From the IMG/VR virus record IMGVR_UViG_3300046673_000164, positions 426 through 64,425 of that record: a stretch of 64,000 nucleotides of DNA. One strand, given 5' to 3'. The notes beneath the pieces were generated by a model, which had not been told where the DNA came from, did no database searches, and was given only the letters and a program-made list of their open reading frames with translations. Source of the stretch: a virus. Taxonomy: Duplodnaviria > Caudoviricetes. A program made the position numbers and the translations under genes. Below, in pieces: positions 1 to 64,000 of this stretch (positions are counted from its first letter, which is position 1; each line of letters begins with the position of its first letter).

Positions 1-998
1 GTACCAGGCGTGCTGAGATGCGATCCGCTGTGGTGTGCGCCGACGCTCACCGCGCACCCCGCGTAAGTGGTCAGCGTTCCATCGCAAATCACGGTGCCCA
101 AATCGTCAATGTCTAATTCGCACGCCGTGCCGTTCTGCCAGACGCCCGTGTTGCCGTTGGTTCCGAGCGTGAGGGTGCCCCCCGAAAAGATATGTAGCAG
201 CGCCGTCGCGAGCGGGGCATTGCAGCCGACATAGATTGCCCCGTTGTAGGGTTGTCCGGTGATCGGAGTCACATTGATTGCGCCGCCGCTCCGCACGTTC
301 ACCACCGTGACGCCGGACGAGGCCCCCACGCTATTCATCCCGACACCGATCTGAAACGTAGCAGTGCCGGCAGTGGTGGTATATCCGTATTTCTCGGCAC
401 CCGTCACGTTGATCGCGCCGTAAATGTCCATCGTCGCGCCGCTCGCGCGGCCGGCCCCGATAGCCGGGTTGGCGATGGCGAGGCATGTAAACGTGCTGTT
501 GGCGGCAATCGTTGTGATGGTCGAATTGTAATTTGCGAACGCTAAATCGCCGACCCCGCTCGCCTGTTCGACCGCGACGTTGTTCGTTCCATCGCCAAAC
601 GTCCAGCCCAGCAACGTGGGAGCGTTGCCGCCAGAGGGAAAAAACCGTAAAACCCCCTTGCTTCCGGCCGCCGCCGTGTCGATGACGGTCACACCCCGAC
701 AACTGAGGTTGAGGGACGGAGTTGGGTTGCCGGTGAGGTAGACGTTGTAACCGTTGATGTCGATAACGTCTCCATCGACTGGCACCGATCCCGTACCACT
801 GATCCGCGTCCAATTTGTGGAGGTGACCCACCCCAGATGTGCCGAGCTTGGTGGCGTCGTGTTTGCCCCACTCTCAACATTAGCGGTAGCCTGGGCAACT
901 CCACCGCCCGTAAATTGAATCGTCGCCGTTGCCGCCCATGCCGGCTCGGCGGCAAGCAGGAAGGCGAGGATGATTGCGGTGCTCGAAAGACGTCTCAC
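1..998 (-). CDS. Signal-peptide-bearing Gly/Thr/Ala-rich beta-structured protein (adhesin/head-fibre-like); runs off the left edge
   Basis: Read manually, not in the ORF track: GTG at 998 overlaps the TGA of the upstream gene; MRRLSSTAIILAFLLAAEPAWAA-TATIQFTGGG... stays open to position 1. Confidence 0.75.
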   Translation of the reverse strand, partial: MRRLSSTAIILAFLLAAEPAWAATATIQFTGGGVAQATANVESGANTTPPSSAHLGWVTSTNWTRISGTGSVPVDGDVIDINGYNVYLTGNPTPSLNLSCRGVTVIDTAAAGSKGVLRFFPSGGNAPTLLGWTFGDGTNNVAVEQASGVGDLAFANYNSTITTIAANSTFTCLAIANPAIGAGRASGATMDIYGAINVTGAEKYGYTTTAGTATFQIGVGMNSVGASSGVTVVNVRSGGAINVTPITGQPYNGAIYVGCNAPLATALLHIFSGGTLTLGTNGNTGVWQNGTACELDIDDLGTVICDGTLTTYAGCAVSVGAHHSGSHLSTPG

Positions 999-1195
999 TT
1001 GCTCGGTCCTTTCGTGATTCGCGGCTGCGGCTGAATGTAGCACCGCCAGCCGGATGGCGACTTGGACTTACCCGCCTTCAGGGAAACCTGCTCGGCGACC
1101 GCATTGACCTGCGCGGTATTTACCGCCCGGCCCTGCCACGAGCCCGAGCTAACCAGCATCAGGCAGAGGCAAACGGAACTTGATAGACGTCTCAT
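995..1195 (-). CDS. Small hypothetical protein with hydrophobic N-terminus (MRRLSSSVCLCLMLV)
   Basis: ATG at 1195 forms an ATGA overlap with the upstream stop; start trimmed from the track ORF. Confidence 0.5.
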   Translation of the reverse strand: MRRLSSSVCLCLMLVSSGSWQGRAVNTAQVNAVAEQVSLKAGKSKSPSGWRCYIQPQPRITKGPSK

Positions 1196-1380
1196 CGTTT
1201 TCTCTCCTCTTTGGCCCACTTCGTCATTTTCTCGAATCGCTCCCACGCAATAGCCCCAGGCATAGCCGCCGCTTCCACGAGCAGATAGCAAACAAACGCC
1301 ACGGCAAACGAAACCGTCGCCACTATAAGGCAGAAAAACTCAGGCGGCAAGACGATCAGGTTGCGGGCTGTTCGGGTCAT
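1192..1380 (-). CDS. Small membrane protein
   Basis: 62 aa with one hydrophobic segment; coupled start/stop overlaps. Confidence 0.5.
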   Translation of the reverse strand: MTRTARNLIVLPPEFFCLIVATVSFAVAFVCYLLVEAAAMPGAIAWERFEKMTKWAKEERKR

Positions 1381-1715
1381 GTTCCGTAGCCCTCCGGAAA
1401 CTCAACCATATCGACCGTTTGGCCAGCAAGAGCGTGCTCGCAGTCCCCTTGATACTCGATCTTCCCGTCCCTGATGAACAAATGACACCGCGGCCCACAA
1501 CCCTCATAGTCCTTCAGCGAACGAATCAGAAACAACGACGGGGAAAAGGTCGGCTTTTCCATGTCGCCGTTGAAACTCCACTTGGGATGATCGTTGGGCT
1601 GTTGGGTGCAATACGGAGGAGCTTCCTTGCAGGCCAGGCAGTAAAACATGTAGTGCTCGTAGTTTTCGCTACGGCGGACTGCCAGCTTCGGAGTCAGCCT
1701 AATTACTTCGCTCAT
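1377..1715 (-). CDS. DUF6527-like Cys/His protein
   Basis: FYCxxC...WSFNGDMEKPTFSPS...CHLFIRDGKIEYQGDCEHALAG motif; start MSEVIR at 1715. Confidence 0.65.
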   Translation of the reverse strand: MSEVIRLTPKLAVRRSENYEHYMFYCLACKEAPPYCTQQPNDHPKWSFNGDMEKPTFSPSLFLIRSLKDYEGCGPRCHLFIRDGKIEYQGDCEHALAGQTVDMVEFPEGYGT

Positions 1716-1918
1716 CCCTTGGCCCTCATCAGCGCCTCTAACGCCTCTCCCCATTCTCCCACTGCAACCCTCCCCACGTTCACCCAATGCTCGATTTGCA
1801 AAAACGCAACACTGACCGCCCGCCTTGCCCGCTCTTCCTCTGTCAACTCCGCGTCGGGAATCCGCAACGGGCAAGCTGGCTCTGGGCAGTGCGTATACCG
1901 CTCCTCATCCATCGTCAT
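1712..1918 (-). CDS. Hypothetical protein
   Basis: MTMDEERYTHC...; ATGA overlaps at both ends. Confidence 0.45.
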   Translation of the reverse strand: MTMDEERYTHCPEPACPLRIPDAELTEEERARRAVSVAFLQIEHWVNVGRVAVGEWGEALEALMRAKG

Positions 1919-2157
1919 TTTCCCTGGCACTCCCCATCTTGACGTTTGATCGCCTTCTCCGTCCAAACCGTGTCTTCGATCGCCAAACAAACCCAGTCCG
2001 CCGACGCCCTGGGAGGCGACCGGTGCGACATGGCGTGAAACAGCCCCTTCAGCACTAGGCAATAGGCCCAGCCGTCAGGCGTAACGCCCAGAACATTCAC
2101 GATGCCGCTGCCGCGGCGAGTCATCACCAGGTAAGTTTTGTCGGCGGTCGGTGTCAT
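1915..2157 (-). CDS. Hypothetical protein
   Basis: 80 aa ORF with coupled overlaps. Confidence 0.5.
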   Translation of the reverse strand: MTPTADKTYLVMTRRGSGIVNVLGVTPDGWAYCLVLKGLFHAMSHRSPPRASADWVCLAIEDTVWTEKAIKRQDGECQGK

Positions 2158-2573
2158 TTTGGCAGCCCCGCGGACGGTGTTGGATTATCGTGCGAACGGA
2201 TGATGCGAAACATTTCCTTCTGTGTTTCCTTGATTTCCTTCACGTCTCCCTTGATGTCCCCAAGTTTTTCGTTCGTCGCCTTGCGTTCATCGGCCGTCAA
2301 TTGTTTTTCGACCTCCAGGGCAGTCGAGACCCTGCCGGCCTCAACCTTCGCTGCATCGGCAACCGTGGCCGCGACAGTAGCGACCTTATCGGCCTTCTCT
2401 GTCGATCGATCAACAGCTTTCATCACCTCACTTTGTGCTGAGCACGCTTTATTAAAGCCCACGGCAACGATGGTCAGCGTGATCGCTCCCATCGCCAAAA
2501 TGGCCGTAATCATCGCGTATAGCGGCCGATGCTTTTCCCAACAGAACTCGCGGGACGGAAGGGTCGTCATCAT
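2154..2573 (-). CDS. Single-TM coiled-coil membrane protein (holin/spanin-like)
   Basis: TM segment LYAMITAILAMGAITLTIVAVGF followed by a coiled coil; lysis-cassette position. Confidence 0.55.
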   Translation of the reverse strand: MMTTLPSREFCWEKHRPLYAMITAILAMGAITLTIVAVGFNKACSAQSEVMKAVDRSTEKADKVATVAATVADAAKVEAGRVSTALEVEKQLTADERKATNEKLGDIKGDVKEIKETQKEMFRIIRSHDNPTPSAGLPK

Positions 2574-2574
2574 C

Positions 2575-2880
2575 TTACTTTCGCTTGCTGGGCAACGGCT
2601 GTGCATGGGCCGCAGCCTTTGCCGCTGGTGGTTGATTGGCCGGCACTGGCGCCGGAGGAATGAGGGCGGGCGTAGCCGTGTGACGAAGTTGATAGATCGT
2701 CCAAAGTTTGTAGCACCCTTGTCCAATCATCACGACGGCAGCATAGGTGGCTGTGATCCAAGGATGGCTCGACAGGAATTGCTGAGGGTCCGTTGCAATG
2801 CCGATGACTAACGGCAGCAGCCAGGCCACGAAACTCGCGGTGTTGGAACCAAGCCACTTTACAGCAATCTTGAGCCACAT
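2575..2880 (-). CDS. Putative holin (two TM segments, basic C-terminus)
   Basis: Two hydrophobic helices, Pro-rich tail ending SKRK. Confidence 0.5.
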   Translation of the reverse strand: MWLKIAVKWLGSNTASFVAWLLPLVIGIATDPQQFLSSHPWITATYAAVVMIGQGCYKLWTIYQLRHTATPALIPPAPVPANQPPAAKAAAHAQPLPSKRK

Positions 2881-2889
2881 GGTTTTACC

Positions 2890-3276
2890 TCACTTTTGCA
2901 TGGTGCCTTCGACGCCACGGGACACGCGATCGCGTGTTCGCTTCTGCAACCACATCATCGCCTCTTGAATCTTCGTCAAGGCGATGGCATTCTCGCGGCA
3001 GGCGTACTCGCCGGATTGGAAACAAGCAAGCCGATCTTCGACGATGGCGAGTAGGGCTTCGTTGCTGATGCCGTTGACGCCGGCTTCCTTGATCGGGCCA
3101 TTCTGAAAATCGATCTGACAAAACACGTCGGGAACAATCCCACATTGTTGGGTTTGCCGCAACGACCCTTCGATCTGGTAGCAATGGCTCGCCCCGCCCG
3201 GACCTGGATCATCTATTACAGTGATCGTCAGAGCATCGTTCAAACCGTTGACTTTGTGGCTCGTGATCTCTCGCAT
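2890..3276 (-). CDS. tad1: Tad1-like anti-defence nucleotide-sponge protein (anti-Thoeris)
   Basis: GPGGAxHxY...FQNGP..E...NG...DRLxxFQxG.Y.CRENAIALT.I.EAMMW...R..DR..R.V.GT pattern matches Tad1 as I recall it. Confidence 0.85.
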   Translation of the reverse strand: MREITSHKVNGLNDALTITVIDDPGPGGASHCYQIEGSLRQTQQCGIVPDVFCQIDFQNGPIKEAGVNGISNEALLAIVEDRLACFQSGEYACRENAIALTKIQEAMMWLQKRTRDRVSRGVEGTMQK

Positions 3277-3279
3277 CGG

Positions 3280-3492
3280 CTATCCTCGTTTCACTGAAAC
3301 GTGAATCTTGATTGTCGCCCCCGGCGTGATTTCCAGGTCGAGCCCGTTTGCCAGAATCACCTGGCAAAGCTCGCGTAGTGGGCCGTCGAAAAAGCCGTCG
3401 GTCTTTGGAGCGTTCGGGGTAATATCCGATTCCCAACGATCTGTTTTAGTCCCAGTCGAGCCATCTGGTGCGTACCCACTAGGATTCATCAC
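3280..3492 (-). CDS. Hypothetical protein
   Basis: 70 aa ORF with RBS (GGAGGGG) upstream. Confidence 0.45.
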   Translation of the reverse strand: MMNPSGYAPDGSTGTKTDRWESDITPNAPKTDGFFDGPLRELCQVILANGLDLEITPGATIKIHVSVKRG

Positions 3493-3510
3493 TTCCCCTC
3501 CGCTGTTTTG

Positions 3511-4014
3511 TTATGGTCCCGCAATAGTCGCGTCTCTATTCTCGTTGGCCACGATGACACAACAATACCAAGTCCCATTGTGCCCCCGAGTAATCCCGGC
3601 CCCGTAATGGTCCCACTTCCGCGAGGCGACGAACCAATGACCCTCCGGCCCCTCTTGGTTCCGTACTTGGAACCAGCCATCAAACATCTGTTTTCCAATC
3701 GACAGCGGAGTATCACCCGCGGCGGGCTCCCACGATTGGTCACAGATCTCCCGCGGATCGGCGTCGGGCCAGAGGCCAAAGATTTGCCGGGCTCGGGACT
3801 CAAAGCCCTGGTGCCCTTGCCCGTAGCGAGCCATGTATTCCGCGTGCTCTTGAGCCATTTCCGCCAGCACTGGATGCCATGCCGATTCGCAGACGCGGGC
3901 ACCGTTGAACGCTAGCCCAGCGGCGATCAGTCCTTCCAGAGGTGTTTGGGGCGTGGCGGTCACAGTTTCGAGTATTCCTGTAACAGTCTCACCACCCGCT
4001 GCGTTTCGCACCAT
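3511..4014 (-). CDS. CAP (SCP/PR-1) domain protein
   Basis: W.PVLAEMAQEHAEYMA...GH.GF..R...EI...W...GH...GAGI...WY pattern; start uncertain. Confidence 0.65.
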   Translation of the reverse strand: MVRNAAGGETVTGILETVTATPQTPLEGLIAAGLAFNGARVCESAWHPVLAEMAQEHAEYMARYGQGHQGFESRARQIFGLWPDADPREICDQSWEPAAGDTPLSIGKQMFDGWFQVRNQEGPEGHWFVASRKWDHYGAGITRGHNGTWYCCVIVANENRDATIAGP

Positions 4015-4105
4015 GACCGAAACCAGCCGGTTAAAAACTCGGCTGTCTCCGCCGACAGAGAGCCATCTGCCACCAGACGATTAAGCACGTCAACCGTGTT
4101 GCCAA

Positions 4106-4732
4106 TCATTGGACCCTCGCTTTCGCCAGTTGCTCACACTGGACCGCGTGGAACGCCTCTTGCACGGCCGCGTCGTATCCCGGCGTCGCGGCCAGAGTTG
4201 CGTAATGCTGTTGAATCGTGGCGTGATAGTCGTTGATCGAGGCCATGCTCGTGTAGGTCGTCTTGCGATCCAGCGACCGCAACAACCATTTGCGAAGGAC
4301 GTAAGGGCAGGGCAGCGGGATATTGCCCAATGATCCCATACGGCTACACGCCTGGTTGGCGATGTCCGAGCAAAAGTACATCCCCTCGACGCGGAGGGCA
4401 TGGCCGATGCCGCTGCTGATGGCACCCAGAATGTCGTACTTCGCCCCGGCGATGGAATTGAACCACACAGTCAGCGACGGCAGGATCGGCCATGGCGTGT
4501 CGATCGTTTCCCAGAGCGAGCGGTTGCCAAGGTCCACGTCGTCAGGATTTTTCCAGCGGACGCCCTCTTCCAACTGAGCGCTGAACAACTTTCCGAACGG
4601 CACCAGACACTCGACATGCACAACGGCGTCGGGTCCATTCCATTCATTCCAGGGGACCGTGGCAACTAAAATAAGTTTATCCCACTTAGTTCCCAGACTG
4701 CGTTGAAAGGCGAGGCGGAGATTTTCAGCCAT
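4106..4732 (-). CDS. Permuted papain-like amidase (YiiX/YebB, NlpC/P60 superfamily)
   Basis: HVE ... GAKYD ... YFCSD order, with His before Cys; start MAENLR at 4732. Confidence 0.6.
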   Translation of the reverse strand: MAENLRLAFQRSLGTKWDKLILVATVPWNEWNGPDAVVHVECLVPFGKLFSAQLEEGVRWKNPDDVDLGNRSLWETIDTPWPILPSLTVWFNSIAGAKYDILGAISSGIGHALRVEGMYFCSDIANQACSRMGSLGNIPLPCPYVLRKWLLRSLDRKTTYTSMASINDYHATIQQHYATLAATPGYDAAVQEAFHAVQCEQLAKARVQ

Positions 4733-4931
4733 CAGTTTTCCCCTTCGCCTTCTCCGCATCGATCTCGGCCCGGCGTGCGATGACCAGATGGCGAAATCCA
4801 GCGTCCGCATCAAGGTTTTTCGCAAACACCTCAATCAGCCCCTTAAGGCTTTTTTCTGCGGTCGGAACGTCTTCCGTGTCAAGGTTGAGGTCATCGACAA
4901 TCAGGAGGGTAATTTGGTGTAGGTTCAACAT
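4725..4931 (-). CDS. Hypothetical protein
   Basis: 68 aa ORF with GGAGGTGG RBS. Confidence 0.5.
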   Translation of the reverse strand: MLNLHQITLLIVDDLNLDTEDVPTAEKSLKGLIEVFAKNLDADAGFRHLVIARRAEIDAEKAKGKTDG

Positions 4932-5044
4932 TACGCCACCTCCTCCCCGCTATTCATATGTGGGCACGACACCGGCGGGATAGTGTCGGTTGTACCACGC
5001 CGTTTATGGGCCACGGAGACAGTAAGATTCATTCGTCGCCTCAC

Positions 5045-5083
5045 AAAAGCCCTCCCGGCCGGAGGCAGCCGAACCGGGAGAGC
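5045..5083 (-). terminator. Intrinsic terminator-like hairpin
   Basis: GCTCTCCCGG...CCGGGAGGGC followed by TTTT on the minus strand. Confidence 0.45.
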
Positions 5084-5097
5084 GAACCCAGGGAGGG

Positions 5098-5331
5098 TCA
5101 CGTCGCCAAAGCCTGCACATCGGCAAGCAATGCCTGCTCGGCAGCAGTCACGGCTGGGCCGGTCGTGGTCGTCTGGTTCGTCGTGTCGGCTGTAAGCTGC
5201 GTGTTCGCAGCAGCCACGGCCGCAGTGTCAGTTGCCACAGCCGCTTGGGCTGCGGTGTCGGTGGCGACGGCCGCCTTAAGGGCGTCTACGTCGGCCTGAA
5301 TCTTGGCTAATTGGTCGGGTGAAATGCTCAT
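5098..5331 (-). CDS. Ala/Thr-rich coiled-coil protein
   Basis: AAVATDTAA internal repeats; start MSISPD with GGAG RBS. Confidence 0.55.
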   Translation of the reverse strand: MSISPDQLAKIQADVDALKAAVATDTAAQAAVATDTAAVAAANTQLTADTTNQTTTTGPAVTAAEQALLADVQALAT

Positions 5332-5488
5332 AACGAACTCCACTAAGAGGTTAAAAAGGTCTTCCAGTAATTTTTGGCGCTGTTCGTCACACACGCGTAT
5401 GATTCCAAAACCTCCCGCCGCTCCGGTTGTCCGGTGGCGGCGAGAGCAACGGAGTCCCTACCGTTAGGCAGAGCCTCTCCTTGGTCGA

Positions 5489-5677
5489 TCAGAACGACAC
5501 TACCGCAGCGCGAAGCGTAGCCAGGTCCTCCGTCAACTCATCGATCTTGGCCAGCACGGCGTCTTTTTCCTCGCCGCTACAGCACTTGGCGGCCACCACC
5601 TTCGGAAGAAACTTGCTGATCAAACCGCCGACCAGCATCGCACCAATATCCAGAGTCGAAATCGCAATCGTTCCCAC
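5489..5677 (-). CDS. Small hypothetical protein
   Basis: GTG start 5677 after GGAGGTG; 62 aa. Confidence 0.5.
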   Translation of the reverse strand: MGTIAISTLDIGAMLVGGLISKFLPKVVAAKCCSGEEKDAVLAKIDELTEDLATLRAAVVSF

Positions 5678-5787
5678 AATACACCTCCGTTGAAACAGTG
5701 AAATGAAAAACGTAACTCTCTCGACGCCGCGAGCCGGCAGCACTGATCCTGTCAGGGCTGGCCGGCGATGTGCGGCACAGCGGCGAA

Positions 5788-6648
5788 TCACGCCACAATC
5801 TTCGGCAGCGGTTCGTCGGGGTTGTAGACCGCGGACTGCAAACCCCACCCGCCGAACATATCAAGCCCTTGGGAAATCTTTCGCTCACTGAACACGCCAA
5901 AGCCCATGCCCTTGCGTTTCAGGATCTGACTATTGGCCTGGTCGGGGCAAACCGCCGCGAACGCCTGGAGCATTTCGGTGGTGAAGTTCGTCCAGGAATC
6001 TCCCCACGAATTGGCGGGAATGAAGTACCAGACTCCCTTGTATAGAAACTTCGCACAGAGCGTAATCGCGTGGCCTCCACCGAACGCGCTGGTGCCGAAC
6101 GGAACTGGCCAGCCAAGCTCAAGGCATGTTCCCATGGCATCGAACACGCCACCATGCCCGCAGTCGAACGCTTTCAGGACGCTATGTTTCGCAGCATCAG
6201 GTTTCCATACCGATTCTGCCGGCCAGTCACGGCCGTCGTAGTCGTTGTTGGGAATCAGTGATCGAAGACATTGGCCGCTCTTGATAAGCACGGCCAAAAC
6301 TTCATCAAGCCCGGCGCCCTCGTTCTGGTAGCCCGTGACTTGTCCCATGAGGTTCCCAGTCGATAACTGAATGTCAGACCATCCAGTCAACCGATGGGCC
6401 ATCTCGTTGCCCTGGGTGCCAGCGTTGCTGTGGCACCCGTTTGTTTGTAACTGGTCAAGAATCTCCGTAATGCCGCTGGACAGATCGATGCACGGCCGCC
6501 AGCTACGACGGTCCATAATCTCGGGGGCCCCGGGCGTGCCCATCACTGCGTGGCAACAACGCTTGTCACCTACAACCATTGTCCGGGGATGCAACGAAAG
6601 TTTTCGCGTCACGCCGCCGATTTCGATGGTCGGATAATCTCGGATCAC
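5788..6648 (-). CDS. Papain-like C1 family cysteine peptidase
   Basis: DQxxxxGC (Gln/Cys), GGHAI (His), NSWG (Asn) catalytic motifs; GTGA-coupled start. Confidence 0.8.
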   Translation of the reverse strand: MIRDYPTIEIGGVTRKLSLHPRTMVVGDKRCCHAVMGTPGAPEIMDRRSWRPCIDLSSGITEILDQLQTNGCHSNAGTQGNEMAHRLTGWSDIQLSTGNLMGQVTGYQNEGAGLDEVLAVLIKSGQCLRSLIPNNDYDGRDWPAESVWKPDAAKHSVLKAFDCGHGGVFDAMGTCLELGWPVPFGTSAFGGGHAITLCAKFLYKGVWYFIPANSWGDSWTNFTTEMLQAFAAVCPDQANSQILKRKGMGFGVFSERKISQGLDMFGGWGLQSAVYNPDEPLPKIVA

Positions 6649-7343
6649 TTGGCACCTCCTTGGTATTTGCCCCAAAGGGCTTTGAAGCCCACCACGTCCT
6701 TCGGCTCCGGCCCGACGTAGAGCGTCTGGTCGGCCGCAGCACCCCGACTGCCGATGAGAACGATGCAGGGCAACGGTTTGCCGGCAATGATCTTTTTGTA
6801 CCCGGCCGCCTGGTCAGGAGTCAGGTTGTTCTCTTTGAGCAGCGGACAGTTCGGCCCGCTACAACCGAGCACAGCCACATCGTAGCGGCGATACTGGCTA
6901 GCTCCGTCCGGGCCGCGGAGGGTATTCATCGCCCACAGGTCAACCACCTCCTGCCACGGCTCGCGGGCGTTGGGGTCTTCGAACACCAAGGCCCACTGAG
7001 CTACGCCCGTTTCCTCGGGTGGTTTCGGTGGCGGTTTTGGCTTCGGGTCCGGAGTGGGCTTCAGCCGAAAATCCTCATCGCCGTACAGGTCGGACCATAA
7101 CGCGCGGAACGCTTGCCGATCGGCGGCCATCGCGTCGATAGCGGCTTGGCGGGCCTTCTGGTCACGGGTCAGTGAGTCGTGATCGGCCTTGATAGCCTGG
7201 TCGGCGGCCGTGACCGCGGCCCTATCGACCTCGATCTTGCCCATCAGGTCGAGTAACTTTTTAGGCGGGTCGGCCGCCGGCACGGCCAGGGCAAAGGCCG
7301 AAAGCAGACACATCAGCAGAACGAGAAAGAAACAACGACGCAT
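6645..7343 (-). CDS. Secreted protein: signal peptide, coiled coil, Pro linker, C-terminal globular domain
   Basis: MRRCFFLVLLMCLLSAFALA signal peptide; PTPDPKPKPPPKPP linker. Confidence 0.7.
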   Translation of the reverse strand: MRRCFFLVLLMCLLSAFALAVPAADPPKKLLDLMGKIEVDRAAVTAADQAIKADHDSLTRDQKARQAAIDAMAADRQAFRALWSDLYGDEDFRLKPTPDPKPKPPPKPPEETGVAQWALVFEDPNAREPWQEVVDLWAMNTLRGPDGASQYRRYDVAVLGCSGPNCPLLKENNLTPDQAAGYKKIIAGKPLPCIVLIGSRGAAADQTLYVGPEPKDVVGFKALWGKYQGGAK

Positions 7344-7432
7344 GATTTTACCTCCGTTTTTTCAGACAGCCGCAGTGAAGCATGCGGCCGGTTTTCAGCG
7401 AGGGTGTTTGCTTGATGAGGTATCCACCACAC

Positions 7433-8302
7433 TTACCACAGTTGGGGCACCTTTCCTGTACACCTCTTGGTTGGGTCAACGATGAATCTCCTATCGACGT
7501 CCGAAGATGCGATGGAAAAACGCCGGGCGGGTTTACGCTCGACGGGCGGGGCGGCCACCTCCGCGGAAACGGTCGCAGTGACCACGGATTGAGTGTTTGC
7601 CCAATCGTTCAAGTAGCTGCCCCAATCTGTGTCGCCGACTTTCGGTGTTAAGCTCGATGGATTCGGCCAAGGACTACGATCGGGCATTACCCAAGCGGGC
7701 TTCGGCAGGGCCGGCGTCGGCTGTGGTATGGGTGGATGCGGAGTCAACTTGTGAATCACCGCCTCGCCGCCGTGGATGAGGCCGCCGATCAATCGCCGAA
7801 TGGGTTTTCGCTTCTGAAAGAAGTTCACCACTGGGCCTTGCGTATTGTTCGGATTCGCGGCGGCCGTCTTGCCCGTCAGCGGCCAGATGGCGGTCGAAGT
7901 CCAGATGTACGGCACGGACGAACCGGGGGGCGTTGCCTGCCAGTAGCCGGGCGTCATCACGGCGTATTGTCCGGTCATGGGGTTCAGAATTGACCTGGGG
8001 GCCGTGGCCCAATTCTCGATAACCGGAACCACGTAGGGCAGTGGGTTGATGTAGGGAGGCACGAAGCCACCGCCCCAGCCACCCCAGTGTGGATGATCCC
8101 AGCCGCCGCCGTGAAAAGGCTGCGGGCCGGGTCCGCCGTGAAAGTCGGGATGCGGCGGGCCGCCGTGGAAATCTCCGGGACCGGTCAGCGGGCTAGCCAG
8201 CGGGCATGATTGCCCCCCGCAGCAGCCTTGGCAACATTGGGCCGCGGCCACGCCGCAGCACGTCAGAACGATCAGAAGAGCCAGTAGGATTCGCGGAACC
8301 AT
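7433..8302 (-). CDS. Secreted Gly/Pro/His-rich protein
   Basis: Signal peptide; CCQGCCGG; FHGG repeats; GGAGG RBS. Confidence 0.65.
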   Translation of the reverse strand: MVPRILLALLIVLTCCGVAAAQCCQGCCGGQSCPLASPLTGPGDFHGGPPHPDFHGGPGPQPFHGGGWDHPHWGGWGGGFVPPYINPLPYVVPVIENWATAPRSILNPMTGQYAVMTPGYWQATPPGSSVPYIWTSTAIWPLTGKTAAANPNNTQGPVVNFFQKRKPIRRLIGGLIHGGEAVIHKLTPHPPIPQPTPALPKPAWVMPDRSPWPNPSSLTPKVGDTDWGSYLNDWANTQSVVTATVSAEVAAPPVERKPARRFSIASSDVDRRFIVDPTKRCTGKVPQLW

Positions 8303-8340
8303 GAGAACTTACCTCCATTTGCAATTGCCTGTTTCCCATT

Positions 8341-8384
8341 ACCCTATTATAACCTACGCCAAACCCTATTATAACCTACGCCAA
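8341..8384 (-). promoter_or_regulatory. Tandem 22-bp duplication of a putative late promoter (TAGGTTATAATAGGGT)
   Basis: accctattataacctacgccaa occurs twice in perfect tandem; the same 12-mer lies upstream of the capsid operon. Confidence 0.65.
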
Positions 8385-8409
8385 AGAAAACCCAAAACCA
8401 AACCAAGAA

Positions 8410-9987
8410 TCAAGACGACGCCAACCGGGAACCGCTTGCAATCTTCGTAACAGTAATTACACCGTCGAAGGAGAAGTCGAGAGAACGATGATCGATCAGC
8501 ACTATTACCTTCCGCTCCGCCTCGCTGCGCGCCTGTAAGTGCTGTAGCAAATCGTCGACGCCTCGCGGAGACAAGTGCTGGGTAGGCTCATCCCATACTT
8601 CCAGATTGAGCTGCTCTTCTTTCCGGCTGTTTATCAATCCAGCGATTCCCATCTGCGCGGCCAGCCTCAGCCGCTGCGTAGCCCCACCACCCCAGCCCTT
8701 CCACGGGGCATACTCTCCGGATTCGCCGGAGTTAATCGCCACATTGAACCCACGGGTCACGCCTCCACTCTTGTTATCCCTCTCTACGTCCAGCCTAATC
8801 CGCCACCGCTCCAGGCCGAGCTGAATCAAACCACTGTTGCAATGCATCTCCAGCTCGGACAACGTCGAATCCATTATCCATAGCCGTAAGTCTCGAAACC
8901 CATTAACCCAATACAACGCCCTAGCTTCGCTTGAGGCGGCGAGGTCCCGCTTGGCGACCAGAAACCGCTTCCTCGCCTTGGATCGCGTCAGATCGCATTG
9001 CAACGCCTCCAGGGCGGCTTTATGGGGGTTGGAGTCCTCCTCCGCCAGCCGCTCGCGGATCTGCCGCAGACTGGCCTTGATTTTAGCTAATTCAACCCGG
9101 GCATCGGATATATCAGACGTAACCGCGTAAATCTCCTTGCGCTGCTTTGTCTCCCATCGCTCCCGATCCCTACTAATCACACTACCACAATACTTACACC
9201 GCTCATCCTTCCATCTAGCAGACTTCAACTCGCCCTCCAATATAGCCTGCTGTCTATCAGCCTCCTCCAAGACAAACACCAACCCCCGCTTCTTCTCGCG
9301 CAGCTTTGCATACTCAGTCTCCAGGCCAAGCCTGCGCTGCTCGTTCTCCTCCTCCCACCGCTCACTATTCTCTCTCGCGGACTTCCGATGCAGCCGCATG
9401 GCTTCGATCTTGCCCTTCTCCCGCTCGATCTGGTTTGTCAGTAATGCGGCAGCCGCAGCGTAGGTGTCCACATCTGCCTTAGCTTTGTCCGCCCGCTCCT
9501 CCCAATAGTCGAGGCCCAACGACTCGGAAAACAGGGCCAGCTTGTCGCTCGGCCCCAAGTCGAGGAAATACTCAGAGAACTGCCCGATCAAGACAGAATG
9601 CAAGAACTCCGTCCCGTTGCGGCCGATCAGCTCGTCTACCCGATCCTGAATCGTCAAGTCGCCATCGATCCGCAACTCGTTGGGATTCTGCTGCCGCCAC
9701 ACGCATCGTACCCTTCCGCCAACCTCCAGCTCCAGGCCCACCCAAGCCTGCTCCTCTCCCCAAGACACGACACTTCCGGCCCGCAATCCCCGCTCCGTCA
9801 CTCCAAACAAGCACCAATAGACGGCCGACCACAGCGTGGACTTCCCGACGTCGTTGCCCTCCAGGGCCTCATCCACTTCATTGATGCCACGCATCAGATA
9901 CAAGCCGGGCTCCTGTGGTAACTCAATCTCCTGCCGCTCACGGAAGGTGCGAAAGCCTTTCAAGCATATCTTGAGTAATCGCATCAT
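8410..9987 (-). CDS. SbcC/Rad50-like ATPase (recombination nuclease subunit)
   Basis: Walker A GNDVGKS, coiled coil with CKYC zinc hook, Walker B VWDEP, IDH. Confidence 0.9.
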   Translation of the reverse strand: MMRLLKICLKGFRTFRERQEIELPQEPGLYLMRGINEVDEALEGNDVGKSTLWSAVYWCLFGVTERGLRAGSVVSWGEEQAWVGLELEVGGRVRCVWRQQNPNELRIDGDLTIQDRVDELIGRNGTEFLHSVLIGQFSEYFLDLGPSDKLALFSESLGLDYWEERADKAKADVDTYAAAAALLTNQIEREKGKIEAMRLHRKSARENSERWEEENEQRRLGLETEYAKLREKKRGLVFVLEEADRQQAILEGELKSARWKDERCKYCGSVISRDRERWETKQRKEIYAVTSDISDARVELAKIKASLRQIRERLAEEDSNPHKAALEALQCDLTRSKARKRFLVAKRDLAASSEARALYWVNGFRDLRLWIMDSTLSELEMHCNSGLIQLGLERWRIRLDVERDNKSGGVTRGFNVAINSGESGEYAPWKGWGGGATQRLRLAAQMGIAGLINSRKEEQLNLEVWDEPTQHLSPRGVDDLLQHLQARSEAERKVIVLIDHRSLDFSFDGVITVTKIASGSRLASS

Positions 9988-10220
9988 GTCACCATATGTA
10001 TATGATGCTCAACTTCCAATATCGCATCAAACATACTACTAGCTTGGCCACGAGGAAGATAGATCCAGCGTACTTTTCCGCCGACATTGTCTATTATTTC
10101 CCAATCTGCCCCAAACACATAAGCAACAACCTGATCTTCTACCCACCTCTCCATAGCCAACAACTCAAGCTCCTCAGACTCGGCATCCCATTCAAAATGC
10201 GCTGTCCAACCATTTTTCAT
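9984..10220 (-). CDS. Hypothetical protein
   Basis: 78 aa, ATGA-coupled on both sides. Confidence 0.55.
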   Translation of the reverse strand: MKNGWTAHFEWDAESEELELLAMERWVEDQVVAYVFGADWEIIDNVGGKVRWIYLPRGQASSMFDAILEVEHHIHMVT

Positions 10221-11194
10221 AACAACTCCCTCCCCACAGCCGCGTCCGCGTCGTCGATACCGGCCTGCTCGCAGTAGGCCTCGAACTGCTCCCGTGGAGT
10301 CCCAATCTTCGCCGTCGGCCCGTCAAGCCGTAACCGCTTCTTCCCGGCTTCCACTAAGGACACCCCACATAGCAGCAAATCGTTGCGCTCACACATCCGC
10401 CGAATCTTCCGCTGATACTTCTCCCAGCAGTCGAACTCCGATCGCCGCAGCGATAGCTCCACCTTGACCTGATCCCCAGGCTGCCACAAAGGCTGATACT
10501 CCAGCTCGTCGGGATCGCTGATCCGCAGCACTAGCTTCTGCGGGCTGATTGGATACAAGTCTTTGTGCTGCTTCCCGTCGATCAACACCACCCGCGGCTT
10601 GAACGCGTCCCCGAAGCGGATCGGATAAGGCGCGCCAACATACTCTACCGGGCCAACCTTCTGTGGGACATGAATGTCTCCAGCCCATACTTTCCCACAC
10701 TTCTCCAGGTCCGACGTAGAACAGCCAGACAGGCTATGGCCAGACTCGCTTGTAGCCCCACGGAACTTCTGATGGCATCCAACAAAATCGACCCGAACGC
10801 TTCTTAGCCGTTGAGGATCGCCAAAAATAGGATCGCGCATGTGCGGGAAGAAGGCCCAGCGACAATTCCCAATCTCAACTATCTGCGGCTTGGCGTAGTA
10901 ATAGCAACGCGGATGATGGGCCAAGAATCGAAAGAACGGGCTGGAAGCCTCCGCATAGTCGTGGTTGCCCATCAGCAAATGAACCGAGATTCCCTCGCGG
11001 ACGAACTCAGTCAGGGCGGCCACCAACCGATTGACGAGAACGCTGGAGTGACAATCCTTCTCCTCGGTCAAGTCGCCAAGAATCACCAGAGAGTCGAAGC
11101 GGATGCCCCACAACCACTTACTCAAGAAGTCCCAACGATAGGCGTCGTTTGGCCGGTCGGTCAGGTGCAGATCCGAAGTAAGTAGAGTTAGCAT
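10217..11194 (-). CDS. SbcD/Mre11-like metallophosphoesterase nuclease
   Basis: SDLH, GDL, GNHD, GDIH motifs; next to SbcC. Confidence 0.9.
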   Translation of the reverse strand: MLTLLTSDLHLTDRPNDAYRWDFLSKWLWGIRFDSLVILGDLTEEKDCHSSVLVNRLVAALTEFVREGISVHLLMGNHDYAEASSPFFRFLAHHPRCYYYAKPQIVEIGNCRWAFFPHMRDPIFGDPQRLRSVRVDFVGCHQKFRGATSESGHSLSGCSTSDLEKCGKVWAGDIHVPQKVGPVEYVGAPYPIRFGDAFKPRVVLIDGKQHKDLYPISPQKLVLRISDPDELEYQPLWQPGDQVKVELSLRRSEFDCWEKYQRKIRRMCERNDLLLCGVSLVEAGKKRLRLDGPTAKIGTPREQFEAYCEQAGIDDADAAVGRELL

Positions 11195-11708
11195 TCTTCC
11201 CTCCGTGAATGAAGTCTTCGGGATCGAGTCTGAGCAAGTTGTCCAGATAGGCTGTCCAGAAGCCTACGTTCGGAAACGAGGCTAATAATACCGGGCCGAA
11301 GCAACCGGACAGTAAAGGCAGAAACACCAATGCCCGCCTCGCATTCTCTTTCACAATCATCAAAGGCATCTTTTTGCATTTCCATCCTTGCTTACAGCAC
11401 TTCTTCCACATCGCTACCAGCTTGCCTCTTCCATAAACAAGCAAGTCAAGATCAAGCCGTTTGTAGCTCTTTGCCTCGACAAAGAACGTATCCGCGAACG
11501 CGAAGCCGTCGGGATGGATGGCAGCAAGGTCGCCCGCCTGATGGTTCAACTCGCCGCCCTTCTTCCGTAACGTTGTCGCCCGCCCTCCGCTCTGGCTCGA
11601 CCGCCAGAACAAATCTTTGCTCTTGCCCCCGCTAACCCATAGGGACAGCTTGCGGCATAACTCCCGTTCGAAGCCGCTTCCCTTCGCCTTGGATGCCTTA
11701 CCGCCCAT
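11118..11708 (-). CDS. Holliday junction resolvase (PD-(D/E)xK)
   Basis: KAKGSGFERE...GDL...FVEAKSY; TAATG-coupled start. Confidence 0.8.
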   Translation of the reverse strand: MGGKASKAKGSGFERELCRKLSLWVSGGKSKDLFWRSSQSGGRATTLRKKGGELNHQAGDLAAIHPDGFAFADTFFVEAKSYKRLDLDLLVYGRGKLVAMWKKCCKQGWKCKKMPLMIVKENARRALVFLPLLSGCFGPVLLASFPNVGFWTAYLDNLLRLDPEDFIHGGKNANSTYFGSAPDRPAKRRLSLGLLE

Positions 11709-13270
11709 TAGTACTTCCTCCTGGTCGGAGCGAAGGTTGCTTCCACCCTGGCCCACTCCACCTTGACGGCCCTCGCCAGCCGTCGACGCTCAAGCGCGTA
11801 CTCCTCGTCGGCCAGGTCCTGCAGCCAGCGACCATACTCTTTCCAGTCTCCGAAGCCACTATCCACGAACGCCTTCGGCCCTCCCCTCCCCAATGTCTTC
11901 AGCCAGTCACAGGCCGCCGCCACGTCGTCGATTCCGTAGCTGAACAGAATAGGGAAGTCCGCCTCGCGGAACGGCGGACCGATCTTGTTCTTTTTCACTT
12001 TAGCCCGTATCTGCACCCCAACAACCCGCTCCACCTTGTTGATCGTCCGCTTCAGCTGCTTCATGTGGGCGAGCCATACGATCTGTGAGGCGTAAAAGTC
12101 CAGGGCGCGTCCCCCAGTCCGAGTATGCTTTTCCCCGAACGCCACCCCAATATTGTCTCGCACCTGAGACACAATACACAAAGTCATCTTCGCCTTATCC
12201 ATCTTCCGCGTCAGGCGGCGGAACAGCTGGCCCATTTGCTTCGGCTTGTTTCCCCCATAGGTGCTCTCGTCGATCCCGCGGGCCTGCTCCGCCCGATCCG
12301 AAACTGCGTCTAGGCTGTCGAGAATATAAAGCGAAGGGCGGTCGCCGTACTTGTCGAGCAGGGACGTTATATCCTCGAACACATCCTCCACAGTATGCAA
12401 AGTCCTCTTCATCTTCACCTGCCCAACAGGCAAGCCGAGGCTCTCCGCATAAGCGCTATCAAAGGCCGCCTCGGTTTCGCGATAGAAGATTTTGCTGTCA
12501 CGATACAGCTTGGCGAAGTTGGCGCTAGCTTCGATTGCCAGCAGCGTCTTCCCAGTACTATTATGCACCACAAACCCACTAGCTATAAAATTGTGGTGCT
12601 TCTCCTCGACGGTAACGTCATAGGTAATCTCGGAGTCTACCGACTGAATGGACACTATTTTCGATAACTCAATCGCCTTAGTATTGGCCGGCATTTCTTC
12701 AGCATGGGTTACATAATGCTCCTTATATCGCGAGACTTCCACCCCACGAGCGCTTCGCCAGCTTCTCACGGGGGTTCCCACCCGCAACATTCCATCCGCC
12801 AAACAACCCCACCCGCCATCGGTGTGAAACAAATGATCTTCTGAAGCCTTGAGGCTGTTACCCCGATCATCGCTTATCGCATACAATCGCTTACGGCATG
12901 AACGACTAACTGCCGATACCTGAGTTAATCCTACATATCCTCCAACATCAGCCACCAAATACGTTAGAGCGTTAGCATTACGGTTTGGGTGATTCCCAGT
13001 AAATCGATTGAATAGCGTTCGAAGCGTCATCTTCTTTGGGCTAACCCCACGCTGAACGGACACAATCGTATCACCAGAGAGGCATTTGTCGCCCACGATA
13101 TTGACGATCTTCCCCTCTGGCCAGCCTCCGCCAAGAGCGCAGTCGAGAAGCTGGCAGCCAGAAGAAAACAACCTAACGGAGGAGGGCGGAGCAAAGTACG
13201 CCCCACCACTCTTCCGCTTCGGCCGCGGTGCTAAGGAGTCGTCGCTCAGTGATAATCGTTCGCGATCCAT
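11708..13270 (-). CDS. recA: RecA/UvsX-like recombinase with intein
   Basis: LDCALGGGWP, P-loop GDK|STGKT split by an intein, ILDS, SQVR, GGRALDFYAS, KNKIGPP. Confidence 0.92.
   Translation of the reverse strand: MDRERLSLSDDSLAPRPKRKSGGAYFAPPSSVRLFSSGCQLLDCALGGGWPEGKIVNIVGDKCLSGDTIVSVQRGVSPKKMTLRTLFNRFTGNHPNRNANALTYLVADVGGYVGLTQVSAVSRSCRKRLYAISDDRGNSLKASEDHLFHTDGGWGCLADGMLRVGTPVRSWRSARGVEVSRYKEHYVTHAEEMPANTKAIELSKIVSIQSVDSEITYDVTVEEKHHNFIASGFVVHNSTGKTLLAIEASANFAKLYRDSKIFYRETEAAFDSAYAESLGLPVGQVKMKRTLHTVEDVFEDITSLLDKYGDRPSLYILDSLDAVSDRAEQARGIDESTYGGNKPKQMGQLFRRLTRKMDKAKMTLCIVSQVRDNIGVAFGEKHTRTGGRALDFYASQIVWLAHMKQLKRTINKVERVVGVQIRAKVKKNKIGPPFREADFPILFSYGIDDVAAACDWLKTLGRGGPKAFVDSGFGDWKEYGRWLQDLADEEYALERRRLARAVKVEWARVEATFAPTRRKY
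12560..13084 (-). mobile_element. Mini-intein (175 aa) in the RecA P-loop
   Basis: N-terminal CLSGDT, block B SEDH, block F TYDVTV, C-terminal VVHN followed by Ser; more AT-rich than flanks. Confidence 0.9.
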
Positions 13271-13285
13271 TCAAGCACCTTAGTG

Positions 13286-14443
13286 TCAATCGTCCTCGTC
13301 TTCATCGTCGTCTTCCTCGGCCCGCAGCTTCACAATCTTGTCCGCGGCCCGCAGCTTCATCTTCTTTCCGCGCTTGCATACGCAGAAGCCGCCTTTGCTG
13401 CTCCGGCCGGTGTCCTCGCATGCCGGGCAGTCGTACTCTTCCTCGTCGTCTTCGTCCTCATCGTCGTCAGAACGGGATATTGTCTTCTTCTTCGTAGTCA
13501 CCTTTTCCCGTCGAGTAGGGCGTGGCTCATCGTCTTCGTCGTCCTCCTCGTCGTCTTCTTCTGGCTCCGGCCGCCGCTTGGCCTTCGACTTCTTGCGGGG
13601 TTCCTCATCGTCGTCCTCATCTTCGTCTTCGTCATCATCGTCGGAACGCCGCTTCTTCCTAGCGTCGGCGGCCGCCTCGCGCGACTTACCCTTGAATCTG
13701 CCGCCATCTTCTTCCTCATCGTCGTCCTCATCTTCGTCTTCGTCCTTGGCCTTCCGCCCGGCGGCCACCGCGGCGATATGCTCGGGATCAAAGTAGACCA
13801 GCACGTCGGTCAGCGGGTTCTCCTGAACCATCTTCAGCCATTCATCGGCCGTGTCCTGGTCGTCGGCCAGCGGCGAAGGCTTGCGGTCGATTTTCGTGCC
13901 GCTGTATTTCGTCCTCAGCTTCGTTCCCTTGCGGCTGATCTCAATATCATAGCCATCCTCGGGATTGTCGATGAACAACGTTTCGCCGCTCCGCTTGTCG
14001 ATAGACAAAGAAGCAATCTCAGCGTCGATGCTCCAGGCCATCGACCATAGCTGTGGGCCGGCGTCCTCATCGTTGCGGTCGATCACCCACACTAGCACCC
14101 GCTTGACCGGCGCCAGGTCTTTCGCGTACTGGTCGTCGCCGTCCTTCTGCGCCCGCTTCCGCTCGTCGCAGATCGGGCAGGCCTCGCCCTTCATCTTGGC
14201 GGCGCAGAGATACGCCTGGTCATCGCTGCCGATGCCGTAGTGGACGTAAACGTCGAGTCCGTAGTGCTCGGCGTCCTCCCAGGTCGGCGGCAGGAAGCGG
14301 ATGCGGTTCTCGCCTTCCTTTGGCTTCCACGATGTAAAGTCCGACTTGAAAGGGGAGTCGTACAGTCCTCCGCTCTGATTGGCCCGTTTCTGCGCGGCCT
14401 TTGGGTCGCGCTGCTTGTACTCAAATCGCGTTCTCTTTTTCAT
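13286..14443 (-). CDS. ssDNA-binding protein (T4 gp32-like) with long acidic/basic tail
   Basis: GENRIRFLP...HY...YLC...CPIC...GYDIEI.R.GT...TKY; D/E-rich C-terminus containing CPAC..C.C. Confidence 0.8.
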   Translation of the reverse strand: MKKRTRFEYKQRDPKAAQKRANQSGGLYDSPFKSDFTSWKPKEGENRIRFLPPTWEDAEHYGLDVYVHYGIGSDDQAYLCAAKMKGEACPICDERKRAQKDGDDQYAKDLAPVKRVLVWVIDRNDEDAGPQLWSMAWSIDAEIASLSIDKRSGETLFIDNPEDGYDIEISRKGTKLRTKYSGTKIDRKPSPLADDQDTADEWLKMVQENPLTDVLVYFDPEHIAAVAAGRKAKDEDEDEDDDEEEDGGRFKGKSREAAADARKKRRSDDDDEDEDEDDDEEPRKKSKAKRRPEPEEDDEEDDEDDEPRPTRREKVTTKKKTISRSDDDEDEDDEEEYDCPACEDTGRSSKGGFCVCKRGKKMKLRAADKIVKLRAEEDDDEDEDD

Positions 14444-14580
14444 TTTCTCCTCCGGTGGAATGACCGCCGGATAGCAGACAGCTTACCGGCGTAGAATGCC
14501 CTAGCAACAACCCAGACCAAAGCATAAAGCAGTATAGGAACGAACAGCACGATAGCGATAGTTGCAATATTGAAACTCAT
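14440..14580 (-). CDS. Small membrane protein
   Basis: MSFNIATIAIVLFVPILLYALVWVV; coupled overlaps. Confidence 0.5.
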   Translation of the reverse strand: MSFNIATIAIVLFVPILLYALVWVVARAFYAGKLSAIRRSFHRRRK

Positions 14581-15059
14581 AGCCTCTCCCTCCGCTGCTT
14601 CGCCATTTCCTTCCGCCGCTGCTGATACTTCTCCTGCCCAACGTCTCTGGCATCTGCACCCTTGACGGCCGTCGCCGAGAAGTAGCCTGCGACGTAAAGC
14701 CCACACAAATCCTTGAGCACGAACGCCCGCTGAGAAAAAGCTTCTTTCACCGCTAACAGCTTGTCGGCCTTCTCTTTGGCCACCAGATATGCGTCGATGG
14801 ATCGGCGATAGGCCTTGTCGACTTCAATCTTCGCCTTGACGGCCGCCTCCGTCACCTTCTCTCCCTCATCGGCCAGGTCGCGACGGATGGTAAGCTCTCG
14901 GCTGGCACGAACGGCATCGACCGCCTCCTTGAGCTGGTCGCGAAAGGACATGGCCTCGGCGTAGTCCTCTGCCACCGCCAGAAACAACTGCGGCTGTCGG
15001 ATTAGCGCCTCGTCAAGGGCGTCGCGGTCAATCCGAAGTTCTTTGCCGTAGTCCATCAT
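14577..15059 (-). CDS. UvsY-like recombination mediator
   Basis: LRIDRDALDE...QP...KVTEAAV...AF.QR...L.LY.AGYF; sits beside SSB/RecA. Confidence 0.65.
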   Translation of the reverse strand: MMDYGKELRIDRDALDEALIRQPQLFLAVAEDYAEAMSFRDQLKEAVDAVRASRELTIRRDLADEGEKVTEAAVKAKIEVDKAYRRSIDAYLVAKEKADKLLAVKEAFSQRAFVLKDLCGLYVAGYFSATAVKGADARDVGQEKYQQRRKEMAKQRRERL

Positions 15060-15075
15060 CGCTAAATCCTCCAAT

Positions 15076-15090
15076 TAGATATACAAATCA
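15076..15090 (-). promoter_or_regulatory. Recurring promoter-like motif TGATTTGTATATCTA
   Basis: Identical 15-mer at 23197-23211; 12-mer core at 38109-38120 on the plus strand. Confidence 0.6.
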
Positions 15091-16014
15091 CCCAAAGATT
15101 ATCCGACCCAGACTCAGAAGCAGCGGAGCGAAGCCCTCCGACGAATTGTAGGGCTCGCTGAACGCGTCGATCATTTCCAACACGCGGCCGGCAACCTTGT
15201 CGCTACTGGCTCCAAACGCCGCAGTCGTCAGGTAAGCCAGAGTCACCAGCCGTATACTTTCGGGGTTCTGCTCGCGCAACGGCTCCAGCAGCTTGATCGC
15301 CTTCGCCCAAGTCAGGCCCTTGACCAGAGCGCGGGCCAGCACAATTGCGTCGCCTTCCTCGTCCGCTTTCTGAAGTAGCGGTAGAGCCTCCTTCGCAGTC
15401 TTGCATCCATAGCACTGAGCCAGATAGGTCAAGGCTCGTCGCGGCGACCCGAACGACTGCCGGGCGACCACCGCCAGAACTTCGTCCGGCGTCTGGTAGT
15501 CCTCCGCCTCCCGCACCTTCTCCAGCAGCTCAATCAGCAGATCGACGCAGACCGGCTGCAAACCGAAAGAGGTGCAGCGAGTCTCAATCGTCTTCGGTAT
15601 CTTTCCCGGCTCAGTCGTACAGAACACCCAATACACGTGCGGGGGCGGCTCCTCGACCGACTTCAACAAACTCTGCCAAGCCTGCTTGCTCAGGGCGTGG
15701 GCCTCATCGATCACGATCACCTTGGCCGTCGACTCTCCGAATCCCTTATAGGCGGTCCCGTCAGCGATCTGCCGCATGGCGTCGATTCCGGTATGTGTGG
15801 CCGCGTCGACCTCCAGGAGATTCTGCGGCTCGCATCCGACCTCTCCTGCGAGGATACGAGCTAACGTCGTCTTGCCGACTCCACTCGGGCCGGTCAGCAG
15901 AAAGGCGTGTGCCGTCTTCTTCTTCAGCACGGCGCACAATCCCTTGACCACCGGAGCTTGACCAAGCACCTCATCCCAGGTCGTCGGCCGATATTTACGA
16001 TGAAGATCGCTCAT
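15088..16014 (-). CDS. dnaX: Clamp loader, DnaX (gamma/tau)-like AAA+ ATPase
   Basis: HRKYRP, GPSGVGKT, IDEAH, EEPP, TIETRC. Confidence 0.88.
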   Translation of the reverse strand: MSDLHRKYRPTTWDEVLGQAPVVKGLCAVLKKKTAHAFLLTGPSGVGKTTLARILAGEVGCEPQNLLEVDAATHTGIDAMRQIADGTAYKGFGESTAKVIVIDEAHALSKQAWQSLLKSVEEPPPHVYWVFCTTEPGKIPKTIETRCTSFGLQPVCVDLLIELLEKVREAEDYQTPDEVLAVVARQSFGSPRRALTYLAQCYGCKTAKEALPLLQKADEEGDAIVLARALVKGLTWAKAIKLLEPLREQNPESIRLVTLAYLTTAAFGASSDKVAGRVLEMIDAFSEPYNSSEGFAPLLLSLGRIIFG

Positions 16015-18602
16015 AACTCATCCGAAAAGAAGGTTCCCACAGGCCGCATGTCGGCCCAGTTCTCGCCTATCTTCACTTCCACACTCATCGGCACATTGAC
16101 CCAATCGAAGGCCGGAGTCAGCATTTCGCGGACGATCTCCTCTTGCAGCCCCTCCAAGCGATCCTTTGGAATATAAAACTCTAGGTCATCGTGCAGATCG
16201 ATCACGGCCTGGAACGCCGGCTCCTCCTCCTTCTCCGCCCGCACCGACAGGCGGTTCATCGCCTCGACCACCAAGTCGCTGGCCACTCCCTGCGTGATGT
16301 TGTTGAGTAGCTGGTTGGTGCTCAACGGAGCCCGCCGCCTCCGCCCTGTCAGCCCGGTCACATAGCCGTCATGCTGATAGTCGGCCAGCTGCTTCTCCTG
16401 CCACTTCCAGACACCAGGGAACGCGCCCTTGAACTCCTCAAACAAATCCTCGCATTTTCGAGACAGCTTCAAACGGGCCGCGATGCTTTCCCAAGCCGCC
16501 CCGTAGAAGCCGGCCAACACCCAATTGCTCTTCACGTCCTGCCGCAGCTTCTTCAAGTCGTTTCCATACTCCCGATATGCCCTCAGGTCCGCCTTAGCAA
16601 TCCGTTCCGCCCAGTCGCCATGAATGTCGTGGCGGTCGACGAACGACCTGACCAGCCGCTTATCCCGCGACTCCATTGCGATCACCCGTGGCTCGATCTG
16701 CCCGTAGTCGCAAGACAATAAAACATGCTTGCAACTAGCCCCGGTTATCGGATGGGTCTTCGGCGCCGTCACAATAGCTCGCACCCACGCATCCTCCCGC
16801 ATGGGGAAGTTCTGTACGTTTGGGTCTTGGCTACTCAACCGGCCAGTCACGGTGAATAGATCGTTGAACTTCGTGTGCAGCCGCCCGTCCGCATACACTA
16901 CGCCTCCGACCGGGGCGCAAGGATCGATGTAGGTAGATTTCATCTTGGAGTAAGATCGCAGCCGCAAAACCGCGGACGCGATCGGCAGGTCCATCTTCTC
17001 CAAAGCGGAGTCATCGACGCTGTATCCGGTCTTGTTCTTCTTCCGCTGCCCCTCCCGCCGGTCGAGTAGGTCGCGGAACAGAACGACTAGCTGCGGGTTA
17101 GAAGTCGGTTCCAGCGGCTTGCCGATCTTCTTCTCGTACAGCCTCGCCTCGCGGCTGTCGGCAATCTCCAACAAACATTGATCGATCTTCCGCTGCATCT
17201 TCTTCTGAAACTTGGCCACCGCGTCAAAGTCCACCACCAGGCCCTTCTGCTGCGCCCTGACCAGCGTCAAACATCGACGGAGGTGTAGTTTGTATGCCTC
17301 CTGTAATCCCTCCTGCTCAATCTCTTCCGCCTGGACATGATACAACTTCGCCTCATACTTTGCGTCCAGCGCATTATACTTCAGTAGCCGGTCGATGCCT
17401 TCCTCCGCCAGCCGAGACCGATCCACGTTGCTTTGGCTTTTCAGCCGGAATCCGAATCGGTGCAGACAGCAGTCGTCGAGGCTGAGGCCGCCCCGCCGCT
17501 CATCCAGAACGTAAGCCTGCGACATCGTATCGCCCCATCCGGTCCGCCGCCATCGCGGGTTATGCCCATATATTTGTGTCATCCACTCCAGCTCGAACGG
17601 AAGGCTATGGGCGACCTTAACACATTTTGAACGGAGGAATTGCAACACTAGGTCTTTGGCCCGATGCCAATCATCGGGAGACCATCTGGCGTCCTTGTGG
17701 CAGATCGGCAAGGCCCACGTGATCCGGCCGTCGGAGAAGGCTATTGACAGCCAGCCGTTGACGGGGGGCAGCATATACGGCCGGAGGGCCTTGGTTTCTA
17801 TGTCGAAAGCAATGATTGCTCTTTCGGCAACCCAAGCCGCTAGCTGCCTCCCCAAACGAGTTAGCCCGCTAGAATCCCTGGCGTAGCGTATACCGCGATC
17901 CAGGCCGTCGAGGGGTTCTAGGGTAGGATCGCCCAAGCCTCGCGTTATACGCGAAGCCAACCCCCTTAAATCGCATTTGAAGACTAGGTTCCAATCCTCG
18001 TCAGCGTAATTGCTCGACCGCTGGACGAACGACGGGTGGAGGATCGGGTACAGCCAGCAGACATGCTCCCCCGCCTTGACGGGCATCAGCTTGCCCCGCC
18101 ACTTGGTGATCGAGGATTCCCCGGTCGCCCACAGCAGGGCAGTCCCGCCGACAGCCAGAATCACCTGCGGCCTAGCCCGCTCGATGCTGCGGACGACCCG
18201 CCTGCGGCATCGCTCGAACTCGACCCGTTCCGGCGTCCGGTTGTCCGGCGGGCGGCAGCGGCAGCAGTTGTCCCACCGCAAAGAATCCAGCCCGACCTCT
18301 TTCAGAATGGAGCGTAGCAGCCGGCCGGACCTACCAACAAACTGCTCGGCCTTCTTGTCCTCATCGGCTCCAGGCGCCTCGCCCAACACGTAGATGATAG
18401 GATGCTTCTCACCGGTCGGCTTCATCCCAGGGCTAAGCACCTCGTCGGTCAACAACGAGCATCCGTCGCAGCCTCGCTCCTGGATGGAGGAGTAGTCGAT
18501 CTCAACCGGAGCAGAACGAGGGTTAGCCTTTCGCGGCCCGAAGCCAACCCGCTTCTTGACCGCCTTCTTCTCAGTGCGGGTGAAGAATCCGACATCACTC
18601 AT
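16011..18602 (-). CDS. polA: Family A DNA polymerase with N-terminal family-4 uracil-DNA glycosylase domain and 3'-5' exonuclease
   Basis: GEAPG..ED..FVGRSG, CRPPDNR, HPS (UDG4); FDIET, YNALD (exonuclease); TGRLSS, DYGQIE, HDDL (PolA); start MSDVGF at 18602. Confidence 0.92.
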   Translation of the reverse strand: MSDVGFFTRTEKKAVKKRVGFGPRKANPRSAPVEIDYSSIQERGCDGCSLLTDEVLSPGMKPTGEKHPIIYVLGEAPGADEDKKAEQFVGRSGRLLRSILKEVGLDSLRWDNCCRCRPPDNRTPERVEFERCRRRVVRSIERARPQVILAVGGTALLWATGESSITKWRGKLMPVKAGEHVCWLYPILHPSFVQRSSNYADEDWNLVFKCDLRGLASRITRGLGDPTLEPLDGLDRGIRYARDSSGLTRLGRQLAAWVAERAIIAFDIETKALRPYMLPPVNGWLSIAFSDGRITWALPICHKDARWSPDDWHRAKDLVLQFLRSKCVKVAHSLPFELEWMTQIYGHNPRWRRTGWGDTMSQAYVLDERRGGLSLDDCCLHRFGFRLKSQSNVDRSRLAEEGIDRLLKYNALDAKYEAKLYHVQAEEIEQEGLQEAYKLHLRRCLTLVRAQQKGLVVDFDAVAKFQKKMQRKIDQCLLEIADSREARLYEKKIGKPLEPTSNPQLVVLFRDLLDRREGQRKKNKTGYSVDDSALEKMDLPIASAVLRLRSYSKMKSTYIDPCAPVGGVVYADGRLHTKFNDLFTVTGRLSSQDPNVQNFPMREDAWVRAIVTAPKTHPITGASCKHVLLSCDYGQIEPRVIAMESRDKRLVRSFVDRHDIHGDWAERIAKADLRAYREYGNDLKKLRQDVKSNWVLAGFYGAAWESIAARLKLSRKCEDLFEEFKGAFPGVWKWQEKQLADYQHDGYVTGLTGRRRRAPLSTNQLLNNITQGVASDLVVEAMNRLSVRAEKEEEPAFQAVIDLHDDLEFYIPKDRLEGLQEEIVREMLTPAFDWVNVPMSVEVKIGENWADMRPVGTFFSDEL

Positions 18603-18604
18603 GC

Positions 18605-18961
18605 TTAATCCTCGGCCTGGATGCGGCGGCTGGCCAGATACCGGCGCAGGTTCTTGTGAAAGGGCTGATCCGCCAGCCAATCGAGATAGTCTAGTTCGAT
18701 CTCATCCAGCCGCTTCCCGACACACTTTCCGAACAGCATGGGCTGATTGCCGAACTGCCTGGCCTCCTGGTCGGTCATCGGGCCAAGGTCCGCCCGACTC
18801 TTCTTCCGCGGCAGAAGCGGGCAGGCGTCGCGGATCACTTCCCAGAACGCGTCCGCTGAAGGCTCGTCGATATGCTCGGCTGCCTCAGACCGAATCAGGT
18901 CGACCAGCTCCTTGGCCCTTTGCCGGGCGATCACCCTAGCCTTGATTACAGACTCGTCCAT
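18605..18961 (-). CDS. DUF3820-like protein
   Basis: MLFGKCVGKRLDEIELDYLDWL motif. Confidence 0.6.
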   Translation of the reverse strand: MDESVIKARVIARQRAKELVDLIRSEAAEHIDEPSADAFWEVIRDACPLLPRKKSRADLGPMTDQEARQFGNQPMLFGKCVGKRLDEIELDYLDWLADQPFHKNLRRYLASRRIQAED

Positions 18962-18971
18962 GACCACACCC

Positions 18972-19301
18972 CTACATAATCCCACGAACCGAAGAGAACA
19001 TACGAACCAACTCCCTACGCTGCTCAACCGACAAACCGTTATTGAAAGCGGCCTGAGCTACTGCCGCCATCAGCTTCGGACGATCTCGAAGAATATTAAA
19101 GTCGTCGAAGTAAGACCGCGTCACCTTACCCCGAAAACCAGCGGTTTCCGCGATCTCTTTCAGTTTTGGCCAATAACCGTTCTTGACCAGAGCAGTGTTG
19201 GACACACCAACCACCCGGCTAAACCGTTTCTTGTCCACGCTTGGATACCGCTCCAAAAAAGCAATTGCGTCCCGTACAATACTAGTCGAAGCCCTAGACA
19301 T
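18972..19301 (-). CDS. Hypothetical protein (possibly DNA-binding)
   Basis: 109 aa ORF with GGAGG RBS. Confidence 0.55.
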   Translation of the reverse strand: MSRASTSIVRDAIAFLERYPSVDKKRFSRVVGVSNTALVKNGYWPKLKEIAETAGFRGKVTRSYFDDFNILRDRPKLMAAVAQAAFNNGLSVEQRRELVRMFSSVRGIM

Positions 19302-19304
19302 AAT

Positions 19305-20333
19305 TTAACCCTCCGCTTTGACACCCACCAGAACTTGGAAATTGTCTCCCTCCAACACAATACAACGATCGCTAATCCCAATCCGCTTGGCGACATCGAG
19401 ATAGCGGAGCACATACTCTGCGCAGGTGTAGACTTTGATTGGCTCCTCGCCCAAGTCGATTTTGACCGAATCGCGAATCTCAATCCCCTGATCCTTGGCT
19501 AGCAGATTCAGCCGACCATCAGCATAAGAGAACTCGACGTCTTCCTTCTGCGAAGCGATCAAGGATCGTTGCAGGCAGCGAGCCAACGACGCCGGTACGT
19601 CGGCCTTGGGTATTTCGTCGAGCTTAGATGACAAGATCATCTTCTCGTAGCGGTCGGGTTCGGGATCGCCTATCAACTTACCGAACAGTTGCGCCTCATC
19701 AGACACGCCAATCACATCACCTCCCGTGGTGAACACAATCTTAGTATTGGCTCCAATGCCCAACAGCAGCTCATAGAACCGAGGCGGCAGAACGAAGCTC
19801 TTTCCAGAGAGCTTCGACACCCTATGGTTTTCCACCACCCGAGCCACACTAACGTTGTCCGTCCCAAACAGGGTTAGTTTCTTTTCTCCAAAAACAAGGG
19901 TGATCCCGCTCAGCGTCGGGTGCATTAGATTCAGGGTGGCAGACCGAGAAACGATCTTGACCGCCTCTCGCAGCTTCACATCCAAGTCAAGCTCGATACC
20001 TCTAATCTTCGGAGGAACAAACACAAAGTCACTAGTCGGCAATACCGCCAACTTGAGCTTAGATCGCCCCAGCTTGAACAGCGCCTGACCATCATCCTGC
20101 TGACACTCTACATCAGCAGCCGAAGATGAAGAGAGGACGGCCAGAAGCTGAGCACCTGGAACCGCTCCTTCCAACTCCAGATCACAATCGCATCGAAGAG
20201 CAACAGAATCATTGTAGGCGCTGACCTGCCCATCACAGAAGCATAGGTGGGTCAAAACCGGGATTAGAGAACTAGCCCCAGCAAGGGCTGGTTGCACACG
20301 ACGTAAGGCGGATAACAACTCTTCTCTATACAT
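19305..20333 (-). CDS. dnaN: Sliding clamp (DNA pol III beta-like)
   Basis: REELLSALRRV...IPVLTH, GTDN, 342 aa; clamp loader nearby. Confidence 0.75.
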   Translation of the reverse strand: MYREELLSALRRVQPALAGASSLIPVLTHLCFCDGQVSAYNDSVALRCDCDLELEGAVPGAQLLAVLSSSSAADVECQQDDGQALFKLGRSKLKLAVLPTSDFVFVPPKIRGIELDLDVKLREAVKIVSRSATLNLMHPTLSGITLVFGEKKLTLFGTDNVSVARVVENHRVSKLSGKSFVLPPRFYELLLGIGANTKIVFTTGGDVIGVSDEAQLFGKLIGDPEPDRYEKMILSSKLDEIPKADVPASLARCLQRSLIASQKEDVEFSYADGRLNLLAKDQGIEIRDSVKIDLGEEPIKVYTCAEYVLRYLDVAKRIGISDRCIVLEGDNFQVLVGVKAEG

Positions 20334-21393
20334 ACTGGAAACTCCTTAGTCTGTCAGGACCGCCCAAAGAACGATCCGCGAACGACACCAACTTGTATTG
20401 TGGGTAGCAGAATATCTTTGGGTCCATGTAATGCTTTACGGTCCACAAGTCGGAAAGCCACGAGCCATCAAACACCTGTAACCTGCGCCACGGGACCGTA
20501 ATCACACCCCCATCCTCAAACAGATTTGTAGGAATTACGAACGGTTTTATTTGATACTCGACGCAGAATCGGATGTTGATATACGAGTTGACCAACAAAC
20601 GAAAAGTCCTAGCAGAACACTTGTCTACCCCAGACTTGCGTTTGACGTCGGTCCTAGGCGGCATACTGAAACAGCTCTCCAGCCCAGTAGCCTCGACAAA
20701 GTCGAGGATGTACTTTCGATTCTCGGCTCCGATACCCAACGACTTCAACCACCGATCACGGAGCTTACCATACATTTCGCCGCCATGCGCCCGCTCAGAA
20801 ACATAGATCCGTCTCGGAGCCACCGTGTAGCAGTACTCCCCATCGCGCATCTGAGGAATGAGGATGCCACCCCTACCGGCATTCCCAAACGCGCTCGTGC
20901 TGTCGCAGGAGAACCATGGGTAGCGTGTCATCAGACCAAACCGAGTCACAGCAAACCCATGCACCTTGACCATCTCCCCCCTACGATGAAAAATATGGGA
21001 GAAAACGGAATCGAGCCATCGAATAAGCTGCTCGTTGCTGACCCGCAGAAGGCCGCCGACCCCCAGATAGTCGATACCACTATCCAAAATCTTGTCCAGC
21101 CAATAGACACGCTCGGAGTAATGAAACACCGGCATCGGACTGAAGCCAGATCGAACCATTCGCTGATAGTTCTTCCAGCTACCCTTAGCGGCCTCCTCCA
21201 CAATCATCGGGTCGGTTCGACTGCTTGGAATTACGTCGAGGTTCACGTAGGTCTGCAAAATATCCTCGACCTGCTCGATGTAGTTGCAATACTCGGTCAG
21301 ATCGACCGTCAGGCCTTTTGTCCAGACCGAGACCGCCCCACTATCAAGCATCATCGTACAAAACAGCTTGTCCAAACGCTCTCGTGTCTTCAT
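20326..21393 (-). CDS. dpdA: DpdA-like DNA-guanine transglycosylase (TGT fold)
   Basis: MLDSGA.S, NLDVI, PVFH, GVGG, VHGFA, SCDSTS; directly downstream of folE/queC/queD/queE. Confidence 0.75.
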   Translation of the reverse strand: MKTRERLDKLFCTMMLDSGAVSVWTKGLTVDLTEYCNYIEQVEDILQTYVNLDVIPSSRTDPMIVEEAAKGSWKNYQRMVRSGFSPMPVFHYSERVYWLDKILDSGIDYLGVGGLLRVSNEQLIRWLDSVFSHIFHRRGEMVKVHGFAVTRFGLMTRYPWFSCDSTSAFGNAGRGGILIPQMRDGEYCYTVAPRRIYVSERAHGGEMYGKLRDRWLKSLGIGAENRKYILDFVEATGLESCFSMPPRTDVKRKSGVDKCSARTFRLLVNSYINIRFCVEYQIKPFVIPTNLFEDGGVITVPWRRLQVFDGSWLSDLWTVKHYMDPKIFCYPQYKLVSFADRSLGGPDRLRSFQYV

Positions 21394-22289
21394 TTTCCTC
21401 GTGCTCCAGACAAGAACTCCTCGCGGGCCTTTGCGTCATCCTTGAAGACTCCTCGCAAAGCGCAGGTAGAAGTGGTAATGCCCGCCTGATGAATGCCGCG
21501 GCTCTCCATGCACGTGTGGCGGCACTCAATCAGCACCGCCACGCCCTTTGGCTCCAAGCCGTTCTGTAGGGCGTCGGCCACCTGATTGGTCAAGCGCTCC
21601 TGCACTTGCAAACGATGGGAGTAGATGGAGACAAGACGACTGACCTTGCTCAGCCCCACAATCCGATCGTTGGGGACATAGGCAACGTGCGCGACGCCGA
21701 AGAAGGGCGCTAGGTGATGCTCACAAAAGGACCATAACGGCACGTCCCGCAGCAAAATCATCTCGTCATACTTCTCCGCCCCGTCCGCGAAGCTGTGGAG
21801 TATCTCGGCGGGGTCTTGCTTGTAGCCAGAAGTCCAATGCTGCCACGCCTTAGCGAAGCGCTCCGGCGTCTTGAGCAGCCCTTCCCGCTTTGGGTCCTCG
21901 CCGATATACTCCAGCAGCCGGGTGGCAATGTCCATGCCAGATGATAACGACCCGTCGCAGCCCTCTTGCTTCTCCCAGGGGAAGACGACCCACTGCGACG
22001 GATCATCTTTAAGATGCAGGGAGAAGAAGGGCTTGTCGGGATACCGCTGCCGCCAGACCTCTTGCGTGCGACCAGAGTCGACAATATCATCGACAATGAC
22101 GGCTGCCAACTCAGGATCATCTGCCGCTTCAATCCGCTCAGGGAACAAGCTACTGAGCAGCATGGCCACGATCGTCCCGCCACGGGGCACCCCATGCACC
22201 ACCACGGGCAAGGGGAGGGGCGTCGCCAGAATTGCTCTGCCTAGCGCTCGCAGCTTTTCCTGAGTCCGCCGTATCGTTAGGTCCAGCAT
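21390..22289 (-). CDS. folE: Phosphoribosyltransferase - GTP cyclohydrolase I fusion
   Basis: N-terminal [25 protein letters not shown] (PRTase); C-terminal REGL.KTPER, CEHH, GLSK, QERLT, H.CM..RG. Confidence 0.9.
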
Positions 22290-22458
22290 CGCTTCTCTCC
22301 CGATGAATGGCAGCGTAGACTTCCTGCCGATGAACAGAAACTTCTTTCGGCGCCTCGACTCCGAGGCGTACCTTATCCCCACGAATCTCGACGATCGTGA
22401 TAGTAACATCGTCTCCAATCACGATCGCCTCACCCCGATGACGCGACAGAACCAGCAT
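22150..22458 (-). CDS. csrA: Carbon storage regulator CsrA
   Basis: [46 protein letters not shown]; AAGGAGG RBS. Confidence 0.93.
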
Positions 22459-22485
22459 AGATCGTCCCTCCTTAAACAAAGAATC

Positions 22486-23178
22486 CTACAAACCCTTGGC
22501 CCTCGCCACCAACGGATCGACAATACCGGCCTCGGCAAATCCCTTGGCCCGCAGCAAACAGGCATGACAATGACCGCAGGGCGGGAAGACGCCGTTATAG
22601 CAGGTATGGCTATAGGCCAGAGCTTCCATGCACTCCGGCAACGCAGCAGCCAACTCAACTGTCTTCTTCTTGCTGAGGAAGAGTACCGGAGCCCAAATAG
22701 CTAACTCCGATTCCCCAGCAGCGTGATGAATCGTCTTGTTGGCTGAGATGAGAAACTGCTCCCGACAATCGGGATAACCACCAAAGTCTTCCTGACTCAC
22801 CCCTACCACCAAAATCCTGGCGCCATGATGATAAGCGCGGTTGGCGGCCAGGGTCAGGAACAAAAGATTACGCATAGGAATGAAGGTGGCTTCGATCCCT
22901 CCCGGCAAGACCTCCGCCGAGGCGTACTGGACGACATCGACGCTCTTATTCACCAACGGACTGGAGGATTGAAGTACGCCATCGGGCAGCAGCAACAACT
23001 CCCGCTCAACGTCGGCCATCTCCGCCACCTTCCACGACGCTTCGATCTCGCAGCAATGCTTCTGCCCATAGAAGATCGACAGCGCCTTGACTTCCGCTTT
23101 CCCCCACCGCCGAATTGCAGCATACAAGCAGGTCGTCGAATCCTGCCCGCCAGACAATAACACAATGGCTTTGGTCAT
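22486..23178 (-). CDS. queC: 7-cyano-7-deazaguanine synthase
   Basis: SGGQDS, YGQ.H..E, PMRN, YPDCR, SHTCY...CGHCHAC. Confidence 0.95.
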   Translation of the reverse strand: MTKAIVLLSGGQDSTTCLYAAIRRWGKAEVKALSIFYGQKHCCEIEASWKVAEMADVERELLLLPDGVLQSSSPLVNKSVDVVQYASAEVLPGGIEATFIPMRNLLFLTLAANRAYHHGARILVVGVSQEDFGGYPDCREQFLISANKTIHHAAGESELAIWAPVLFLSKKKTVELAAALPECMEALAYSHTCYNGVFPPCGHCHACLLRAKGFAEAGIVDPLVARAKGL

Positions 23179-23196
23179 GGTTAAACCCTCCTTGAC

Positions 23197-23211
23197 TAGA
23201 TATACAAATCA
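23197..23211 (-). promoter_or_regulatory. Recurring promoter-like motif TGATTTGTATATCTA
   Basis: Lies just upstream of the queC RBS, after a terminator. Confidence 0.6.
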
Positions 23212-23224
23212 GCTCTTTCCCCAC

Positions 23225-23279
23225 AAAAAGAAAGGTGGGTGAGGAGCCGGGGCCTACCCCGCAAACTCCTCACCCGCCC
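23225..23279 (-). terminator. Intrinsic terminator
   Basis: GGCGGGTGAGGAG...CTCCTCACCCACC followed by TTTCTTTT. Confidence 0.65.
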
Positions 23280-23290
23280 AAACGCCACCG

Positions 23291-24001
23291 CTAGCCCTTC
23301 AACGCGCCGCGCTTCTGCAGCGAGGCCAGAGTGCTCTTGATCGCCGCCAGCTGCACCCCAATTGTGCCCTTGCCCGGAACAATCCCCTTCTTCTCCAGCT
23401 TGGCCAAGACCTTGTCGGTCAAAGCCTTGGGGCTCTTGTCCGGAGCGGCGAGGAAGGCGTCGAGGTACGCTTCCCGCAAGTTCTCGACAATGCCGGTGCC
23501 CGGCGCCTTCTTCTCGAACGGGGTGTCGCCCTTCTTCTTCGCCTTGGGCGCCTCTTCCTCGTCTTCGTCCTCATCGTCGGCGGCCTTGGCCTTCTTCGGC
23601 TTCTTGGCCTTGGGCGCCTCTTCCTCCTCGTCCTCGTCTTCGTCCTCATCGTCGGCGGCCTTGGCCTTCTTCGGCTTCTTGGCCTTGGGCGCCTCTTCCT
23701 CGTCCTCTTCCTCTTCGTCCTCATCGTCGGCGGCCTTGGCCTTCTTCGGCTTCTTGGCCTTGGGCGCCTCTTCCTCCTCGTCCTCGTCGGCGGCATCGGG
23801 GTCGACGATCGCCTTCTTGGCCTTGATCGCCAAGACGGCCTCGTTGGTCCAATCCTGATCCGCTTCGGGCAGCGTCGCCCAGTCGTCCTCCGGCGCCTTC
23901 AGTACGGCCTTGACCAGCCGCTCCAGATACGCCTGCCGCTCCTCGCCGTCCTCCGGCTTGCAGCCAGTCAACTTCACCAATGCTTTCAATGCACTCGCCA
24001 T
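23291..24001 (-). CDS. Charge-block repeat protein (alternating acidic and histone H1-like basic runs)
   Basis: (DEDEEEE APKAKKPKKAKAAD) repeated about 3.5 times; strong G/C codon bias. Confidence 0.75.
   Translation of the reverse strand: MASALKALVKLTGCKPEDGEERQAYLERLVKAVLKAPEDDWATLPEADQDWTNEAVLAIKAKKAIVDPDAADEDEEEEAPKAKKPKKAKAADDEDEEEEDEEEAPKAKKPKKAKAADDEDEDEDEEEEAPKAKKPKKAKAADDEDEDEEEAPKAKKKGDTPFEKKAPGTGIVENLREAYLDAFLAAPDKSPKALTDKVLAKLEKKGIVPGKGTIGVQLAAIKSTLASLQKRGALKG
23531..23795 (-). repeat. Tandem coding repeats of about 65-80 bp
   Basis: cggccttggccttcttcggcttcttggccttgggcgcctcttcctc three times, with variable GAN spacers. Confidence 0.85.
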
Positions 24002-24014
24002 AGCTCGATCCCTT

Positions 24015-24425
24015 TCAAAGCTCTGCCCAACAGGTGGGCGTTTCAAAAAGCCGCATGGACACCATGCCCATGGGCAGACCTACCAAACGTTGACGAATCT
24101 CGGTCGCAATCTGCTCGATCATGTTCTCGACCGTAGGTTCGTCCTTCATCTCCACTATACAAATATCCAAGTTGCTATCTCGCAGTATTTGCAGTAGTGG
24201 ATCACAAGAGCATAACGCAACGGCGTGATCCCACTCCGCCAGTACTCCCGCGATCAGGCATTTGACTTCGTAGAAGTCCATCACCATGCCATGGTCCTCA
24301 GCGTTCCCCCACAGCACAATCTCAATCCCATAGGTGTGGCCGTGGAGGTTATGGCACTTGCCTTCGTGCTCGGGCAAGCGGTGGGCCATGTCGAAGGTCG
24401 TCTTGAATCCGATCCGTGCCATCAT
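24015..24425 (-). CDS. queD: 6-carboxytetrahydropterin synthase
   Basis: FDMAHRL, CHNLHGHTY, WDH, PTVEN, ETPT. Confidence 0.93.
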   Translation of the reverse strand: MMARIGFKTTFDMAHRLPEHEGKCHNLHGHTYGIEIVLWGNAEDHGMVMDFYEVKCLIAGVLAEWDHAVALCSCDPLLQILRDSNLDICIVEMKDEPTVENMIEQIATEIRQRLVGLPMGMVSMRLFETPTCWAEL

Positions 24426-25015
24426 TGCACCCCTATGATCTTCTGAGTTTGTAGGCTGAGGCGCCACCCGCGACGCATACACAAGTCGATGCATGTCCTC
24501 AGGTTGGCCTTGTTCTTCTCATCGTCGTGGTCATCACGAGGCTGAACGAAAGTCGGGATAGGTCCAGTATAGCACTCCTGCCGATCTTCGGCCCCAACAA
24601 CAAACTTAAAAGCGCTGGCATTCTTGACGATGCCGAAACGAACGGCGTGACTCGGCTTCGGCGAGCAGACGATCGAAACGAACTTTGGAATTGCCCACTC
24701 AATCTCGGGCTGCCAAAGTGTGCCGTTGGTTTCGATCTGCACCGCGCACTTCTGAGCAAACAGAATCTTGACCAGCAAAGACAAGGGCTGCGTGAAGGGC
24801 TCACCTCCGGTGATGACCACGAAGCGATTGGGTGGGATGATCTGCTCGACGGCATACATAATGTCCGCCTCGCACATCTCTTTGGCATCAGTGGTGTGGT
24901 CGGTGTCGCACCACGAACAGGAGAGATTGCAGCCGGCCAACCGGATGAATACGGCCGGAGTGCCTACGTCAGGGCCTTCCCCTTGCAGGGAGGCAAAGAT
25001 TTCCTTGACTCGCAT
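24422..25015 (-). CDS. queE: 7-carboxy-7-deazaguanine synthase (radical SAM)
   Basis: SLQGEG, GCNLSCSWCDT, TGGEP, ETNGT, SPK, SLQTQK. Confidence 0.95.
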   Translation of the reverse strand: MRVKEIFASLQGEGPDVGTPAVFIRLAGCNLSCSWCDTDHTTDAKEMCEADIMYAVEQIIPPNRFVVITGGEPFTQPLSLLVKILFAQKCAVQIETNGTLWQPEIEWAIPKFVSIVCSPKPSHAVRFGIVKNASAFKFVVGAEDRQECYTGPIPTFVQPRDDHDDEKNKANLRTCIDLCMRRGWRLSLQTQKIIGVQ

Positions 25016-25078
25016 CCCGAAGCTCCTTAACTCAATCCCTCTATTATACTCGATCCTCCGCCAATCCCAATATACAAG

Positions 25079-25618
25079 TTAGCGGGAACATTTCAACCAC
25101 AACTTAAACATCCGACGCAGCGGCGTCGTGTCAGGCACGCCGGCCAGCCGACACAGATATTGGTTGGTGGTCTCCCGATGGCCAACCGCTTTCCTCATCG
25201 GCAGCTTCCGCTGCCGCCCATCGACGGCCCGCAACAATACGCGGACCGCTGGTGGCGCCTCCAGCACGTGCAGATGCCAATCAATTCCAGGATTGCGGTC
25301 GACGACCTCCAACTTGCCCAGCGGCTGCTCCCGCCTACGCGTCCGCAGCTTGGCCAGGTTGATAATCCAATTATGCAGCGCCGACTTCCAGACTGCCATA
25401 AAGTGGGCCGGCGTCTCATACTCATACCGCTCCTGAAGCTCCAGAAACTTGATGTAGGCCTCCTGGAGCAGGTCGTCCAGGTCCATCTCCCTGCCCACCC
25501 GCCACGCGTGCTTGCCGAGATAGTTGACGGCGTAGCCCGCCACGGCCCCCTCCCACTCGGGATCGTACCCGAGGAATAGCCGCTTGATTCTCTCCCGCAC
25601 CTTCTGCGCGATAGTCAT
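25079..25618 (-). CDS. Sigma-factor-like protein (region 2)
   Basis: DLDDLLQEAYIKFL...HF...N.IINL; start MTIAQK after AAGGAG. Confidence 0.55.
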   Translation of the reverse strand: MTIAQKVRERIKRLFLGYDPEWEGAVAGYAVNYLGKHAWRVGREMDLDDLLQEAYIKFLELQERYEYETPAHFMAVWKSALHNWIINLAKLRTRRREQPLGKLEVVDRNPGIDWHLHVLEAPPAVRVLLRAVDGRQRKLPMRKAVGHRETTNQYLCRLAGVPDTTPLRRMFKLWLKCSR

Positions 25619-25651
25619 TATCTGGTCTCCTTTGTGAAAGATAGAACGTAA

Positions 25652-25721
25652 ATCGCCGGCAGGGACGCGACCCCCTGCTACGCCTCGCCCGACCACGAGC
25701 CGGGCTGGCCGCTATGGCGAC
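25652..25721 (-). ncRNA. Degenerate tRNA-like cloverleaf
   Basis: GTCGCC/GGCGAT closing stem; CCCGG-CTCGTGG-TCGGG arm; GCAGGG-GGTCGCGT-CCCTGC arm. Confidence 0.45.
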
Positions 25722-25739
25722 GCGGCGGAGACCATGCCG

Positions 25740-26702
25740 CTAATCCTCGAACACGATTCTCCGTTTCGGGGCCTTCTCCAGCAGCTTGTCAAGGGCCGCT
25801 TGCACGCGGGCCATCTCACCAGCCACCTCGCCCCGAGCCACTGAACTCGTCCGCAGCTTGTCAGGCTTCTTCCCCTTGAGCACGTCGCGGGCCCGAATCA
25901 CCAATCCCTCCAGCTCAGCATCGCCGGCGATGTTCCTTGCTTTGAACAGATCGATGAACTCAAGCAGCTTCTCAACGGCCGTATCCTTGAAAACCTTCTT
26001 CTCGCCGTCCGGCGTCGGCTCCAACCGCTCGGCCAGATGCCCGACCAAGCTGCGGAAGGCGTCCCGCAAGGCCTCCTGTATGTCGTAGGCGGCATTCGTC
26101 CAGGTCTCCTCAGCCTTCTTCTTCTCGCTCTCCCACAGGGCCTTGCCGATCTTAGCCTCCGACGGCACGCCAAAGTCCAAGAACCGCCGCTCGACCCACA
26201 CCGCAGACCGTAAGGCACGGACACTGGGATAATTGCCGGCATCGAACTGATCCTTGAGCTGCTCTTTCGCATTCTCGACCAGCTTCGGATAGGCCTGGAA
26301 AAAGGCTTCAAACCTGCTGAGGTACTTGACCTCGGCCGCTTCGATCTTGTCGCTGATGTCGCCCACCATGCTGATCGGAACGAGGTAGGTCCCGCGGCGG
26401 AGCGGGCTCGGCAGGCAGCGGGCCAGCAACCAGCGGCGAAGCTCGCCGGCCACCGCCACGGCCTCCCCATACTCCTTGCGGTTGACAATATCCTTATTTA
26501 GCCTCAGCATGGTCTTGTCCGCCACGGTCTCTACCTTCCCCACGTCGGCCTTGCGGTAGATACCCGGCCGATGAAACACAAGATCAAGAACCACCACCTG
26601 ATCCATAATAGCCTTGGCATCCCGCACCGACACTTCCGATGCCGGGGTCGCGGCCGCCACTTCCTCTTTGATCTCGTCCAAACTCAATCTTGCGCGCACC
26701 AT
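25740..26702 (-). CDS. DUF3150-like protein
   Basis: CLPSPLRRGTYLVP...FFQAYP...FDAGNYPS pattern; follows the AAA ATPase. Confidence 0.55.
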   Translation of the reverse strand: MVRARLSLDEIKEEVAAATPASEVSVRDAKAIMDQVVVLDLVFHRPGIYRKADVGKVETVADKTMLRLNKDIVNRKEYGEAVAVAGELRRWLLARCLPSPLRRGTYLVPISMVGDISDKIEAAEVKYLSRFEAFFQAYPKLVENAKEQLKDQFDAGNYPSVRALRSAVWVERRFLDFGVPSEAKIGKALWESEKKKAEETWTNAAYDIQEALRDAFRSLVGHLAERLEPTPDGEKKVFKDTAVEKLLEFIDLFKARNIAGDAELEGLVIRARDVLKGKKPDKLRTSSVARGEVAGEMARVQAALDKLLEKAPKRRIVFED

Positions 26703-26749
26703 TTTCTGGTCTCCCTTGCTTATGCCTTGAGCGTTGTGCTCTCAGTCAG

Positions 26750-26791
26750 GAGCCCGCGGCGGAGTCGAACCGCCGGTCACCACTCGGGCTC
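26750..26791 (-). ncRNA. tRNA-like minihelix (acceptor stem plus T-arm)
   Basis: GAGCCCG-AGTGGTGAC-CGGCGG-TTCGACT-CCGCCG-CGGGCTC. Confidence 0.7.
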
Positions 26792-26800
26792 ACCACCCCA

Positions 26801-28255
26801 TTATATGCTGATCCTCCGTTTCGATCCAGCCTGCTGCCGACGATAGACGCCCGGTTTGCTGGCGCTGATATACTTGCCCTCAGCTGCATCCCTCGCGGCC
26901 TTCACGACCTCTGGGTTCGCCTTGCCGTTGCTGGAGGCGAACTGCAACACGTCCTTGAGCGAGCGGCCCATCTTCCAAGCCATCTCGCATATGTTGCGGA
27001 TGTCCGACCCACTCCAGTCCGTATCGTCCGGCTGCTTGTCCTTGGCGTCGATCTCGAACTTGCCCCGATGCAATTCCCACATCGCTGCCCGCTCCTCGTC
27101 GTCGGGCATATCGAACATCCACACTCCGTAGCGGAAGCGGCGGACCAACTCCGGCGGCACGTTCATCTTGTTCATGCTCGCCACAAAGAACACCTCGCGG
27201 CCGCCAATGGCGATCAGGGTCTTTACCACATTACGAACGTTGGCCTCGCTGCTGCCCACCAACCCCTCTTTCGTAGCGTTAATGTCGAACACCAGCGGCA
27301 ACCGATCAAAGGTGTTGGCCAGCGCCTTGCTGTAGAGGCTCTTGCCCGTACCGGGAGGGCCGAAGGCAATCTGCCCCGCCCAACCGTTGTCTTCCATCGC
27401 GGAGAGAAACACCTGAAGAGCGTCTTGGCTCGTTCCGCTCAAGTCTCCCTGCGAGCCAGCCATCGACTTTTCAAGCTCTTCGACCCGCACCACCACCGCC
27501 GGCGGATGGGGCCCGGTAAACAAAGCCTCGCCAAAATCCTTTGCGTTGCTCAACCCGCGAATGTCGTCGAACGTCTCGCTGCCCTCGTCGAAGGTCAGGC
27601 CCCGGCGCTCGATGGCCTTCCGCTTGCCCTGCCACAACTGGGCGATGTCCACTCCTTCTTTCGTCAGGGCCATTGCCAGCTCTTGCTCGGCGGAGAACGC
27701 TGACAAGCCACGGAGGGCTTGCACCACCCGCTCTAAGGTCGCCTTGTCCAGCTCACCAGCAGTCTCGACGGCGATCTCGCGCAGCCGGTCCTGGTCGGGC
27801 AGTGGCTCGTCGATCACCACCACGTCGCGGGCCAGCGGCTTCGGAAGCTGGTGGTCGGCGGCCAACAGAACGAGCATGCGCTGGTTCTGCTTGTATTCAT
27901 CCCGCAGATTCCAGCAGCCCTGCACAACGGGCAACCCACGGTCGAAGCATGCCTGCGAGTTGTGCCAAAACACCACGGTGCCGTCGGGATAGCTCTGAGC
28001 GGCGAGCAGGAAGGCTGCGGGGTCTCCCTCCGTGTCGGACGAGGCGTAGGTCAGTCCAGCCTCATTCACCGCGACCGTTCCGCGGCACACGTCCCACGCC
28101 AAAATCGGGGCATCTTCGTGGCCTTTGACGGTCGGCAGCACTTTGCCGATCTCTCGGATCGTCGAAGCCGGGTCGGGCGTGTTGATCGCCACCAGTGGCA
28201 CTCCGGCTCGGCAGGCCGCCCGGTACAAGTCCAGCCAGTTCTTTTGATTCTTCAT
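26801..28255 (-). CDS. Ycf46-like AAA ATPase
   Basis: WD...G N-domain, GPPGTGKS, VGSSEAN, PPELVRRF, SGSDI; likely start MKNQKN at 28255 (the track extension runs through a ribozyme). Confidence 0.8.
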   Translation of the reverse strand: MKNQKNWLDLYRAACRAGVPLVAINTPDPASTIREIGKVLPTVKGHEDAPILAWDVCRGTVAVNEAGLTYASSDTEGDPAAFLLAAQSYPDGTVVFWHNSQACFDRGLPVVQGCWNLRDEYKQNQRMLVLLAADHQLPKPLARDVVVIDEPLPDQDRLREIAVETAGELDKATLERVVQALRGLSAFSAEQELAMALTKEGVDIAQLWQGKRKAIERRGLTFDEGSETFDDIRGLSNAKDFGEALFTGPHPPAVVVRVEELEKSMAGSQGDLSGTSQDALQVFLSAMEDNGWAGQIAFGPPGTGKSLYSKALANTFDRLPLVFDINATKEGLVGSSEANVRNVVKTLIAIGGREVFFVASMNKMNVPPELVRRFRYGVWMFDMPDDEERAAMWELHRGKFEIDAKDKQPDDTDWSGSDIRNICEMAWKMGRSLKDVLQFASSNGKANPEVVKAARDAAEGKYISASKPGVYRRQQAGSKRRISI

Positions 28256-28276
28256 CACTTGGTCTCCGCCAGAGGA

Positions 28277-28335
28277 ACCTGCCTCGTCAGGAGCGGTAGG
28301 TAATCTCCGCTCGACGCCCCGAAGGGCGTTTCGGC
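28277..28335 (-). ncRNA. Hammerhead ribozyme, type II
   Basis: GCC-GAAA-CGCCC[TTCG]GGGCG-TC-GAGCGG[AGATTACCTA]CCGCTC-CTGACGA-GGC-AGGT; full core, GUC site, loop ACCT complementary to 3' AGGT. Confidence 0.92.
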
Positions 28336-28568
28336 TAGTGCTGATGAACGTGGCCGTCGTGGCAATGTTGCTCGAAAGCCTTTTGCATCGACGATCCCAA
28401 CTCCATCTTCGTTCGCTTGCGGCAGGTGGTCTCGCCACCCGCAAGCTCGTTGATCCGCTTTATCAGCTTGTCGGCCGATAGGTGGTTCTGCCCGCTGATC
28501 CCGTCCGTGATTATGCTGATCGTTCCGTCCTCCAGAATCTCGATCTTGATTTCGTCTTGTTGGGCCAT
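28335..28568 (-). CDS. DUF2997-like small protein
   Basis: IKIEILEDGTISI.TDGISG motif; sits between DUF1257-like and Ycf46-like genes; His-rich C-terminus. Confidence 0.65.
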   Translation of the reverse strand: MAQQDEIKIEILEDGTISIITDGISGQNHLSADKLIKRINELAGGETTCRKRTKMELGSSMQKAFEQHCHDGHVHQH

Positions 28569-28569
28569 C

Positions 28570-28881
28570 TCACCACCCTCCCTTCGCTGCGACCGCCTGG
28601 GTCTCGGTCTTCCACATTGGCTTCCAGTTCATCGCCTGGCAGGCCAACAAGACGGCCTGCTTGCTGTAGGAGCGTTTCAGGTCGTTGACTGTCCGCTGAT
28701 CCTTTGCGATCGCCTTACCAGCAGCCAAGTCGATCTTAATCACCCCCCGCATGTCGCTGAGGGTCACGTTGTTGCCGAGCCGGGTGAATCGATAGCCCAG
28801 CTCGACGGCCGCCTTCTCCAATAGGTCGACATGCTCGACCTCGAACGCGACCGACACGGTCTGTACTTGGTAACATGGCAT
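28570..28881 (-). CDS. DUF1257/Ycf35-like protein
   Basis: DLLEKAAVELGY...LKRSYS pattern; GGAGG RBS; start MPCYQV. Confidence 0.6.
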   Translation of the reverse strand: MPCYQVQTVSVAFEVEHVDLLEKAAVELGYRFTRLGNNVTLSDMRGVIKIDLAAGKAIAKDQRTVNDLKRSYSKQAVLLACQAMNWKPMWKTETQAVAAKGGW

Positions 28882-28900
28882 CACTTGGCCTCCAAGAGGA

Positions 28901-28959
28901 ACCTGCCTCATCAGCGCCGGTGGGCTAGGTCCGGCGGACGCCCCGCAGGGCGTTTCGGC
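28901..28959 (-). ncRNA. Hammerhead ribozyme, type II
   Basis: GCC-GAAA-CGCCC[TGCG]GGGCG-TC-CGCCGG[ACCTAGCCCA]CCGGCG-CTGATGA-GGC-AGGT. Confidence 0.93.
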
Positions 28960-29495
28960 TATTCACAATGGCTCTTGAGCGTCTTGGCCTGCGACGGAGT
29001 GATCGGAGCCGGCTCGCCCCGCTGCCCCTTTTTCCCGGCGAGCAACTGAATCTTGACCGTCGACATGCTCAGACCGTATTCGCCGGAAATGTCGGTGACG
29101 GCCGCGAAGGCGTCTTCCACATCCCAACCATTCTTTCCCATCCAACGGAGGACGGCAGTCACCGAGTAGTCAAACACCCTGGCCCGATGGACAATGCGGG
29201 GCGCCCGCTCTTTCTTCTCGGCCGGCGCGTCCTTATATTCCTCGGTTACCACCGCGCTGGTCGATCCGGAGCGCGCGTAGCCGTTGAAGCGATCCGCCTT
29301 AGCCAACGTCTCGTTGATTGCCTTCTGAAAGAGGCGGTCGGCGTGGGTCATCACCTCGACGGTCAGCTCAGCCGCATCAATTCGCTGTTCGGCCAAGATC
29401 GCTGCGTCCTCTTTGACGTGGTGTGGGTAGATTCCGTAGTGGTCGGCCAAGGCCGCAATCCGCACCGCCAACTCAGCTCTGATTTCGCTTTGCAT
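28959..29495 (-). CDS. Hypothetical early protein
   Basis: 178 aa, AAGGAGACC RBS; first gene after a sigma70-like promoter. Confidence 0.7.
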   Translation of the reverse strand: MQSEIRAELAVRIAALADHYGIYPHHVKEDAAILAEQRIDAAELTVEVMTHADRLFQKAINETLAKADRFNGYARSGSTSAVVTEEYKDAPAEKKERAPRIVHRARVFDYSVTAVLRWMGKNGWDVEDAFAAVTDISGEYGLSMSTVKIQLLAGKKGQRGEPAPITPSQAKTLKSHCE

Positions 29496-29855
29496 CGTAA
29501 GGTCTCCTTGTTCTCGCCTTGCGGGAAGTCCGCTCGGTCGAAGAGGCCGGGGCGGTCGCGAACCCGCCTTACGCTAACCGTCCTTGTAACTTGATTTGGT
29601 TTTATCTCCCTTCCCCCTATTCCCACCGCAGTGTGGCCACCGCGGCTGGTTTCGGTGTTGTTTGGGCCGGGTTGTCGGCCTCTAGGTTTTGGTTCCCCCT
29701 CCCCGACCCGATCTGCACCTGCCGCGTCATTGCGGCTTCCGGTGGATCGGGTCGGCTCAGTTTCGCCCCGCGTCTCATTTCCCCTTCATCGTTTCCCCCA
29801 CCTCTGGGGCCAGGTCGCGTTTTGGTTTGGTCTTGTCTTGTCCTCGTCTGCTTAT

Positions 29856-29884
29856 ATATTAGGGGTAATCGCCCAAAAGATCAA
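29856..29884 (-). promoter_or_regulatory. Sigma70-like early promoter
   Basis: TTGATC-17 nt-TAATAT on the minus strand in an AT-rich spacer. Confidence 0.6.
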
Positions 29885-30042
29885 TAGCAGCCCAGGAAAA
29901 ACCCAGCCTAGATTTTCGGATTCGGTCCGAACTCGTTACTAGATAAGCAGTTACGACGAAAAAATAGTTGGAAAATAACCGAGTTTTGGGGGCCAAAACA
30001 GGCGTCGGAAGGCCGATGGCCACCTGAAAAACGACTCTGTTT

Positions 30043-30408
30043 TCAGAGCGAAAGCCTTGTTTTCCCGGGCTTTTTTCGTGTTTTCAGCGTTTCCACCTCA
30101 GAATCCAGGGCGATTCTCGGCTGCTTTCTCTGCCGCAGCCCACCCCCGCCGTCCAGGCCGATCCGCTGGCGGGGCAGGTTAGATTGCGGCCGGACGGCCG
30201 GCTCGCTGGAATCCTGCCCGCAGTAGCCCTCGACCTTGCCCCGCAGAGAATAGCCGGCGCCTCCCCACTCGGAATAGACCCAAGGTTTAGTCGTCGGCAC
30301 AAAGCCCTGGACCAGCGCCAGCCGAACCGTCTCGCCAGCGGCATGCCCGACCACCCTCGGAATCGGATGTGATTCACTCCAATGCCAAATCCTAATATGA
30401 ACCCCCAT
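30043..30408 (-). CDS. Hypothetical protein
   Basis: AAGGAGACC RBS as in neighbouring genes; TTTGTATAG motif upstream. Confidence 0.45.
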   Translation of the reverse strand: MGVHIRIWHWSESHPIPRVVGHAAGETVRLALVQGFVPTTKPWVYSEWGGAGYSLRGKVEGYCGQDSSEPAVRPQSNLPRQRIGLDGGGGLRQRKQPRIALDSEVETLKTRKKPGKTRLSL

Positions 30409-30439
30409 CGTCTCGGTCTCCTTCCCTCAGCTATACAAA

Positions 30440-31966
30440 CTACAACCGCTCCCGCCGCTTCTCCGCTAGGCTGGTCCGCCCGTCTACCAAAGCCTCGAAC
30501 AAGTCCTCCCCCTCCGCCAAGAAGTGTAGAATCTTCTGCTCGACCGTATTCTTCGCAAACAGATCGTAGATGAATACCCGCTTCGACTGACCCGGCCGGT
30601 GGCAGCGCTTCTCCGCCTGCCGCCGCACGATCGGGCTGACCGGCGACTCATAGAACGCGACGTATGGAGCGATCTGCAAGTTTAAGCCCTGTGCCCCGCT
30701 CTGACTATTAACAACAAACGCCCGGCACTTCGGGTCCAAGTTGAACCGCCGCAGCTCCTTGGCTTTGTCCTTCGTACCGGAGTAGAGGCGGGCAATGTTC
30801 CCTTTTCCCAGCGCCGCCTCGATTCGATCCCCCGACCATACGAACTCATTAAACACGACCACCTTCTCGTCCGGTGGCAGTTCGTCCAATAGCTCCAGTA
30901 GTGACTCTAGCTTCGGATTCTCCTCCAATGGCGAGGGCTGATGCTCGACCGACACGAAGCCGGAAGCGATCTGCCGCAACCGGACGAACACGCCCTTGAT
31001 GTCCAGCATACCTTCCTTTCCATGCTGGCATTGCTCCAAGATCGCAGAATAGTACTCCCACGCCTCGTCCGGCATGACAAACGGCCGCTCGACGTGGACC
31101 AGCTCCGGCAAGTCTAGGCATTCCTCGCTGCTGTAGCGAATGCTGCTATGGTTCATCATCCGCTTAAGCTGCGGCTCCCGCTTCTTGTGGAAAGTATACT
31201 CGACGCCCCCGAACCATCCTTCCTTGCTGGTGAAGAAGGCTTCACGGAACGGGCCGAGGGTCTGCCCCAGCGCCTCGCCACGGTCGACGCAGTAGAACTG
31301 CGACCATAGCACCTGCGGATCGCGGCCCAGTGGCGTCCCGGTCAGGCCCAGCCGCCAGCGGAAGTTTTTGGACAGCTGCGAAGCGATGCGGAAGTTCAAA
31401 GAGCGATGAGACATAAGAGCCTGGCACTCGTCCCACACAATCCCATCAAACAGCTTCTGCGCCTTCTTCAGCTTGGCCAGATCGATCCGCATTTTCTTCG
31501 CCGACTTCGTGCAGACGAGATGATACAAGCCGGCGTAGGTGCAGAGGCAAAGATCGGTCTCGTCGTCCCACGCCTCGGCCCGTTCCCGCTTGTCGCCCAT
31601 AATGTAGGACGCGGTCAGGTCGGGGGCGTGCTTGGCAATCTCCAGCCGCCAGCCCTCCAAGTTAACGACGTTCGGCACAAGCACAAGAACTCGATGAATA
31701 CGGCCAGCATGTTTTAGCCAACGAATCGAATCTAGAGCCGTCTTTGTCTTGCCCAATCCAAGATCAAACATAGAGAATAAGTGGGGACGCTGCACTGACA
31801 ATAAGAATCCCACCTTCTGATGCTTATGTGGCTGAGTAACAAACTTTGGCGGTGGGTCCAATTTACCCAATACACTATCAACCCTAGCAGCAGACCATCG
31901 CTTCGCCTTGCTCAAATCGCGGAGCGGCCGGCTAATGAAGTCATCTATGGCGCCCTTGAAGATCAC
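30440..31966 (-). CDS. SNF2-family helicase
   Basis: DLGLGKT, DECQ, LTGTP, GLNLQ, QAEKRCHRPGQ; GTGA-coupled start at 31966 preferred. Confidence 0.9.
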   Translation of the reverse strand: MIFKGAIDDFISRPLRDLSKAKRWSAARVDSVLGKLDPPPKFVTQPHKHQKVGFLLSVQRPHLFSMFDLGLGKTKTALDSIRWLKHAGRIHRVLVLVPNVVNLEGWRLEIAKHAPDLTASYIMGDKRERAEAWDDETDLCLCTYAGLYHLVCTKSAKKMRIDLAKLKKAQKLFDGIVWDECQALMSHRSLNFRIASQLSKNFRWRLGLTGTPLGRDPQVLWSQFYCVDRGEALGQTLGPFREAFFTSKEGWFGGVEYTFHKKREPQLKRMMNHSSIRYSSEECLDLPELVHVERPFVMPDEAWEYYSAILEQCQHGKEGMLDIKGVFVRLRQIASGFVSVEHQPSPLEENPKLESLLELLDELPPDEKVVVFNEFVWSGDRIEAALGKGNIARLYSGTKDKAKELRRFNLDPKCRAFVVNSQSGAQGLNLQIAPYVAFYESPVSPIVRRQAEKRCHRPGQSKRVFIYDLFAKNTVEQKILHFLAEGEDLFEALVDGRTSLAEKRRERL

Positions 31967-33390
31967 AGCATCTCCCTTCGCTTCACCGGACGCTCGGACA
32001 CATCCCCATCCTCGACCGCCTTCCAATAGCGGCCTGGCATCATCCTCGTAGAAGATATACAAAACTGCCCCGTCGCGTAGTTCTGAGAAATGAGCACCGT
32101 AAACCCCTTCTCCTCCCCGCGGGCCTTCATAACATGCAGCCTCGCCAGTCCCAACCGCCGCTCGGCCTCGGTCTGATTGTAGGAAAAAGCCACATCCGCC
32201 GTCGCTATCTTGCTGTAGTCCTCCGCCACGTCCTTCTCAGTTATCAACTTCTTTCCCAGCGCCATACGGTTTGTCTGGCTCACCACCGCCACGGCCATCT
32301 GCCGGCTGATCGCCAGCCCACGCAGCTCCTGAAATATCTTGCCCAGCGAAATGCGGTGCTCGCTGCGATCCCCGACATGCATAAGGTCGGGATAGTCAAG
32401 CAGCATCAACTTCGGCTTGAACCGGCTCTGCGATTCCAGCGCGTCCAGATAGGCGGTCAACTCACGAACGGTCAACGAGCCGGTGGGGAACTGCCGGATC
32501 ACCAACGGGCTGCGGCGCCTGAAGTTCGCGTGCTTCCCAGCCAACTTCTGGATCACGTCCGCATCAGACAACGACCCCACCTTCTCCAGGACCTCCGACG
32601 ATATACCAACGAAGCGGCCCTGCTCATCCTCCTCGAACACGCGGTTGACGATCCGCTCCCGCCGCTTGCTGACGGCGCAGAACGACTGGAGGAAGCGGCG
32701 GGCGACCTTCCGTTCGCCCATCTCCAGAGTAACATACAAGGTCGAAGCGTGGGCGATCGTCACCGCGGCCTTGCCGAGCTGGTTCAACCACCAGCTTTTC
32801 CCATAGTTGCTCGGGGCGATCAGTAGGTTCAGCTCGCCGACGGCCGGTCCCAACTCCTTCTCGTCCAACTCCTTGATCCCTGTCGGCAAAGCCTCGACCT
32901 CGTCATGCGTCAGGTCGGACGGCGGAGTCTCAGAAAAGACGAGGCCGGAGTGGAACAGCCTCAGCCCCTCCTTCATCGACTCCTGAACCGTAGCCTGCGC
33001 ATCATCCAGCTTGCCCTGCTCCAGCAGCCCGACCGCTTCGACGATGCCCTTACGGAACCGCTGCTCGCGGACGAAGCCCTCTGCCTGCCCCAGGACGTAC
33101 TTCGGGTTGATGTTCTCCCGGCACTCTTGGATCGACTCGAAGAGGCGGCGGCTAAGTTCGGCCTTCTTCGGGTCGGCCAACTCGACAGCCGCAAATATGT
33201 CGAGGGCATGCTCGCCGGGCGGTTCATTGAACTGTCGCCAGTAATTGACCGCTTCGGAAGCGATCCGTCGGTAGGGTCCATCGTAGCACTCAATGGGAAC
33301 TAGCGAACATACTCTACCACCCTGCTCCCTGTCGTACAAAAGCAAGGCGATGAGAGATTCTTGGGTCAGGCCGGTCAGTGATCCCATCAT
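31963..33390 (-). CDS. dnaB: DnaB-like replicative helicase
   Basis: PTGIKELD, APSNYGKS, TLEM, LDYPDL, SQTNR, KAR. Confidence 0.88.
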   Translation of the reverse strand: MMGSLTGLTQESLIALLLYDREQGGRVCSLVPIECYDGPYRRIASEAVNYWRQFNEPPGEHALDIFAAVELADPKKAELSRRLFESIQECRENINPKYVLGQAEGFVREQRFRKGIVEAVGLLEQGKLDDAQATVQESMKEGLRLFHSGLVFSETPPSDLTHDEVEALPTGIKELDEKELGPAVGELNLLIAPSNYGKSWWLNQLGKAAVTIAHASTLYVTLEMGERKVARRFLQSFCAVSKRRERIVNRVFEEDEQGRFVGISSEVLEKVGSLSDADVIQKLAGKHANFRRRSPLVIRQFPTGSLTVRELTAYLDALESQSRFKPKLMLLDYPDLMHVGDRSEHRISLGKIFQELRGLAISRQMAVAVVSQTNRMALGKKLITEKDVAEDYSKIATADVAFSYNQTEAERRLGLARLHVMKARGEEKGFTVLISQNYATGQFCISSTRMMPGRYWKAVEDGDVSERPVKRREML

Positions 33391-33563
33391 CCGGCCTTCC
33401 GCCGCTTAGTCTTGCGGAAGGTCTCGACCCACTCCTTGGCCGGGCGGATCGGCTGGTTGGACGCCTCCATCAGCTGCTTGTACTGATAGTAGGCATACCA
33501 CTCCTCCGAGTTCATCTTCTTCGCCTTCGGCTTTGTCTTCGTTCTGGTTTGCAGTTCTTCCAC
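33387..33563 (-). CDS. Small hypothetical protein (58 aa)
   Basis: Read manually: GGAGGTG RBS, VEELQTRTK...; stop overlaps the dnaB start. Confidence 0.5.
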   Translation of the reverse strand: MEELQTRTKTKPKAKKMNSEEWYAYYQYKQLMEASNQPIRPAKEWVETFRKTKRRKAG

Positions 33564-33578
33564 GACGCACCTCCGAAG

Positions 33579-33785
33579 CTAGTCGTCGCCCACGGCCTTC
33601 GTCAGCACCTGGAGTCCATACCTTCCCAAGTACTCGTTGACCATTCTGTTGATCCGCTCCTCGTGATGGTTCAACCCATGCGAGAAGCTGTAGCCCAGCA
33701 GCTCGTAGTATCCGCTGACCGTCCTATCGATCAGCAACAGCCTCCACTCGGGAATCATCGCGTGGTATTTGACTTGTCCTTCCAT
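33579..33785 (-). CDS. Hypothetical protein
   Basis: MEGQVKYH...; G-rich RBS. Confidence 0.45.
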   Translation of the reverse strand: MEGQVKYHAMIPEWRLLLIDRTVSGYYELLGYSFSHGLNHHEERINRMVNEYLGRYGLQVLTKAVGDD

Positions 33786-34243
33786 CGCTTGTCCCTCCCC
33801 TCCCCCAAAGCTTCCGCCAAGCATCCGGCCTCCATATAGCCGGGATAGTATTCTTCCACCACCGACCATATACAACTAAGCCGGGCGCCGATCGCCAGCG
33901 GAGACAATCGAAGGCCTTGCGACTTGAGGTCGTCGACCACACATTGTGCCAACAGCAGCATAATCCGCAGCCTAGACGCCTTCCGCATCTGGCCAAAGTT
34001 CTCCTTAACAAAACTGACCAGCGTCTCGGCCCCATTCTTGAACCTGATGAACTGCTTACTCTTGCGTAGGACCGCGAGCGGCGGAAAACCGGCTCCAACA
34101 ATCCTGACCACGACGGAATAGACCTCTCCATCGACCCCGCGATCTGAAGACAAGATCGACAACCTTCCAGCCAGCGTCCGCTTCTCTTCATCCGTCAAGC
34201 CGTTTAGCTCGTGCAGGATCAGGGCGAGGGATTTTGCGCTCAT
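33755..34243 (-). CDS. Hypothetical protein
   Basis: 162 aa, coupled start. Confidence 0.6.
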   Translation of the reverse strand: MSAKSLALILHELNGLTDEEKRTLAGRLSILSSDRGVDGEVYSVVVRIVGAGFPPLAVLRKSKQFIRFKNGAETLVSFVKENFGQMRKASRLRIMLLLAQCVVDDLKSQGLRLSPLAIGARLSCIWSVVEEYYPGYMEAGCLAEALGEGRDKRWKDKSNTTR

Positions 34244-34470
34244 GGCTTCGGCTCCGACGCTTTCACGGCCTTTTGAATATTGTTGCGCTGCCTAGCCGAA
34301 ACAACCAGCCGTTCCAACGCCATCATGCGGGTTGTTCCATCTGCACTTTCAATTTCACCGTCCTCGTCGCGTTCTGCCATTACAGCCCAGTAGTATTTGT
34401 AGCAGTGGTAGATGGATCGCAGGCTCCACCCAAGGGACTTCAACTCCATTTCTACTTGCTTCACTGTCAT
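34240..34470 (-). CDS. Hypothetical protein
   Basis: 76 aa; ends VKASEPKP. Confidence 0.55.
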   Translation of the reverse strand: MTVKQVEMELKSLGWSLRSIYHCYKYYWAVMAERDEDGEIESADGTTRMMALERLVVSARQRNNIQKAVKASEPKP

Positions 34471-34793
34471 GGCTTCGGATCAGACGCTTTCACCACCTCG
34501 GCCAGCCGACGGCAATCGCCTACAGAAATGCTTTTATCGCACAACGCCCCCGGTGGATTCACGATCAACTGGTCCGGAATGTCGTCCGCGTACCACACAC
34601 CGCCCCACGGCTCTACCGCCTCCCGCAGTTTGGCAAGCCACTGACGTGCCGCGTCACGATCCTGCTCGGCGGTGGCAAGCTGTGATCGGAGGGAAACTAC
34701 CTCGTGAACCAGCAGTTTCGCCCCAATACAGAACCCACATTGGCAACGGTCTGGCTCCCTACTAACAACAATTAACGCTTCATCAATCATCAT
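34467..34793 (-). CDS. Hypothetical protein
   Basis: 108 aa; ends VKASDPKP. Confidence 0.55.
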   Translation of the reverse strand: MMIDEALIVVSREPDRCQCGFCIGAKLLVHEVVSLRSQLATAEQDRDAARQWLAKLREAVEPWGGVWYADDIPDQLIVNPPGALCDKSISVGDCRRLAEVVKASDPKP

Positions 34794-34820
34794 CCCTCGG
34801 CCCTCACTTTCTCGGCTGCT

Positions 34821-35234
34821 TTAGTCATAATCACGTTCATTAGTAGAAGCCTCAATCACCTGTTGCTCTAAGTCAGCGATGCGGTTGTTTAGCCGTCCAA
34901 TATCCGCGTCCTTGGCGGCAAGCAACCCGCGGTTGGCATCTGTGTCCAGACCGCGTACCAACGATTCCAACATCACTGCCTTCGCCTCAAGGCGGCACCT
35001 CCGTGGCGTCATTTTATTCTGCTCTTCTGCGATCAAAACGCTCACGGCCGCCATCGTGTCGTCGATTCGCTTTAGTAGCACCTCCAGCAGGCTCACGTCT
35101 TCCAACGCGGCTGTGATGGCGTCGGCCCGTTGCGTCAGTTCAAATCGTAACGACGGCACTGCCGTGCGATCATCAGACATGTTTTGGCAGTAGCTAACGT
35201 GCGCTAAGAGTAATTTGAATTGTTCTAATATCAT
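34821..35234 (-). CDS. Hypothetical coiled-coil protein
   Basis: MILEQFK...; ATGA-coupled start. Confidence 0.55.
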   Translation of the reverse strand: MILEQFKLLLAHVSYCQNMSDDRTAVPSLRFELTQRADAITAALEDVSLLEVLLKRIDDTMAAVSVLIAEEQNKMTPRRCRLEAKAVMLESLVRGLDTDANRGLLAAKDADIGRLNNRIADLEQQVIEASTNERDYD

Positions 35235-35455
35235 AGTCTCGCCCGTTCCTTCTCGACCGTCTTTTTCCCATGCTTTGCTGCCCACCGCAGCACGGCCCGC
35301 CGGTCGTAGCGGATTGCGTCCCGGTGGTCGCCTGGGATGCGGACATAAGGCATCCCCTCGAACCGCCGCCAGTGTCGTATGGTCACGATCTTCATTCCGA
35401 ACATCACGGCCAGCATGCCATCCGTCATCAAGTTGCGTAGCACGCGCTCTTTCAT
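35231..35455 (-). CDS. MerR/excisionase-like HTH protein
   Basis: LAVMFGMKIVTIRHWRRFEGMP...IRYD...V.RW. Confidence 0.65.
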   Translation of the reverse strand: MKERVLRNLMTDGMLAVMFGMKIVTIRHWRRFEGMPYVRIPGDHRDAIRYDRRAVLRWAAKHGKKTVEKERARL

Positions 35456-35625
35456 CGCAGCACCTCGTCCTCGTCGATCTCTAGTTGGCATACGTAGCAG
35501 CGGGACATTATCTCCCGCAGCTTCACAATCTCATCCGCGGCCTGCTCCATCAAAGAAGCCGCTCCGCCCATCCCCTGACGTCCGAATCCAGATCGCCATT
35601 CCCGAAGCTTCTCGACTAAGCTCAT
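35452..35625 (-). CDS. Small hypothetical protein (57 aa)
   Basis: Read manually: GGAGG RBS, MSLVEKLREW...EQAADEIVKLR; ATGA overlap. Confidence 0.55.
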   Translation of the reverse strand: MSLVEKLREWRSGFGRQGMGGAASLMEQAADEIVKLREIMSRCYVCQLEIDEDEVLR

Positions 35626-35861
35626 ATGTCCTCCAGTATGCTGAACTCTCCCCGCCTGCGGTACAAGCTATGGCCGACCTTATCGAAGATGGCCACATGC
35701 CCGCTCTTGTTTCTTTCTGGTCCATCGGATCACTCCTCAATACTCCTATTATACAAGCAGGCGGGAAAGAATCAAAACTAAAGTTTGTTTTGGATAATTT
35801 CCGGGTCGAGGGTATATTAAAGGGTAGTCGATCAGGAAGGGTAAGCAAACATGAAACAAAT

Positions 35862-35939
35862 AGCCGCGCGCAGCATCGAGCAGCTCTCGCAAGAGGCTTA
35901 CTCTAGCCCTGATCGGCAAGCTGCGCGCGGCTTCTTTTT
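35862..35939 (+). terminator. Long hairpin plus U-tract (attenuator/terminator-like) after a divergent promoter region
   Basis: AGCCGCGCGCAGC...GCTGCGCGCGGCT followed by TCTTTTT. Confidence 0.5.
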
Positions 35940-36552
35940 CGCCTCAAGGGAAGTGGTCCAGGATTGCAAATCCGGTCCCGCCAGCCCGTCCCGGGAGCAT
36001 TGCCCGGGTGAGGCGCTGACTTGCTCAATGACGACGGAAGCACGCACTACGCCAACACGGCACTACGCACTCGCTTCCGGTAGAGTGAGCCTGCCACTCC
36101 AAAGGGAAGCTGCTACCGACCGCCCAGCCCACTACGCATTATCCACGCACTATCGGGCTCCTGCGATCATCGGCAACAGAACAGCTTTGGTTACCACCTG
36201 GCATGCTGAGCACGCTAGACGAAGTCTCTGCATAGGAGAAGGACGACCCCACAACTTAATTCCCGGCAACGGCCACCATACGCCCGGGTGCTCGATCAGC
36301 CCTTCCCCGTTGATTGCAAGCCTCAGTAGTCTAGAAGCCGATCTCTGTCGGTTAACCGCTTTGTCTCTGTTCCCCAATATGTTCTTACTACCTGCCCCCG
36401 TTCTCGACCGCTAAAGCGTCAGAACTACGGTAAGCCTAGAACAATTTGAGGAGTAAAGATCGAGTGGAATGGGGGTGGGTCTAATATAAGGAAGAAGTGG
36501 AAGTATGAACACGCAAAGGCAATGGATTACTTGACGCATCAAAAGGAGAAAA

Positions 36553-37131
36553 ATGATGGCGAATTGTGAGCTATGCGGCGAACCGATGCCGGCTGGAGAA
36601 GAGATGTTCAAGTTCCATGGTTACAGCGGAAACTGTCCGAAACCGCCTCTGTCCATGGCGCAGCGTAAGATTGTTATTCAACCCAGTCCGACTGCGGACA
36701 CCAGGACATGCGACTGGAGCAAGGTAACGAAAGAGCAACTGTTTGCGTCAAGCAAACAGCACATCGAAGATGTAGGTCGTGGACTGTCGTTTTTTATCAG
36801 TATGATGGCTCATGCTCGCCTCAACCACGACTACGACAAGTTATCTGGCATAGATGCCTTCCACGCAGACTTTCAAACCGGATTCAAGCAGACAGGATGG
36901 TGGGACAATCACCGCAAGGAGAGTCGTCACCACCTGAACGTAGCGGATGGTATACCGGCGGACGTCAATCTCATCGACATTATCAAGTATGTCGTTGACT
37001 GCGTCATGGCCGGCATGGCTCGCAGCGGAAGCGTCTATGAACTGAAGCTTCCGGACGAAGTGCTGCGGCGAGCATTCGCCAATACGGTCGAGCTTCTGAA
37101 AAATAAAGTAGTGGTGAGTCAGGTAAGTTAG
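36553..37131 (+). CDS. HD-like (DUF5662-like) protein with N-terminal Cys knuckle
   Basis: CELCG...C; H...HDYDK...H...RHH...D pattern; AAGGAG RBS. Confidence 0.55.
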   Translation: MMANCELCGEPMPAGEEMFKFHGYSGNCPKPPLSMAQRKIVIQPSPTADTRTCDWSKVTKEQLFASSKQHIEDVGRGLSFFISMMAHARLNHDYDKLSGIDAFHADFQTGFKQTGWWDNHRKESRHHLNVADGIPADVNLIDIIKYVVDCVMAGMARSGSVYELKLPDEVLRRAFANTVELLKNKVVVSQVS

Positions 37132-37166
37132 TGCCCACGCAAACTATGGGCGGGAGAAACTATAGT

Positions 37167-38108
37167 ATGGACATACAAGAGCTGCTTAAAGACCGGGGCG
37201 TGCCTTTCGTCGAAGAGGGGAACAACGTCAAACGCGGTTATGTAAATATCAAGTGTCCTTGGTGTGGAGAAGCTGACCCTAGCGAGCATCTTGGCATCGA
37301 CCTAAAGACCGGGGCCTTCGCCTGCTGGAGGAACACGCAGCATAGAAGCAAGAGAATCCACGGCCTATTGATGAAGCTGCTGGGTTGCTCCTGGGAAGCT
37401 GCCCAGGTCCTACTTAGTGACACGAGCAATCTTCAGACCATCGCAGACCGCCTTTTTCCCAAGCAGGAGGAGTCCGCCGCAGAAGAGAAGCTGACAATTC
37501 CGTCGGGCCTCGAACCGTTGACCATGAAGCCGTCGCATAGGCGGTTTTACGACTATTTGCTTAGGCGGGGTTACACCTACAACGACGTTCCGGTCATGGC
37601 CAAGCTCTATGGCTTGAAGTGCGCGCTGACCGGCCGTTTCAAGAATAGGATTGTCTTCCCGGTCGTCGTCGATGGTGAGACAATCGGCTGGACTGGACGG
37701 TGTATCGACGGCGGGAAGTTCCGCTATTTGTCCTACCCGGGACCAGTTGTAAAGCACAACATCTTGTGGAGAGACTTGCTGCTGGCCGGCGGACGAAAGC
37801 TCTATATTTGCGAGGGACCGTTCGACGCCCTACGCGTCGACTATTGCTCTCATCAGCTCGGAGTCCCGAACAGAGCCACCTGCCTGTTCGGAATTTCATA
37901 CACCGCCGACCAACTAGCAAAGATAGCCGAGCTGGCTACGGAGTTCTCTCACGTCCAGGTGCTGTTTGACCACGACGCGACCGCTGCCGGAATGAAGCTG
38001 CGGGAGGAACTGGCCTACTTGCGGGCTGGAATAATGACACTACCGGAGTGGCTCAAGGACCCCGGCGAGCTGTCGTGGACACAAGTCGGAGAGATGGCAA
38101 ATCCTTAG
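37167..38108 (+). CDS. DNA primase (Zn finger plus TOPRIM)
   Basis: CPWC...H...CW zinc finger, RIVFP, GWTGR, CEGPFD, FDHD, KDPG. Confidence 0.88.
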   Translation: MDIQELLKDRGVPFVEEGNNVKRGYVNIKCPWCGEADPSEHLGIDLKTGAFACWRNTQHRSKRIHGLLMKLLGCSWEAAQVLLSDTSNLQTIADRLFPKQEESAAEEKLTIPSGLEPLTMKPSHRRFYDYLLRRGYTYNDVPVMAKLYGLKCALTGRFKNRIVFPVVVDGETIGWTGRCIDGGKFRYLSYPGPVVKHNILWRDLLLAGGRKLYICEGPFDALRVDYCSHQLGVPNRATCLFGISYTADQLAKIAELATEFSHVQVLFDHDATAAGMKLREELAYLRAGIMTLPEWLKDPGELSWTQVGEMANP

Positions 38109-38120
38109 TTTGTATATCTA
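38109..38120 (+). promoter_or_regulatory. Recurring promoter-like motif TTTGTATATCTA
   Basis: Same 12-mer as at 15076 and 23197, oriented with the plus-strand gene; AAGGAGG follows. Confidence 0.6.
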
Positions 38121-38139
38121 AGCAAAGGAGGGTCAAAGC

Positions 38140-38496
38140 ATGACCAAAAAAGCTGTAAAAAAGAAGCTGGTTCTGTCTTTAGATTTTGTTTGGAAAATCC
38201 GACTGGGGCTGCGTGCTGAGGGCGACAAGCTGCGTGCTGAGGGCGACAAGCTGTGGGCTGAGGGCAACAAGCTGTGGGCTGAGGGCAATAAGCTGTGTGC
38301 TGAGGGTAACAAGCTGTGTGCTGAGGGTAACAAGCTGTGGGCTGAGGGCGAAAAGCTGTGGGCTGAGGGCGAAAAGCTGTGGGCTGAGGGTATTATCGCA
38401 GCTTTCGGAAATATCACTGTAGAATGGAAGAACTACAACAAAGAGAAACACGACTACGAATGCCATCTGGGAAACGGCGAAGTCTATAAGCCCTAG
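38140..38496 (+). CDS. Heptad-repeat protein (xKL[WRC]AEG)n
   Basis: Eight full heptads and one partial. Confidence 0.75.
   Translation: MTKKAVKKKLVLSLDFVWKIRLGLRAEGDKLRAEGDKLWAEGNKLWAEGNKLCAEGNKLCAEGNKLWAEGEKLWAEGEKLWAEGIIAAFGNITVEWKNYNKEKHDYECHLGNGEVYKP
38208..38391 (+). repeat. 21-bp tandem repeat
   Basis: gctgagggcnanaagctg(t/c)g(g/t) units in head-to-tail array. Confidence 0.9.
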
Positions 38497-38581
38497 CAAT
38501 CGATTCTACGCCCCGATAGGGTTTCGGGGAATAAAATCCCGCCCCCGGTCGCGGATCGCGTTAGACGCGAAACCAGACGGC

Positions 38582-39049
38582 TTAAATCGAAGGATAAGGG
38601 TTTGGGGTTGGCCACTTCCCCGCCGGGCATTGTCCGATCCGTTGCAGCACCGCCAGCGGCGGCTTGTTCTCACGCTGCTTGATCTCGTTCGTACAGCCTG
38701 CGAGGCACTGCGGCGGAAACGATTGCTCGGGCTGGCACTTTCGCCCATTGCAACAGACCGTAGGGAACGTCACCGCCTCGCCATAATGCTCGCACACTTG
38801 GCACATCGCCGCGTGGTCCGCTTGCTCCTCGGGAGTTCGTTCTGGATATCCGGCCGCCATCCACGTGGCAAGTTGCTGAATGAACGGTTGGCACTGGTCG
38901 AGCGTCAGGCCAAGACGTTCGGCTGCGGGGAGCAGGTCGGGCGACTTCGGGCAGTTGCGTCTTGGCCACTCGCAAATGTCCGGCCGTGTCCACTGCCAAC
39001 CGCAGTTGACGCAAGCTGTCTTTTCGGCGTTGGGGATGCAGTAAAACAT
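38582..39049 (-). CDS. Cys-rich hypothetical protein
   Basis: CVNCG, CQVCEHY, QCPAGKW motifs; last gene of the tail operon. Confidence 0.6.
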   Translation of the reverse strand: MFYCIPNAEKTACVNCGWQWTRPDICEWPRRNCPKSPDLLPAAERLGLTLDQCQPFIQQLATWMAAGYPERTPEEQADHAAMCQVCEHYGEAVTFPTVCCNGRKCQPEQSFPPQCLAGCTNEIKQRENKPPLAVLQRIGQCPAGKWPTPNPYPSI

Positions 39050-39645
39050 CAGACTGCGTTAACCACACACGCGGTACTGGTGATATTGCAGTAGGAACCG
39101 CCACCCGCATACGGAACGGAGAGATTATTCCACGCACTACAGTCGGGTTTGCTAGCGCCAAGGTCGATTCCGCATACGCTCCATGAAGTATCGATACAAC
39201 CTGGACCTGATAGGTAATTGGGATCACTTTGGATGCTGCTAAACACAACTAATTGGTAGTGTCCAATGCCCGACATGACTCCCAACCGAGCGTAGAGATA
39301 TAAAGCTCCGCACATCGGTTGTGAATAGGTATGTTGCCACCAACACCCGGGACAATTCGTCCCCAATTTCAAGTACGTTGTCACAAAGGTATTATTAAAG
39401 TCTGCGCAGTGACTTCCCGAGCATGTTGATGGGGTGTTTTCTTGCCATAGAGAATACGTGATAGCGAGCGATGGTGTTGCACCAGAACAATTAGTGCATA
39501 ATGGAACCGCGCAACACCTCCTCCGCCCCATCCCCCTCTCGCCACTCGGCATCCGCTCCATCGCGTACCACGGCCGCGGCACGGCGATAGAATCGTCAGC
39601 CACAAGAAGCCCAGATGGTCGGCGGTTGAAATGTCGCTTGGCCAT
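39049..39645 (-). CDS. Cys-rich tail-associated protein
   Basis: Start MAKRHF; RRRCC...CTNC; about 14 Cys; AT-richer DNA. Confidence 0.55.
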   Translation of the reverse strand: MAKRHFNRRPSGLLVADDSIAVPRPWYAMERMPSGERGMGRRRCCAVPLCTNCSGATPSLAITYSLWQENTPSTCSGSHCADFNNTFVTTYLKLGTNCPGCWWQHTYSQPMCGALYLYARLGVMSGIGHYQLVVFSSIQSDPNYLSGPGCIDTSWSVCGIDLGASKPDCSAWNNLSVPYAGGGSYCNITSTACVVNAV

Positions 39646-39646
39646 G

Positions 39647-40780
39647 TCAGGATTGCGGGCAAGCACCGGCCGATGAGCAAGGCCCGTCGATGACCCGCCA
39701 GTTGCCCGCGTCATCACGAACGCACGTTGTCTGGTCGGTGCTCGCGCCGAGGTTGCAGTTGTAATTTGTGACGCTGATCGTACTGCCTGGTGACACCCCA
39801 CTGTCGAGAACGTATGTAATCGTGAGCGTGAATGTTGCGTTCGCCGAGACCTGGCTGTTTGACCCGCGCACCATGTGCGCTATGACGTCGCAGTCTGTGA
39901 TGACGTAGGTGTTTGCCACCTTGTCCAGCATCATAGTGGCTTGCGAGCCCGTTACGGTATCAAAACCGTTAGCGTCGATCGCCGGGCTGGTCGAGGAGCT
40001 AACCGTGTCGCTCGTGAGCATGGAGCCGCCATCTATCGTTGTGCAGCCCGTAATACTCGTTGGAAACTTACTGCCGTCCACGGCGGCAACCGTGCCCTTG
40101 ATCCACTGGGAAAGCTGCTCGGCGGCAACCACTACATTGTCGTCATTGATCCAGACGATATCCCCCCGCCCGTCTCCGGACGCGCCTGGGCTGGCATCGT
40201 GTCCAAGAGAATAGAACGACGCGCTTGGATCGTAAACCGTGATAAGGTTGCTGGTATCGGCATAGGTTGGGTCGATAAAAGTGTGGGTTGACGGGTCAAT
40301 AGCTACGATCCAGCCCGTGGCACTGGTTACGCTGCCATCGCTACTCGGCTTGAGCGTTGTCTTGAGTTCGACCGCGTGAAGGCTGGCTTTCACCAACTGC
40401 GCTAGCATGATCTTGTTGCTACTGTCCGTCACGCCCTCAACGGTTAAGCAGCCGGGGTTCCCGTTTGCAGTGGCCGTTCCCTGGCCGGACTTCGGACCCC
40501 ACACATCGCCACAGGAGGGCGTCGCCGAGGAATCATAGGCCACAAGAACAGATTGGCCTGGCAAGCAGCACCTCCCATATTTTCCCGCTGCCACGGACAC
40601 GAGGCCGTTGACCGCATAGATGGCTCCAACCGTCGAGTCTGGCTGCTGGCCCTGGCGATAGGCGGCTCCGTTTATCATCTGGATACCGGAGACGCGGAAC
40701 AGCTCGAACGGTCCAACAGACGCCGATCCGACGTTGATCCAGGGCTTCCAATCGAAGTTCCGTAGTGGCCTGCCGCTCAT
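39647..40780 (-). CDS. Tail fibre/tip-associated protein
   Basis: Ser/Thr/Gly-rich, distal tail position. Confidence 0.55.
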   Translation of the reverse strand: MSGRPLRNFDWKPWINVGSASVGPFELFRVSGIQMINGAAYRQGQQPDSTVGAIYAVNGLVSVAAGKYGRCCLPGQSVLVAYDSSATPSCGDVWGPKSGQGTATANGNPGCLTVEGVTDSSNKIMLAQLVKASLHAVELKTTLKPSSDGSVTSATGWIVAIDPSTHTFIDPTYADTSNLITVYDPSASFYSLGHDASPGASGDGRGDIVWINDDNVVVAAEQLSQWIKGTVAAVDGSKFPTSITGCTTIDGGSMLTSDTVSSSTSPAIDANGFDTVTGSQATMMLDKVANTYVITDCDVIAHMVRGSNSQVSANATFTLTITYVLDSGVSPGSTISVTNYNCNLGASTDQTTCVRDDAGNWRVIDGPCSSAGACPQS

Positions 40781-40781
40781 G

Positions 40782-42509
40782 CTATCTCCAGTGCCTATGC
40801 TCTTTCCAGGCCCTTGTCTTCTCCGAAGCGGTATCGTCCCGCAGCCTCTCCTTCATTCGCTCGATCAGGCGACGCTCGTCCTTACTCTGCACTAGCGTCC
40901 TGCGCTCGTTGTTCCGGCATGCCGTAGTCTTCGGCCCGTCCTTACCCACGCTCCAGGTCACATGCTGGATCGCCCCGTCAAGATCGACGTACCGCAGTGA
41001 TCCATAGGTCACAGTCTGGGGGGTCTTCTGCGCATAGCTTTGAACGATGGCGTCCCAATAGTACTTTGCCTGTTGTTGGGCATCCTGCTGGTTGTCGGTC
41101 GTGTTCTGGTAGTTAATCGTGTCAGTACTACCCTTGGAGTAGTGGGCGACGATCTGTGGTTGCACGTCCTCGAATATATCGAAACGGGTGTCGGTTCCTA
41201 GCTGGTTGCCGGTCTGCCACGAATAGTACATCCGCACCGGAGAGAATAACTGCTCGTCGAGGATGGTACATGCGGTCCGCAGCCAGAGCTTGGCCGCGCT
41301 GTAGGTCTGGGCCGATTCATCGTACAGATAGATCGGCTCGCTGAAGATCACCACGCACTGCTTCTCGTCGATGTAGAAGTGGACGTGGTTGACCTCCTGA
41401 TCTGCGTTTGTTGGATCAACTCCGCCGACCGTCGCCATGCTCTTAGTAATGTCCTCCAGCTCGCTGAAGTAGTTGCCGTAGACGGCCGCCGGTTTGGCCC
41501 GCTTCTGCTCCTGTGGGACATTGGCCGGCTGGTCAGTCACGGTCTCGACCTGCTGGGGCTCCAGATGTAGCTTCCAATAGTCGGTCAGCGTGGCATCCTT
41601 GTTTCCCTGCGAATCCGAGTAGCCGTGAATCTGGCAGGGGAACACTATACGATAGTAGCGAAAGACGGACCGCATCGCCAAGTCGTGGTTGCTCAGGCTG
41701 GTAGCCATCAAGCTTGGGAAGTCATCGGGGTCTTCGTTGCCCCACCCTCCCGCCGGCGTGTAACTAAGTTGGTCGATGGGCACCAGCTTCGGGGTCGATC
41801 CCTGCTCGATGCCCACAGCCTCAAGCTGGAAGTCTTCCTGAAACCGAATCTTGGCCGAGACGATAGCAATGGAGTCAGGAGCGCTCCACACGTCCATCGA
41901 CAAAGAATTGGTCAGCACGTCGAAGCCTTCGGGCAGGTCCGCCCCGACTCCGACCTGGCAGAGCTTCACCGTATCGTCGAGCCCCAACACGACGATGAAC
42001 CCAAGCTCGTCACACAACTTAGCTAGGGCCTCGGCCGGCAGCGTGAAGTCCCACAAGCACTCAGGCCGCGTGTCGGAAGGCAGTGAGCCTAGATCGTAGT
42101 TATCCTCTCCCATTTTCTTCAGGATGACCTTCGCCAAGTCGGTAGGCGTCATCTCGGTGCTGGGAATAATCTTGGCCTGCTCATCCGCAGGGTCTCGGAG
42201 GTTGGCATAGGTGCAGATCGCGTTCCCACCCCCATGCCGCTGCCACATCCAGCGGCGATCGCGTATAGTCAGCTTCCAAACCAGCCCATCATGGTTCAGC
42301 TCGAAGCTATTGGTGTCCAGCTTGCAATCTTTGAAGGTGATCGTCGTGTCACCGTCGGAGAAGACCAGGTCGCCGATCGTGTCGGTGAAGTCGGCCTGCG
42401 GGGCAATCTCAAGGATCGCCGATGAGGGAGTGATGCCCGTCGTGAAGCTCATCGAGCATCGCAACACTTGTCGAATGCCGGGGAAGTTGCATATCGCGAA
42501 GTTTCCCAT
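40782..42509 (-). CDS. Tail tip/baseplate hub-like protein
   Basis: 575 aa, downstream of the tape measure gene. Confidence 0.55.
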   Translation of the reverse strand: MGNFAICNFPGIRQVLRCSMSFTTGITPSSAILEIAPQADFTDTIGDLVFSDGDTTITFKDCKLDTNSFELNHDGLVWKLTIRDRRWMWQRHGGGNAICTYANLRDPADEQAKIIPSTEMTPTDLAKVILKKMGEDNYDLGSLPSDTRPECLWDFTLPAEALAKLCDELGFIVVLGLDDTVKLCQVGVGADLPEGFDVLTNSLSMDVWSAPDSIAIVSAKIRFQEDFQLEAVGIEQGSTPKLVPIDQLSYTPAGGWGNEDPDDFPSLMATSLSNHDLAMRSVFRYYRIVFPCQIHGYSDSQGNKDATLTDYWKLHLEPQQVETVTDQPANVPQEQKRAKPAAVYGNYFSELEDITKSMATVGGVDPTNADQEVNHVHFYIDEKQCVVIFSEPIYLYDESAQTYSAAKLWLRTACTILDEQLFSPVRMYYSWQTGNQLGTDTRFDIFEDVQPQIVAHYSKGSTDTINYQNTTDNQQDAQQQAKYYWDAIVQSYAQKTPQTVTYGSLRYVDLDGAIQHVTWSVGKDGPKTTACRNNERRTLVQSKDERRLIERMKERLRDDTASEKTRAWKEHRHWR

Positions 42510-43774
42510 TAGAACGTCAGCTTAGTTCCTGCGGCCACGTTCAGCGTAATATCCCCGACCTCACAGTCGGCGGAGAACGACATGCCATTGGTCAAGGTCA
42601 CGAGGTGATAGGGGTCGTTGTAGACAGCTTTCTTGTAGACCCACAGCGTGGTGATCGTAGAAGCCGTCAATCCCTGGCTGTGATCGTAGGTCCCGATGAG
42701 GTTGACCATGTCAAGCGTTCCTCCGCCATAATCGATCAATGTTCCTCCGATATTGATCGGGCTTCCGGTTATACTGGCCCCCGACATCAAGTACAGGATG
42801 CCTGCGGTCTGATTCAAATTGATGAAGTTGTTGTTTGTGTAGATCGTTCCCCCGCTCTGAGTAATCTCCAATCCGGCCCCCCCGATTCCGCCCGTGGCGC
42901 CGGAACCAAGCCATACGCTGGAATCGCCTAACATGTTGTTGACAAATCCGACATTCAATTGCCTGAGAACCGCGACCTCATCCGCGAAATAAGCCACCCC
43001 GACGCTTCCCTTCTGCCCCGTCAGGCTGTTCGCGGAAGCGTGGGTTCCCTTGATTAGCACCGCCGGGACGTCGTTTTCCAGACCGCTGGCCGAGTTCCAC
43101 ACCGTGCAGTTGTACGCAGCGGTTCCGAAGTCGATCTTAATCCTTCCGGACCCATTGCCCGGTCCGATCCCGATGGCGCAGGTTGTCGCCCCAATCTGGA
43201 AGTAAGTCGGTCGATATTCCCTATAAATGCTGCTCCCGGTCCCGGCCGTGTTCGGCAGCCCAATCTGCCCGATGAACGTCCCGGTGATCTTTAAGTAGGC
43301 CAGGGTCACCGCGGAGAGAGCGGACAAATCGTACAACATGCTCGCGGCGCTGTTATCGAAGATAAGCGTATCGCCGGTCGTCGGCAGCGATCCGGTACTG
43401 TAGTTGGCCGCCACGGAGGCCACCGCGGGGCCGCTGTTTGCCGTTACGGCGCTGTAGGAGCCTAGCGTTCCCGATCCGCCGCTGACAGAGCTGGTCGCCG
43501 TGAAGGGCTTGCCCGCAGCGTCCGCCGTTCCCTGAATCACGCCGTTACTGGGATTGCTCCAGGTGATCTCCGTGAACTCTGGTATTGTGCTAGCGTTCAA
43601 TACCGTGACGAGGTTAGTGGCCGTTATGGTCGTGCTGGTCGCCCCAACCGCGGAAACGACCTTACCGTTGATCGTGATATTGTAGGTGGTGGAGGCGTCG
43701 TAGCCCGTAACCGTGAAAGTTCCGACCTGGGCGACCGCCGGCGCGTCTCCTCGCCAGATGATAGTGGAAGGCAT
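42509..43774 (-). CDS. Virion structural protein (Gly/Thr/Ser-rich, beta-rich)
   Basis: 421 aa; tail-module position. Confidence 0.6.
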   Translation of the reverse strand: MPSTIIWRGDAPAVAQVGTFTVTGYDASTTYNITINGKVVSAVGATSTTITATNLVTVLNASTIPEFTEITWSNPSNGVIQGTADAAGKPFTATSSVSGGSGTLGSYSAVTANSGPAVASVAANYSTGSLPTTGDTLIFDNSAASMLYDLSALSAVTLAYLKITGTFIGQIGLPNTAGTGSSIYREYRPTYFQIGATTCAIGIGPGNGSGRIKIDFGTAAYNCTVWNSASGLENDVPAVLIKGTHASANSLTGQKGSVGVAYFADEVAVLRQLNVGFVNNMLGDSSVWLGSGATGGIGGAGLEITQSGGTIYTNNNFINLNQTAGILYLMSGASITGSPINIGGTLIDYGGGTLDMVNLIGTYDHSQGLTASTITTLWVYKKAVYNDPYHLVTLTNGMSFSADCEVGDITLNVAAGTKLTF

Positions 43775-43777
43775 TTG

Positions 43778-44509
43778 CTATATCCTTTGTCCGTTGATAG
43801 GCATCATTGCGGGAGGAGGAGTCGGCACCACATTGCCGGGAGCATAGGCAAACGAGAACACGTAGGTCCAGTTGATTACCCGCTTGCCATATAAGTCCGA
43901 AGGAAGCTCGGGGGTCACCTGCCGCTGGTCCTGATGTTCGTTCCAAGGCCAGATTGGACCTGGAGGCGTGATGTAGATTCCATTGCTTCCCGTCGCTGAT
44001 CCGTGCTGGGTCACGTGGCACACGGAATACTGCTGGAGAATCTGCTGCACGGGAGGCCCGTTGAGGTATTCCTGATACTTCCAAACCGGCCCGCCGGTCC
44101 CGCGATAGGAAAGATTCTGAGTCCAGCTTAGCAGGTCGCCGTCGAGGTCATAGGGGAACTCCGCCTCCAGGGCAAGATGGTAGTGACGGTAGGTACTGAA
44201 CTCCGCCCCACGGCCCTCGGGAAAGCTAGGAGGAGTTACCACCCGCACGCCATTCAGCGTGTCCGATGACCGCATGCCATTCACCGTCCCGGCAAACACA
44301 AGGTCATAGCCGTTATGCGAGTATGCGGTCATCAAGTCGGCGATGGCAGAGTTCACATGGTCGGTGTCGATGGCGGTCAGCAGGCCAAGCACGTCCCACC
44401 GCTCCTTGACGGCATACTGCTTGCCCAGGTCGCTGAAGATGCCCTCGCGGCTGATCGCGATCTGGCATTCCCCAGGCTGGTGCGTATATCCGCCATATTG
44501 TAGTTGCAT
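43778..44509 (-). CDS. Distal tail protein-like
   Basis: Immediately follows the tape measure gene. Confidence 0.5.
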   Translation of the reverse strand: MQLQYGGYTHQPGECQIAISREGIFSDLGKQYAVKERWDVLGLLTAIDTDHVNSAIADLMTAYSHNGYDLVFAGTVNGMRSSDTLNGVRVVTPPSFPEGRGAEFSTYRHYHLALEAEFPYDLDGDLLSWTQNLSYRGTGGPVWKYQEYLNGPPVQQILQQYSVCHVTQHGSATGSNGIYITPPGPIWPWNEHQDQRQVTPELPSDLYGKRVINWTYVFSFAYAPGNVVPTPPPAMMPINGQRI

Positions 44510-44511
44510 GA

Positions 44512-47229
44512 CTACCTCGACGAAGCGGCCTGACTCTCGTGCTTGTGGTGGCTGTCCATCGCGTCCTGGTTTAGCTTCTGATACACCCGGTCGATCTCTT
44601 TGGCGAAGCGCTCCGACTGCATCTTGAACAGCCGCTCCAGGATCGTACCGACTTTGGCCGACATGCTCGCGGCCGACTCATCGGCCGCCTTGCGCAACCC
44701 TTCCAGACGCTTTTCCTGCTCGTCGATGCGCTTCTTGTCCTCGGCCGCCTTGCCCTTCTCCGCTTTCTCAGCGTCCTTACCCCAGCCTAGAGCCTGCTCC
44801 GTCTTGGCGAAGGAGGGGTTATCCTTCTCCATTTTTTTCTCTAGCTGTTTCTCGACTCGATCCCTCACTTCGGGTGCCGCCTTCTCGGCGACCAGGGCAA
44901 GTTCTTTGTTCGTCGCGGTGCCGGCCTGCCAGTGCTGCACGGCCTTCTCCAGCTTGCGACGTTCGCGCGGCTTTTCCATCCCCATAGAGATTGTCAGGGA
45001 TCGACGACCCTTTTCGATAGCCTCGGCGTTCTTGAGATGCTGCTCGTGCATCTCCTTCAGCTTCTCGATGTACTTCTCCGCCCCCTGGATATCGCGCTCG
45101 GCCTGCTTCTCCTTCATCTCTGCCAGCTTCTCGGTCTCTTCCTGCTGCTTCTTCAGTGCGTCTTCCTGTCCCTGACCAGCGGCCTTGGCCTCGGCTTCCG
45201 CCTTGCCAGCCTGTTCGGTCGATCCCTTCGACAGTTGTGCGGTCGCCTCGGCTCGCTGCTTCAGTTGTTCCTCTCGATTCCAGCCCTGTGAAACGCCAGA
45301 TATGGCTCCTTGGACAAAGCCCCCAGCATTGTCTCCGCCAGCCAGCCCACCGGCGACAGCCCCCTTCGTGGCCGCCCACAAGCCACTCTGCTCCTCAGCC
45401 CGCTGCCCAGCAATAGCCGCGGTCGCCTCATTTTGGGCTGCCGTTTGCCTGGTCGCTTTGGCTTTTTCTTCGGCGGCTTTTACGTTAGCCTCAGCCGCGG
45501 ATGTTTCCTTGGCGGCCGCCTCGACCCGTTTCTGCTGGTCGTCGATCAGCTTCTGACTAGACGCATGCCTAGCGGCAAGGCCTTCTTCGATGTGGGCGTA
45601 GGGTGTGTATTCTTTTTCCTGCGATTCATGTAGCCTCTTGGCGTAGGCTGTAGCTGTCTCCGGCGTCGCAAACTTGCCAAGATGCTCGCCTGTCTTGTGG
45701 TAATGTTCTATCGCCTCTTCGTTCGTCATCGGCCGTTCTAGGCCCTTGCGGACGGTCGGCACCAACACTTCCTGGCCATTCTCTTCGAAGGACATGGACC
45801 GGACGGTCGAAATCGAGCCGTCAGGATTGTGGACTGAGGGACGCTGGTGAAGGTTAATGTTTCCTTCGACCGTTTTTCCAGTCAAGCCGGTCTCATCAAC
45901 TTCCTGCCTCTTCCCGGCCTCCCGCATATAGCGGTCAAGGTCGCGTTCCCGACTGCGATCCAATCGCTCTTCACGACTGATGTCCCGCTGCCTCGCATGC
46001 TCCTCCAGCTTCTGCTTACCCTCTACCTGCTGCCGCTGAAGGCCTGATATCTGCCCATAGTGGTGCTCAGCCTTCTCCTGTCCCTCGACGTTCTCTTTGT
46101 AGCCTTCCTCCATCCGCTCTGCCATACGTCGGCTGCGCTCAGCCTCATGCTCCGGCCCCATCGTGCCGAGTTTGTAGGCTGCGATCCCTCCGATAGCAGC
46201 TCCGCCGAGAATGCCGGCGCCAGCCATCGCCGATCCGCCTCCGGCCATTGCCAAGGCGCCATGCCCTAGGTTCAAGGCCCCGCCGAACAACCTCGTACCT
46301 AAGCCCAGGCCCCTAGCCGCTCCTCCAGCAGCCGCTCCGGCTCCTTGAGCGGCTGCTGCCTGCCCGGCCGCCCCAGCAAGGTTCTGGTTTGCGACCGCGT
46401 CCGCATTGGCAGCTACGGCATCTGCGGCATGAGCAGCCGCGGCTTCGGTCGCGGCAGCAGCAGCAACAGTTTGAGCGGCCGCGGAGGCAGCAACAGCCGC
46501 GTTGTAGGCTTCCCATGCCTCGACTATTCCGTAGATGATGTGCGTGGCCCCACGCATCACGTCGTAGGCCCCGTGGATCATCATTAGGCTCTGCATCAGC
46601 TGTCGAGCTTCTTTCTCATTGCTCGACAGCAGCATCGCCATGCCTCGGGCGACATGCATGCCTCCCAGCAGGATGCCCTGACGACTGGCGGCGAGTCCGA
46701 TAAGTCGCTGGTTTAGCTGATGAGCAGTCTGCTCTGCTTCCCGCTCGGCTGTCATGGCCTGTTGCGATGCTCGTACCCTGGCTTGAGCCTCCTCGTTGGC
46801 CATGCGGATGGCTTCACGGGTGGCAGCCTGGCCCGCGGCCATAGCCTGCTTACGATCTTGCTCCTCTTCTCTAGCCGCTTCCTTCGTAGCCTTCGCTTCT
46901 TCAGCTGCGGCTTCCTTGACCATGCGGACTTGCTCTTTCCTCGCAGCCGCAGCCGCTTTCAAGGCGTCCCGCTGGTCCCGCTCCTCTTCCTTCAACGCTT
47001 CTTTAGCGGCCTTTGCCTGTTCCTTGGCCGCCCTCTCGGCGATCTTCACCTGCTCTCGGGCCTGCTTCTCTGCGGAATCGGAAAACTGTTTCTGCTGCTT
47101 CTCGGCCGCGTCGCTGATCTGCTGCTGCGCCGTCCTGGCCTTCGAGGCGACGTCGCGGAAGCTGGATTCCAAAGAGGAATCCATTTTCGCTTTGAGCAGA
47201 AACACTACTTCGCGGCTGGTAGCGACCAT
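44512..47229 (-). CDS. Tail tape measure protein
   Basis: 905 aa Ala/Glu/Lys-rich helical protein with Gly-rich hydrophobic stretches, after the chaperone pair. Confidence 0.85.
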   Translation of the reverse strand: MVATSREVVFLLKAKMDSSLESSFRDVASKARTAQQQISDAAEKQQKQFSDSAEKQAREQVKIAERAAKEQAKAAKEALKEEERDQRDALKAAAAARKEQVRMVKEAAAEEAKATKEAAREEEQDRKQAMAAGQAATREAIRMANEEAQARVRASQQAMTAEREAEQTAHQLNQRLIGLAASRQGILLGGMHVARGMAMLLSSNEKEARQLMQSLMMIHGAYDVMRGATHIIYGIVEAWEAYNAAVAASAAAQTVAAAAATEAAAAHAADAVAANADAVANQNLAGAAGQAAAAQGAGAAAGGAARGLGLGTRLFGGALNLGHGALAMAGGGSAMAGAGILGGAAIGGIAAYKLGTMGPEHEAERSRRMAERMEEGYKENVEGQEKAEHHYGQISGLQRQQVEGKQKLEEHARQRDISREERLDRSRERDLDRYMREAGKRQEVDETGLTGKTVEGNINLHQRPSVHNPDGSISTVRSMSFEENGQEVLVPTVRKGLERPMTNEEAIEHYHKTGEHLGKFATPETATAYAKRLHESQEKEYTPYAHIEEGLAARHASSQKLIDDQQKRVEAAAKETSAAEANVKAAEEKAKATRQTAAQNEATAAIAGQRAEEQSGLWAATKGAVAGGLAGGDNAGGFVQGAISGVSQGWNREEQLKQRAEATAQLSKGSTEQAGKAEAEAKAAGQGQEDALKKQQEETEKLAEMKEKQAERDIQGAEKYIEKLKEMHEQHLKNAEAIEKGRRSLTISMGMEKPRERRKLEKAVQHWQAGTATNKELALVAEKAAPEVRDRVEKQLEKKMEKDNPSFAKTEQALGWGKDAEKAEKGKAAEDKKRIDEQEKRLEGLRKAADESAASMSAKVGTILERLFKMQSERFAKEIDRVYQKLNQDAMDSHHKHESQAASSR

Positions 47230-47619
47230 CTACACCATCCTCCTCAGCAGCGAGGCCTGGTAGGTTGCTTTGAGAATGCCACGATCATAGCCATCAAGCA
47301 GCTCATAGATGATACCGAAGTTCCGCCGCATGATGTCATCCGTTTCTATTCCAGCGGCTCGGTGCTGCCAGTACAGTTCTAGGGTTCGCTTGTTTCTTGC
47401 GGACAAGTCGTAGGTTCTTCCGGTTCGCGGGCTTCGCTCGACGGCTCCGGAGCACTTGGCGCAGCCGAAGCAGGGGGGTCGGCTTCCTGCGGGGCGTCGG
47501 ACGGGTTTGCCGGTGATGCGATCTCGAATGAGGTGCCCATCCTCGGTATCGAATACCCAACATTTGCAGTCATCACAGGTCCTCGCGGCCGTCTCGGGGT
47601 GGGCTAGCATCAGCATCAC
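47230..47619 (-). CDS. Tail assembly chaperone, frameshift extension (gpT-like; Zn-finger motifs)
   Basis: Lies in the -1 frame relative to the upstream gene; CDDC and CFGC..C. Confidence 0.7.
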   Translation of the reverse strand: MMLMLAHPETAARTCDDCKCWVFDTEDGHLIRDRITGKPVRRPAGSRPPCFGCAKCSGAVERSPRTGRTYDLSARNKRTLELYWQHRAAGIETDDIMRRNFGIIYELLDGYDRGILKATYQASLLRRMV

Positions 47620-47627
47620 CCCGCACC

Positions 47628-48074
47628 TCAGTTTTTTTCGTTGGCCTCCTGCCGCAGCTCGCCGACGTTCATTCCGGACTCTCCCGCTTCCCGCTGCTGC
47701 TCCAGCTCCTCAGCTTCCTTGTCCTCGTCCCACTTCGGGTCGATGTCGCTAGCGTCCGTTCCCAACACGATTCCATGCAGCCGATTGAACACGGCCGGTT
47801 TGAGCTGGCCGATTGTCTTCGGACTGATGGGCAGCGGCTCATCCTTGCCATCGACCAATGACCAGCTCTTCACCCGGCTGGCCATCATCTTGGCGCATTC
47901 GCGGTCGAATAGTTCCGGCCGCATCTTGTCGCTATCGCGGACCCACTTCCCCTGCTCCGCGGGCAGCATGGGACGGAATGTGAACCGCAGCTCGTCATGG
48001 AGGCCGGGCCTCGCGGCGACATAGCCAGGCTCCGTGTATCCATCGTTCGGAATGACGTTGTGATGCTTCGACAT
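47628..48074 (-). CDS. Tail assembly chaperone (gpG-like)
   Basis: VKSWSLVD..DEPLPI motif; ends GAA AAA AAC TGA. Confidence 0.8.
   Translation of the reverse strand: MSKHHNVIPNDGYTEPGYVAARPGLHDELRFTFRPMLPAEQGKWVRDSDKMRPELFDRECAKMMASRVKSWSLVDGKDEPLPISPKTIGQLKPAVFNRLHGIVLGTDASDIDPKWDEDKEAEELEQQREAGESGMNVGELRQEANEKN
47631..47637 (-). other. -1 ribosomal frameshift slippery heptamer A AAA AAC
   Basis: Just before the stop; the -1 frame reads KLRCGVMLMLAHPE into the next ORF. Confidence 0.85.
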
Positions 48075-48105
48075 TGTATTCTCCCAAAGCTAGAGGAAAC
48101 AAGAA

Positions 48106-48939
48106 CTACGCAAACGCGATTTCCTTGGTATTGGCTGCCGTGTTAGAAGCGGCTTGCATATTGAGGGTAAGCTGCACTTCGGTCTTGCCGGGGATGTGCG
48201 GACTCTCGGCCGGAACCTGCAAGGTGCCGAAGCTGAAGGTGCCGGTGTTGGTCCCATTGTTGAGGGCCAACGTTCCAGCGCTTCCCTGAACGGCCTGATC
48301 GTACAAGGAGACGGTCGTGTCGTTATAGGGGTGGACCGTCTGCAAGGTCACGGTCCGATCCAGCTCGACGGTCTGGCTCAGGGTCAGGCTGTTGAGGAAC
48401 CGCTCGGGGTCGATGTGATTGTCGATCACGAGCTGGAAGCTGAAGGCCTCTTGGACGGCGTTCGCCAGGTTCAAAGCCAGGTCGGAGAAAATGAATGGGA
48501 CGCCGCTGTTCGGGGCCGCTACGCTTCCGGTGTTCTGCACTTCGGTCTGGCCGATCACGTCGAGCTGCACGTTGATGATCCCGCCCTGCTGCCCGGTGAT
48601 CGTAGCCCGGTTGACTTTGCATCCAGTGTAGGTATCGACCCGTTCGTAGCGGTCGACCACCGTGTTGAAGGACGGGATAGTCTCGGAGGTGTTGCCGCCG
48701 CTTCCGATGGCCAGTGACATCAGGGCCACCAGCTCGGCGTAGCTGGGCTCCAGGCGGATCGTGCCACCAATGTGCTGCGGACCTTTGCGCGCATCGCCGT
48801 CGATGTGGGACCGCGTGCCGCGGATGCCGTTGCGACGCAGCATAGTCTCCTTCTTGCCCACTTCACAAGCAAGGATGGACATAGAAGTGTCGTTGATACT
48901 CACGGCGGTAAACGCACCAGCAGAATAGTTCTTCGTCAT
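48106..48939 (-). CDS. Tail tube protein
   Basis: GIRGTR, VDR...YTGCKVN, F.L.IDN; start MTKNYS preferred (in-frame extension to 49011 possible). Confidence 0.8.
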   Translation of the reverse strand: MTKNYSAGAFTAVSINDTSMSILACEVGKKETMLRRNGIRGTRSHIDGDARKGPQHIGGTIRLEPSYAELVALMSLAIGSGGNTSETIPSFNTVVDRYERVDTYTGCKVNRATITGQQGGIINVQLDVIGQTEVQNTGSVAAPNSGVPFIFSDLALNLANAVQEAFSFQLVIDNHIDPERFLNSLTLSQTVELDRTVTLQTVHPYNDTTVSLYDQAVQGSAGTLALNNGTNTGTFSFGTLQVPAESPHIPGKTEVQLTLNMQAASNTAANTKEIAFA

Positions 48940-49012
48940 AGGATCACCTAATAGAGGTTGCTCGGAGACGGGCTCCGGCTCGTTGGTTTCTTCTTGGTAT
49001 TCCTCGTTCATC

Positions 49013-49513
49013 CTAACTCCTCGGCTCGCGGGAAGTGAATCGCAACATCAGAGCGCCGGCAAGGGTGTTCTGCTTCCAGAACTCGGGCATCACGACCTTG
49101 GCCGGCTTGACGGAGGAGATTATGCTGGTCGAAACCGAGGCCACCCGCTTGTTGCGGAAGGCCTTGGCCACGCACTCGATCCAATAGAGGTGTGAGTCGA
49201 GGTTGGCCTGCAAAGTCGGTTCCTGGTTGTCGGCGGAGCAGAACACACAAAGGATTCGATAGACCACGTCGTCGTAGCCGATCGGCCCTTGTGTCGGGTC
49301 CATCTCCTCGCCTTCGGGGCTGAGAATGATGCAAGGACGGGCGACTGGCAGGTCCTCCCGTTTGTAGATGCGCTCCAGCGGAATCTTCAGCCAGACGATG
49401 CTACTGTCCACAATACCGTCCAGATTGAGGCCCTGAATCGTGGACTGTGCAGCCAAGATGAACTGCATGGCGACGGAGTTGGACGATGGTGACTTGACAA
49501 CTGCTTCGCTCAT
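49013..49513 (-). CDS. Tail terminator-like protein
   Basis: Position before the tail tube; RPCIILSP. Confidence 0.55.
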   Translation of the reverse strand: MSEAVVKSPSSNSVAMQFILAAQSTIQGLNLDGIVDSSIVWLKIPLERIYKREDLPVARPCIILSPEGEEMDPTQGPIGYDDVVYRILCVFCSADNQEPTLQANLDSHLYWIECVAKAFRNKRVASVSTSIISSVKPAKVVMPEFWKQNTLAGALMLRFTSREPRS

Positions 49514-49989
49514 AGTTCCAGCGCCTCCGCCAGGTTGTCTGCGATCACCACACCCACACCCTCGGCAGCCTGATCGTCCAGGCCGAGGAACTCGCGCTGC
49601 GCGATGTTGCGGGAGGGAAAACCATAGTTGTGGACGCCCGCCCCAGGTATACCACCAATCCCGCCATCCTTGTCGACCCCATAGACCAGAGTGTCATCAT
49701 CCTCGATCCGCGACACGTGGCCACCGCCCTGCCCGGTCGCAGCCGCAAGCAAGCTGCCAGCACCCTGGGTGTTGGTCTCGACCAATAGCGGATGTCCATC
49801 ACCCTCAACCTTGCGAGCAGGCCAAGGATCGCCGTCGGGAGACTCCTGCCTCGCGAAGTGCTCCATCACATCCTCTTCGACAAGCTGCTCACAGGCGCGC
49901 AGGGCGCCGGGCACGGACCGCCGGAAGTCGGAGGCGAGGCCCTCCATCTCGGTCGCGAACTCTTCGGCGGTTTGCTCGGCGTGGGCCAT
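49510..49989 (-). CDS. Virion morphogenesis/tail completion protein (Mu G / P2 S-like)
   Basis: F..QESPDG.PW...L..T...VHNYG...IAQREFLGL. Confidence 0.8.
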   Translation of the reverse strand: MAHAEQTAEEFATEMEGLASDFRRSVPGALRACEQLVEEDVMEHFARQESPDGDPWPARKVEGDGHPLLVETNTQGAGSLLAAATGQGGGHVSRIEDDDTLVYGVDKDGGIGGIPGAGVHNYGFPSRNIAQREFLGLDDQAAEGVGVVIADNLAEALEL

Positions 49990-49990
49990 A

Positions 49991-50398
49991 CTAAGCTATT
50001 CCCTTGGCCCCAAGTTCTTTCGCTCGGTTGTAGTGAGCTTCCGACATTTTCTCATGATAGGCCTTGATCCCGGCGTCAGCGTGTTCCATAGCTGCTTGAT
50101 CGTGATGGTCACCAGCCATAACATGAAGACCTGCCAAGTGAGAATTATGTCCTTCTGCTTTCCCCCAATGATTCTGTTCTGCTAGGTCGGTGGCCTTAGT
50201 CATCGCCATAGCCGATTTTGAGGATTCTCCCGCCCCCTTCATGGCTTTACTGCTGGGACCTTCTCCCTTATCATGACCGGCTTTTCGTCTAGCCTCTGCC
50301 GACGCTTCCCTAGCGGCATCCGACCATGCTTCGGTCACATCAGCCTCGACCGGAAGCCTACCTAACAGCCCCATCGCATCTCTGCTAAGCTCGTTCAT
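49991..50398 (-). CDS. His-rich hypothetical protein with WSDAAREAS motif
   Basis: 135 aa; coupled within the morphogenesis operon. Confidence 0.55.
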   Translation of the reverse strand: MNELSRDAMGLLGRLPVEADVTEAWSDAAREASAEARRKAGHDKGEGPSSKAMKGAGESSKSAMAMTKATDLAEQNHWGKAEGHNSHLAGLHVMAGDHHDQAAMEHADAGIKAYHEKMSEAHYNRAKELGAKGIA

Positions 50399-50745
50399 TG
50401 TTTTCTTCCTATGATCTCAAAATGGGTTAACGTGTCGCCAAACGACTTCACCTTGATAGAAAGTGCGGTCCAAACCGTCCCGTCCGTCGTCGTGATTGTG
50501 TCTCCTCGGTGCGGGGTCACGCCGACCAGCCGCTTTGCTCCCACAATCCACATTTGATCTGTCGGCTCCAGTCCCAGCGCAGCCCCAAGCATTACTTCCT
50601 TGTAGGTCAGGTCTCGGTTCTTGGCCTTCAGCCCGGCATAGGAGACGCTGGTGACGACGTTGGTCAGCGTGACGTTTTGTAGGTCGTCTCGCCTCTCCCA
50701 GTCTTCCAACAACGTCTCGGCATAGCCGGCGCCTAAAACCATCAT
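50395..50745 (-). CDS. Head closure/head-tail joining protein
   Basis: P.RGDTI....G..W motif; position. Confidence 0.6.
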   Translation of the reverse strand: MMVLGAGYAETLLEDWERRDDLQNVTLTNVVTSVSYAGLKAKNRDLTYKEVMLGAALGLEPTDQMWIVGAKRLVGVTPHRGDTITTTDGTVWTALSIKVKSFGDTLTHFEIIGRKQ

Positions 50746-50972
50746 GCAGGCCTCCCTTCAAGGCTCAACTCCCAGGGGCCTTGCTGCAAGTCGATCTGGG
50801 CGTTCAGCTCTTTCAGTTCGCGATACAGCTGGTCGATCTTCCCAGTGTGGTCGACGGTCCCGGCCCCGCCACCATTCACGTTTGGGCTGTCGTCCGCCGT
50901 GCCCGATAAGGCAGCCAGCTCGGCGTAGATGGCGGATCGGCGGGTAGTCAGGTTGTCCAGGTCGGTAGCCAT
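50742..50972 (-). CDS. Head-tail adaptor (gpW-like)
   Basis: MATDLDNL...helix-hairpin-helix-like; start trimmed. Confidence 0.55.
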   Translation of the reverse strand: MATDLDNLTTRRSAIYAELAALSGTADDSPNVNGGGAGTVDHTGKIDQLYRELKELNAQIDLQQGPWELSLEGRPA

Positions 50973-51078
50973 TCCCTTATCCTTCGATTTAAGCCGTCTG
51001 GTTTCGATTCTCTTGCGATCCAAGCCGCCTGAGCCTGTTTCCCCTCGCCCAGGCGGCTTCCTCGCCTCAAATCGCATC

Positions 51079-51456
51079 CTAGAGGGCTACTCGGGCCTTC
51101 TTGGACTTGGTCGTCTCTTGCTGCTCCAAGGCTGTCACTACTCCCTCGGCGATGCCCTTGGCCAGCGCACTGGTGAACCGCTTCTCTTGCTCCTCGGGCG
51201 GCAGGATAGGGTTGGTGGCCCTGGTCGGCTCCGGAGGCGTCTGCGTAGCCGGCTCATCGGTCTCTTGGATTTCGTAGGGGTGATTGGTCGACTTGATCGC
51301 CATCATCCTGTTGTAGATGGCCTGGGCCTCGGACTTGCGGCCATCCACAGACGCGGATTGGAAACACTCCCCGCTGATGACGCGGGTGGCGAGCTGTCGC
51401 ATGGTCGGGGAGGCCTGATCGTGGACCAAACACACTTTAATGTTTCTGTACGGCAT
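51079..51456 (-). CDS. Hypothetical protein
   Basis: 125 aa ORF after the capsid gene. Confidence 0.55.
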   Translation of the reverse strand: MPYRNIKVCLVHDQASPTMRQLATRVISGECFQSASVDGRKSEAQAIYNRMMAIKSTNHPYEIQETDEPATQTPPEPTRATNPILPPEEQEKRFTSALAKGIAEGVVTALEQQETTKSKKARVAL

Positions 51457-51485
51457 TTTCTAAGCTCCCAAAGCTGAAGGTGAGT

Positions 51486-51541
51486 AAAAGGAAAACCCGC
51501 CGGCCCGGCTGTCTGGATTCCGGAGCCGGGCCGGCGAGGGC
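51486..51541 (-). terminator. Intrinsic terminator after the major capsid gene
   Basis: CGCCGGCCCGGCT...AGCCGGGCCGGCG followed by GGTTTTCCTTTT. Confidence 0.75.
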
Positions 51542-51552
51542 TGCCACGAGGC

Positions 51553-52950
51553 CTAGTACGGGTCGGACCAAGTGGGCGTGGCAACGTCAATGCTGCGGTT
51601 CTGGATCACGAACCTAGGATCGCGGACGGCAGGAATCCCCATCTCGTCTACGAACATCGAGAAGACCAATCCACGGTCGGCCATTTCATAGGAGGTCGGG
51701 GCGGCACGGGTTATGGTCAAAGGCAAGTTCTCGATGTACATGAACGCCTTCTTGAAGTTGCCCGCGAGCCACAGCTCATCGGCGGCCGTCACGCCGGTGG
51801 CCTGGATGGTGTCGCTGTTGAACAGCGACAAGTTCTGCTGCGTGTCGATCAGCTTGATGAGGCCGACCGGGTTGGCGTTCTGGTTGTAGTCCGTCAGCCG
51901 CTTGTAAGCGTACTGGCTGACCATCGGAGCGTTCCATTGTCCGCTGATCGGGTTCTTGCCGTAACCCAAAGGAGTGCCCACATCGGTCGTGTTGGAAAGG
52001 CTTCCTTGGCGCACCTGGGTGTCGCTGAGGATTTTCTCCATTGTCGCCTTGCGGGCCGGCATGACGATCAGGTCCTTGGCCTCGACGCTGATCGGCTGGC
52101 CGGTCTCGGGGTCGACCATGCGGCTGAAGTATTTGTAGACCGCGTCGAGGCAGGTCCAATCCGCGATCGGGTTCAAGAGCAGGTTCACCCACAAGCCGTA
52201 GCCCGCCTGGTTGGAAATGGCGTAGGTGTAGTAGTTCGTTCCATCGTAGGTGTAGGTGTTCTTGATGCCGAGCACCGTGTCCCACATCAAGTATTCCTTG
52301 CGGAGAGCCAGGGTTTGGCTGACCATTTCGGCGTGCTCCATCACCTGCCGGGTCAGGTCGAACATGATCGCTTCGCGGGTCACGTCGACGGCGTTCGCCC
52401 GGTTCTTGGTAATGGGCGTGGTCACGTACCGCTCGCTCATCTGGGCGCGCGGGTGCGTCTGGCCAGGCTTGCGCTCCTGGGCGGCATCCGCCGGCACGCT
52501 GATGCCGATGAACTTCTCTTGCACCTTGTTACTAGGCACGTTGGTGGCCAGTTGCGGGGCGAGGAACTCGGGGCGGTTGTACGCTTCCAGAATCTTGACT
52601 TCCAGGAGGCCGGCGACGGTCTCGTTATAGGCTGTGATGTCGGCGAACTGCGACGGGACGATGTCATTGCCTGCTTCCAGGACGTCGCCTTCCAACTCCT
52701 GGAACTTCGGCGCCGGCTGCGAAAGCCTCCGTTCGATATTCTGCTCGCCGAAAATGGCGCAGGCCAATCCCTTGAGTGAGACGCCGTCCGGCTTGATCTG
52801 CTGGCTTTCCAGCACGGGCCGACCCTCGGGATCGCGGTACTTGATGCCCTTGGCGTTGCGAAGGCCGAGTAGGCTGTGCATGCTACGGACAAATCCGACC
52901 GGGCCGCGGTCGGCATACATCCGTCGAGCGTAGTCGATCGAAAATGCCAT
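51553..52950 (-). CDS. Major capsid protein (HK97 fold)
   Basis: 465 aa, strong codon bias, VTREAIMFD, DPETGQPI, LIVMP, GNFKKAF, DPRFV; follows protease and decoration genes. Confidence 0.88.
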   Translation of the reverse strand: MAFSIDYARRMYADRGPVGFVRSMHSLLGLRNAKGIKYRDPEGRPVLESQQIKPDGVSLKGLACAIFGEQNIERRLSQPAPKFQELEGDVLEAGNDIVPSQFADITAYNETVAGLLEVKILEAYNRPEFLAPQLATNVPSNKVQEKFIGISVPADAAQERKPGQTHPRAQMSERYVTTPITKNRANAVDVTREAIMFDLTRQVMEHAEMVSQTLALRKEYLMWDTVLGIKNTYTYDGTNYYTYAISNQAGYGLWVNLLLNPIADWTCLDAVYKYFSRMVDPETGQPISVEAKDLIVMPARKATMEKILSDTQVRQGSLSNTTDVGTPLGYGKNPISGQWNAPMVSQYAYKRLTDYNQNANPVGLIKLIDTQQNLSLFNSDTIQATGVTAADELWLAGNFKKAFMYIENLPLTITRAAPTSYEMADRGLVFSMFVDEMGIPAVRDPRFVIQNRSIDVATPTWSDPY

Positions 52951-53066
52951 AGTTCTTTTCTCTTTCGTGTTTTCCGAAGCTGTTGTTGGAACGTAACAGT
53001 CTTGAAAATCCGGAGGGGGCCCAGCGGCCGCTAAGCCGCCCCCCGGCGCTTCGGGATCGGGCGTAG

Positions 53067-53924
53067 CTACATCGAACCCTTGATGATCCCCACAGTCACG
53101 AGGTCGGCCCGCAGGCGGTTGACCAGCGTGTTGACCGCCAGCAAGTCCGTCCGCAAGGCATTGACGTTAGTAACGATCATGTTGGCTTGGGCTGCGCTTG
53201 CGAAGCCGTAGCTGTTGGGCGCGTCCACCGTGTTGACGGCGTTCGTGGCGTTGACGGCGGAGCCCACCGTGGTAATCACGGCGTTCTGAGCGTTGCTCGC
53301 CTGCTGGATCACAGCCGTGGCGCCCCAGAAGCCAAGCTTCTGCGCTGCCGCCGTGGCGATGATCGTGCCGGTGTCAGTGCCGGTCGAAATGTTTGCTCCG
53401 CTGTTCATCGAAATGCTGGCGGAGGCGACCGTCGGCATATTGAACTTCGGAAGCACGCGGCTGATGAGGACGACGGTCACAGTCGTGACTCCGACACCTC
53501 CGACCAGGACGTAGCCGATAGCGCTGGATGCCAGCGAGGTCTTTTCGACCGCATTACTGAGCATCGTCACGCCAGCGTCGCCGTTGTCGACAAAGGTTAT
53601 CAGGTCGCCCTGATAGTAGGTGCCACTGGTGATCGTCATCGGCCCGACGTACACGCGGTCGACGAGGATCGAGGTACGAACTTGGGTCGCCGTCAGCTGC
53701 TCCTTGGCCACGCCGATGAAACGCTGGGCCAGGTATGCCTGATTGGCGGCCTTACTACCCTGCGTATAGCCGGTCATGGACGCGACCGGAACCACGTCGT
53801 AGGCGGTTGTAACTAACGCCGCACTGTCTTGCCACATCAAGTCGTTGATGTTGACCTTGATCGAGCCCGCGAACGGGCAGGGAACGCGGTCCGCGTCGGG
53901 CCAATAGGTGGAAGGATCGCCCAT
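53067..53924 (-). CDS. Capsid decoration/cement protein with fibre-like C-terminus
   Basis: FIGVA motif; QKLGFWGAT; L.NRLRADL...GII.G; position. Confidence 0.6.
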   Translation of the reverse strand: MGDPSTYWPDADRVPCPFAGSIKVNINDLMWQDSAALVTTAYDVVPVASMTGYTQGSKAANQAYLAQRFIGVAKEQLTATQVRTSILVDRVYVGPMTITSGTYYQGDLITFVDNGDAGVTMLSNAVEKTSLASSAIGYVLVGGVGVTTVTVVLISRVLPKFNMPTVASASISMNSGANISTGTDTGTIIATAAAQKLGFWGATAVIQQASNAQNAVITTVGSAVNATNAVNTVDAPNSYGFASAAQANMIVTNVNALRTDLLAVNTLVNRLRADLVTVGIIKGSM

Positions 53925-53995
53925 CTCAAACTCACTTTCTGTGAAAGGTCTGTCGTGCGGGTTCGGCTAAGGTGCCACCCCGCTTACCTCCGCTG

Positions 53996-55297
53996 TTATC
54001 GATTGCTGCCAGCCATCAGCAGCATCGCGTCCTCTTTGATCTGCTCCGCTGTCGGAGCATGGGTCTTCTGCGGCTCGCTGCGGGCCGACTCCAACACGCT
54101 GCCAGACTTCGGCTTGGCAGCCGCGCTCGGCTTGATCGTCTTCCACGTAGCGGCCAGCTCGGCTCGGTTAGTCTCGGGAACCGCCAGCAAGAGCTTGATG
54201 TACTTGCTGCTGGGCGCCACGCCGGCGGACTCCAGCACGTCGAGGGCCTGGACATAGTCGGGCTTGTCCTTCTTCGGCTTCTCCACCGGGGGCTCGGCCA
54301 CGCTCTCGGCCGCTTCCTCTTCCCCGCCCGGCTCCTCGCCGCCTTCGGGGCCTTCCTCGGGCTCTTCCTCCTCCGGCGCCTCGTCGGACAAGGCATCGAT
54401 GATCGCGTCGATCTTCTTCTTCAAGTCGTTGAGAAGCTGCTTGCGCTGCCCCTTGTCCGCGGTCGACTTGATCGTCGGCAGGCACTTGGCCAACAGGGCG
54501 TCAATCGCCACGTCGACGGGGTCTTGCTCAAGCTCTGCGCTCGGCTCGGGCGGCGTATCGGTAATCGGCTGACCATCTTCGCCGTTCGGGGCCTGGGTGT
54601 TGGGATCGGCCATGTTCGGATTCTCGCTTTCAAAGATAGAGGATGTGGTCGCAGGATCGGCCACGAGGTCGACCGACCGCACCCGGACAATAGATTCGTG
54701 AATGACGCCGCCAGCCTCGTCGGGAACCTGGATCGTGCGGGCGTTCTGAGAGAAGCCCAACGCCTCGGGCATCCGCTCGGCGGCCTCACAGACCATCTCG
54801 GCCAGCAGATGGCTTTTCAGGTAGTGCAGGTCGGCATAGGCTCCATCGCCTCTGACCACATAGTTGTGGTAGATGCCGAAGCGGTCGGCCACCAGGCGGT
54901 CACGGCCCGGCTTGTCCCGCTCGGGATGGTTGATGTTGCACTTGGCGCCCTCGTACATCGCGCGGGCCTCGCTCAGGGCCTCCAGCGTGTAGCGGCCACC
55001 ATTCTTGCTCTCCAGGCCGCAGAGCTTGACGCCATAGATGACGCCCTCCTCCCGGTCCACGCGGCAAGGCTTGTCCTGCCTGACAAACTCCATCACGTCC
55101 CGCTCAATCTTGCGGGGGGCGATAGAAGGATCGGCGGATTCATTAACGTTCTTGGCTCCGCCCTTCGGCTTGATCTTGCCCTGCTGGATCATAATGGCGA
55201 CCCCCTGCTTCTGCGCCTTCTTCTTGGCGCCCTTACCCGTGTAAACCTTCCCGCTCTTGCCCCACCGTTTCCCGCCCTTAGCTTTTTCAACCGGCAT
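53996..55297 (-). CDS. Prohead protease plus scaffold
   Basis: SKNG.RY, NHP, GFSQNA, SVDLVADPATT; acidic C-terminal scaffold. Confidence 0.85.
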   Translation of the reverse strand: MPVEKAKGGKRWGKSGKVYTGKGAKKKAQKQGVAIMIQQGKIKPKGGAKNVNESADPSIAPRKIERDVMEFVRQDKPCRVDREEGVIYGVKLCGLESKNGGRYTLEALSEARAMYEGAKCNINHPERDKPGRDRLVADRFGIYHNYVVRGDGAYADLHYLKSHLLAEMVCEAAERMPEALGFSQNARTIQVPDEAGGVIHESIVRVRSVDLVADPATTSSIFESENPNMADPNTQAPNGEDGQPITDTPPEPSAELEQDPVDVAIDALLAKCLPTIKSTADKGQRKQLLNDLKKKIDAIIDALSDEAPEEEEPEEGPEGGEEPGGEEEAAESVAEPPVEKPKKDKPDYVQALDVLESAGVAPSSKYIKLLLAVPETNRAELAATWKTIKPSAAAKPKSGSVLESARSEPQKTHAPTAEQIKEDAMLLMAGSNR

Positions 55298-55314
55298 TTC
55301 CCGCTCCAGCAAAT

Positions 55315-55393
55315 AAAAAGAGCCGTCGAAGTGTCGAGCCCTCGACGGCTCCTAGTTGCTCCCGTCCCGCTAGGCTGGCCAGCTAAGCGGCGG
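55315..55393 (-). promoter_or_regulatory. Two-hairpin structured leader of the capsid operon
   Basis: CCGCTTAGCTGGCCAGCCTAGCGG and GAGCCGTCGAG...TTCGACGGCTC followed by TTTTTATTT. Confidence 0.55.
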
Positions 55394-55408
55394 TTCTATC
55401 GCAACTTT

Positions 55409-55420
55409 TATTATAACCTA
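55409..55420 (-). promoter_or_regulatory. Putative late promoter TAGGTTATAATA
   Basis: Same 12-mer as in the duplication at 8341-8384. Confidence 0.6.
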
Positions 55421-55446
55421 GAAACTCAATTCACCAAAACACAAAA

Positions 55447-57729
55447 TCATTCCCCGTGGAAATAAGCTAAGTCGATGCGGTACTGCTTGATGATCTCGTC
55501 GTCCTCTTCCCGCTGAGTCTTCCCGTTCGGCATCCGCCGGCAGCCGATGGGCTGCTTGAGCGGACGCATATGGCAAGCCTGAACCCCGTCGACGATTCCG
55601 ATCCGCACCCGATATTCCGGCCAGAGGTAGGCCAGGCCCCATCCGCTCTCTGTGAGCTGGAAGGTGTCGATGCACTGCTCCAAGCCGCGGCGGCGGAAGA
55701 AGGGCATCATCAGCTCGACGAACCGACCGTTGCGAACGATACTCCTATTCTGGACCGCCAGGTGCGGCCAGCAGTTGACGCTGTCGATAGAGAGGGCTGG
55801 CTGCCATAGGTCGAGGTTGCATGCGTAGCCGATCTGGAACAGCTGATTGATCTGCTTCGTAGACAATTCCACATCGTCGTCAAGGAAGCAGACCGCTTCG
55901 TACTTCTGCCAGATGCCGTCGAGCAGGTGGGTGGCGGAGTAGAACTTTTCTTCATCGACAGAGAAATCCCAATCAGCAAACGCTTCAATATTAGCAAACG
56001 GATCGGGGCCTTTCCAGCGATTGACCGCGACGTCGAATAACCGACCATTTCCGAACAGTTCAGCTTTGCAGCTCCCATCAGAAGACAGATAGACCAGGAA
56101 ACGGTTGCGTGGGTTCGGCTCCCAAAGCTTCTGCGGCTTATGCTCTCCGCCAACCAGCTTCATCATTTCTTTGTCCTTCTGAATGCGACAAGCTTCTCCA
56201 GCGGCAGCGGCCTTTTGCAATAGCAGGTTGTTGCGATCCTCGGAAAGAACTTCTCCTAAAACTGGGGACACAATAGCTTCATGCAAAGCGCGATCAGTGT
56301 GATCCAACAACTCGCCCACAGCCCGATGCATGTCGGTTACCGTTTCGATTCGATAGTAGACCATCAAGGTCTCGCGGAAGTAAGGCAATGTGTTGACCCG
56401 CTTGCGGAACTCCTGCTCTGCTTGCCGATTGCGGGCGAAACCATAATCCAGCATCTTCGCCTCGACATACTCGTTCGTCTGGCAGTTGACATGACCCTGT
56501 CCGATCTGACCGGGAACGGCCCAACTCAGGATGACCTCGTGGCGGGCCGCATAGCAGATATTGTCGAGGAAGATCGATTCATACTTCTGCGGGATGTGCT
56601 CGCCGACTTCCAAGCAGAGCACGCGATCCCAAACGCCGAGGCCGCAGTTCTTCTCCGCCAGGTCAACGACGTAGGTGTCTTTGGCCCATTGCCTGACGTC
56701 GGGGTTGCCGTCGAACCCGCAGCAGTTGATCCCGGCCGCCTGCATCGCCTTCAGATAATGGCACCGACCACATCCGGCGTCAGCCACCGACACATCCCCG
56801 CAATACTCCACAATCGCCGAGGCCAAGCCAGAATCGAACAGGGCTCCATCTGGCGCGTCGTCCAGCCAGTAGCCATGCTCGTGGATGCGGAGCGGCTCGT
56901 GGGCTGCCTGTTTCTGGAAGTCGGGCTGTGAGGCTCGCACTCCACATTGGTCCTGATCCCAGTCGCCCCACGGCATCTCGTTGGTGAAGGGTAGTTCGCC
57001 GTAATGTCGCAGCTTGACTTTGCGGGTGGCAAACAGCTTGGCGCCTGCCTCATTGAGGACGCGGCTGAGCAGCCAGTCCTCGGTCTCGGTTTGGGCACAC
57101 CATCCCTTGCCAGGAATAAACACGATGCGGTTCCTAATCTCGAAGTGGGCCGCCAGCTCCCCACGGTCACCCACCTCCTTGAACCATGGCTTGCGTAGGT
57201 CGATCAGCATACATCCTGTATTTAGCAGCAGCGCATATCCCTTCCCCTCCTCGCCCAGGTCCTTGACGCTGAAGGTCTCGGGCAAGCCGTGAATCTCCCG
57301 CATGGTGATCCGGCACCATGGGTTCCAGGGGCTGTCTATGCAACTGATCGCTGTGCTCGTCGTCCCATGCACATCCTTGATCGGGCTAATGGCCGCGATC
57401 CAGTCGGCGCCGGTCGCCAACATCTCATCGTAGAGGATGTCGACCCACCACGGGGCGGATATGTCGGCGTGGAGGATGGCCAGATGCGTAGACAGGCCCT
57501 CGTCGCGTTTGTTAAGAGCGAAGCATAAGCCCTGGTTGAACCCATGAGCCAGGTTGCTGCATGGCATCGGATCGGCACGAATCAGGCTCTTCCCCTCGCA
57601 CTTGGACGCCTCGACAAAATAGCTCTTGGCGGCTGCCGGATGCACCGGCCCGAAGGTCGGCATGAAGGTGGAAATGATGATCTTCTCTTTTTCAATGGGC
57701 TTCCAACAACGTCCCTGCGTTTCTTCCAT
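55447..57729 (-). CDS. Glycosyltransferase - SAM methyltransferase - DUF707-like triple fusion
   Basis: GT-A-like: ILHAD, NTGCMLID, TEDW, HYG; MTase: DAGCG.C.Y, FDGN, CLEVGEHI, GHVNC; DUF707-like: FLDDD, WQPAL, VELMMPFF, GWG. Confidence 0.75.
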   Translation of the reverse strand: MEETQGRCWKPIEKEKIIISTFMPTFGPVHPAAAKSYFVEASKCEGKSLIRADPMPCSNLAHGFNQGLCFALNKRDEGLSTHLAILHADISAPWWVDILYDEMLATGADWIAAISPIKDVHGTTSTAISCIDSPWNPWCRITMREIHGLPETFSVKDLGEEGKGYALLLNTGCMLIDLRKPWFKEVGDRGELAAHFEIRNRIVFIPGKGWCAQTETEDWLLSRVLNEAGAKLFATRKVKLRHYGELPFTNEMPWGDWDQDQCGVRASQPDFQKQAAHEPLRIHEHGYWLDDAPDGALFDSGLASAIVEYCGDVSVADAGCGRCHYLKAMQAAGINCCGFDGNPDVRQWAKDTYVVDLAEKNCGLGVWDRVLCLEVGEHIPQKYESIFLDNICYAARHEVILSWAVPGQIGQGHVNCQTNEYVEAKMLDYGFARNRQAEQEFRKRVNTLPYFRETLMVYYRIETVTDMHRAVGELLDHTDRALHEAIVSPVLGEVLSEDRNNLLLQKAAAAGEACRIQKDKEMMKLVGGEHKPQKLWEPNPRNRFLVYLSSDGSCKAELFGNGRLFDVAVNRWKGPDPFANIEAFADWDFSVDEEKFYSATHLLDGIWQKYEAVCFLDDDVELSTKQINQLFQIGYACNLDLWQPALSIDSVNCWPHLAVQNRSIVRNGRFVELMMPFFRRRGLEQCIDTFQLTESGWGLAYLWPEYRVRIGIVDGVQACHMRPLKQPIGCRRMPNGKTQREEDDEIIKQYRIDLAYFHGE

Positions 57730-57745
57730 TTGCTTTCTCCCGAAG

Positions 57746-58897
57746 CTAAGGTTTACCAACGCTAATCCCAAACCTAAGATATACAGTTTCGTCTGCCCCT
57801 TTGTCTCGCCAATTCGCCAGCCAGTCCTTCCAGCGGATCAGCACCTTGCCAGGAGCAGCGATATTGCCCGTTCCTTTTGCTTCACCCTTCGGCACGCTGC
57901 CGCCCGGCACGTTCTCTACATTCTCAATAGAGCTATCCTGGCAAATGACATAGCCGGGGAGCATGCCGATGACCGTCAGCCAGTGACCGCCCCCGTAGTC
58001 CTGCGCTGGGCAAATAACCGGCCGCCCCGCCGCGATGGACCTCGAAAGGTCAGTGATCGTCTGGTTGGGGGCGGCCGTCACCTGGAGGCCGAGACGAGTT
58101 AGGTAAGTCTCGATGGCCTTGGCCGACGTGCTCTTCTCTCCGGTCGTACCCACCGCCTTCTTCCACGCTTCGATGTCGTCAGGGCCGACGCCAAAATACC
58201 TACCGACCGACATAGCAGCGGCCGCTCCACAGCTCCAATGGTCCGGCTGTCGAACGTCGGGTACGTCGAGGATGGTGATTTGCTGTTCCTTAAAAGACTC
58301 CATCACACTGCCAAGATAGTCCAGCCAGCATCGACAGCGTGGATGCGCCGGAGGCCCTGCGGGGAAGTCCAACGACCAGACGTCTTGCGGCTGCCCATCC
58401 AAGGGTTCGCACTCCTCGCACACAAGGTCGTCCTGCGCCGTGATCCAGTTAACTTCCTCCGGCCCCAACATGCCGGCCAAGACCATAGATGAGACGACGC
58501 CAAACTCTCCGGCCGTGTTGGCCCTCGTGGTCTCGGTAATAGCGATCTTCTCCGCCCGCTCCACATCGAACTGATCGTCAAGGTCCTCTCCAGCGTCAGC
58601 CAGCTTCCTCGTGTTGTCGATGATCTGCTTCGCCAGCTCCTCGCAGTAACCCTCGGACCAGCGGGCAGACAGCAGCCTGGGATCGGCGTCTAGGTCGTTC
58701 GCAATCTGGCTGCGAAGTCGAGTGAAGGCGAGGTCATAGGTTCCGGCCAGCTGTGGCCTGATCGCCGCCTCTAGATCAATGCGGAAGTCCTCCCAGTTGA
58801 TTGTAGCCGGCTCCTGCTCCTCATAGTCGCGGAACAAGAGAATCAGCGCCGCGACTAGCGCCCGCTCACGATCGGCTCTTTCTTTGAGGTCTGGCAT
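57746..58897 (-). CDS. MuF/SPP1 gp7-like minor head protein fused to a C39 peptidase domain
   Basis: RAEKIAITE, W.T..D..VCEEC.PLDG, PPAHPRCRC; then VPDVRQ...SCGAAA, HWLTV, QDS. Confidence 0.85.
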   Translation of the reverse strand: MPDLKERADRERALVAALILLFRDYEEQEPATINWEDFRIDLEAAIRPQLAGTYDLAFTRLRSQIANDLDADPRLLSARWSEGYCEELAKQIIDNTRKLADAGEDLDDQFDVERAEKIAITETTRANTAGEFGVVSSMVLAGMLGPEEVNWITAQDDLVCEECEPLDGQPQDVWSLDFPAGPPAHPRCRCWLDYLGSVMESFKEQQITILDVPDVRQPDHWSCGAAAAMSVGRYFGVGPDDIEAWKKAVGTTGEKSTSAKAIETYLTRLGLQVTAAPNQTITDLSRSIAAGRPVICPAQDYGGGHWLTVIGMLPGYVICQDSSIENVENVPGGSVPKGEAKGTGNIAAPGKVLIRWKDWLANWRDKGADETVYLRFGISVGKP

Positions 58898-59113
58898 TTA
58901 CTTATAGCCTATCTTTTGCCGATCAACGCCAAGTCCTGCTTCTATTTCACAAGCCATTACCCACTCTTCGTTACGCTCTCTCCCATTCCACCAAACCACC
59001 TTGTACATTACGCCATCCTTGCTAATCGCAATCTCCATAATGATGCCTTGGATCTTTTCGCCAAACCCAAGACTAACCACTTCCCCAATGCGCAACACTT
59101 CCAAATAGCTCAT
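58898..59113 (-). CDS. Small SH3-like hypothetical protein
   Basis: IGEVV...G.I......Y.V.WW...EEW...EI. Confidence 0.55.
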   Translation of the reverse strand: MSYLEVLRIGEVVSLGFGEKIQGIIMEIAISKDGVMYKVVWWNGRERNEEWVMACEIEAGLGVDRQKIGYK

Positions 59114-59137
59114 CGCTTTCTCCCGAAGCTAGAATAA

Positions 59138-60955
59138 TTATGGATAGCTCCGCCAATCGACCTTGGAAGCTTTGGCCAAGGATTCGTACTGGTCTGTCTC
59201 TTGCGGCACAGCGCCCTCATTGCTCATCGGCTTGCTCTTCCCCATACCCGACGCCCCGACGGCCTTGACCGCACTGATTGGGTCCTGCCGTGGCTTGGCC
59301 CCTTGCTTGACCTGCTCGTCGTAGTCGACACCTTCGCGGGTTCCCAGCTCAACCGGAGAGATAATCCCCGCGTCCAATAGCAGGATTCCCCGCTGCGTCT
59401 CCTTCATCCGGTCCCGCACGTCCACTTGCTGGGGCGTCACCATAACATCAACTGCCCGCCGGATGTCGCTCCAGGCATAATTCCCAAGCCGACCAATCTT
59501 CCAGTTGAACCACAACACCTTCCAGTACACTTCCTTCCACAAACCGACGTGCCAGCTCTGCCGTGTCTCAATATGCTTGACGAATGGCGAACCCGCCTCC
59601 AAGATCGAGGCATAGTTGTTGTTCCCGGCGTTGCCCGTAATCATATGCTCCGGCATCGACCATATCTGCGCCACGGACCGCAGCATCGCTTCGTAGATCG
59701 CCACCAATCCAGCGGCCATGCTCTGCTGTACCCAGGGCGGAGGCACAAACTTTTGGTTGGCTCCCAGATAAAGCGAGGTTCCCGGCTGATAGGTCTGTTG
59801 GTAGCTGGTCCGCACGCCCCCGTTCTGTGTCGCGGTCCGGGTGCTCCAATCCGCCGTCGACATGGTGGCCGAATTGACTTGCGACTGCGTCGTACCGGGC
59901 GCCAGCTCCCTAATCCAAGCGATGGCAGCCTGTAACGCTCCGGCGTGGGTCAGGTTGCGGATCATCTTACGGGCCAGCTCCACATCACCGGTCACAGGCC
60001 AGAAATCGCTCACCCCCCGCTTGATATTACGGTCGGTGTTGGCTTTGAGTAAGCACATCCACTTATTGCCGCCGTCGGCTGGAGGATAGCAGGGTTGATT
60101 GCCTCCCGGCATATAATCCCAGTTCTCCAGCGATCCGTCCCACTGCACATAGTAGCCGTGCTTCGATCCGACATCACCTGCCGTCGTATGGATGCCATAG
60201 GACCAGTTGCTCACGAAGCCGAGTCCTGACTCGTCATCCTGGGAGTGCAACCAATCCTCCAAGCCGCCTGGATTGGTCGGCTCGCTGACCTGATCCGGCT
60301 CTACCATGCGCGCCTCGACCCGCCCCTCTCCACGGTGCCACAGTCCGATGAACAGCTCTCCATCGCGGCTATGGCGGATGCACCCTTCCTGGTCCATCGG
60401 CAGCTCGGCAGATCGGCTGCCGCCGGTCACGCTGTTTAGTTCGTCGAACTCGTCCAGGATATTGGTGATCGCATCCAGCAGCTCCTTAGGCGCGTCCCGT
60501 TTGCTCTCTGCCTTGCGGGTGAATCCGGTCTTACCGACCACATAGTCACGCAGCTTGTTGAGAACCCCAAAGGTGGTCTTGTTGTAGGCGGCCAGTAGCC
60601 GGACCGTCCCACGGATCGCGGCCAGCTCCGCCTCGCTCGTCCAATAGGGCCAGTTACGGCCATCCTGGCGGTCGGTCTTGGTCGTAAAAGTAGCCGCATA
60701 GGCCTGATAGCCATAATTGTCTCGGCGGTAGTCCTCAATGTCTATGTAGTCCTCAGGGGCGTATAGGCCCTCCATTGTCTCCTGTGGGCCGGCCGAGCCG
60801 AAGCTGCGGCTTCCCGCCTCCAAGGCCAGGGCACGGTCGAGCTGCTTGAATTGCGCTTCTTGCACCCGCAGGTCCATCTTAATCTGATTGGCCCGATACT
60901 GCGCCTCCAGGACGTCGACGGACTCGGGCTCTTGCGTTTCGGTCGGCATATTCAA
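59138..60955 (-). CDS. Portal protein
   Basis: RDGELF, VEPDQV, KRGVSD, MPEHMITGN..NNYAS; position after the terminase. Confidence 0.88.
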   Translation of the reverse strand: MNMPTETQEPESVDVLEAQYRANQIKMDLRVQEAQFKQLDRALALEAGSRSFGSAGPQETMEGLYAPEDYIDIEDYRRDNYGYQAYAATFTTKTDRQDGRNWPYWTSEAELAAIRGTVRLLAAYNKTTFGVLNKLRDYVVGKTGFTRKAESKRDAPKELLDAITNILDEFDELNSVTGGSRSAELPMDQEGCIRHSRDGELFIGLWHRGEGRVEARMVEPDQVSEPTNPGGLEDWLHSQDDESGLGFVSNWSYGIHTTAGDVGSKHGYYVQWDGSLENWDYMPGGNQPCYPPADGGNKWMCLLKANTDRNIKRGVSDFWPVTGDVELARKMIRNLTHAGALQAAIAWIRELAPGTTQSQVNSATMSTADWSTRTATQNGGVRTSYQQTYQPGTSLYLGANQKFVPPPWVQQSMAAGLVAIYEAMLRSVAQIWSMPEHMITGNAGNNNYASILEAGSPFVKHIETRQSWHVGLWKEVYWKVLWFNWKIGRLGNYAWSDIRRAVDVMVTPQQVDVRDRMKETQRGILLLDAGIISPVELGTREGVDYDEQVKQGAKPRQDPISAVKAVGASGMGKSKPMSNEGAVPQETDQYESLAKASKVDWRSYP

Positions 60956-61039
60956 TTCCTTCTAGGATTAGTTTTAACCCGTTTGTTTTCGCGTTTAACG
61001 CCTTCCCGAAGTCCTTTCGATAATCTAGCCCAAAAACGC

Positions 61040-61435
61040 CTAACTCGCCTTAGAATCGAATCTACGGGGCTTGGTCGCCTGGTAGGTTCGCTTGTCCATA
61101 TATAGCACGTCCTGATAAAAGTTGTAAGGCCAATGCTTCCGCTGGCACTCCGTCCGCACCCGCACGATATCCAGGTAGGCTTCCTGGCAGGCGTCGTGCA
61201 AGTCCAGGCCGAGGATCGCCTCAGTCTCCTCCATCGGCACTTCCGCGAAACGGCTGGTCGGTTTTTCCAGCAGGATCGTCTTCGGCTCCGGCTTCGTCCG
61301 GTAACTTCCCGCTCTGATCTTCTTCACAGTCGATATTGACACTCCTGCCCGATAGGCCGTGAACTTGCAAGTCTTCCCTCTCCCCAGTAATCTTCGACAC
61401 AATCGTATCCTATCATCTGTCAAAGGCCTCGTCAT
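61040..61435 (-). CDS. HTH DNA-binding protein
   Basis: TAYRAGVSISTVKKI. Confidence 0.6.
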   Translation of the reverse strand: MTRPLTDDRIRLCRRLLGRGKTCKFTAYRAGVSISTVKKIRAGSYRTKPEPKTILLEKPTSRFAEVPMEETEAILGLDLHDACQEAYLDIVRVRTECQRKHWPYNFYQDVLYMDKRTYQATKPRRFDSKAS

Positions 61436-61447
61436 AACGATCTCCTC

Positions 61448-62752
61448 CTAGACAAGGGCGCTAGTAACCATCTCCTCTTCGAGAGCGTGCTCCAAGCCCT
61501 CCTTATTCAATCCTCGCTGGAATACTTCCCGCATTAGTCTGACCGCCATTTCCAAGGCATCTGGGCCGTCATCGTGAATCTTCGGCAACGGGAATCCGCG
61601 CAGCTGCTCGATCAGTAGCCTGGTGCCCGGCGTATTACGGAAGCGGAACTCATGCCTGCTGAGGTAGGGTGTCAGAGTCGCCCTGATCCGAATCAGCTTA
61701 TTGTCCCGGTTGTCTAGTGGCCACACCGGAAGGCCGAGGCCGTTCTTACCCTTGCTCTTCTCGTAGAGCTGGTCGGCCAGCATGACCTGCCACATATTGG
61801 ACTCGATGCCTACAGCCGAAGGCTTGAACCAGCGAGCCAAGTCGATCACCGTGTCGCATATCTGCATCCGGTCCTGGCGGAGTAGCTGCCCCTCGACCCA
61901 CATCACGCCGTCGCGGTCAAGGCCCATCAGAACATGCGCCTGGTAGTCGCTCTTGTCCGTCTTCCCCAGTGACGGATCGCAGGTCTGAACCCGATAGACG
62001 AACTGCCGCTCAAGCTCCGGCCAGTCCTCGAACCACATATCGTCGGGGAAGTAAAGAGCTGAAAACTCCGCTCCTGCCATATTGACGAACTGGGCCATAT
62101 GCTCCTGGGAGAACATCGCTTCACCCATATCCAAGAGCGCCTCATCCAGTTCATCCTGATCGATAAGCGGGTTGTCGCTGGTCGGCTTCTGCCACCGCTC
62201 CCACTGGCCCTTCGTGTCCCTTCCTGCCCTATCGAATAGCTCCTTGAACCAATTGAACCCATTAGGCGTGCCGATGTGGATCGTCCAGCCCTTCTTGTCC
62301 GCCAATGCGGGACGTAGGGCAGCCTTCCAGGCGTCCTCAGCCACAAACGCGGACTCATCAATCACCAGACCATCCAACCCTTCCCCGCGAAGGCTATCCG
62401 GATTATCTGCTGACTTGACTTCAATAGACCCACCGCCTGGGAACTCAATCCGACGTTCCTGCTCCCCCTTGTCGCTCCAGGCATTCTTACTAGCCCGCTT
62501 CAGCTGCCGCCAGATGATATTGCTAATTGGGAAAGTAGGAGCCACCCACCAAATCGTCCCCCCATCCAACGCACCCTTGAACCAGCCACGCTCTGGTCCA
62601 TGTCCCTTGATAGTGGCGAGCAGTCCAGTCCCAGTCTTTCCCCACCGCCTTCCACACACCACTACTTTATGGCGAGCAGAAGACAGAAGCACCCTGCGCT
62701 GGTGTGGCAGGGCCTTAGGAAGGCTGATTGTCCTCTGGATGGCTGTTACCAT
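61448..62752 (-). CDS. terL: Terminase large subunit
   Basis: GRRWGKT, WVAPT, LRGEGLD.LVIDE, GTP.G.N.F, DPS...SDY, HDDGPDAL. Confidence 0.95.
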   Translation of the reverse strand: MVTAIQRTISLPKALPHQRRVLLSSARHKVVVCGRRWGKTGTGLLATIKGHGPERGWFKGALDGGTIWWVAPTFPISNIIWRQLKRASKNAWSDKGEQERRIEFPGGGSIEVKSADNPDSLRGEGLDGLVIDESAFVAEDAWKAALRPALADKKGWTIHIGTPNGFNWFKELFDRAGRDTKGQWERWQKPTSDNPLIDQDELDEALLDMGEAMFSQEHMAQFVNMAGAEFSALYFPDDMWFEDWPELERQFVYRVQTCDPSLGKTDKSDYQAHVLMGLDRDGVMWVEGQLLRQDRMQICDTVIDLARWFKPSAVGIESNMWQVMLADQLYEKSKGKNGLGLPVWPLDNRDNKLIRIRATLTPYLSRHEFRFRNTPGTRLLIEQLRGFPLPKIHDDGPDALEMAVRLMREVFQRGLNKEGLEHALEEEMVTSALV

Positions 62753-63189
62753 TACAAGCTCATCCTCGACCTGGGTTTTCCATTTCCGTTGCTGGACGCC
62801 TTCCCATTACCGTTCGACAGGCCAAGAGTAGCAAGGCGGGTTGCGTTTCCATACCAGTTGTCATCCTCCACCACCTTGACGGTCACTTCCATACTGCCTG
62901 TAGTCTTCTGGTCGATCTGCGTAACAGGCTCCCTATACCCAAGCCACTGCTTACTAAGCCAGATCATCAACGAGCGGTCTCCTTGCAGGGCCATCTTATA
63001 CATGACCTTCTGCAACTTCCCGTTGCGTTTGTTTCTGCCTCTCTGTATAGCTCCCAAATAATTATTACTCAACGTCTCCGCACTACAGCCCATCACGTCT
63101 GCAGTATACTCGACAGTATTGGCCTCTGCAATCAACTCCTCGATCTTCTGTTCGTCGAGTTGCAGACGTGGTCGTCCTCGCTTCGCCAT
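62752..63189 (-). CDS. terS: Terminase small subunit
   Basis: GRP, HTH (ADVMGCS..TL), A..GD..LMIWL.KQWLG; coupled to terL. Confidence 0.8.
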   Translation of the reverse strand: MAKRGRPRLQLDEQKIEELIAEANTVEYTADVMGCSAETLSNNYLGAIQRGRNKRNGKLQKVMYKMALQGDRSLMIWLSKQWLGYREPVTQIDQKTTGSMEVTVKVVEDDNWYGNATRLATLGLSNGNGKASSNGNGKPRSRMSL

Positions 63190-63200
63190 GATGTCTTACC

Positions 63201-63218
63201 CCTATTATATAAGACCTA
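63201..63218 (-). promoter_or_regulatory. Putative late promoter (TAGGTCTTATATAATAGG)
   Basis: TATAAT with flanks similar to the other late-type sites, just upstream of terS. Confidence 0.5.
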
Positions 63219-63500
63219 GTAGAGGCCGACGATGCCGGTGGCCGTCGTGCCTGTTGCCCACACTTGGGTGACCAGGAAATGGTATACGCCTCCAGCCACC
63301 ACCGCTATCGTAGCCTGGCTTCCGTCGAAGAAGGTCAAGTTCAGGTTGCCGTCGACGGCCACAATCAAGGCACGCACCGGACTAGACAGTAGAGTCGAGT
63401 CTGATGGGGTGATGCTGACCGCTCCCGTGTAGGAATCGATGATGCGGTCCACGTGACCGTTGACCGGAGAATTGAGGGTATTGGTGTTAGGATAGCTCAC
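63216..63500 (-). CDS. Head spike base protein (RcGTA Rcc01079-like)
   Basis: ITPSD...RAL.V..DG.L...V.ATGTTA.GIV.L pattern. Confidence 0.7.
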   Translation of the reverse strand: MSYPNTNTLNSPVNGHVDRIIDSYTGAVSITPSDSTLLSSPVRALIVAVDGNLNLTFFDGSQATIAVVAGGVYHFLVTQVWATGTTATGIVGLY

Positions 63501-64000
63501 TTTGCGTTCCTCCTTTGTTCTACAATGATTTTCTTAGGTACAGCGGTTCCAACCACGTCGTCCACTGTTGTGCCCTTGATGAGCTTAGGTGCCGTTAGGT
63601 TGATAGAGCCGGGAACGACTCCCCGCGAGGCTGATAGAGCCCCGATGGTCGATGCCCGCAGCGTGCCCGTGGTCACGCCCGTAGCAACGCCCGAGAACAC
63701 GCTACCGGCTGCCGGCACGTACTGCGTTCCTGCGATGCCGCCGGAGACGCCGCACGATTGGCCGTAGACGAGTTGGGCGGCCGTGGGAGCGACGAACGTG
63801 CCGCTGCTGCTGGTTGATGCCCCCAGCGTGATTTGGCTGCTGCTCAAGAGGCTGCTGAGATAGGTGCTGTTGATCGTCGTCACGTCCGCCGCCTGCGTCG
63901 TGGCAGTGGTCGGGTAGCTGCCTGCGATGCCCAACAGTGTATTCCCGGTCACGATTTTTGATGTCGAGATGACCGATGAAAACGGGTTGCTGGTAGCCGT
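63497..64000 (-). CDS. C-terminal part of a Ser/Thr/Gly-rich fibre/adhesin-like protein (open at the right edge)
   Basis: Frame stays open to 64000; P.A..V..GV..G..GTL repeats; GTGA-coupled to the spike base gene. Confidence 0.65.
   Translation of the reverse strand, partial: TATSNPFSSVISTSKIVTGNTLLGIAGSYPTTATTQAADVTTINSTYLSSLLSSSQITLGASTSSSGTFVAPTAAQLVYGQSCGVSGGIAGTQYVPAAGSVFSGVATGVTTGTLRASTIGALSASRGVVPGSINLTAPKLIKGTTVDDVVGTAVPKKIIVEQRRNAK

Follow-up and report, generated by a model that had tools for sequence, protein, structure and literature searches.

Two type II hammerhead ribozymes flank a pair of small genes in a peat-soil phage

Results

Two type II hammerhead ribozymes, here termed HH1 and HH2, bracket a gene pair for a 103-aa and a 77-aa protein on the minus strand of a phage from peat soil. 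Judged by their sequences, both are bona fide type II hammerheads, and they probably cut a polycistronic transcript into separate mRNAs. Their layout is ordinary for the family and already known from other phages. The phage is represented by a 64,425-nt IMG/VR record (IMGVR_UViG_3300046673_000164) with an estimated completeness of 63%; the window, the whole stretch of DNA that was analysed, is 64,000 nt long (positions 426 to 64,425) and makes up nearly all of the record.

Structure of the two ribozymes

The two ribozymes are located as follows.

28897..28961, minus strand: HH1, type II hammerhead, from the RF02276 match and the sequence, with stems I and III in the MFE fold
28273..28337, minus strand: HH2, type II hammerhead, from the RF02276 match and the sequence

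HH1 matches the Rfam family RF02276 (Hammerhead_II) at 28897-28960 (minus strand) with 39.8 bits, which exceeds the gathering threshold of 37 (E 1.3e-4, cmscan of the full 64-kb window against all families). HH2 matches the same family at 28273-28336 (minus strand) with 35.8 bits (E 3.8e-5, permissive scan of a 1.7-kb stretch), 1.2 bits short of the curated cut-off. When 22 candidates were scored across the 64,425-nt record, HH1 and HH2 were the only RF02276 matches at E ≤ 1. None of 14 control genomes contains an RF02276 match above the cut-off.

On the minus strand, HH2 reads TAGCC-GAAAC-GCCC(TTCG)GGGC-GTC up to the predicted cut and GAGCGG(AGATTACCTA)CCGCTC-CTGACGA-GGC-AGGTTCCTCT...CCAAGTGATG after it. 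HH1 is laid out identically; its stem I is CGCCGG/CCGGCG, its stem III loop TGCG and its core CTGATGA. Written as RNA, HH1 consists of stem II GCC/GGC, GAAA, stem III GCCC(UGCG)GGGC, GUC, stem I with its loop CGCCGG(ACCUAGCCCA)CCGGCG, core CUGAUGA and tail AGGUUCC; the corresponding parts of HH2 are stem III GCCC(UUCG)GGGC, stem I GAGCGG(AGAUUACCUA)CCGCUC, core CUGACGA and tail AGGUUCC. The structure lines of cmscan describe a three-way junction in both, with loop-capped stems I and III and an open 3-bp stem II, GCC/GGC. In HH1 and HH2 alike, stems III and I are present in the MFE fold, and the folding z-scores of the whole units are unremarkable (0.03 and -1.35).

A hammerhead core comprises CUGANGA, GAAA and the A15.1-U16.1 pair, with cleavage after a non-G residue at position 17 in the standard numbering. 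Both ribozymes have the complete catalytic core, namely CUGA(U/C)GA, GAAA, an A15.1-U16.1 pair closing stem III, and GUC with C17. Residue N7 of the HH2 core is C; this position is free in the family, and C is frequent there in the 78-sequence family alignment described below.

Three of the six stem I pairs differ on both sides between HH1 and HH2 (C-G/G-C, G-C/A-U and C-G/G-C), and all six are paired in both copies; on these sequences the differences are compensatory. The initial annotation had claimed the hammerhead architecture in both copies, covariation in stem I and a different stem III loop, and its sequence statements on these points all hold, including the loops UUCG in HH2 and UGCG in HH1. 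It had further stated that loop I keeps ACCT. The letters are indeed kept, but their position is not: they stand at the 5' end of the loop in HH1 and in a 3'-proximal position in HH2. The putative loop I/tail pseudoknot is affected by this shift. Both tails are AGGUUCC; ACCU of HH2 can pair with AGGU at the 3'-proximal position that is standard for the family, while in HH1 the family register would instead pair AGCC with GGUU and include one G-U pair; alternatively, the ACCU on the 5' side of its loop could pair with AGGU.

Genes at the locus

The genes around the ribozymes, listed along the minus strand, are:

32062-30440, minus strand: SNF2-type helicase gene, followed by small ORFs
28959..29495, minus strand: 178-aa ORF; the first base of HH1 stem II lies within its TAG stop
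28570..28881, minus strand: 103-aa protein gene (MPCYQVQ...), distant DUF1257-like family
28335..28568, minus strand: 77-aa protein gene, with a conserved N-terminus EILEDGTI and a His-rich C-terminus, weakly DUF2997-like
26801..28255, minus strand: AAA+ ATPase gene, 484 aa (PF00004, E 1.8e-7; phrog_8638, function unknown, E 2.2e-32)
25740..26702, minus strand: 320-aa gene, fourth of a conserved set AAA/320 aa/103 aa/77 aa, by co-occurrence in related loci
25696-25079, minus strand: sigma-70-like gene, after the 320-aa gene

The TAG stop of the 77-aa gene forms the first bases of HH2, and the AAA+ ATPase gene is the leading gene on the 3' product of HH2. The ORF list starts the 103-aa gene at ATG 28911, inside the ribozyme core. 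This start was rejected in favour of ATG 28881, because the homologues align from their residue 1 and the residues M1, P2 and C3 are invariant.

The small proteins had initially been labelled DUF1257 and DUF2997. A distant relationship is plausible for each and is weakly suggested by the profile matches, but family membership does not follow, as both proteins lie under the Pfam gathering thresholds. Specifically, the 103-aa protein has 216 cluster representatives at E ≤ 1e-3 in an exhaustive HMMER search, and no match to DUF1257 (PF06868) even at E ≤ 10, hence nothing at the gathering threshold. Three of 77 relatives touch DUF1257 at E ≤ 0.01 (best E 0.0017). Atlas leads connect the protein to DUF1257 clusters with a feature score of 0.85 and TM of 0.69–0.75, below the Atlas naming bar. 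Foldseek with the AlphaFold model (pLDDT 87.6) returned no PDB match at E ≤ 0.001. A search of the protein profile against PDB sequences gave designed proteins only (E 4e-4 to 2e-3), and these matches were discarded. The 77-aa protein matches DUF2997 (PF11211) with E 0.071 and 13.4 bits against a gathering threshold of 24.1, over the first 22 profile positions only; four of 14 relatives match the family at E ≤ 0.1 (best 0.0012).

NCBIfam and PADLOC leave the small proteins unnamed and give the ATPase generic AAA+ matches only. No family was found for the 320-aa protein at curated thresholds. Word-based homologue searches with the locus proteins yielded few relatives and no Pfam labels. In the literature searched, no paper was found in which 'hammerhead' and 'DUF1257' occur together.

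Predicted cleavage products

The position of GUC relative to the stems predicts one cut in each ribozyme.

28936..28937, minus strand: predicted HH1 cleavage site, after C28937
28312..28313, minus strand: predicted HH2 cleavage site, after C28313
28313..28936, minus strand: predicted double-cleavage RNA, 624 nt, two genes inside

Recomputed cut positions and length agree with the product that had been proposed from the sequence, a 624-nt RNA (28936-28313) carrying both small genes. This RNA would begin with a 55-nt leader that comprises the stem I hairpin, the core, the pseudoknot tail and the SD GGAGG. The 103-aa and 77-aa genes would come next, followed by a trailer of 22 nt with the stem III hairpin at its end. 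The mRNA of the 178-aa ORF, if cut at HH1, would end 24 nt past its stop codon, likewise in the stem III hairpin. Hammerhead cleavage leaves a 5'-OH on the downstream product and a 2',3'-cyclic phosphate on the upstream product.

At both sites the ribozyme fills the intergenic gap completely, beginning at the TAG stop and running up to the SD and ATG; ribozyme and SD together can be described as a repeat unit in two copies.

28879..28961, minus strand: repeat unit copy 1, from TAG stop to ATG, containing ribozyme, SD and CCAAGTGATG
28253..28337, minus strand: repeat unit copy 2, from TAG stop to AAA gene ATG

Pairwise alignment shows that the two gaps are alike from TAG to ATG, with the ribozyme, the tail AGGTTCCTCT, the SD and CCAAGTGATG in each. 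Most of the differences between the copies fall in stem I and loop I.

The phage stretch is present in 14 peat or permafrost metagenome runs (at least 92% of sampled words), nine of which are possibly the source of the record. In a DNA run from peat that is not the source, contigs 28155-28841 and 28829-29145 cross both ribozymes with 0 differences, which shows the arrangement to be real in the DNA rather than produced by assembly. Three metatranscriptomic runs from three studies contain contigs of 151-162 nt within 28453-28781, with 0 differences and inside the 624-nt fragment, and one more contig from an RNA library lies at 29579-29748; the RNA contigs are 151-170 nt long overall, come from runs chosen for holding this stretch, and may partly represent DNA in the RNA libraries. 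None of these RNA contigs extends to either ribozyme or cleavage site, into the AAA gene or into the 178-aa ORF, and none contains a joint; neither cleaved ends nor a circle are visible in them. The promoter/terminator scan did not rise beyond shuffles (5 against 2.3, and 9 against 7.6), and no hit lay where it would delimit the transcript.

The ribozyme family in other phages

An exact-pattern scan of IMG/VR for the subfamily of HH1 and HH2 found at least 116 phage loci. From the matches listed, 78 distinct phage hammerheads of the subfamily were aligned, and a covariance model was built from the alignment; the model scores HH1 and HH2 high by construction. Because the loci were picked by pattern, stems II and III are invariant in this alignment, and stem I and the pseudoknot alone are informative.

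Both informative helices covary. Among these 78 sequences, 98.5% of stem I cells are paired and six of six pairs change on both sides; for the loop I/tail pseudoknot the corresponding values are 69% of cells and four of five pairs. The covariation score of the alignment is 0.420, compared with 0.110 for shuffled alignments (0 of 500 reach the observed value) and 0.058-0.094 for slid partners. Consistent with pairing between loop I and the tail, the mean complement in 100 unique ribozymes (listed loci plus the window) is 4.1 nt, against 2.57 nt when tails are permuted (0 of 1000).

The tight packing between genes is also a family trait. Among the matches listed, an upstream ORF ends within -20 to +8 of the ribozyme in 91 of 100 cases (in 59 of these the two abut or share one base, as in the window), and in 93 of 100 an ORF of 50 codons or more starts within 70 nt downstream, 80 of them with an SD-like motif.

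At E ≤ 1e-3, the covariance model finds at least 184 ribozymes in the 116 loci listed (96 and 88 in two batches). Two to six ribozymes, always on one strand, occur in 38 of the 116. The spacing between neighbouring ribozymes has a median of 623 nt (IQR 363-912, 63 spacings among the matches listed, from 36 multi-ribozyme loci including the window after the duplicates L061, L080 and L087 were dropped); HH1 and HH2 are 624 nt apart. One further match of the model in the window, at 51783-51873 on the plus strand (13.6 bits, E 0.44), is weak and was taken as a chance hit.

The same gene set in related phages

Homologues of the 103-aa protein were located with an 8-sequence alignment in 23 viral loci; a single-protein search with the AAA ATPase had returned no related viral locus. 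In all 23 a 77-aa homologue follows the 103-aa homologue on the same strand, with a gap between the HSPs of at most 274 nt in 20 loci and of 348-638 nt in three. The ATPase gene and the 320-aa gene are usually near the pair, in at least five gene orders. The most frequent order is AAA - 320 - 103 - 77 (10 of 23), and the order of the phage described here, 103 - 77 - AAA - 320, occurs in three.

The ribozyme pair does not accompany this gene set. Hammerheads (E ≤ 1e-3) lie within 3.5 kb of the 103/77 pair in four of the 23 related loci, and none of the 23 has a ribozyme on each side of it. The pairing of ribozymes with the 103-aa and 77-aa genes is thus not conserved. One related locus (L130) has a weak hammerhead-like element at 3412-3486, directly upstream of the pair, in which residues 15.1 and 16.1 are swapped to U-A.

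In the closest relative (L121; 42-63% protein identity) the order is 178 aa - AAA - 320 - 103 - 77 - sigma-like. Its 178-aa homologue (56% identity) directly precedes the AAA gene, and the 36-nt gap between them is ribozyme-free; the whole L121 record (55.8 kb, 56% complete) contains no hammerhead at E ≤ 0.01. Since relatives keep the four genes without ribozymes at these junctions, processing is not needed for the gene set to work.

Discussion

The results are best explained by cleavage of a polycistronic transcript. The minus strand would be transcribed as one RNA in the order 178-aa ORF - HH1 - 103 - 77 - HH2 - AAA ATPase - 320-aa gene; a single transcript is proposed because the genes are tightly spaced on the same strand. 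During transcription, stems III and I of each ribozyme would fold and the 3-bp stem II would close. Loop I would then pair with the AGGU(U) tail in a pseudoknot and the RNA would cleave itself after GUC, giving three separate mRNAs. The pieces upstream of a cut would retain their stop codons and finish 22-24 nt beyond them, with the GC-rich stem III hairpin and a 2',3'-cyclic phosphate at the 3' end. Those downstream of a cut would carry a 5'-OH and begin with the stem I hairpin, followed by the pseudoknot tail, the SD and the ATG within ~55 nt. This would probably uncouple the small-gene pair from its neighbours in stability and translation. Ribozyme and SD together form a repeated intergenic unit, and units of this kind are common and labile in phage genomes.

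Two other readings of the elements are much less likely. HH1 and HH2 could be non-cleaving, hairpin-rich repeats that serve, if anything, as RNA stabilisers or terminator-like elements. HH2 scores under the Rfam cut-off, and the U-A swap in the L130 element (3412-3486) indicates that degenerate copies exist. However, all core nucleotides are kept in both HH1 and HH2, the stem I changes are compensatory, and a possible 4-bp pseudoknot is kept in both; furthermore, no T-run follows the hairpins, which are therefore not terminators. We regard inert repeats as highly unlikely. Alternatively, the ends of the 624-nt RNA could be joined by an RtcB-type ligase of the host or by the reverse hammerhead reaction into a circular two-gene mRNA, whose junction would carry one chimeric hammerhead. 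Ends with a 5'-OH and a 2',3'-cyclic phosphate suit RtcB ligation, and the predicted ends of this RNA have that chemistry. Moreover, the stem II strands GCC/GGC are common to both ribozymes, so the 5' half of HH2 and the 3' half of HH1 could rebuild a complete hammerhead. Against a circle, the ends would be held by only 3 bp, and the predicted end-to-end pairing (8.26) does not stand out from that of 30 stretches of 624 nt taken at random from this phage (4.61, sd 4.79). RtcB (PF01139) and RNA_ligase (PF09414) were not found in the 64-kb record, which is 63% complete. Spliced or circular products of such clusters were sought and none detected, according to the available text of PMC3088659, and the titles and abstract openings of papers on hammerhead, bacteriophage, RtcB and circular RNA mention no natural phage circle. 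Circularisation is, in our judgement, most improbable.

A third reading concerns the origin of the arrangement and is compatible with active cleavage. Here the ribozyme and SD would be a repeated intergenic cassette whose invariant halves provide homology for recombination, and the 103/77 block would have been relocated into the junction of the 178-aa ORF with the AAA gene. The pair sits exactly at the position of the 36-nt 178-aa/AAA junction of L121, bounded by two stop-to-start units, and at least five arrangements of the four genes are seen in the 23 related loci. In multi-ribozyme loci among the matches listed, tails from one locus resemble each other more than tails from different loci do (0.512 vs 0.415; 0 of 1000 permutations). 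Also among the matches listed, several loci have the very same stem I/loop I sequence between genes that are not homologous. Specifically, in a group of seven loci with an identical unit the flanks show background identity of ~0.6, with three homologous ORF pairs upstream and one downstream; a group of three such loci has no homologous flanks; and L075 is related to L034 and L083 downstream (0.87-0.88) but not upstream (0.60-0.61) of the ribozyme. All four ribozymes of an unrelated locus (L005) have the tail type of HH1 and HH2, and one shares the stem I strands of HH2. On the other hand, the divergence between HH1 and HH2 in stem I and loop I is as large as that between unrelated members of the family, which excludes a recent simple duplication. 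Relatives share only ~40-60% protein identity, at which breakpoints and the direction of change are not readable, and many paralogous copies per genome, instead of transfer, could explain recurrent identical units. We consider a rearrangement scar or portable linker a possible, if rather unlikely, account of the locus. The more general proposal, that the hammerhead and SD cassette drives the shuffling of phage gene blocks and that HH1 and HH2 are the footprint of a translocation of 103/77 to a site before the AAA ATPase, is unlikely, and movement of the ribozyme-bounded RNAs themselves is far less likely.

Under the preferred reading, transcript cutting at HH1 and HH2, the locus itself adds little, because type II hammerheads bracketing phage operon genes were described in 2011. 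Its value is that of a clean test case, with only two ribozymes in the record and a defined predicted product of 624 nt. Ribozyme-free relatives have the same four genes, and a comparison with them could reveal the effect of cleavage on the relative output of the neighbours. The stop-to-SD packing, the similarity of units within a genome and the identical units between unrelated genes suggest spread of the unit or module exchange, a point that is not stated in the available portions of PMC3088659, PMC8782182 and PMC6765202.

Comparison with known hammerheads

HH1 and HH2 share with type II hammerheads of RF02276 the core, the loop-capped stems I and III, the open short stem II, the pseudoknot and the phage context. 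Nothing of substance differs: HH2 falls 1.2 bits under the cut-off, and the HH1 pseudoknot is shifted by one and includes a G-U pair.

The hammerheads of viroids, satellites and retrozymes, mostly of type III or I, give rise to circular RNAs; these are replicons or transcripts of retroelements and have ends that pair extensively. As in those systems, two cuts, ligatable 5'-OH and 2',3'-cyclic phosphate ends and a junction that rebuilds a hammerhead are predicted here. In contrast to them, the 624-nt RNA would be an ordinary two-gene mRNA with its ends kept together by 3 bp. We know of no circle for phage hammerhead clusters. Judged by titles and abstract openings, the literature that combines hammerhead, bacteriophage, RtcB and circular RNA consists mostly of reviews and engineering work.

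The nearest parallels are hammerhead clusters in prophages. As the available text of PMC3088659 (Perreault et al. [quoted passage not shown] The same text defines the type II pseudoknot as pairing of loop I with bases just 3' of stem II, with four or more pairs, reports that three tandem hammerhead arrangements cleaved in vitro, and calls spliced or circular cluster products conceivable, with the search for them given as 'data not shown'. The clusters of Clostridium scindens and Azorhizobium caulinodans and the ardA triple of Agrobacterium tumefaciens, as presented there, have the same layout as HH1 and HH2, with ribozymes in successive gaps around a short block. The pair described here differs in that it flanks the 103-aa/77-aa genes next to an AAA ATPase gene and in that its activity is predicted only. 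A 2019 review likewise suggests processing of polycistronic transcripts and, in the part available, still calls the purpose of the ribozymes unresolved (PMC6765202).

Cleavage in vivo has been reported for three type II hammerheads of Desulfovibrio vulgaris, by cyPhyRNA-seq (PMC8782182, available text). These ribozymes are of the same type as HH1 and HH2 and, like them, lie near hypothetical or phage-like genes. As described in that text, they are single sites at three distinct loci, whereas HH1 and HH2 form a pair around a gene block.

Ribozyme position relative to neighbouring genes

The position of the upstream stop codon was determined for 100 unique hammerheads, comprising those among the matches listed (L003-L118, IMG/VR phage loci from an exact-pattern scan) and those of the window. 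Ninety-one of them have an upstream ORF. In 59 of these 91, the stop codon of that ORF lies immediately before the first base of stem II or shares that base with it. Because a ribosome terminating at this position would cover the ribozyme's 5' half, hammerhead cleavage might be affected by whether the upstream gene is translated.

Type II hammerheads of different phage contigs share identical 22-nt stem I/loop I sequences between non-homologous genes. Among the matches listed, one group with such identity consists of L004, L007, L024, L062, L072, L078, and L110, and another of L115, L037, and L055; the comparison of L075 with L034 and L083 gives a further case. Specifically, L075 and L034/L083 are homologous 3' (downstream) of the ribozyme, while homology is absent upstream. 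Given this identity between non-homologous genes and the one-sided homology, the ribozyme+SD unit, which runs from stop codon to start codon, resembles a cassette that spreads or a junction between mosaic segments.

Possible additional pairings of the ribozyme units

Two further complementarities involve the units of the window:

28880-28905 and 28254-28281, minus strand: CCUC/CUCC and SD GGAG, also at many other loci
28908-28915 and 28340-28347, minus strand: complementarity of HH1 core and 3' end of the 77-aa gene, predicted to pair in the excised RNA

In many units, CCUC/CUCC directly follows the pseudoknot tail, and the SD GGAG lies 3-15 nt farther on. The two could form a small SD-hiding hairpin that competes with the pseudoknot; this pairing is present in MFE folds and absent from centroid folds.

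The core of HH1, the upstream hammerhead, contains GCUGAUGA, which is complementary to UCAUCAGC in the final codons of the 77-aa gene. In the excised RNA (the predicted double-cleavage product), seven of the eight pairs have predicted probabilities of 0.92-0.94, and the eighth has 0.72. HH2, the second hammerhead, adjoins UCAUCAGC and escapes pairing with it because position 7 of its core is C. Predicted end-to-end pairing of the excised RNA overall is not above random controls.

The associated gene set

The 103-aa and 77-aa genes belong to a recurrent phage gene set:

25740-28881, minus strand: AAA ATPase, 320-aa, 103-aa, and 77-aa genes, co-occurring in related loci L121-L143

Gene order is permuted across the 23 related viral loci, except that the 103-aa gene is accompanied by the 77-aa gene, in this order, in 23/23. 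In one relative (L093 5306-5395 / L124 1047-1136), the AAA ATPase homologue is encoded in two frames, with its first ~30 residues in one and the remainder in another; the cause is a frameshift or else an error in sequencing.

Proteins of the 77-aa family have a C-terminal His-rich motif, which suggests metal binding. It reads H-x-H-D-G-H-x-H in the window (28335-28370, minus strand), and the homologue of L130 (3980-4036) has six consecutive His at its C-terminus. Directly upstream of the L130 103-aa homologue is a hammerhead-like element (3412-3486; 26.8 bits with our covariance model). It keeps a 6-bp pseudoknot and, because U-A replaces A-U at 15.1/16.1, is by its sequence a variant or decaying hammerhead copy.

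Occurrence in peat and permafrost

Short contigs identical to parts of window 28100-29300 occur in peat metatranscriptome libraries. The same stretch is nearly complete in 14 metagenome runs from peat or permafrost, and nine of these runs may be the source; thus, the phage is recurrent in this habitat.

Follow-up and report, generated by a model that had tools for sequence, protein, structure and literature searches.

What does a phage gain from placing a self-cleaving ribozyme directly against the stop codon of a gene? In the virus record studied here (Duplodnaviria; Caudoviricetes), a type II hammerhead that we call HH1 begins on the last base of a UAG, and the first-pass annotation proposed that a ribosome terminating at this codon would cover part of the ribozyme and thereby control it. 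The stretch of DNA that was analysed, referred to as the window, is 64,000 nucleotides long and represents almost all of the 64,425-bp IMG/VR virus record, for which CheckV gives a completeness of 63%. A sister hammerhead, HH2, lies two genes further along the same strand, so that the question concerns a pair of ribozymes. We argue below that the two probably cut the transcript that carries them, and that their fusion to stop codons is probably a matter of compaction.

A pair of hammerheads in a minus-strand gene run

HH1 was matched by the Rfam family Hammerhead_II (RF02276) at 28960-28897(-); its 39.8 bits exceed the gathering score of 37, and E is 1.3e-4 when cmscan compares the window, at full length, with all 4227 families. 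The search of the whole window revealed no further ribozyme family and no tRNA. A descriptor search detects both copies and returns for HH1 the type II topology, in which stems I and III are capped by loops while stem II is open. The minus-strand sequence given by the first-pass annotation was confirmed by reading 28961-28897, and the same holds for the complete core that it had recognised, for the position of its predicted cleavage site, right after the GUC, and for its observation that the G of the upstream UAG is also the outermost base of stem II, which is where the upstream open reading frame ends (Table 1).

The core follows the consensus of the class at every position considered. The motif C3-U4-G5-A6-N7-G8-A9 followed by G12-A13-A14 is present in HH1 as CUGAUGA and GAA, and in HH2 as CUGACGA and GAA, position 7 being free to vary. 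In both copies, GAAA and GUC provide the A15.1-U16.1 pair and a residue other than G at H17 (C17 at 28937 and 28313, respectively), the predicted cleavage site of HH2 being 28313|28312. There is no mispair next to the core, according to the rejection rule for stems I, II and III described in PMC3088659: pair 1.1-2.1 is C-G in HH1 and G-C in HH2, 10.1-11.1 is G-C and 15.1-16.1 is A-U. The core-only pattern (CGAAAC..GTC..CTGANGAG) occurs twice in the window; in 100 dinucleotide-preserving shuffles it occurs 0.01 times on average, and two matches were reached in 0/100.

Table 1. Coordinates of the features of the hammerhead locus in the window, in the order of the coding strand
Feature	Position	Strand	Remarks
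p178	28959..29495	-	178-aa ORF directly upstream of HH1, ends in the UAG at 28961-28959
UAG stop of p178	28959..28961	-	G 28959 is shared with HH1 stem II, as its outermost base
HH1, type II hammerhead	28897..28960	-	Rfam and descriptor search; stems I/II/III of 6/3/5 bp
HH1 stem II	28959-28957 with 28907-28905	-	GCC pairs with GGC
HH1 GAAA	28956-28953	-
HH1 stem III		-	CGCCC/GGGCG, loop UGCG
HH1 GUC	28939-28937	-	U16.1, then C17 at 28937
HH1 predicted scissile bond	28937/28936	-	C17 at 28937; 28936 is the first base of stem I
HH1 stem I hairpin	28915..28936	-	CGCCGG, 10-nt loop ACCUAGCCCA, CCGGCG
HH1 core CUGAUGA	28914-28908	-
HH1 3' tail AGGUUCCU	28904-28897	-
HH1 tail AGGUU	28900..28904	-	Candidate loop I partners: ACCU 28930-28927 or AGCC 28926-28923
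SD and start codon of p103	28879..28893	-	GGAGG (28893-28889), AUG (28881-28879)
p103	28570..28881	-	First gene of the bracketed cassette, 103 aa; homologues in 21 relative loci
p77	28335..28568	-	Second gene of the cassette, 77 aa; homologues in 36 relative loci
HH2, sister type II hammerhead	28273..28336	-	Rfam 35.8 bits, 1.2 bits below the gathering score of 37
SD and start codon of the AAA ATPase gene	28253..28267	-	GGAG (28267-28264), AUG (28255-28253)
AAA-family ATPase gene	26801..28255	-	PF00004, E = 1.8e-7; phrog_8638; directly downstream of HH2
Predicted excised mRNA segment	28313..28936	-	624 nt, p103 and p77; deduced from the two predicted cleavage sites

HH2 repeats the arrangement of HH1. 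The UAG of p77 (28337-28335) overlaps its stem II by 1 nt, the G again being the outermost base of the stem, and the two 3' tails are the same, with an SD and then an AUG beyond each of them. Similarity between the two modules (81 and 85 nt) is confined exactly to the stretch that opens with the stop codon and closes with the start codon. Their stem II and core halves are identical (GCC/GGC in stem II, the free position 7 aside), and the differences consist of three stem I pairs, all of them compensatory, loop I, one base of loop III, core position 7 and the spacer before the SD. As judged from sequence, HH1 and HH2 are a pair of type II hammerheads that bracket two small genes.

Both ribozymes stand on the coding strand of a long run of minus-strand genes: a DnaB-like helicase, an SNF2 helicase and a 121-aa gene, then a gap of ~550 nt, p178, HH1, p103, p77, HH2, the AAA ATPase, p320, a sigma-70-region-2-like protein, QueE and QueD. 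We propose that the operon carrying the pair is an early/replication operon of the phage, for which the minus strand is the sense strand. The gaps at the other gene junctions of the window range from -8 to +3 nt, which shows that this phage is tightly packed. At default thresholds, neither Pfam nor PHROG assigns a family to any of the three small proteins p103, p77 and p178; for p77 there is only a weak lead to DUF2997 (Atlas score 0.82; Pfam E = 0.071, 13.4 bits against a cut-off of 24.1). We also note that the ~550-nt gap between the 121-aa gene and p178 contains two terminator-like hairpins and an AT-rich stretch.

Thermodynamic folding does not single out the hammerhead in HH1. Its nested minimum free energy structure (-25.8 kcal/mol) is not the hammerhead, the canonical fold being nearly tied with it at -25.1; the competitor pairs loop I with GGCAGGU, and the probability of stem I is only ~0.07 in that ensemble. 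These energies are weak evidence either way, since nested folding ignores the pseudoknot, and the folding z-scores are unremarkable, none of them being significant. In the case of HH2, the minimum free energy structure is the canonical three-stem fold.

Covariation and the loop I pseudoknot

Type II hammerheads, together with the pseudoknot between loop I and the 3' tail and mutational proof of it, were described in 2011 (PMC3088659). With RF02276 as it is presented in that paper, the pair has in common CUGANGA, GAA, the A15.1-U16.1 pair, the C at the cleavage site, the pseudoknot between loop I and the tail, and the phage context; nothing essential is different, stem II having 3 bp here and commonly 2 bp there. 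Within RF02276, the tail AGGUUCC of HH1 and HH2 marks a small subfamily. In most type II members, though not in all, loop I and the tail form a pseudoknot of at least 4 bp; HH1 and HH2 can both do so. The pseudoknot hammerhead of PMC11300833, whose structure has been solved and which is reported to be fast, is likewise stabilised by a pseudoknot; there, however, the pseudoknot replaces helix II, whereas helix II is present here and the pseudoknot would join loop I and the 3' tail.

The pattern that defines the stem II/III subtype was found in at least 117 stretches of viral contigs. The closest subfamily, with the tail AGGUUCC, occurs in 4 viral and 14 metagenome stretches, and 20 distinct members were aligned. 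In this alignment, all six pairs of stem I change on both sides (6/6), with 47 two-sided changes against 13.3 in shuffles; the observed covariation score was reached by 0/500 shuffles. Stem I is paired in 93% of the cells, a share that falls to 36-45% if the partners are slid. For stems II and III and the tail the sequence was dictated by the search pattern, so that within the subfamily they carry no covariation information, stems II and III being nearly invariant. L008, L120, L121, L068 and the other relatives that share the tail have no proteins in common with the window (tblastn). A match in a genome contig, L122 (Acidobacteriaceae MAG), has the 3' part of the pattern only, without GAAA or stem III, and was discarded as a chance match.

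The register of the pseudoknot in HH1 deserves discussion. Complementarity of at least 4 bp between a loop and its own tail is found in 79% of the 82 long-loop members among the matches listed, but in only 37% when the loops of these members are compared with the tails of others. In HH2, the pairing is ACCU:AGGU; in HH1, either ACCU:AGGU or AGCC:GGUU can form. In 19/20 members of the subfamily, the pairing triplet ACC is found 1-3 nt ahead of the 3' strand of stem I. HH1 has GCC in this column, which pairs with the tail as G-U, C-G and C-G, with an A-U pair contributed by the A that comes before it. The ACCU of HH1 is instead at the 5' edge of loop I, a geometry common to only 6/68 of the members listed. 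Since GCC occupies the homologous pairing column, we consider AGCC:GGUU the likelier register of the HH1 pseudoknot, ACCU:AGGU being a possible one. The first-pass annotation had put forward ACCU and AGGU; the complementarity is indeed present, and it is the choice of register that we would revise.

The stop-to-start module and its relatives

Is the fusion to a stop codon peculiar to HH1? Among the matches listed, there are 126 unique hammerheads of the subtype, the two of the window included; five are too near the end of their locus and six have no upstream ORF of at least 50 codons, which leaves 115 to be scored. In these 115, always among the matches listed, the upstream stop codon lies within 2 nt of stem II in 90: it is flush with the stem (offset 0) in 50, overlaps it by 1 nt (offset +1, always UAG) in 18, and ends 1 or 2 nt before it (offsets -1 and -2) in 13 and 9, respectively. 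The remaining 25/115 have offsets of -3 to -50, and in none of the 115 listed does the stop reach further than 1 nt into the ribozyme. Among the members of the AGGUUCC subfamily, 6 have a flush stop and 10 a stop that overlaps by one base, together 16/20. On the other side of the module, the start codon comes 15-34 nt past stem II in 73/119 of the matches listed.

The layout is looser in the 12 hammerheads (11 unique) that Rfam detects in phages carrying a homologue of the AAA gene, in which the stop offsets are -20, -18, -10, -5, -5, -2, 0, +1 and +1, two hammerheads having no upstream ORF. Offsets from -20 to +1 in these 11 unique hammerheads indicate that a flush stop is not obligatory. By the counts for the subtype and the subfamily, a stop flush with stem II is the family-wide norm, and no special feature of HH1. 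The first-pass annotation was therefore right in that HH1 is fused to a stop codon, but the fusion does not set it apart.

The bases themselves help to explain the norm. The base before stem II is A in 20/20 members of the subfamily; ahead of this A stands U, G or A, whichever the stop codon calls for. The conserved A and the G of the ribozyme thus supply two thirds of a stop codon, which makes it cheap to form. In addition, because the other junctions of the window measure -8 to +3 nt and the start codon follows 15-34 nt downstream, the layout can be explained by compaction alone. We conclude that the stop-codon fusion is probably a compaction-driven layout. Searches of the full-text literature found no paper that describes the abutment of hammerheads to stop codons, and the term "stop codon" is absent from the main texts of PMC3088659, PMC6765202 and PMC8782182.

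No near-identical genome turned up for the locus. Neither the AAA protein alone, used as a query against viral and metagenome contigs, nor a blastn search of 26800-29500 against 50,697 deposited phages gave a match; an alignment of AAA homologues used as the query led to 80 viral loci. In the best syntenic relative, L129, the order is SNF2 - p178 - AAA - p320 - p103 - p77 - sigma-like - QueE - QueD. There, the homologue of p178 (56% identity) is directly upstream of the AAA gene, and the N-terminus of p103, MPCYQVQTVS, is conserved. The whole record of L129 contains no hammerhead, and its gene junctions are plain and short. The order AAA-p320-p103-p77 is also found in six other loci. Compared with the order in L129, the p103-p77 and AAA-p320 blocks are swapped in the window, and HH1 and HH2 are at two of the three junctions made by this swap (relative to L129); the third junction, 25739-25618, has no ribozyme and no notable structure. 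In a metagenome contig, L218, a homologue of p77 (42% identity) is directly followed by a hammerhead whose loop holds the same eight bases as the loop of HH2, while its stem I covaries.

Hammerheads are sporadic and dispensable in these relatives, and yet they favour the early region. Rfam detects them in only 9/50 of the whole records that carry an AAA homologue (50 of the 80 loci were searched in this way), and all 12 hammerheads of these 9 relatives are on the strand of the AAA gene, 0.56-9.3 kb upstream of it. The descriptor search finds hammerheads in only 3/80 AAA loci, a count that is a lower bound because it misses the variants of L123 and L143 found with Rfam.

Probable cutting of the operon transcript and its alternatives

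We think it fairly probable that HH1 and HH2 are functional ribozymes which cut the operon transcript and uncouple neighbouring genes, the fusion to the stop codons being a result of compaction. Each ribozyme fills the whole intergenic space, from the upstream stop codon to the SD and AUG of the next gene. The RNA would fold when transcription has passed the 3' strand of stem II and reached the end of the tail, the pseudoknot between loop I and the tail would form, and the RNA would cleave itself after the GUC. The polycistronic transcript would then be split into three pieces, the first ending downstream of p178, the second (624 nt) carrying p103-p77 and the third starting ahead of AAA-p320. 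The upstream products would run 22 nt past the stop codon and terminate within the stem III hairpin, carrying a 2',3'-cyclic phosphate; the first nucleotide of the downstream products, at the foot of the stem I hairpin, would have a 5'-OH. Cleavage may in this way uncouple the stability and the translation of the genes on either side. It is cleavage in vivo and its consequences for expression that we infer here, from the core, the covariation of stem I, the family membership and the layout described above. Counting against this reading are the score of HH2 below the Rfam cut-off, the non-hammerhead nested structure of HH1 and the dispensability of hammerheads in relatives, the best syntenic one included.

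There is an engineered counterpart to such an arrangement. RiboJ-type insulators and hammerhead switches that mask an SD were engineered from a type III satellite ribozyme to serve as 5'-UTR parts. As in RiboJ-type insulators, a hammerhead located just before an SD would strip the upstream RNA context from the downstream gene; unlike them, HH1 and HH2 are natural type II ribozymes that stand between coding genes.

The idea of transcript processing is itself not new. [quoted passage not shown] As in the prophage arrays of that paper, two ribozymes of the same orientation bracket a two-gene block here, and the identity of the flanked genes varies among relatives; in contrast to the arrays as they are described there, the flanked block has changed place with respect to the best syntenic relative. 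In Desulfovibrio vulgaris, cyPhyRNA-seq has shown that three type II hammerheads cleave in vivo (PMC8782182); these are of the same ribozyme type and near phage-like genes, in another organism and at other loci, cleavage being a prediction in the present case. The purpose of bacterial and phage hammerheads was still called undefined in a 2019 review (PMC6765202).

Several other readings of the locus have to be considered. A ribosome at a stop codon holds ~10 nt past the stop inside it, and at the UAG its footprint would extend over stem II, GAAA and, in stem III, the 5' half, so that occlusion at the moment of termination is unavoidable. Translation-coupled control of HH1, in which the rate of upstream translation, through the terminating ribosome, gates the folding and the cleavage of the ribozyme and the flush stop has been selected for this coupling, is therefore physically plausible, and has no specific support. 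The flush or overlapping stop in both HH1 and HH2, and the prevalence of near or flush stops in the subtype and in the subfamily, where no stop intrudes by more than 1 nt, agree with it; but compaction gives the same layout in a genome packed as tightly as this one, the downstream side is equally minimal, the conserved A and G make the stop codon cheap, and the looser offsets in the 11 unique hammerheads from AAA-carrying phages, two of which lack an upstream ORF, show that a flush stop is not obligatory. We regard this explanation as unlikely. An alternative at the DNA level is that the stop-to-start modules of ~80 nt are recombination linkers that move or duplicate cassettes, the RNA activity being secondary. 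The likeness of HH1 and HH2, which stops exactly at the stop and start codons, their presence at two of the three junctions that are new with respect to the hammerhead-free L129, the hammerhead with the HH2 loop that directly follows the p77 homologue in L218, and the likeness of copies within a genome (the tails in L008, stem I in L120) all point in this direction. It is important to note, however, that this is one rearrangement seen with one comparison genome, the ancestral order being assumed. L133, L138 and L145 have the order p103-p77-AAA with ~1 kb between p77 and the AAA gene, and only L138 among them has a descriptor match, 1.3 kb upstream of p103; all 12 hammerheads of the 9 relatives being upstream of the AAA gene, this part of the genome may just be one that favours them; and the compensatory divergence of stem I points to selection on the RNA. 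A role as linkers in which RNA activity is secondary is thus, in our opinion, quite improbable. It may be that both ideas apply, the stop-to-start module being a selected portable unit that combines ribosome-gated cleavage with a linker for the recombination of cassettes (here p103-p77); to this we give a slightly better chance than to the linker by itself, and it stays doubtful. If it were true, ribozyme cleavage would report on upstream translation.

The other readings are still less probable. Cleavage could unmask the ribosome binding site of the downstream gene, CCUC pairing with the SD until cleavage and with the GAGG of the core after release of the 5' fragment. CCUC is found 1 nt past AGGUU in both copies, with GGAG(G) 3-5 nt further, and its pairing with the SD appears in some predicted folds; these folds are, however, of low ensemble frequency, with z-scores near 0, and CCUC or CUCC is present in only 15/119 of the related tails among the matches listed, which makes this switch very unlikely. 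Even less credible is the circularisation of the 624-nt segment by the ribozyme or by an RtcB-type ligase into a stable circular p103-p77 mRNA. The 5' half of HH2 and the 3' half of HH1 can rebuild a hammerhead through the shared GCC/GGC stem II, the 5'-OH and cyclic phosphate ends expected from hammerhead chemistry would be the right substrate for ligation, and the possibility was raised in PMC3088659; but spliced or circular products were sought in that study and none were detected, and only the 3 bp of stem II would hold together ends that are 624 nt apart. We find it just as hard to believe that the motifs arose by chance or have decayed and lack ribozyme activity. This would account for the score of HH2 below the Rfam gathering threshold and for the non-canonical nested structure of HH1, and it is opposed by the two copies where 0.01 are expected, by their position on the sense strand and exactly in the intergenic gaps, by their perfect cores and by the compensatory nature of the changes in stem I.

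Transcript cutting, with compaction as the origin of the fusion, is thus the reading that we retain, and it makes the locus a clean natural case of paired type II hammerheads that are predicted to cut a phage operon into gene-block mRNAs, a role that has been proposed since 2011 and is still not established. What the present analysis adds is modest: a quantified rule for the stop-to-start module, and the observation that both ribozymes sit at junctions where gene blocks have been swapped relative to L129. According to the rule, the stop is flush with the ribozyme, whose A and G are reused in the codon, and an SD and a start codon follow ~15-34 nt further on, which helps to place gene boundaries in the annotation of phages. 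The presence of ribozymes at the junctions of swapped gene blocks is a lead, which raises the question of whether such modules mark the mosaic boundaries of phages.

A second hammerhead beside the p103–p77 pair

Besides HH1, the copy located between the genes of p178 and p103 (proteins are named by their length in amino acids), there is another type II hammerhead, HH2, situated 624 nt farther downstream. Its overlap with a UAG codon and its tail are those of HH1, and its Rfam score is slightly below the cut-off of 37 bits (see the table). The two genes that separate the ribozymes, p103 and p77, are conserved neighbours close to the genes of the AAA-family ATPase and p320 in many related phages (p103 was found in 21 of the loci examined, and p77 in 36). 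The C-terminal tail of p77 is His-rich, and the sole lead as to its family is a weak one, to DUF2997.

Relative to L129 (2956-6495), the best syntenic relative, the p103–p77 and AAA–p320 blocks are exchanged in the window (25740-29495, minus strand), and HH1 and HH2 occupy two of the three new junctions. L129 itself contains no hammerhead.

Features of the ribozyme region and of a related phage
Feature	Position	Strand	Remark
251-aa ORF	23291-24046	-	acidic/basic repeats
QueE-like and QueD-like genes	24015-25015	-	PHROG matches
HH2, type II hammerhead	28273-28336	-	Rfam, 35.8 bits
p77	28335-28568	-
p103	28570-28881	-
In-frame AUG in the HH1 core CUGAUGA	28909-28911	-
Gap of about 550 nt, 5' of p178	29496-30042	-
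121-aa ORF directly after the SNF2 gene	30043-30408	-	homologue in L129
Hammerhead of L123 (identical in L124)	2288-2362	+	40.3 bits

Gene starts and neighbouring genes

The AUG of the HH1 core is in the frame of p103, 10 codons 5' of the conserved start, which is why the ORF lister places the beginning of p103 within the ribozyme; the gene really starts at 28881, as its N-terminus, conserved in L129, shows. The 121-aa ORF is a real small gene, because L129 has a homologue at the equivalent place (tblastx E = 1.4e-10).

In the gap upstream of p178 there are two hairpins (30049-30034 and 29999-29983) that resemble terminators and have U runs; after them comes an AT-rich stretch, which includes a sub-threshold sigma-70-like pair (TTGATC, 17 nt, TAATAT) near 29882-29854. 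Judging from these motifs, one transcription unit probably ends here and the ribozyme-bearing unit begins.

Elsewhere in the region, the QueE-like (phrog_2076, E = 1.7e-44) and QueD-like (phrog_2389, E = 1.6e-24) genes suggest synthesis of a 7-deazaguanine precursor by the phage, presumably used to modify DNA. The 251-aa ORF, which includes several near-identical EEEAPKAKKPKKAKAADDEDE-like repeats, weakly matches a PHROG annotated as a single-strand DNA-binding protein.

Hammerheads in other contigs

In the metagenome contig L218 (2210-2516, minus strand), a p77 homologue (42% identity) is directly followed by a hammerhead whose loop I includes the same 8 bases as that of HH2; the differences between their stems I are compensatory changes. 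A hammerhead also occurs in L123 and L124, the phages whose AAA homologue is the closest (50% identity), where it lies 1.1 kb upstream of the homologue's gene. In its core, CCGAUGA, the conserved U4 is apparently changed, and the hammerhead nonetheless scores 40.3 bits.

Two viral contigs that have the ribozyme tail but no proteins in common with the window each contain an array of four type II hammerheads, in 1.1 kb of L120 (24-1089, minus strand) and in 5 kb of L008 (7845-12885, plus strand). Since the copies share stem I in L120 and the tail in L008, these arrays suggest that hammerheads spread within one genome.
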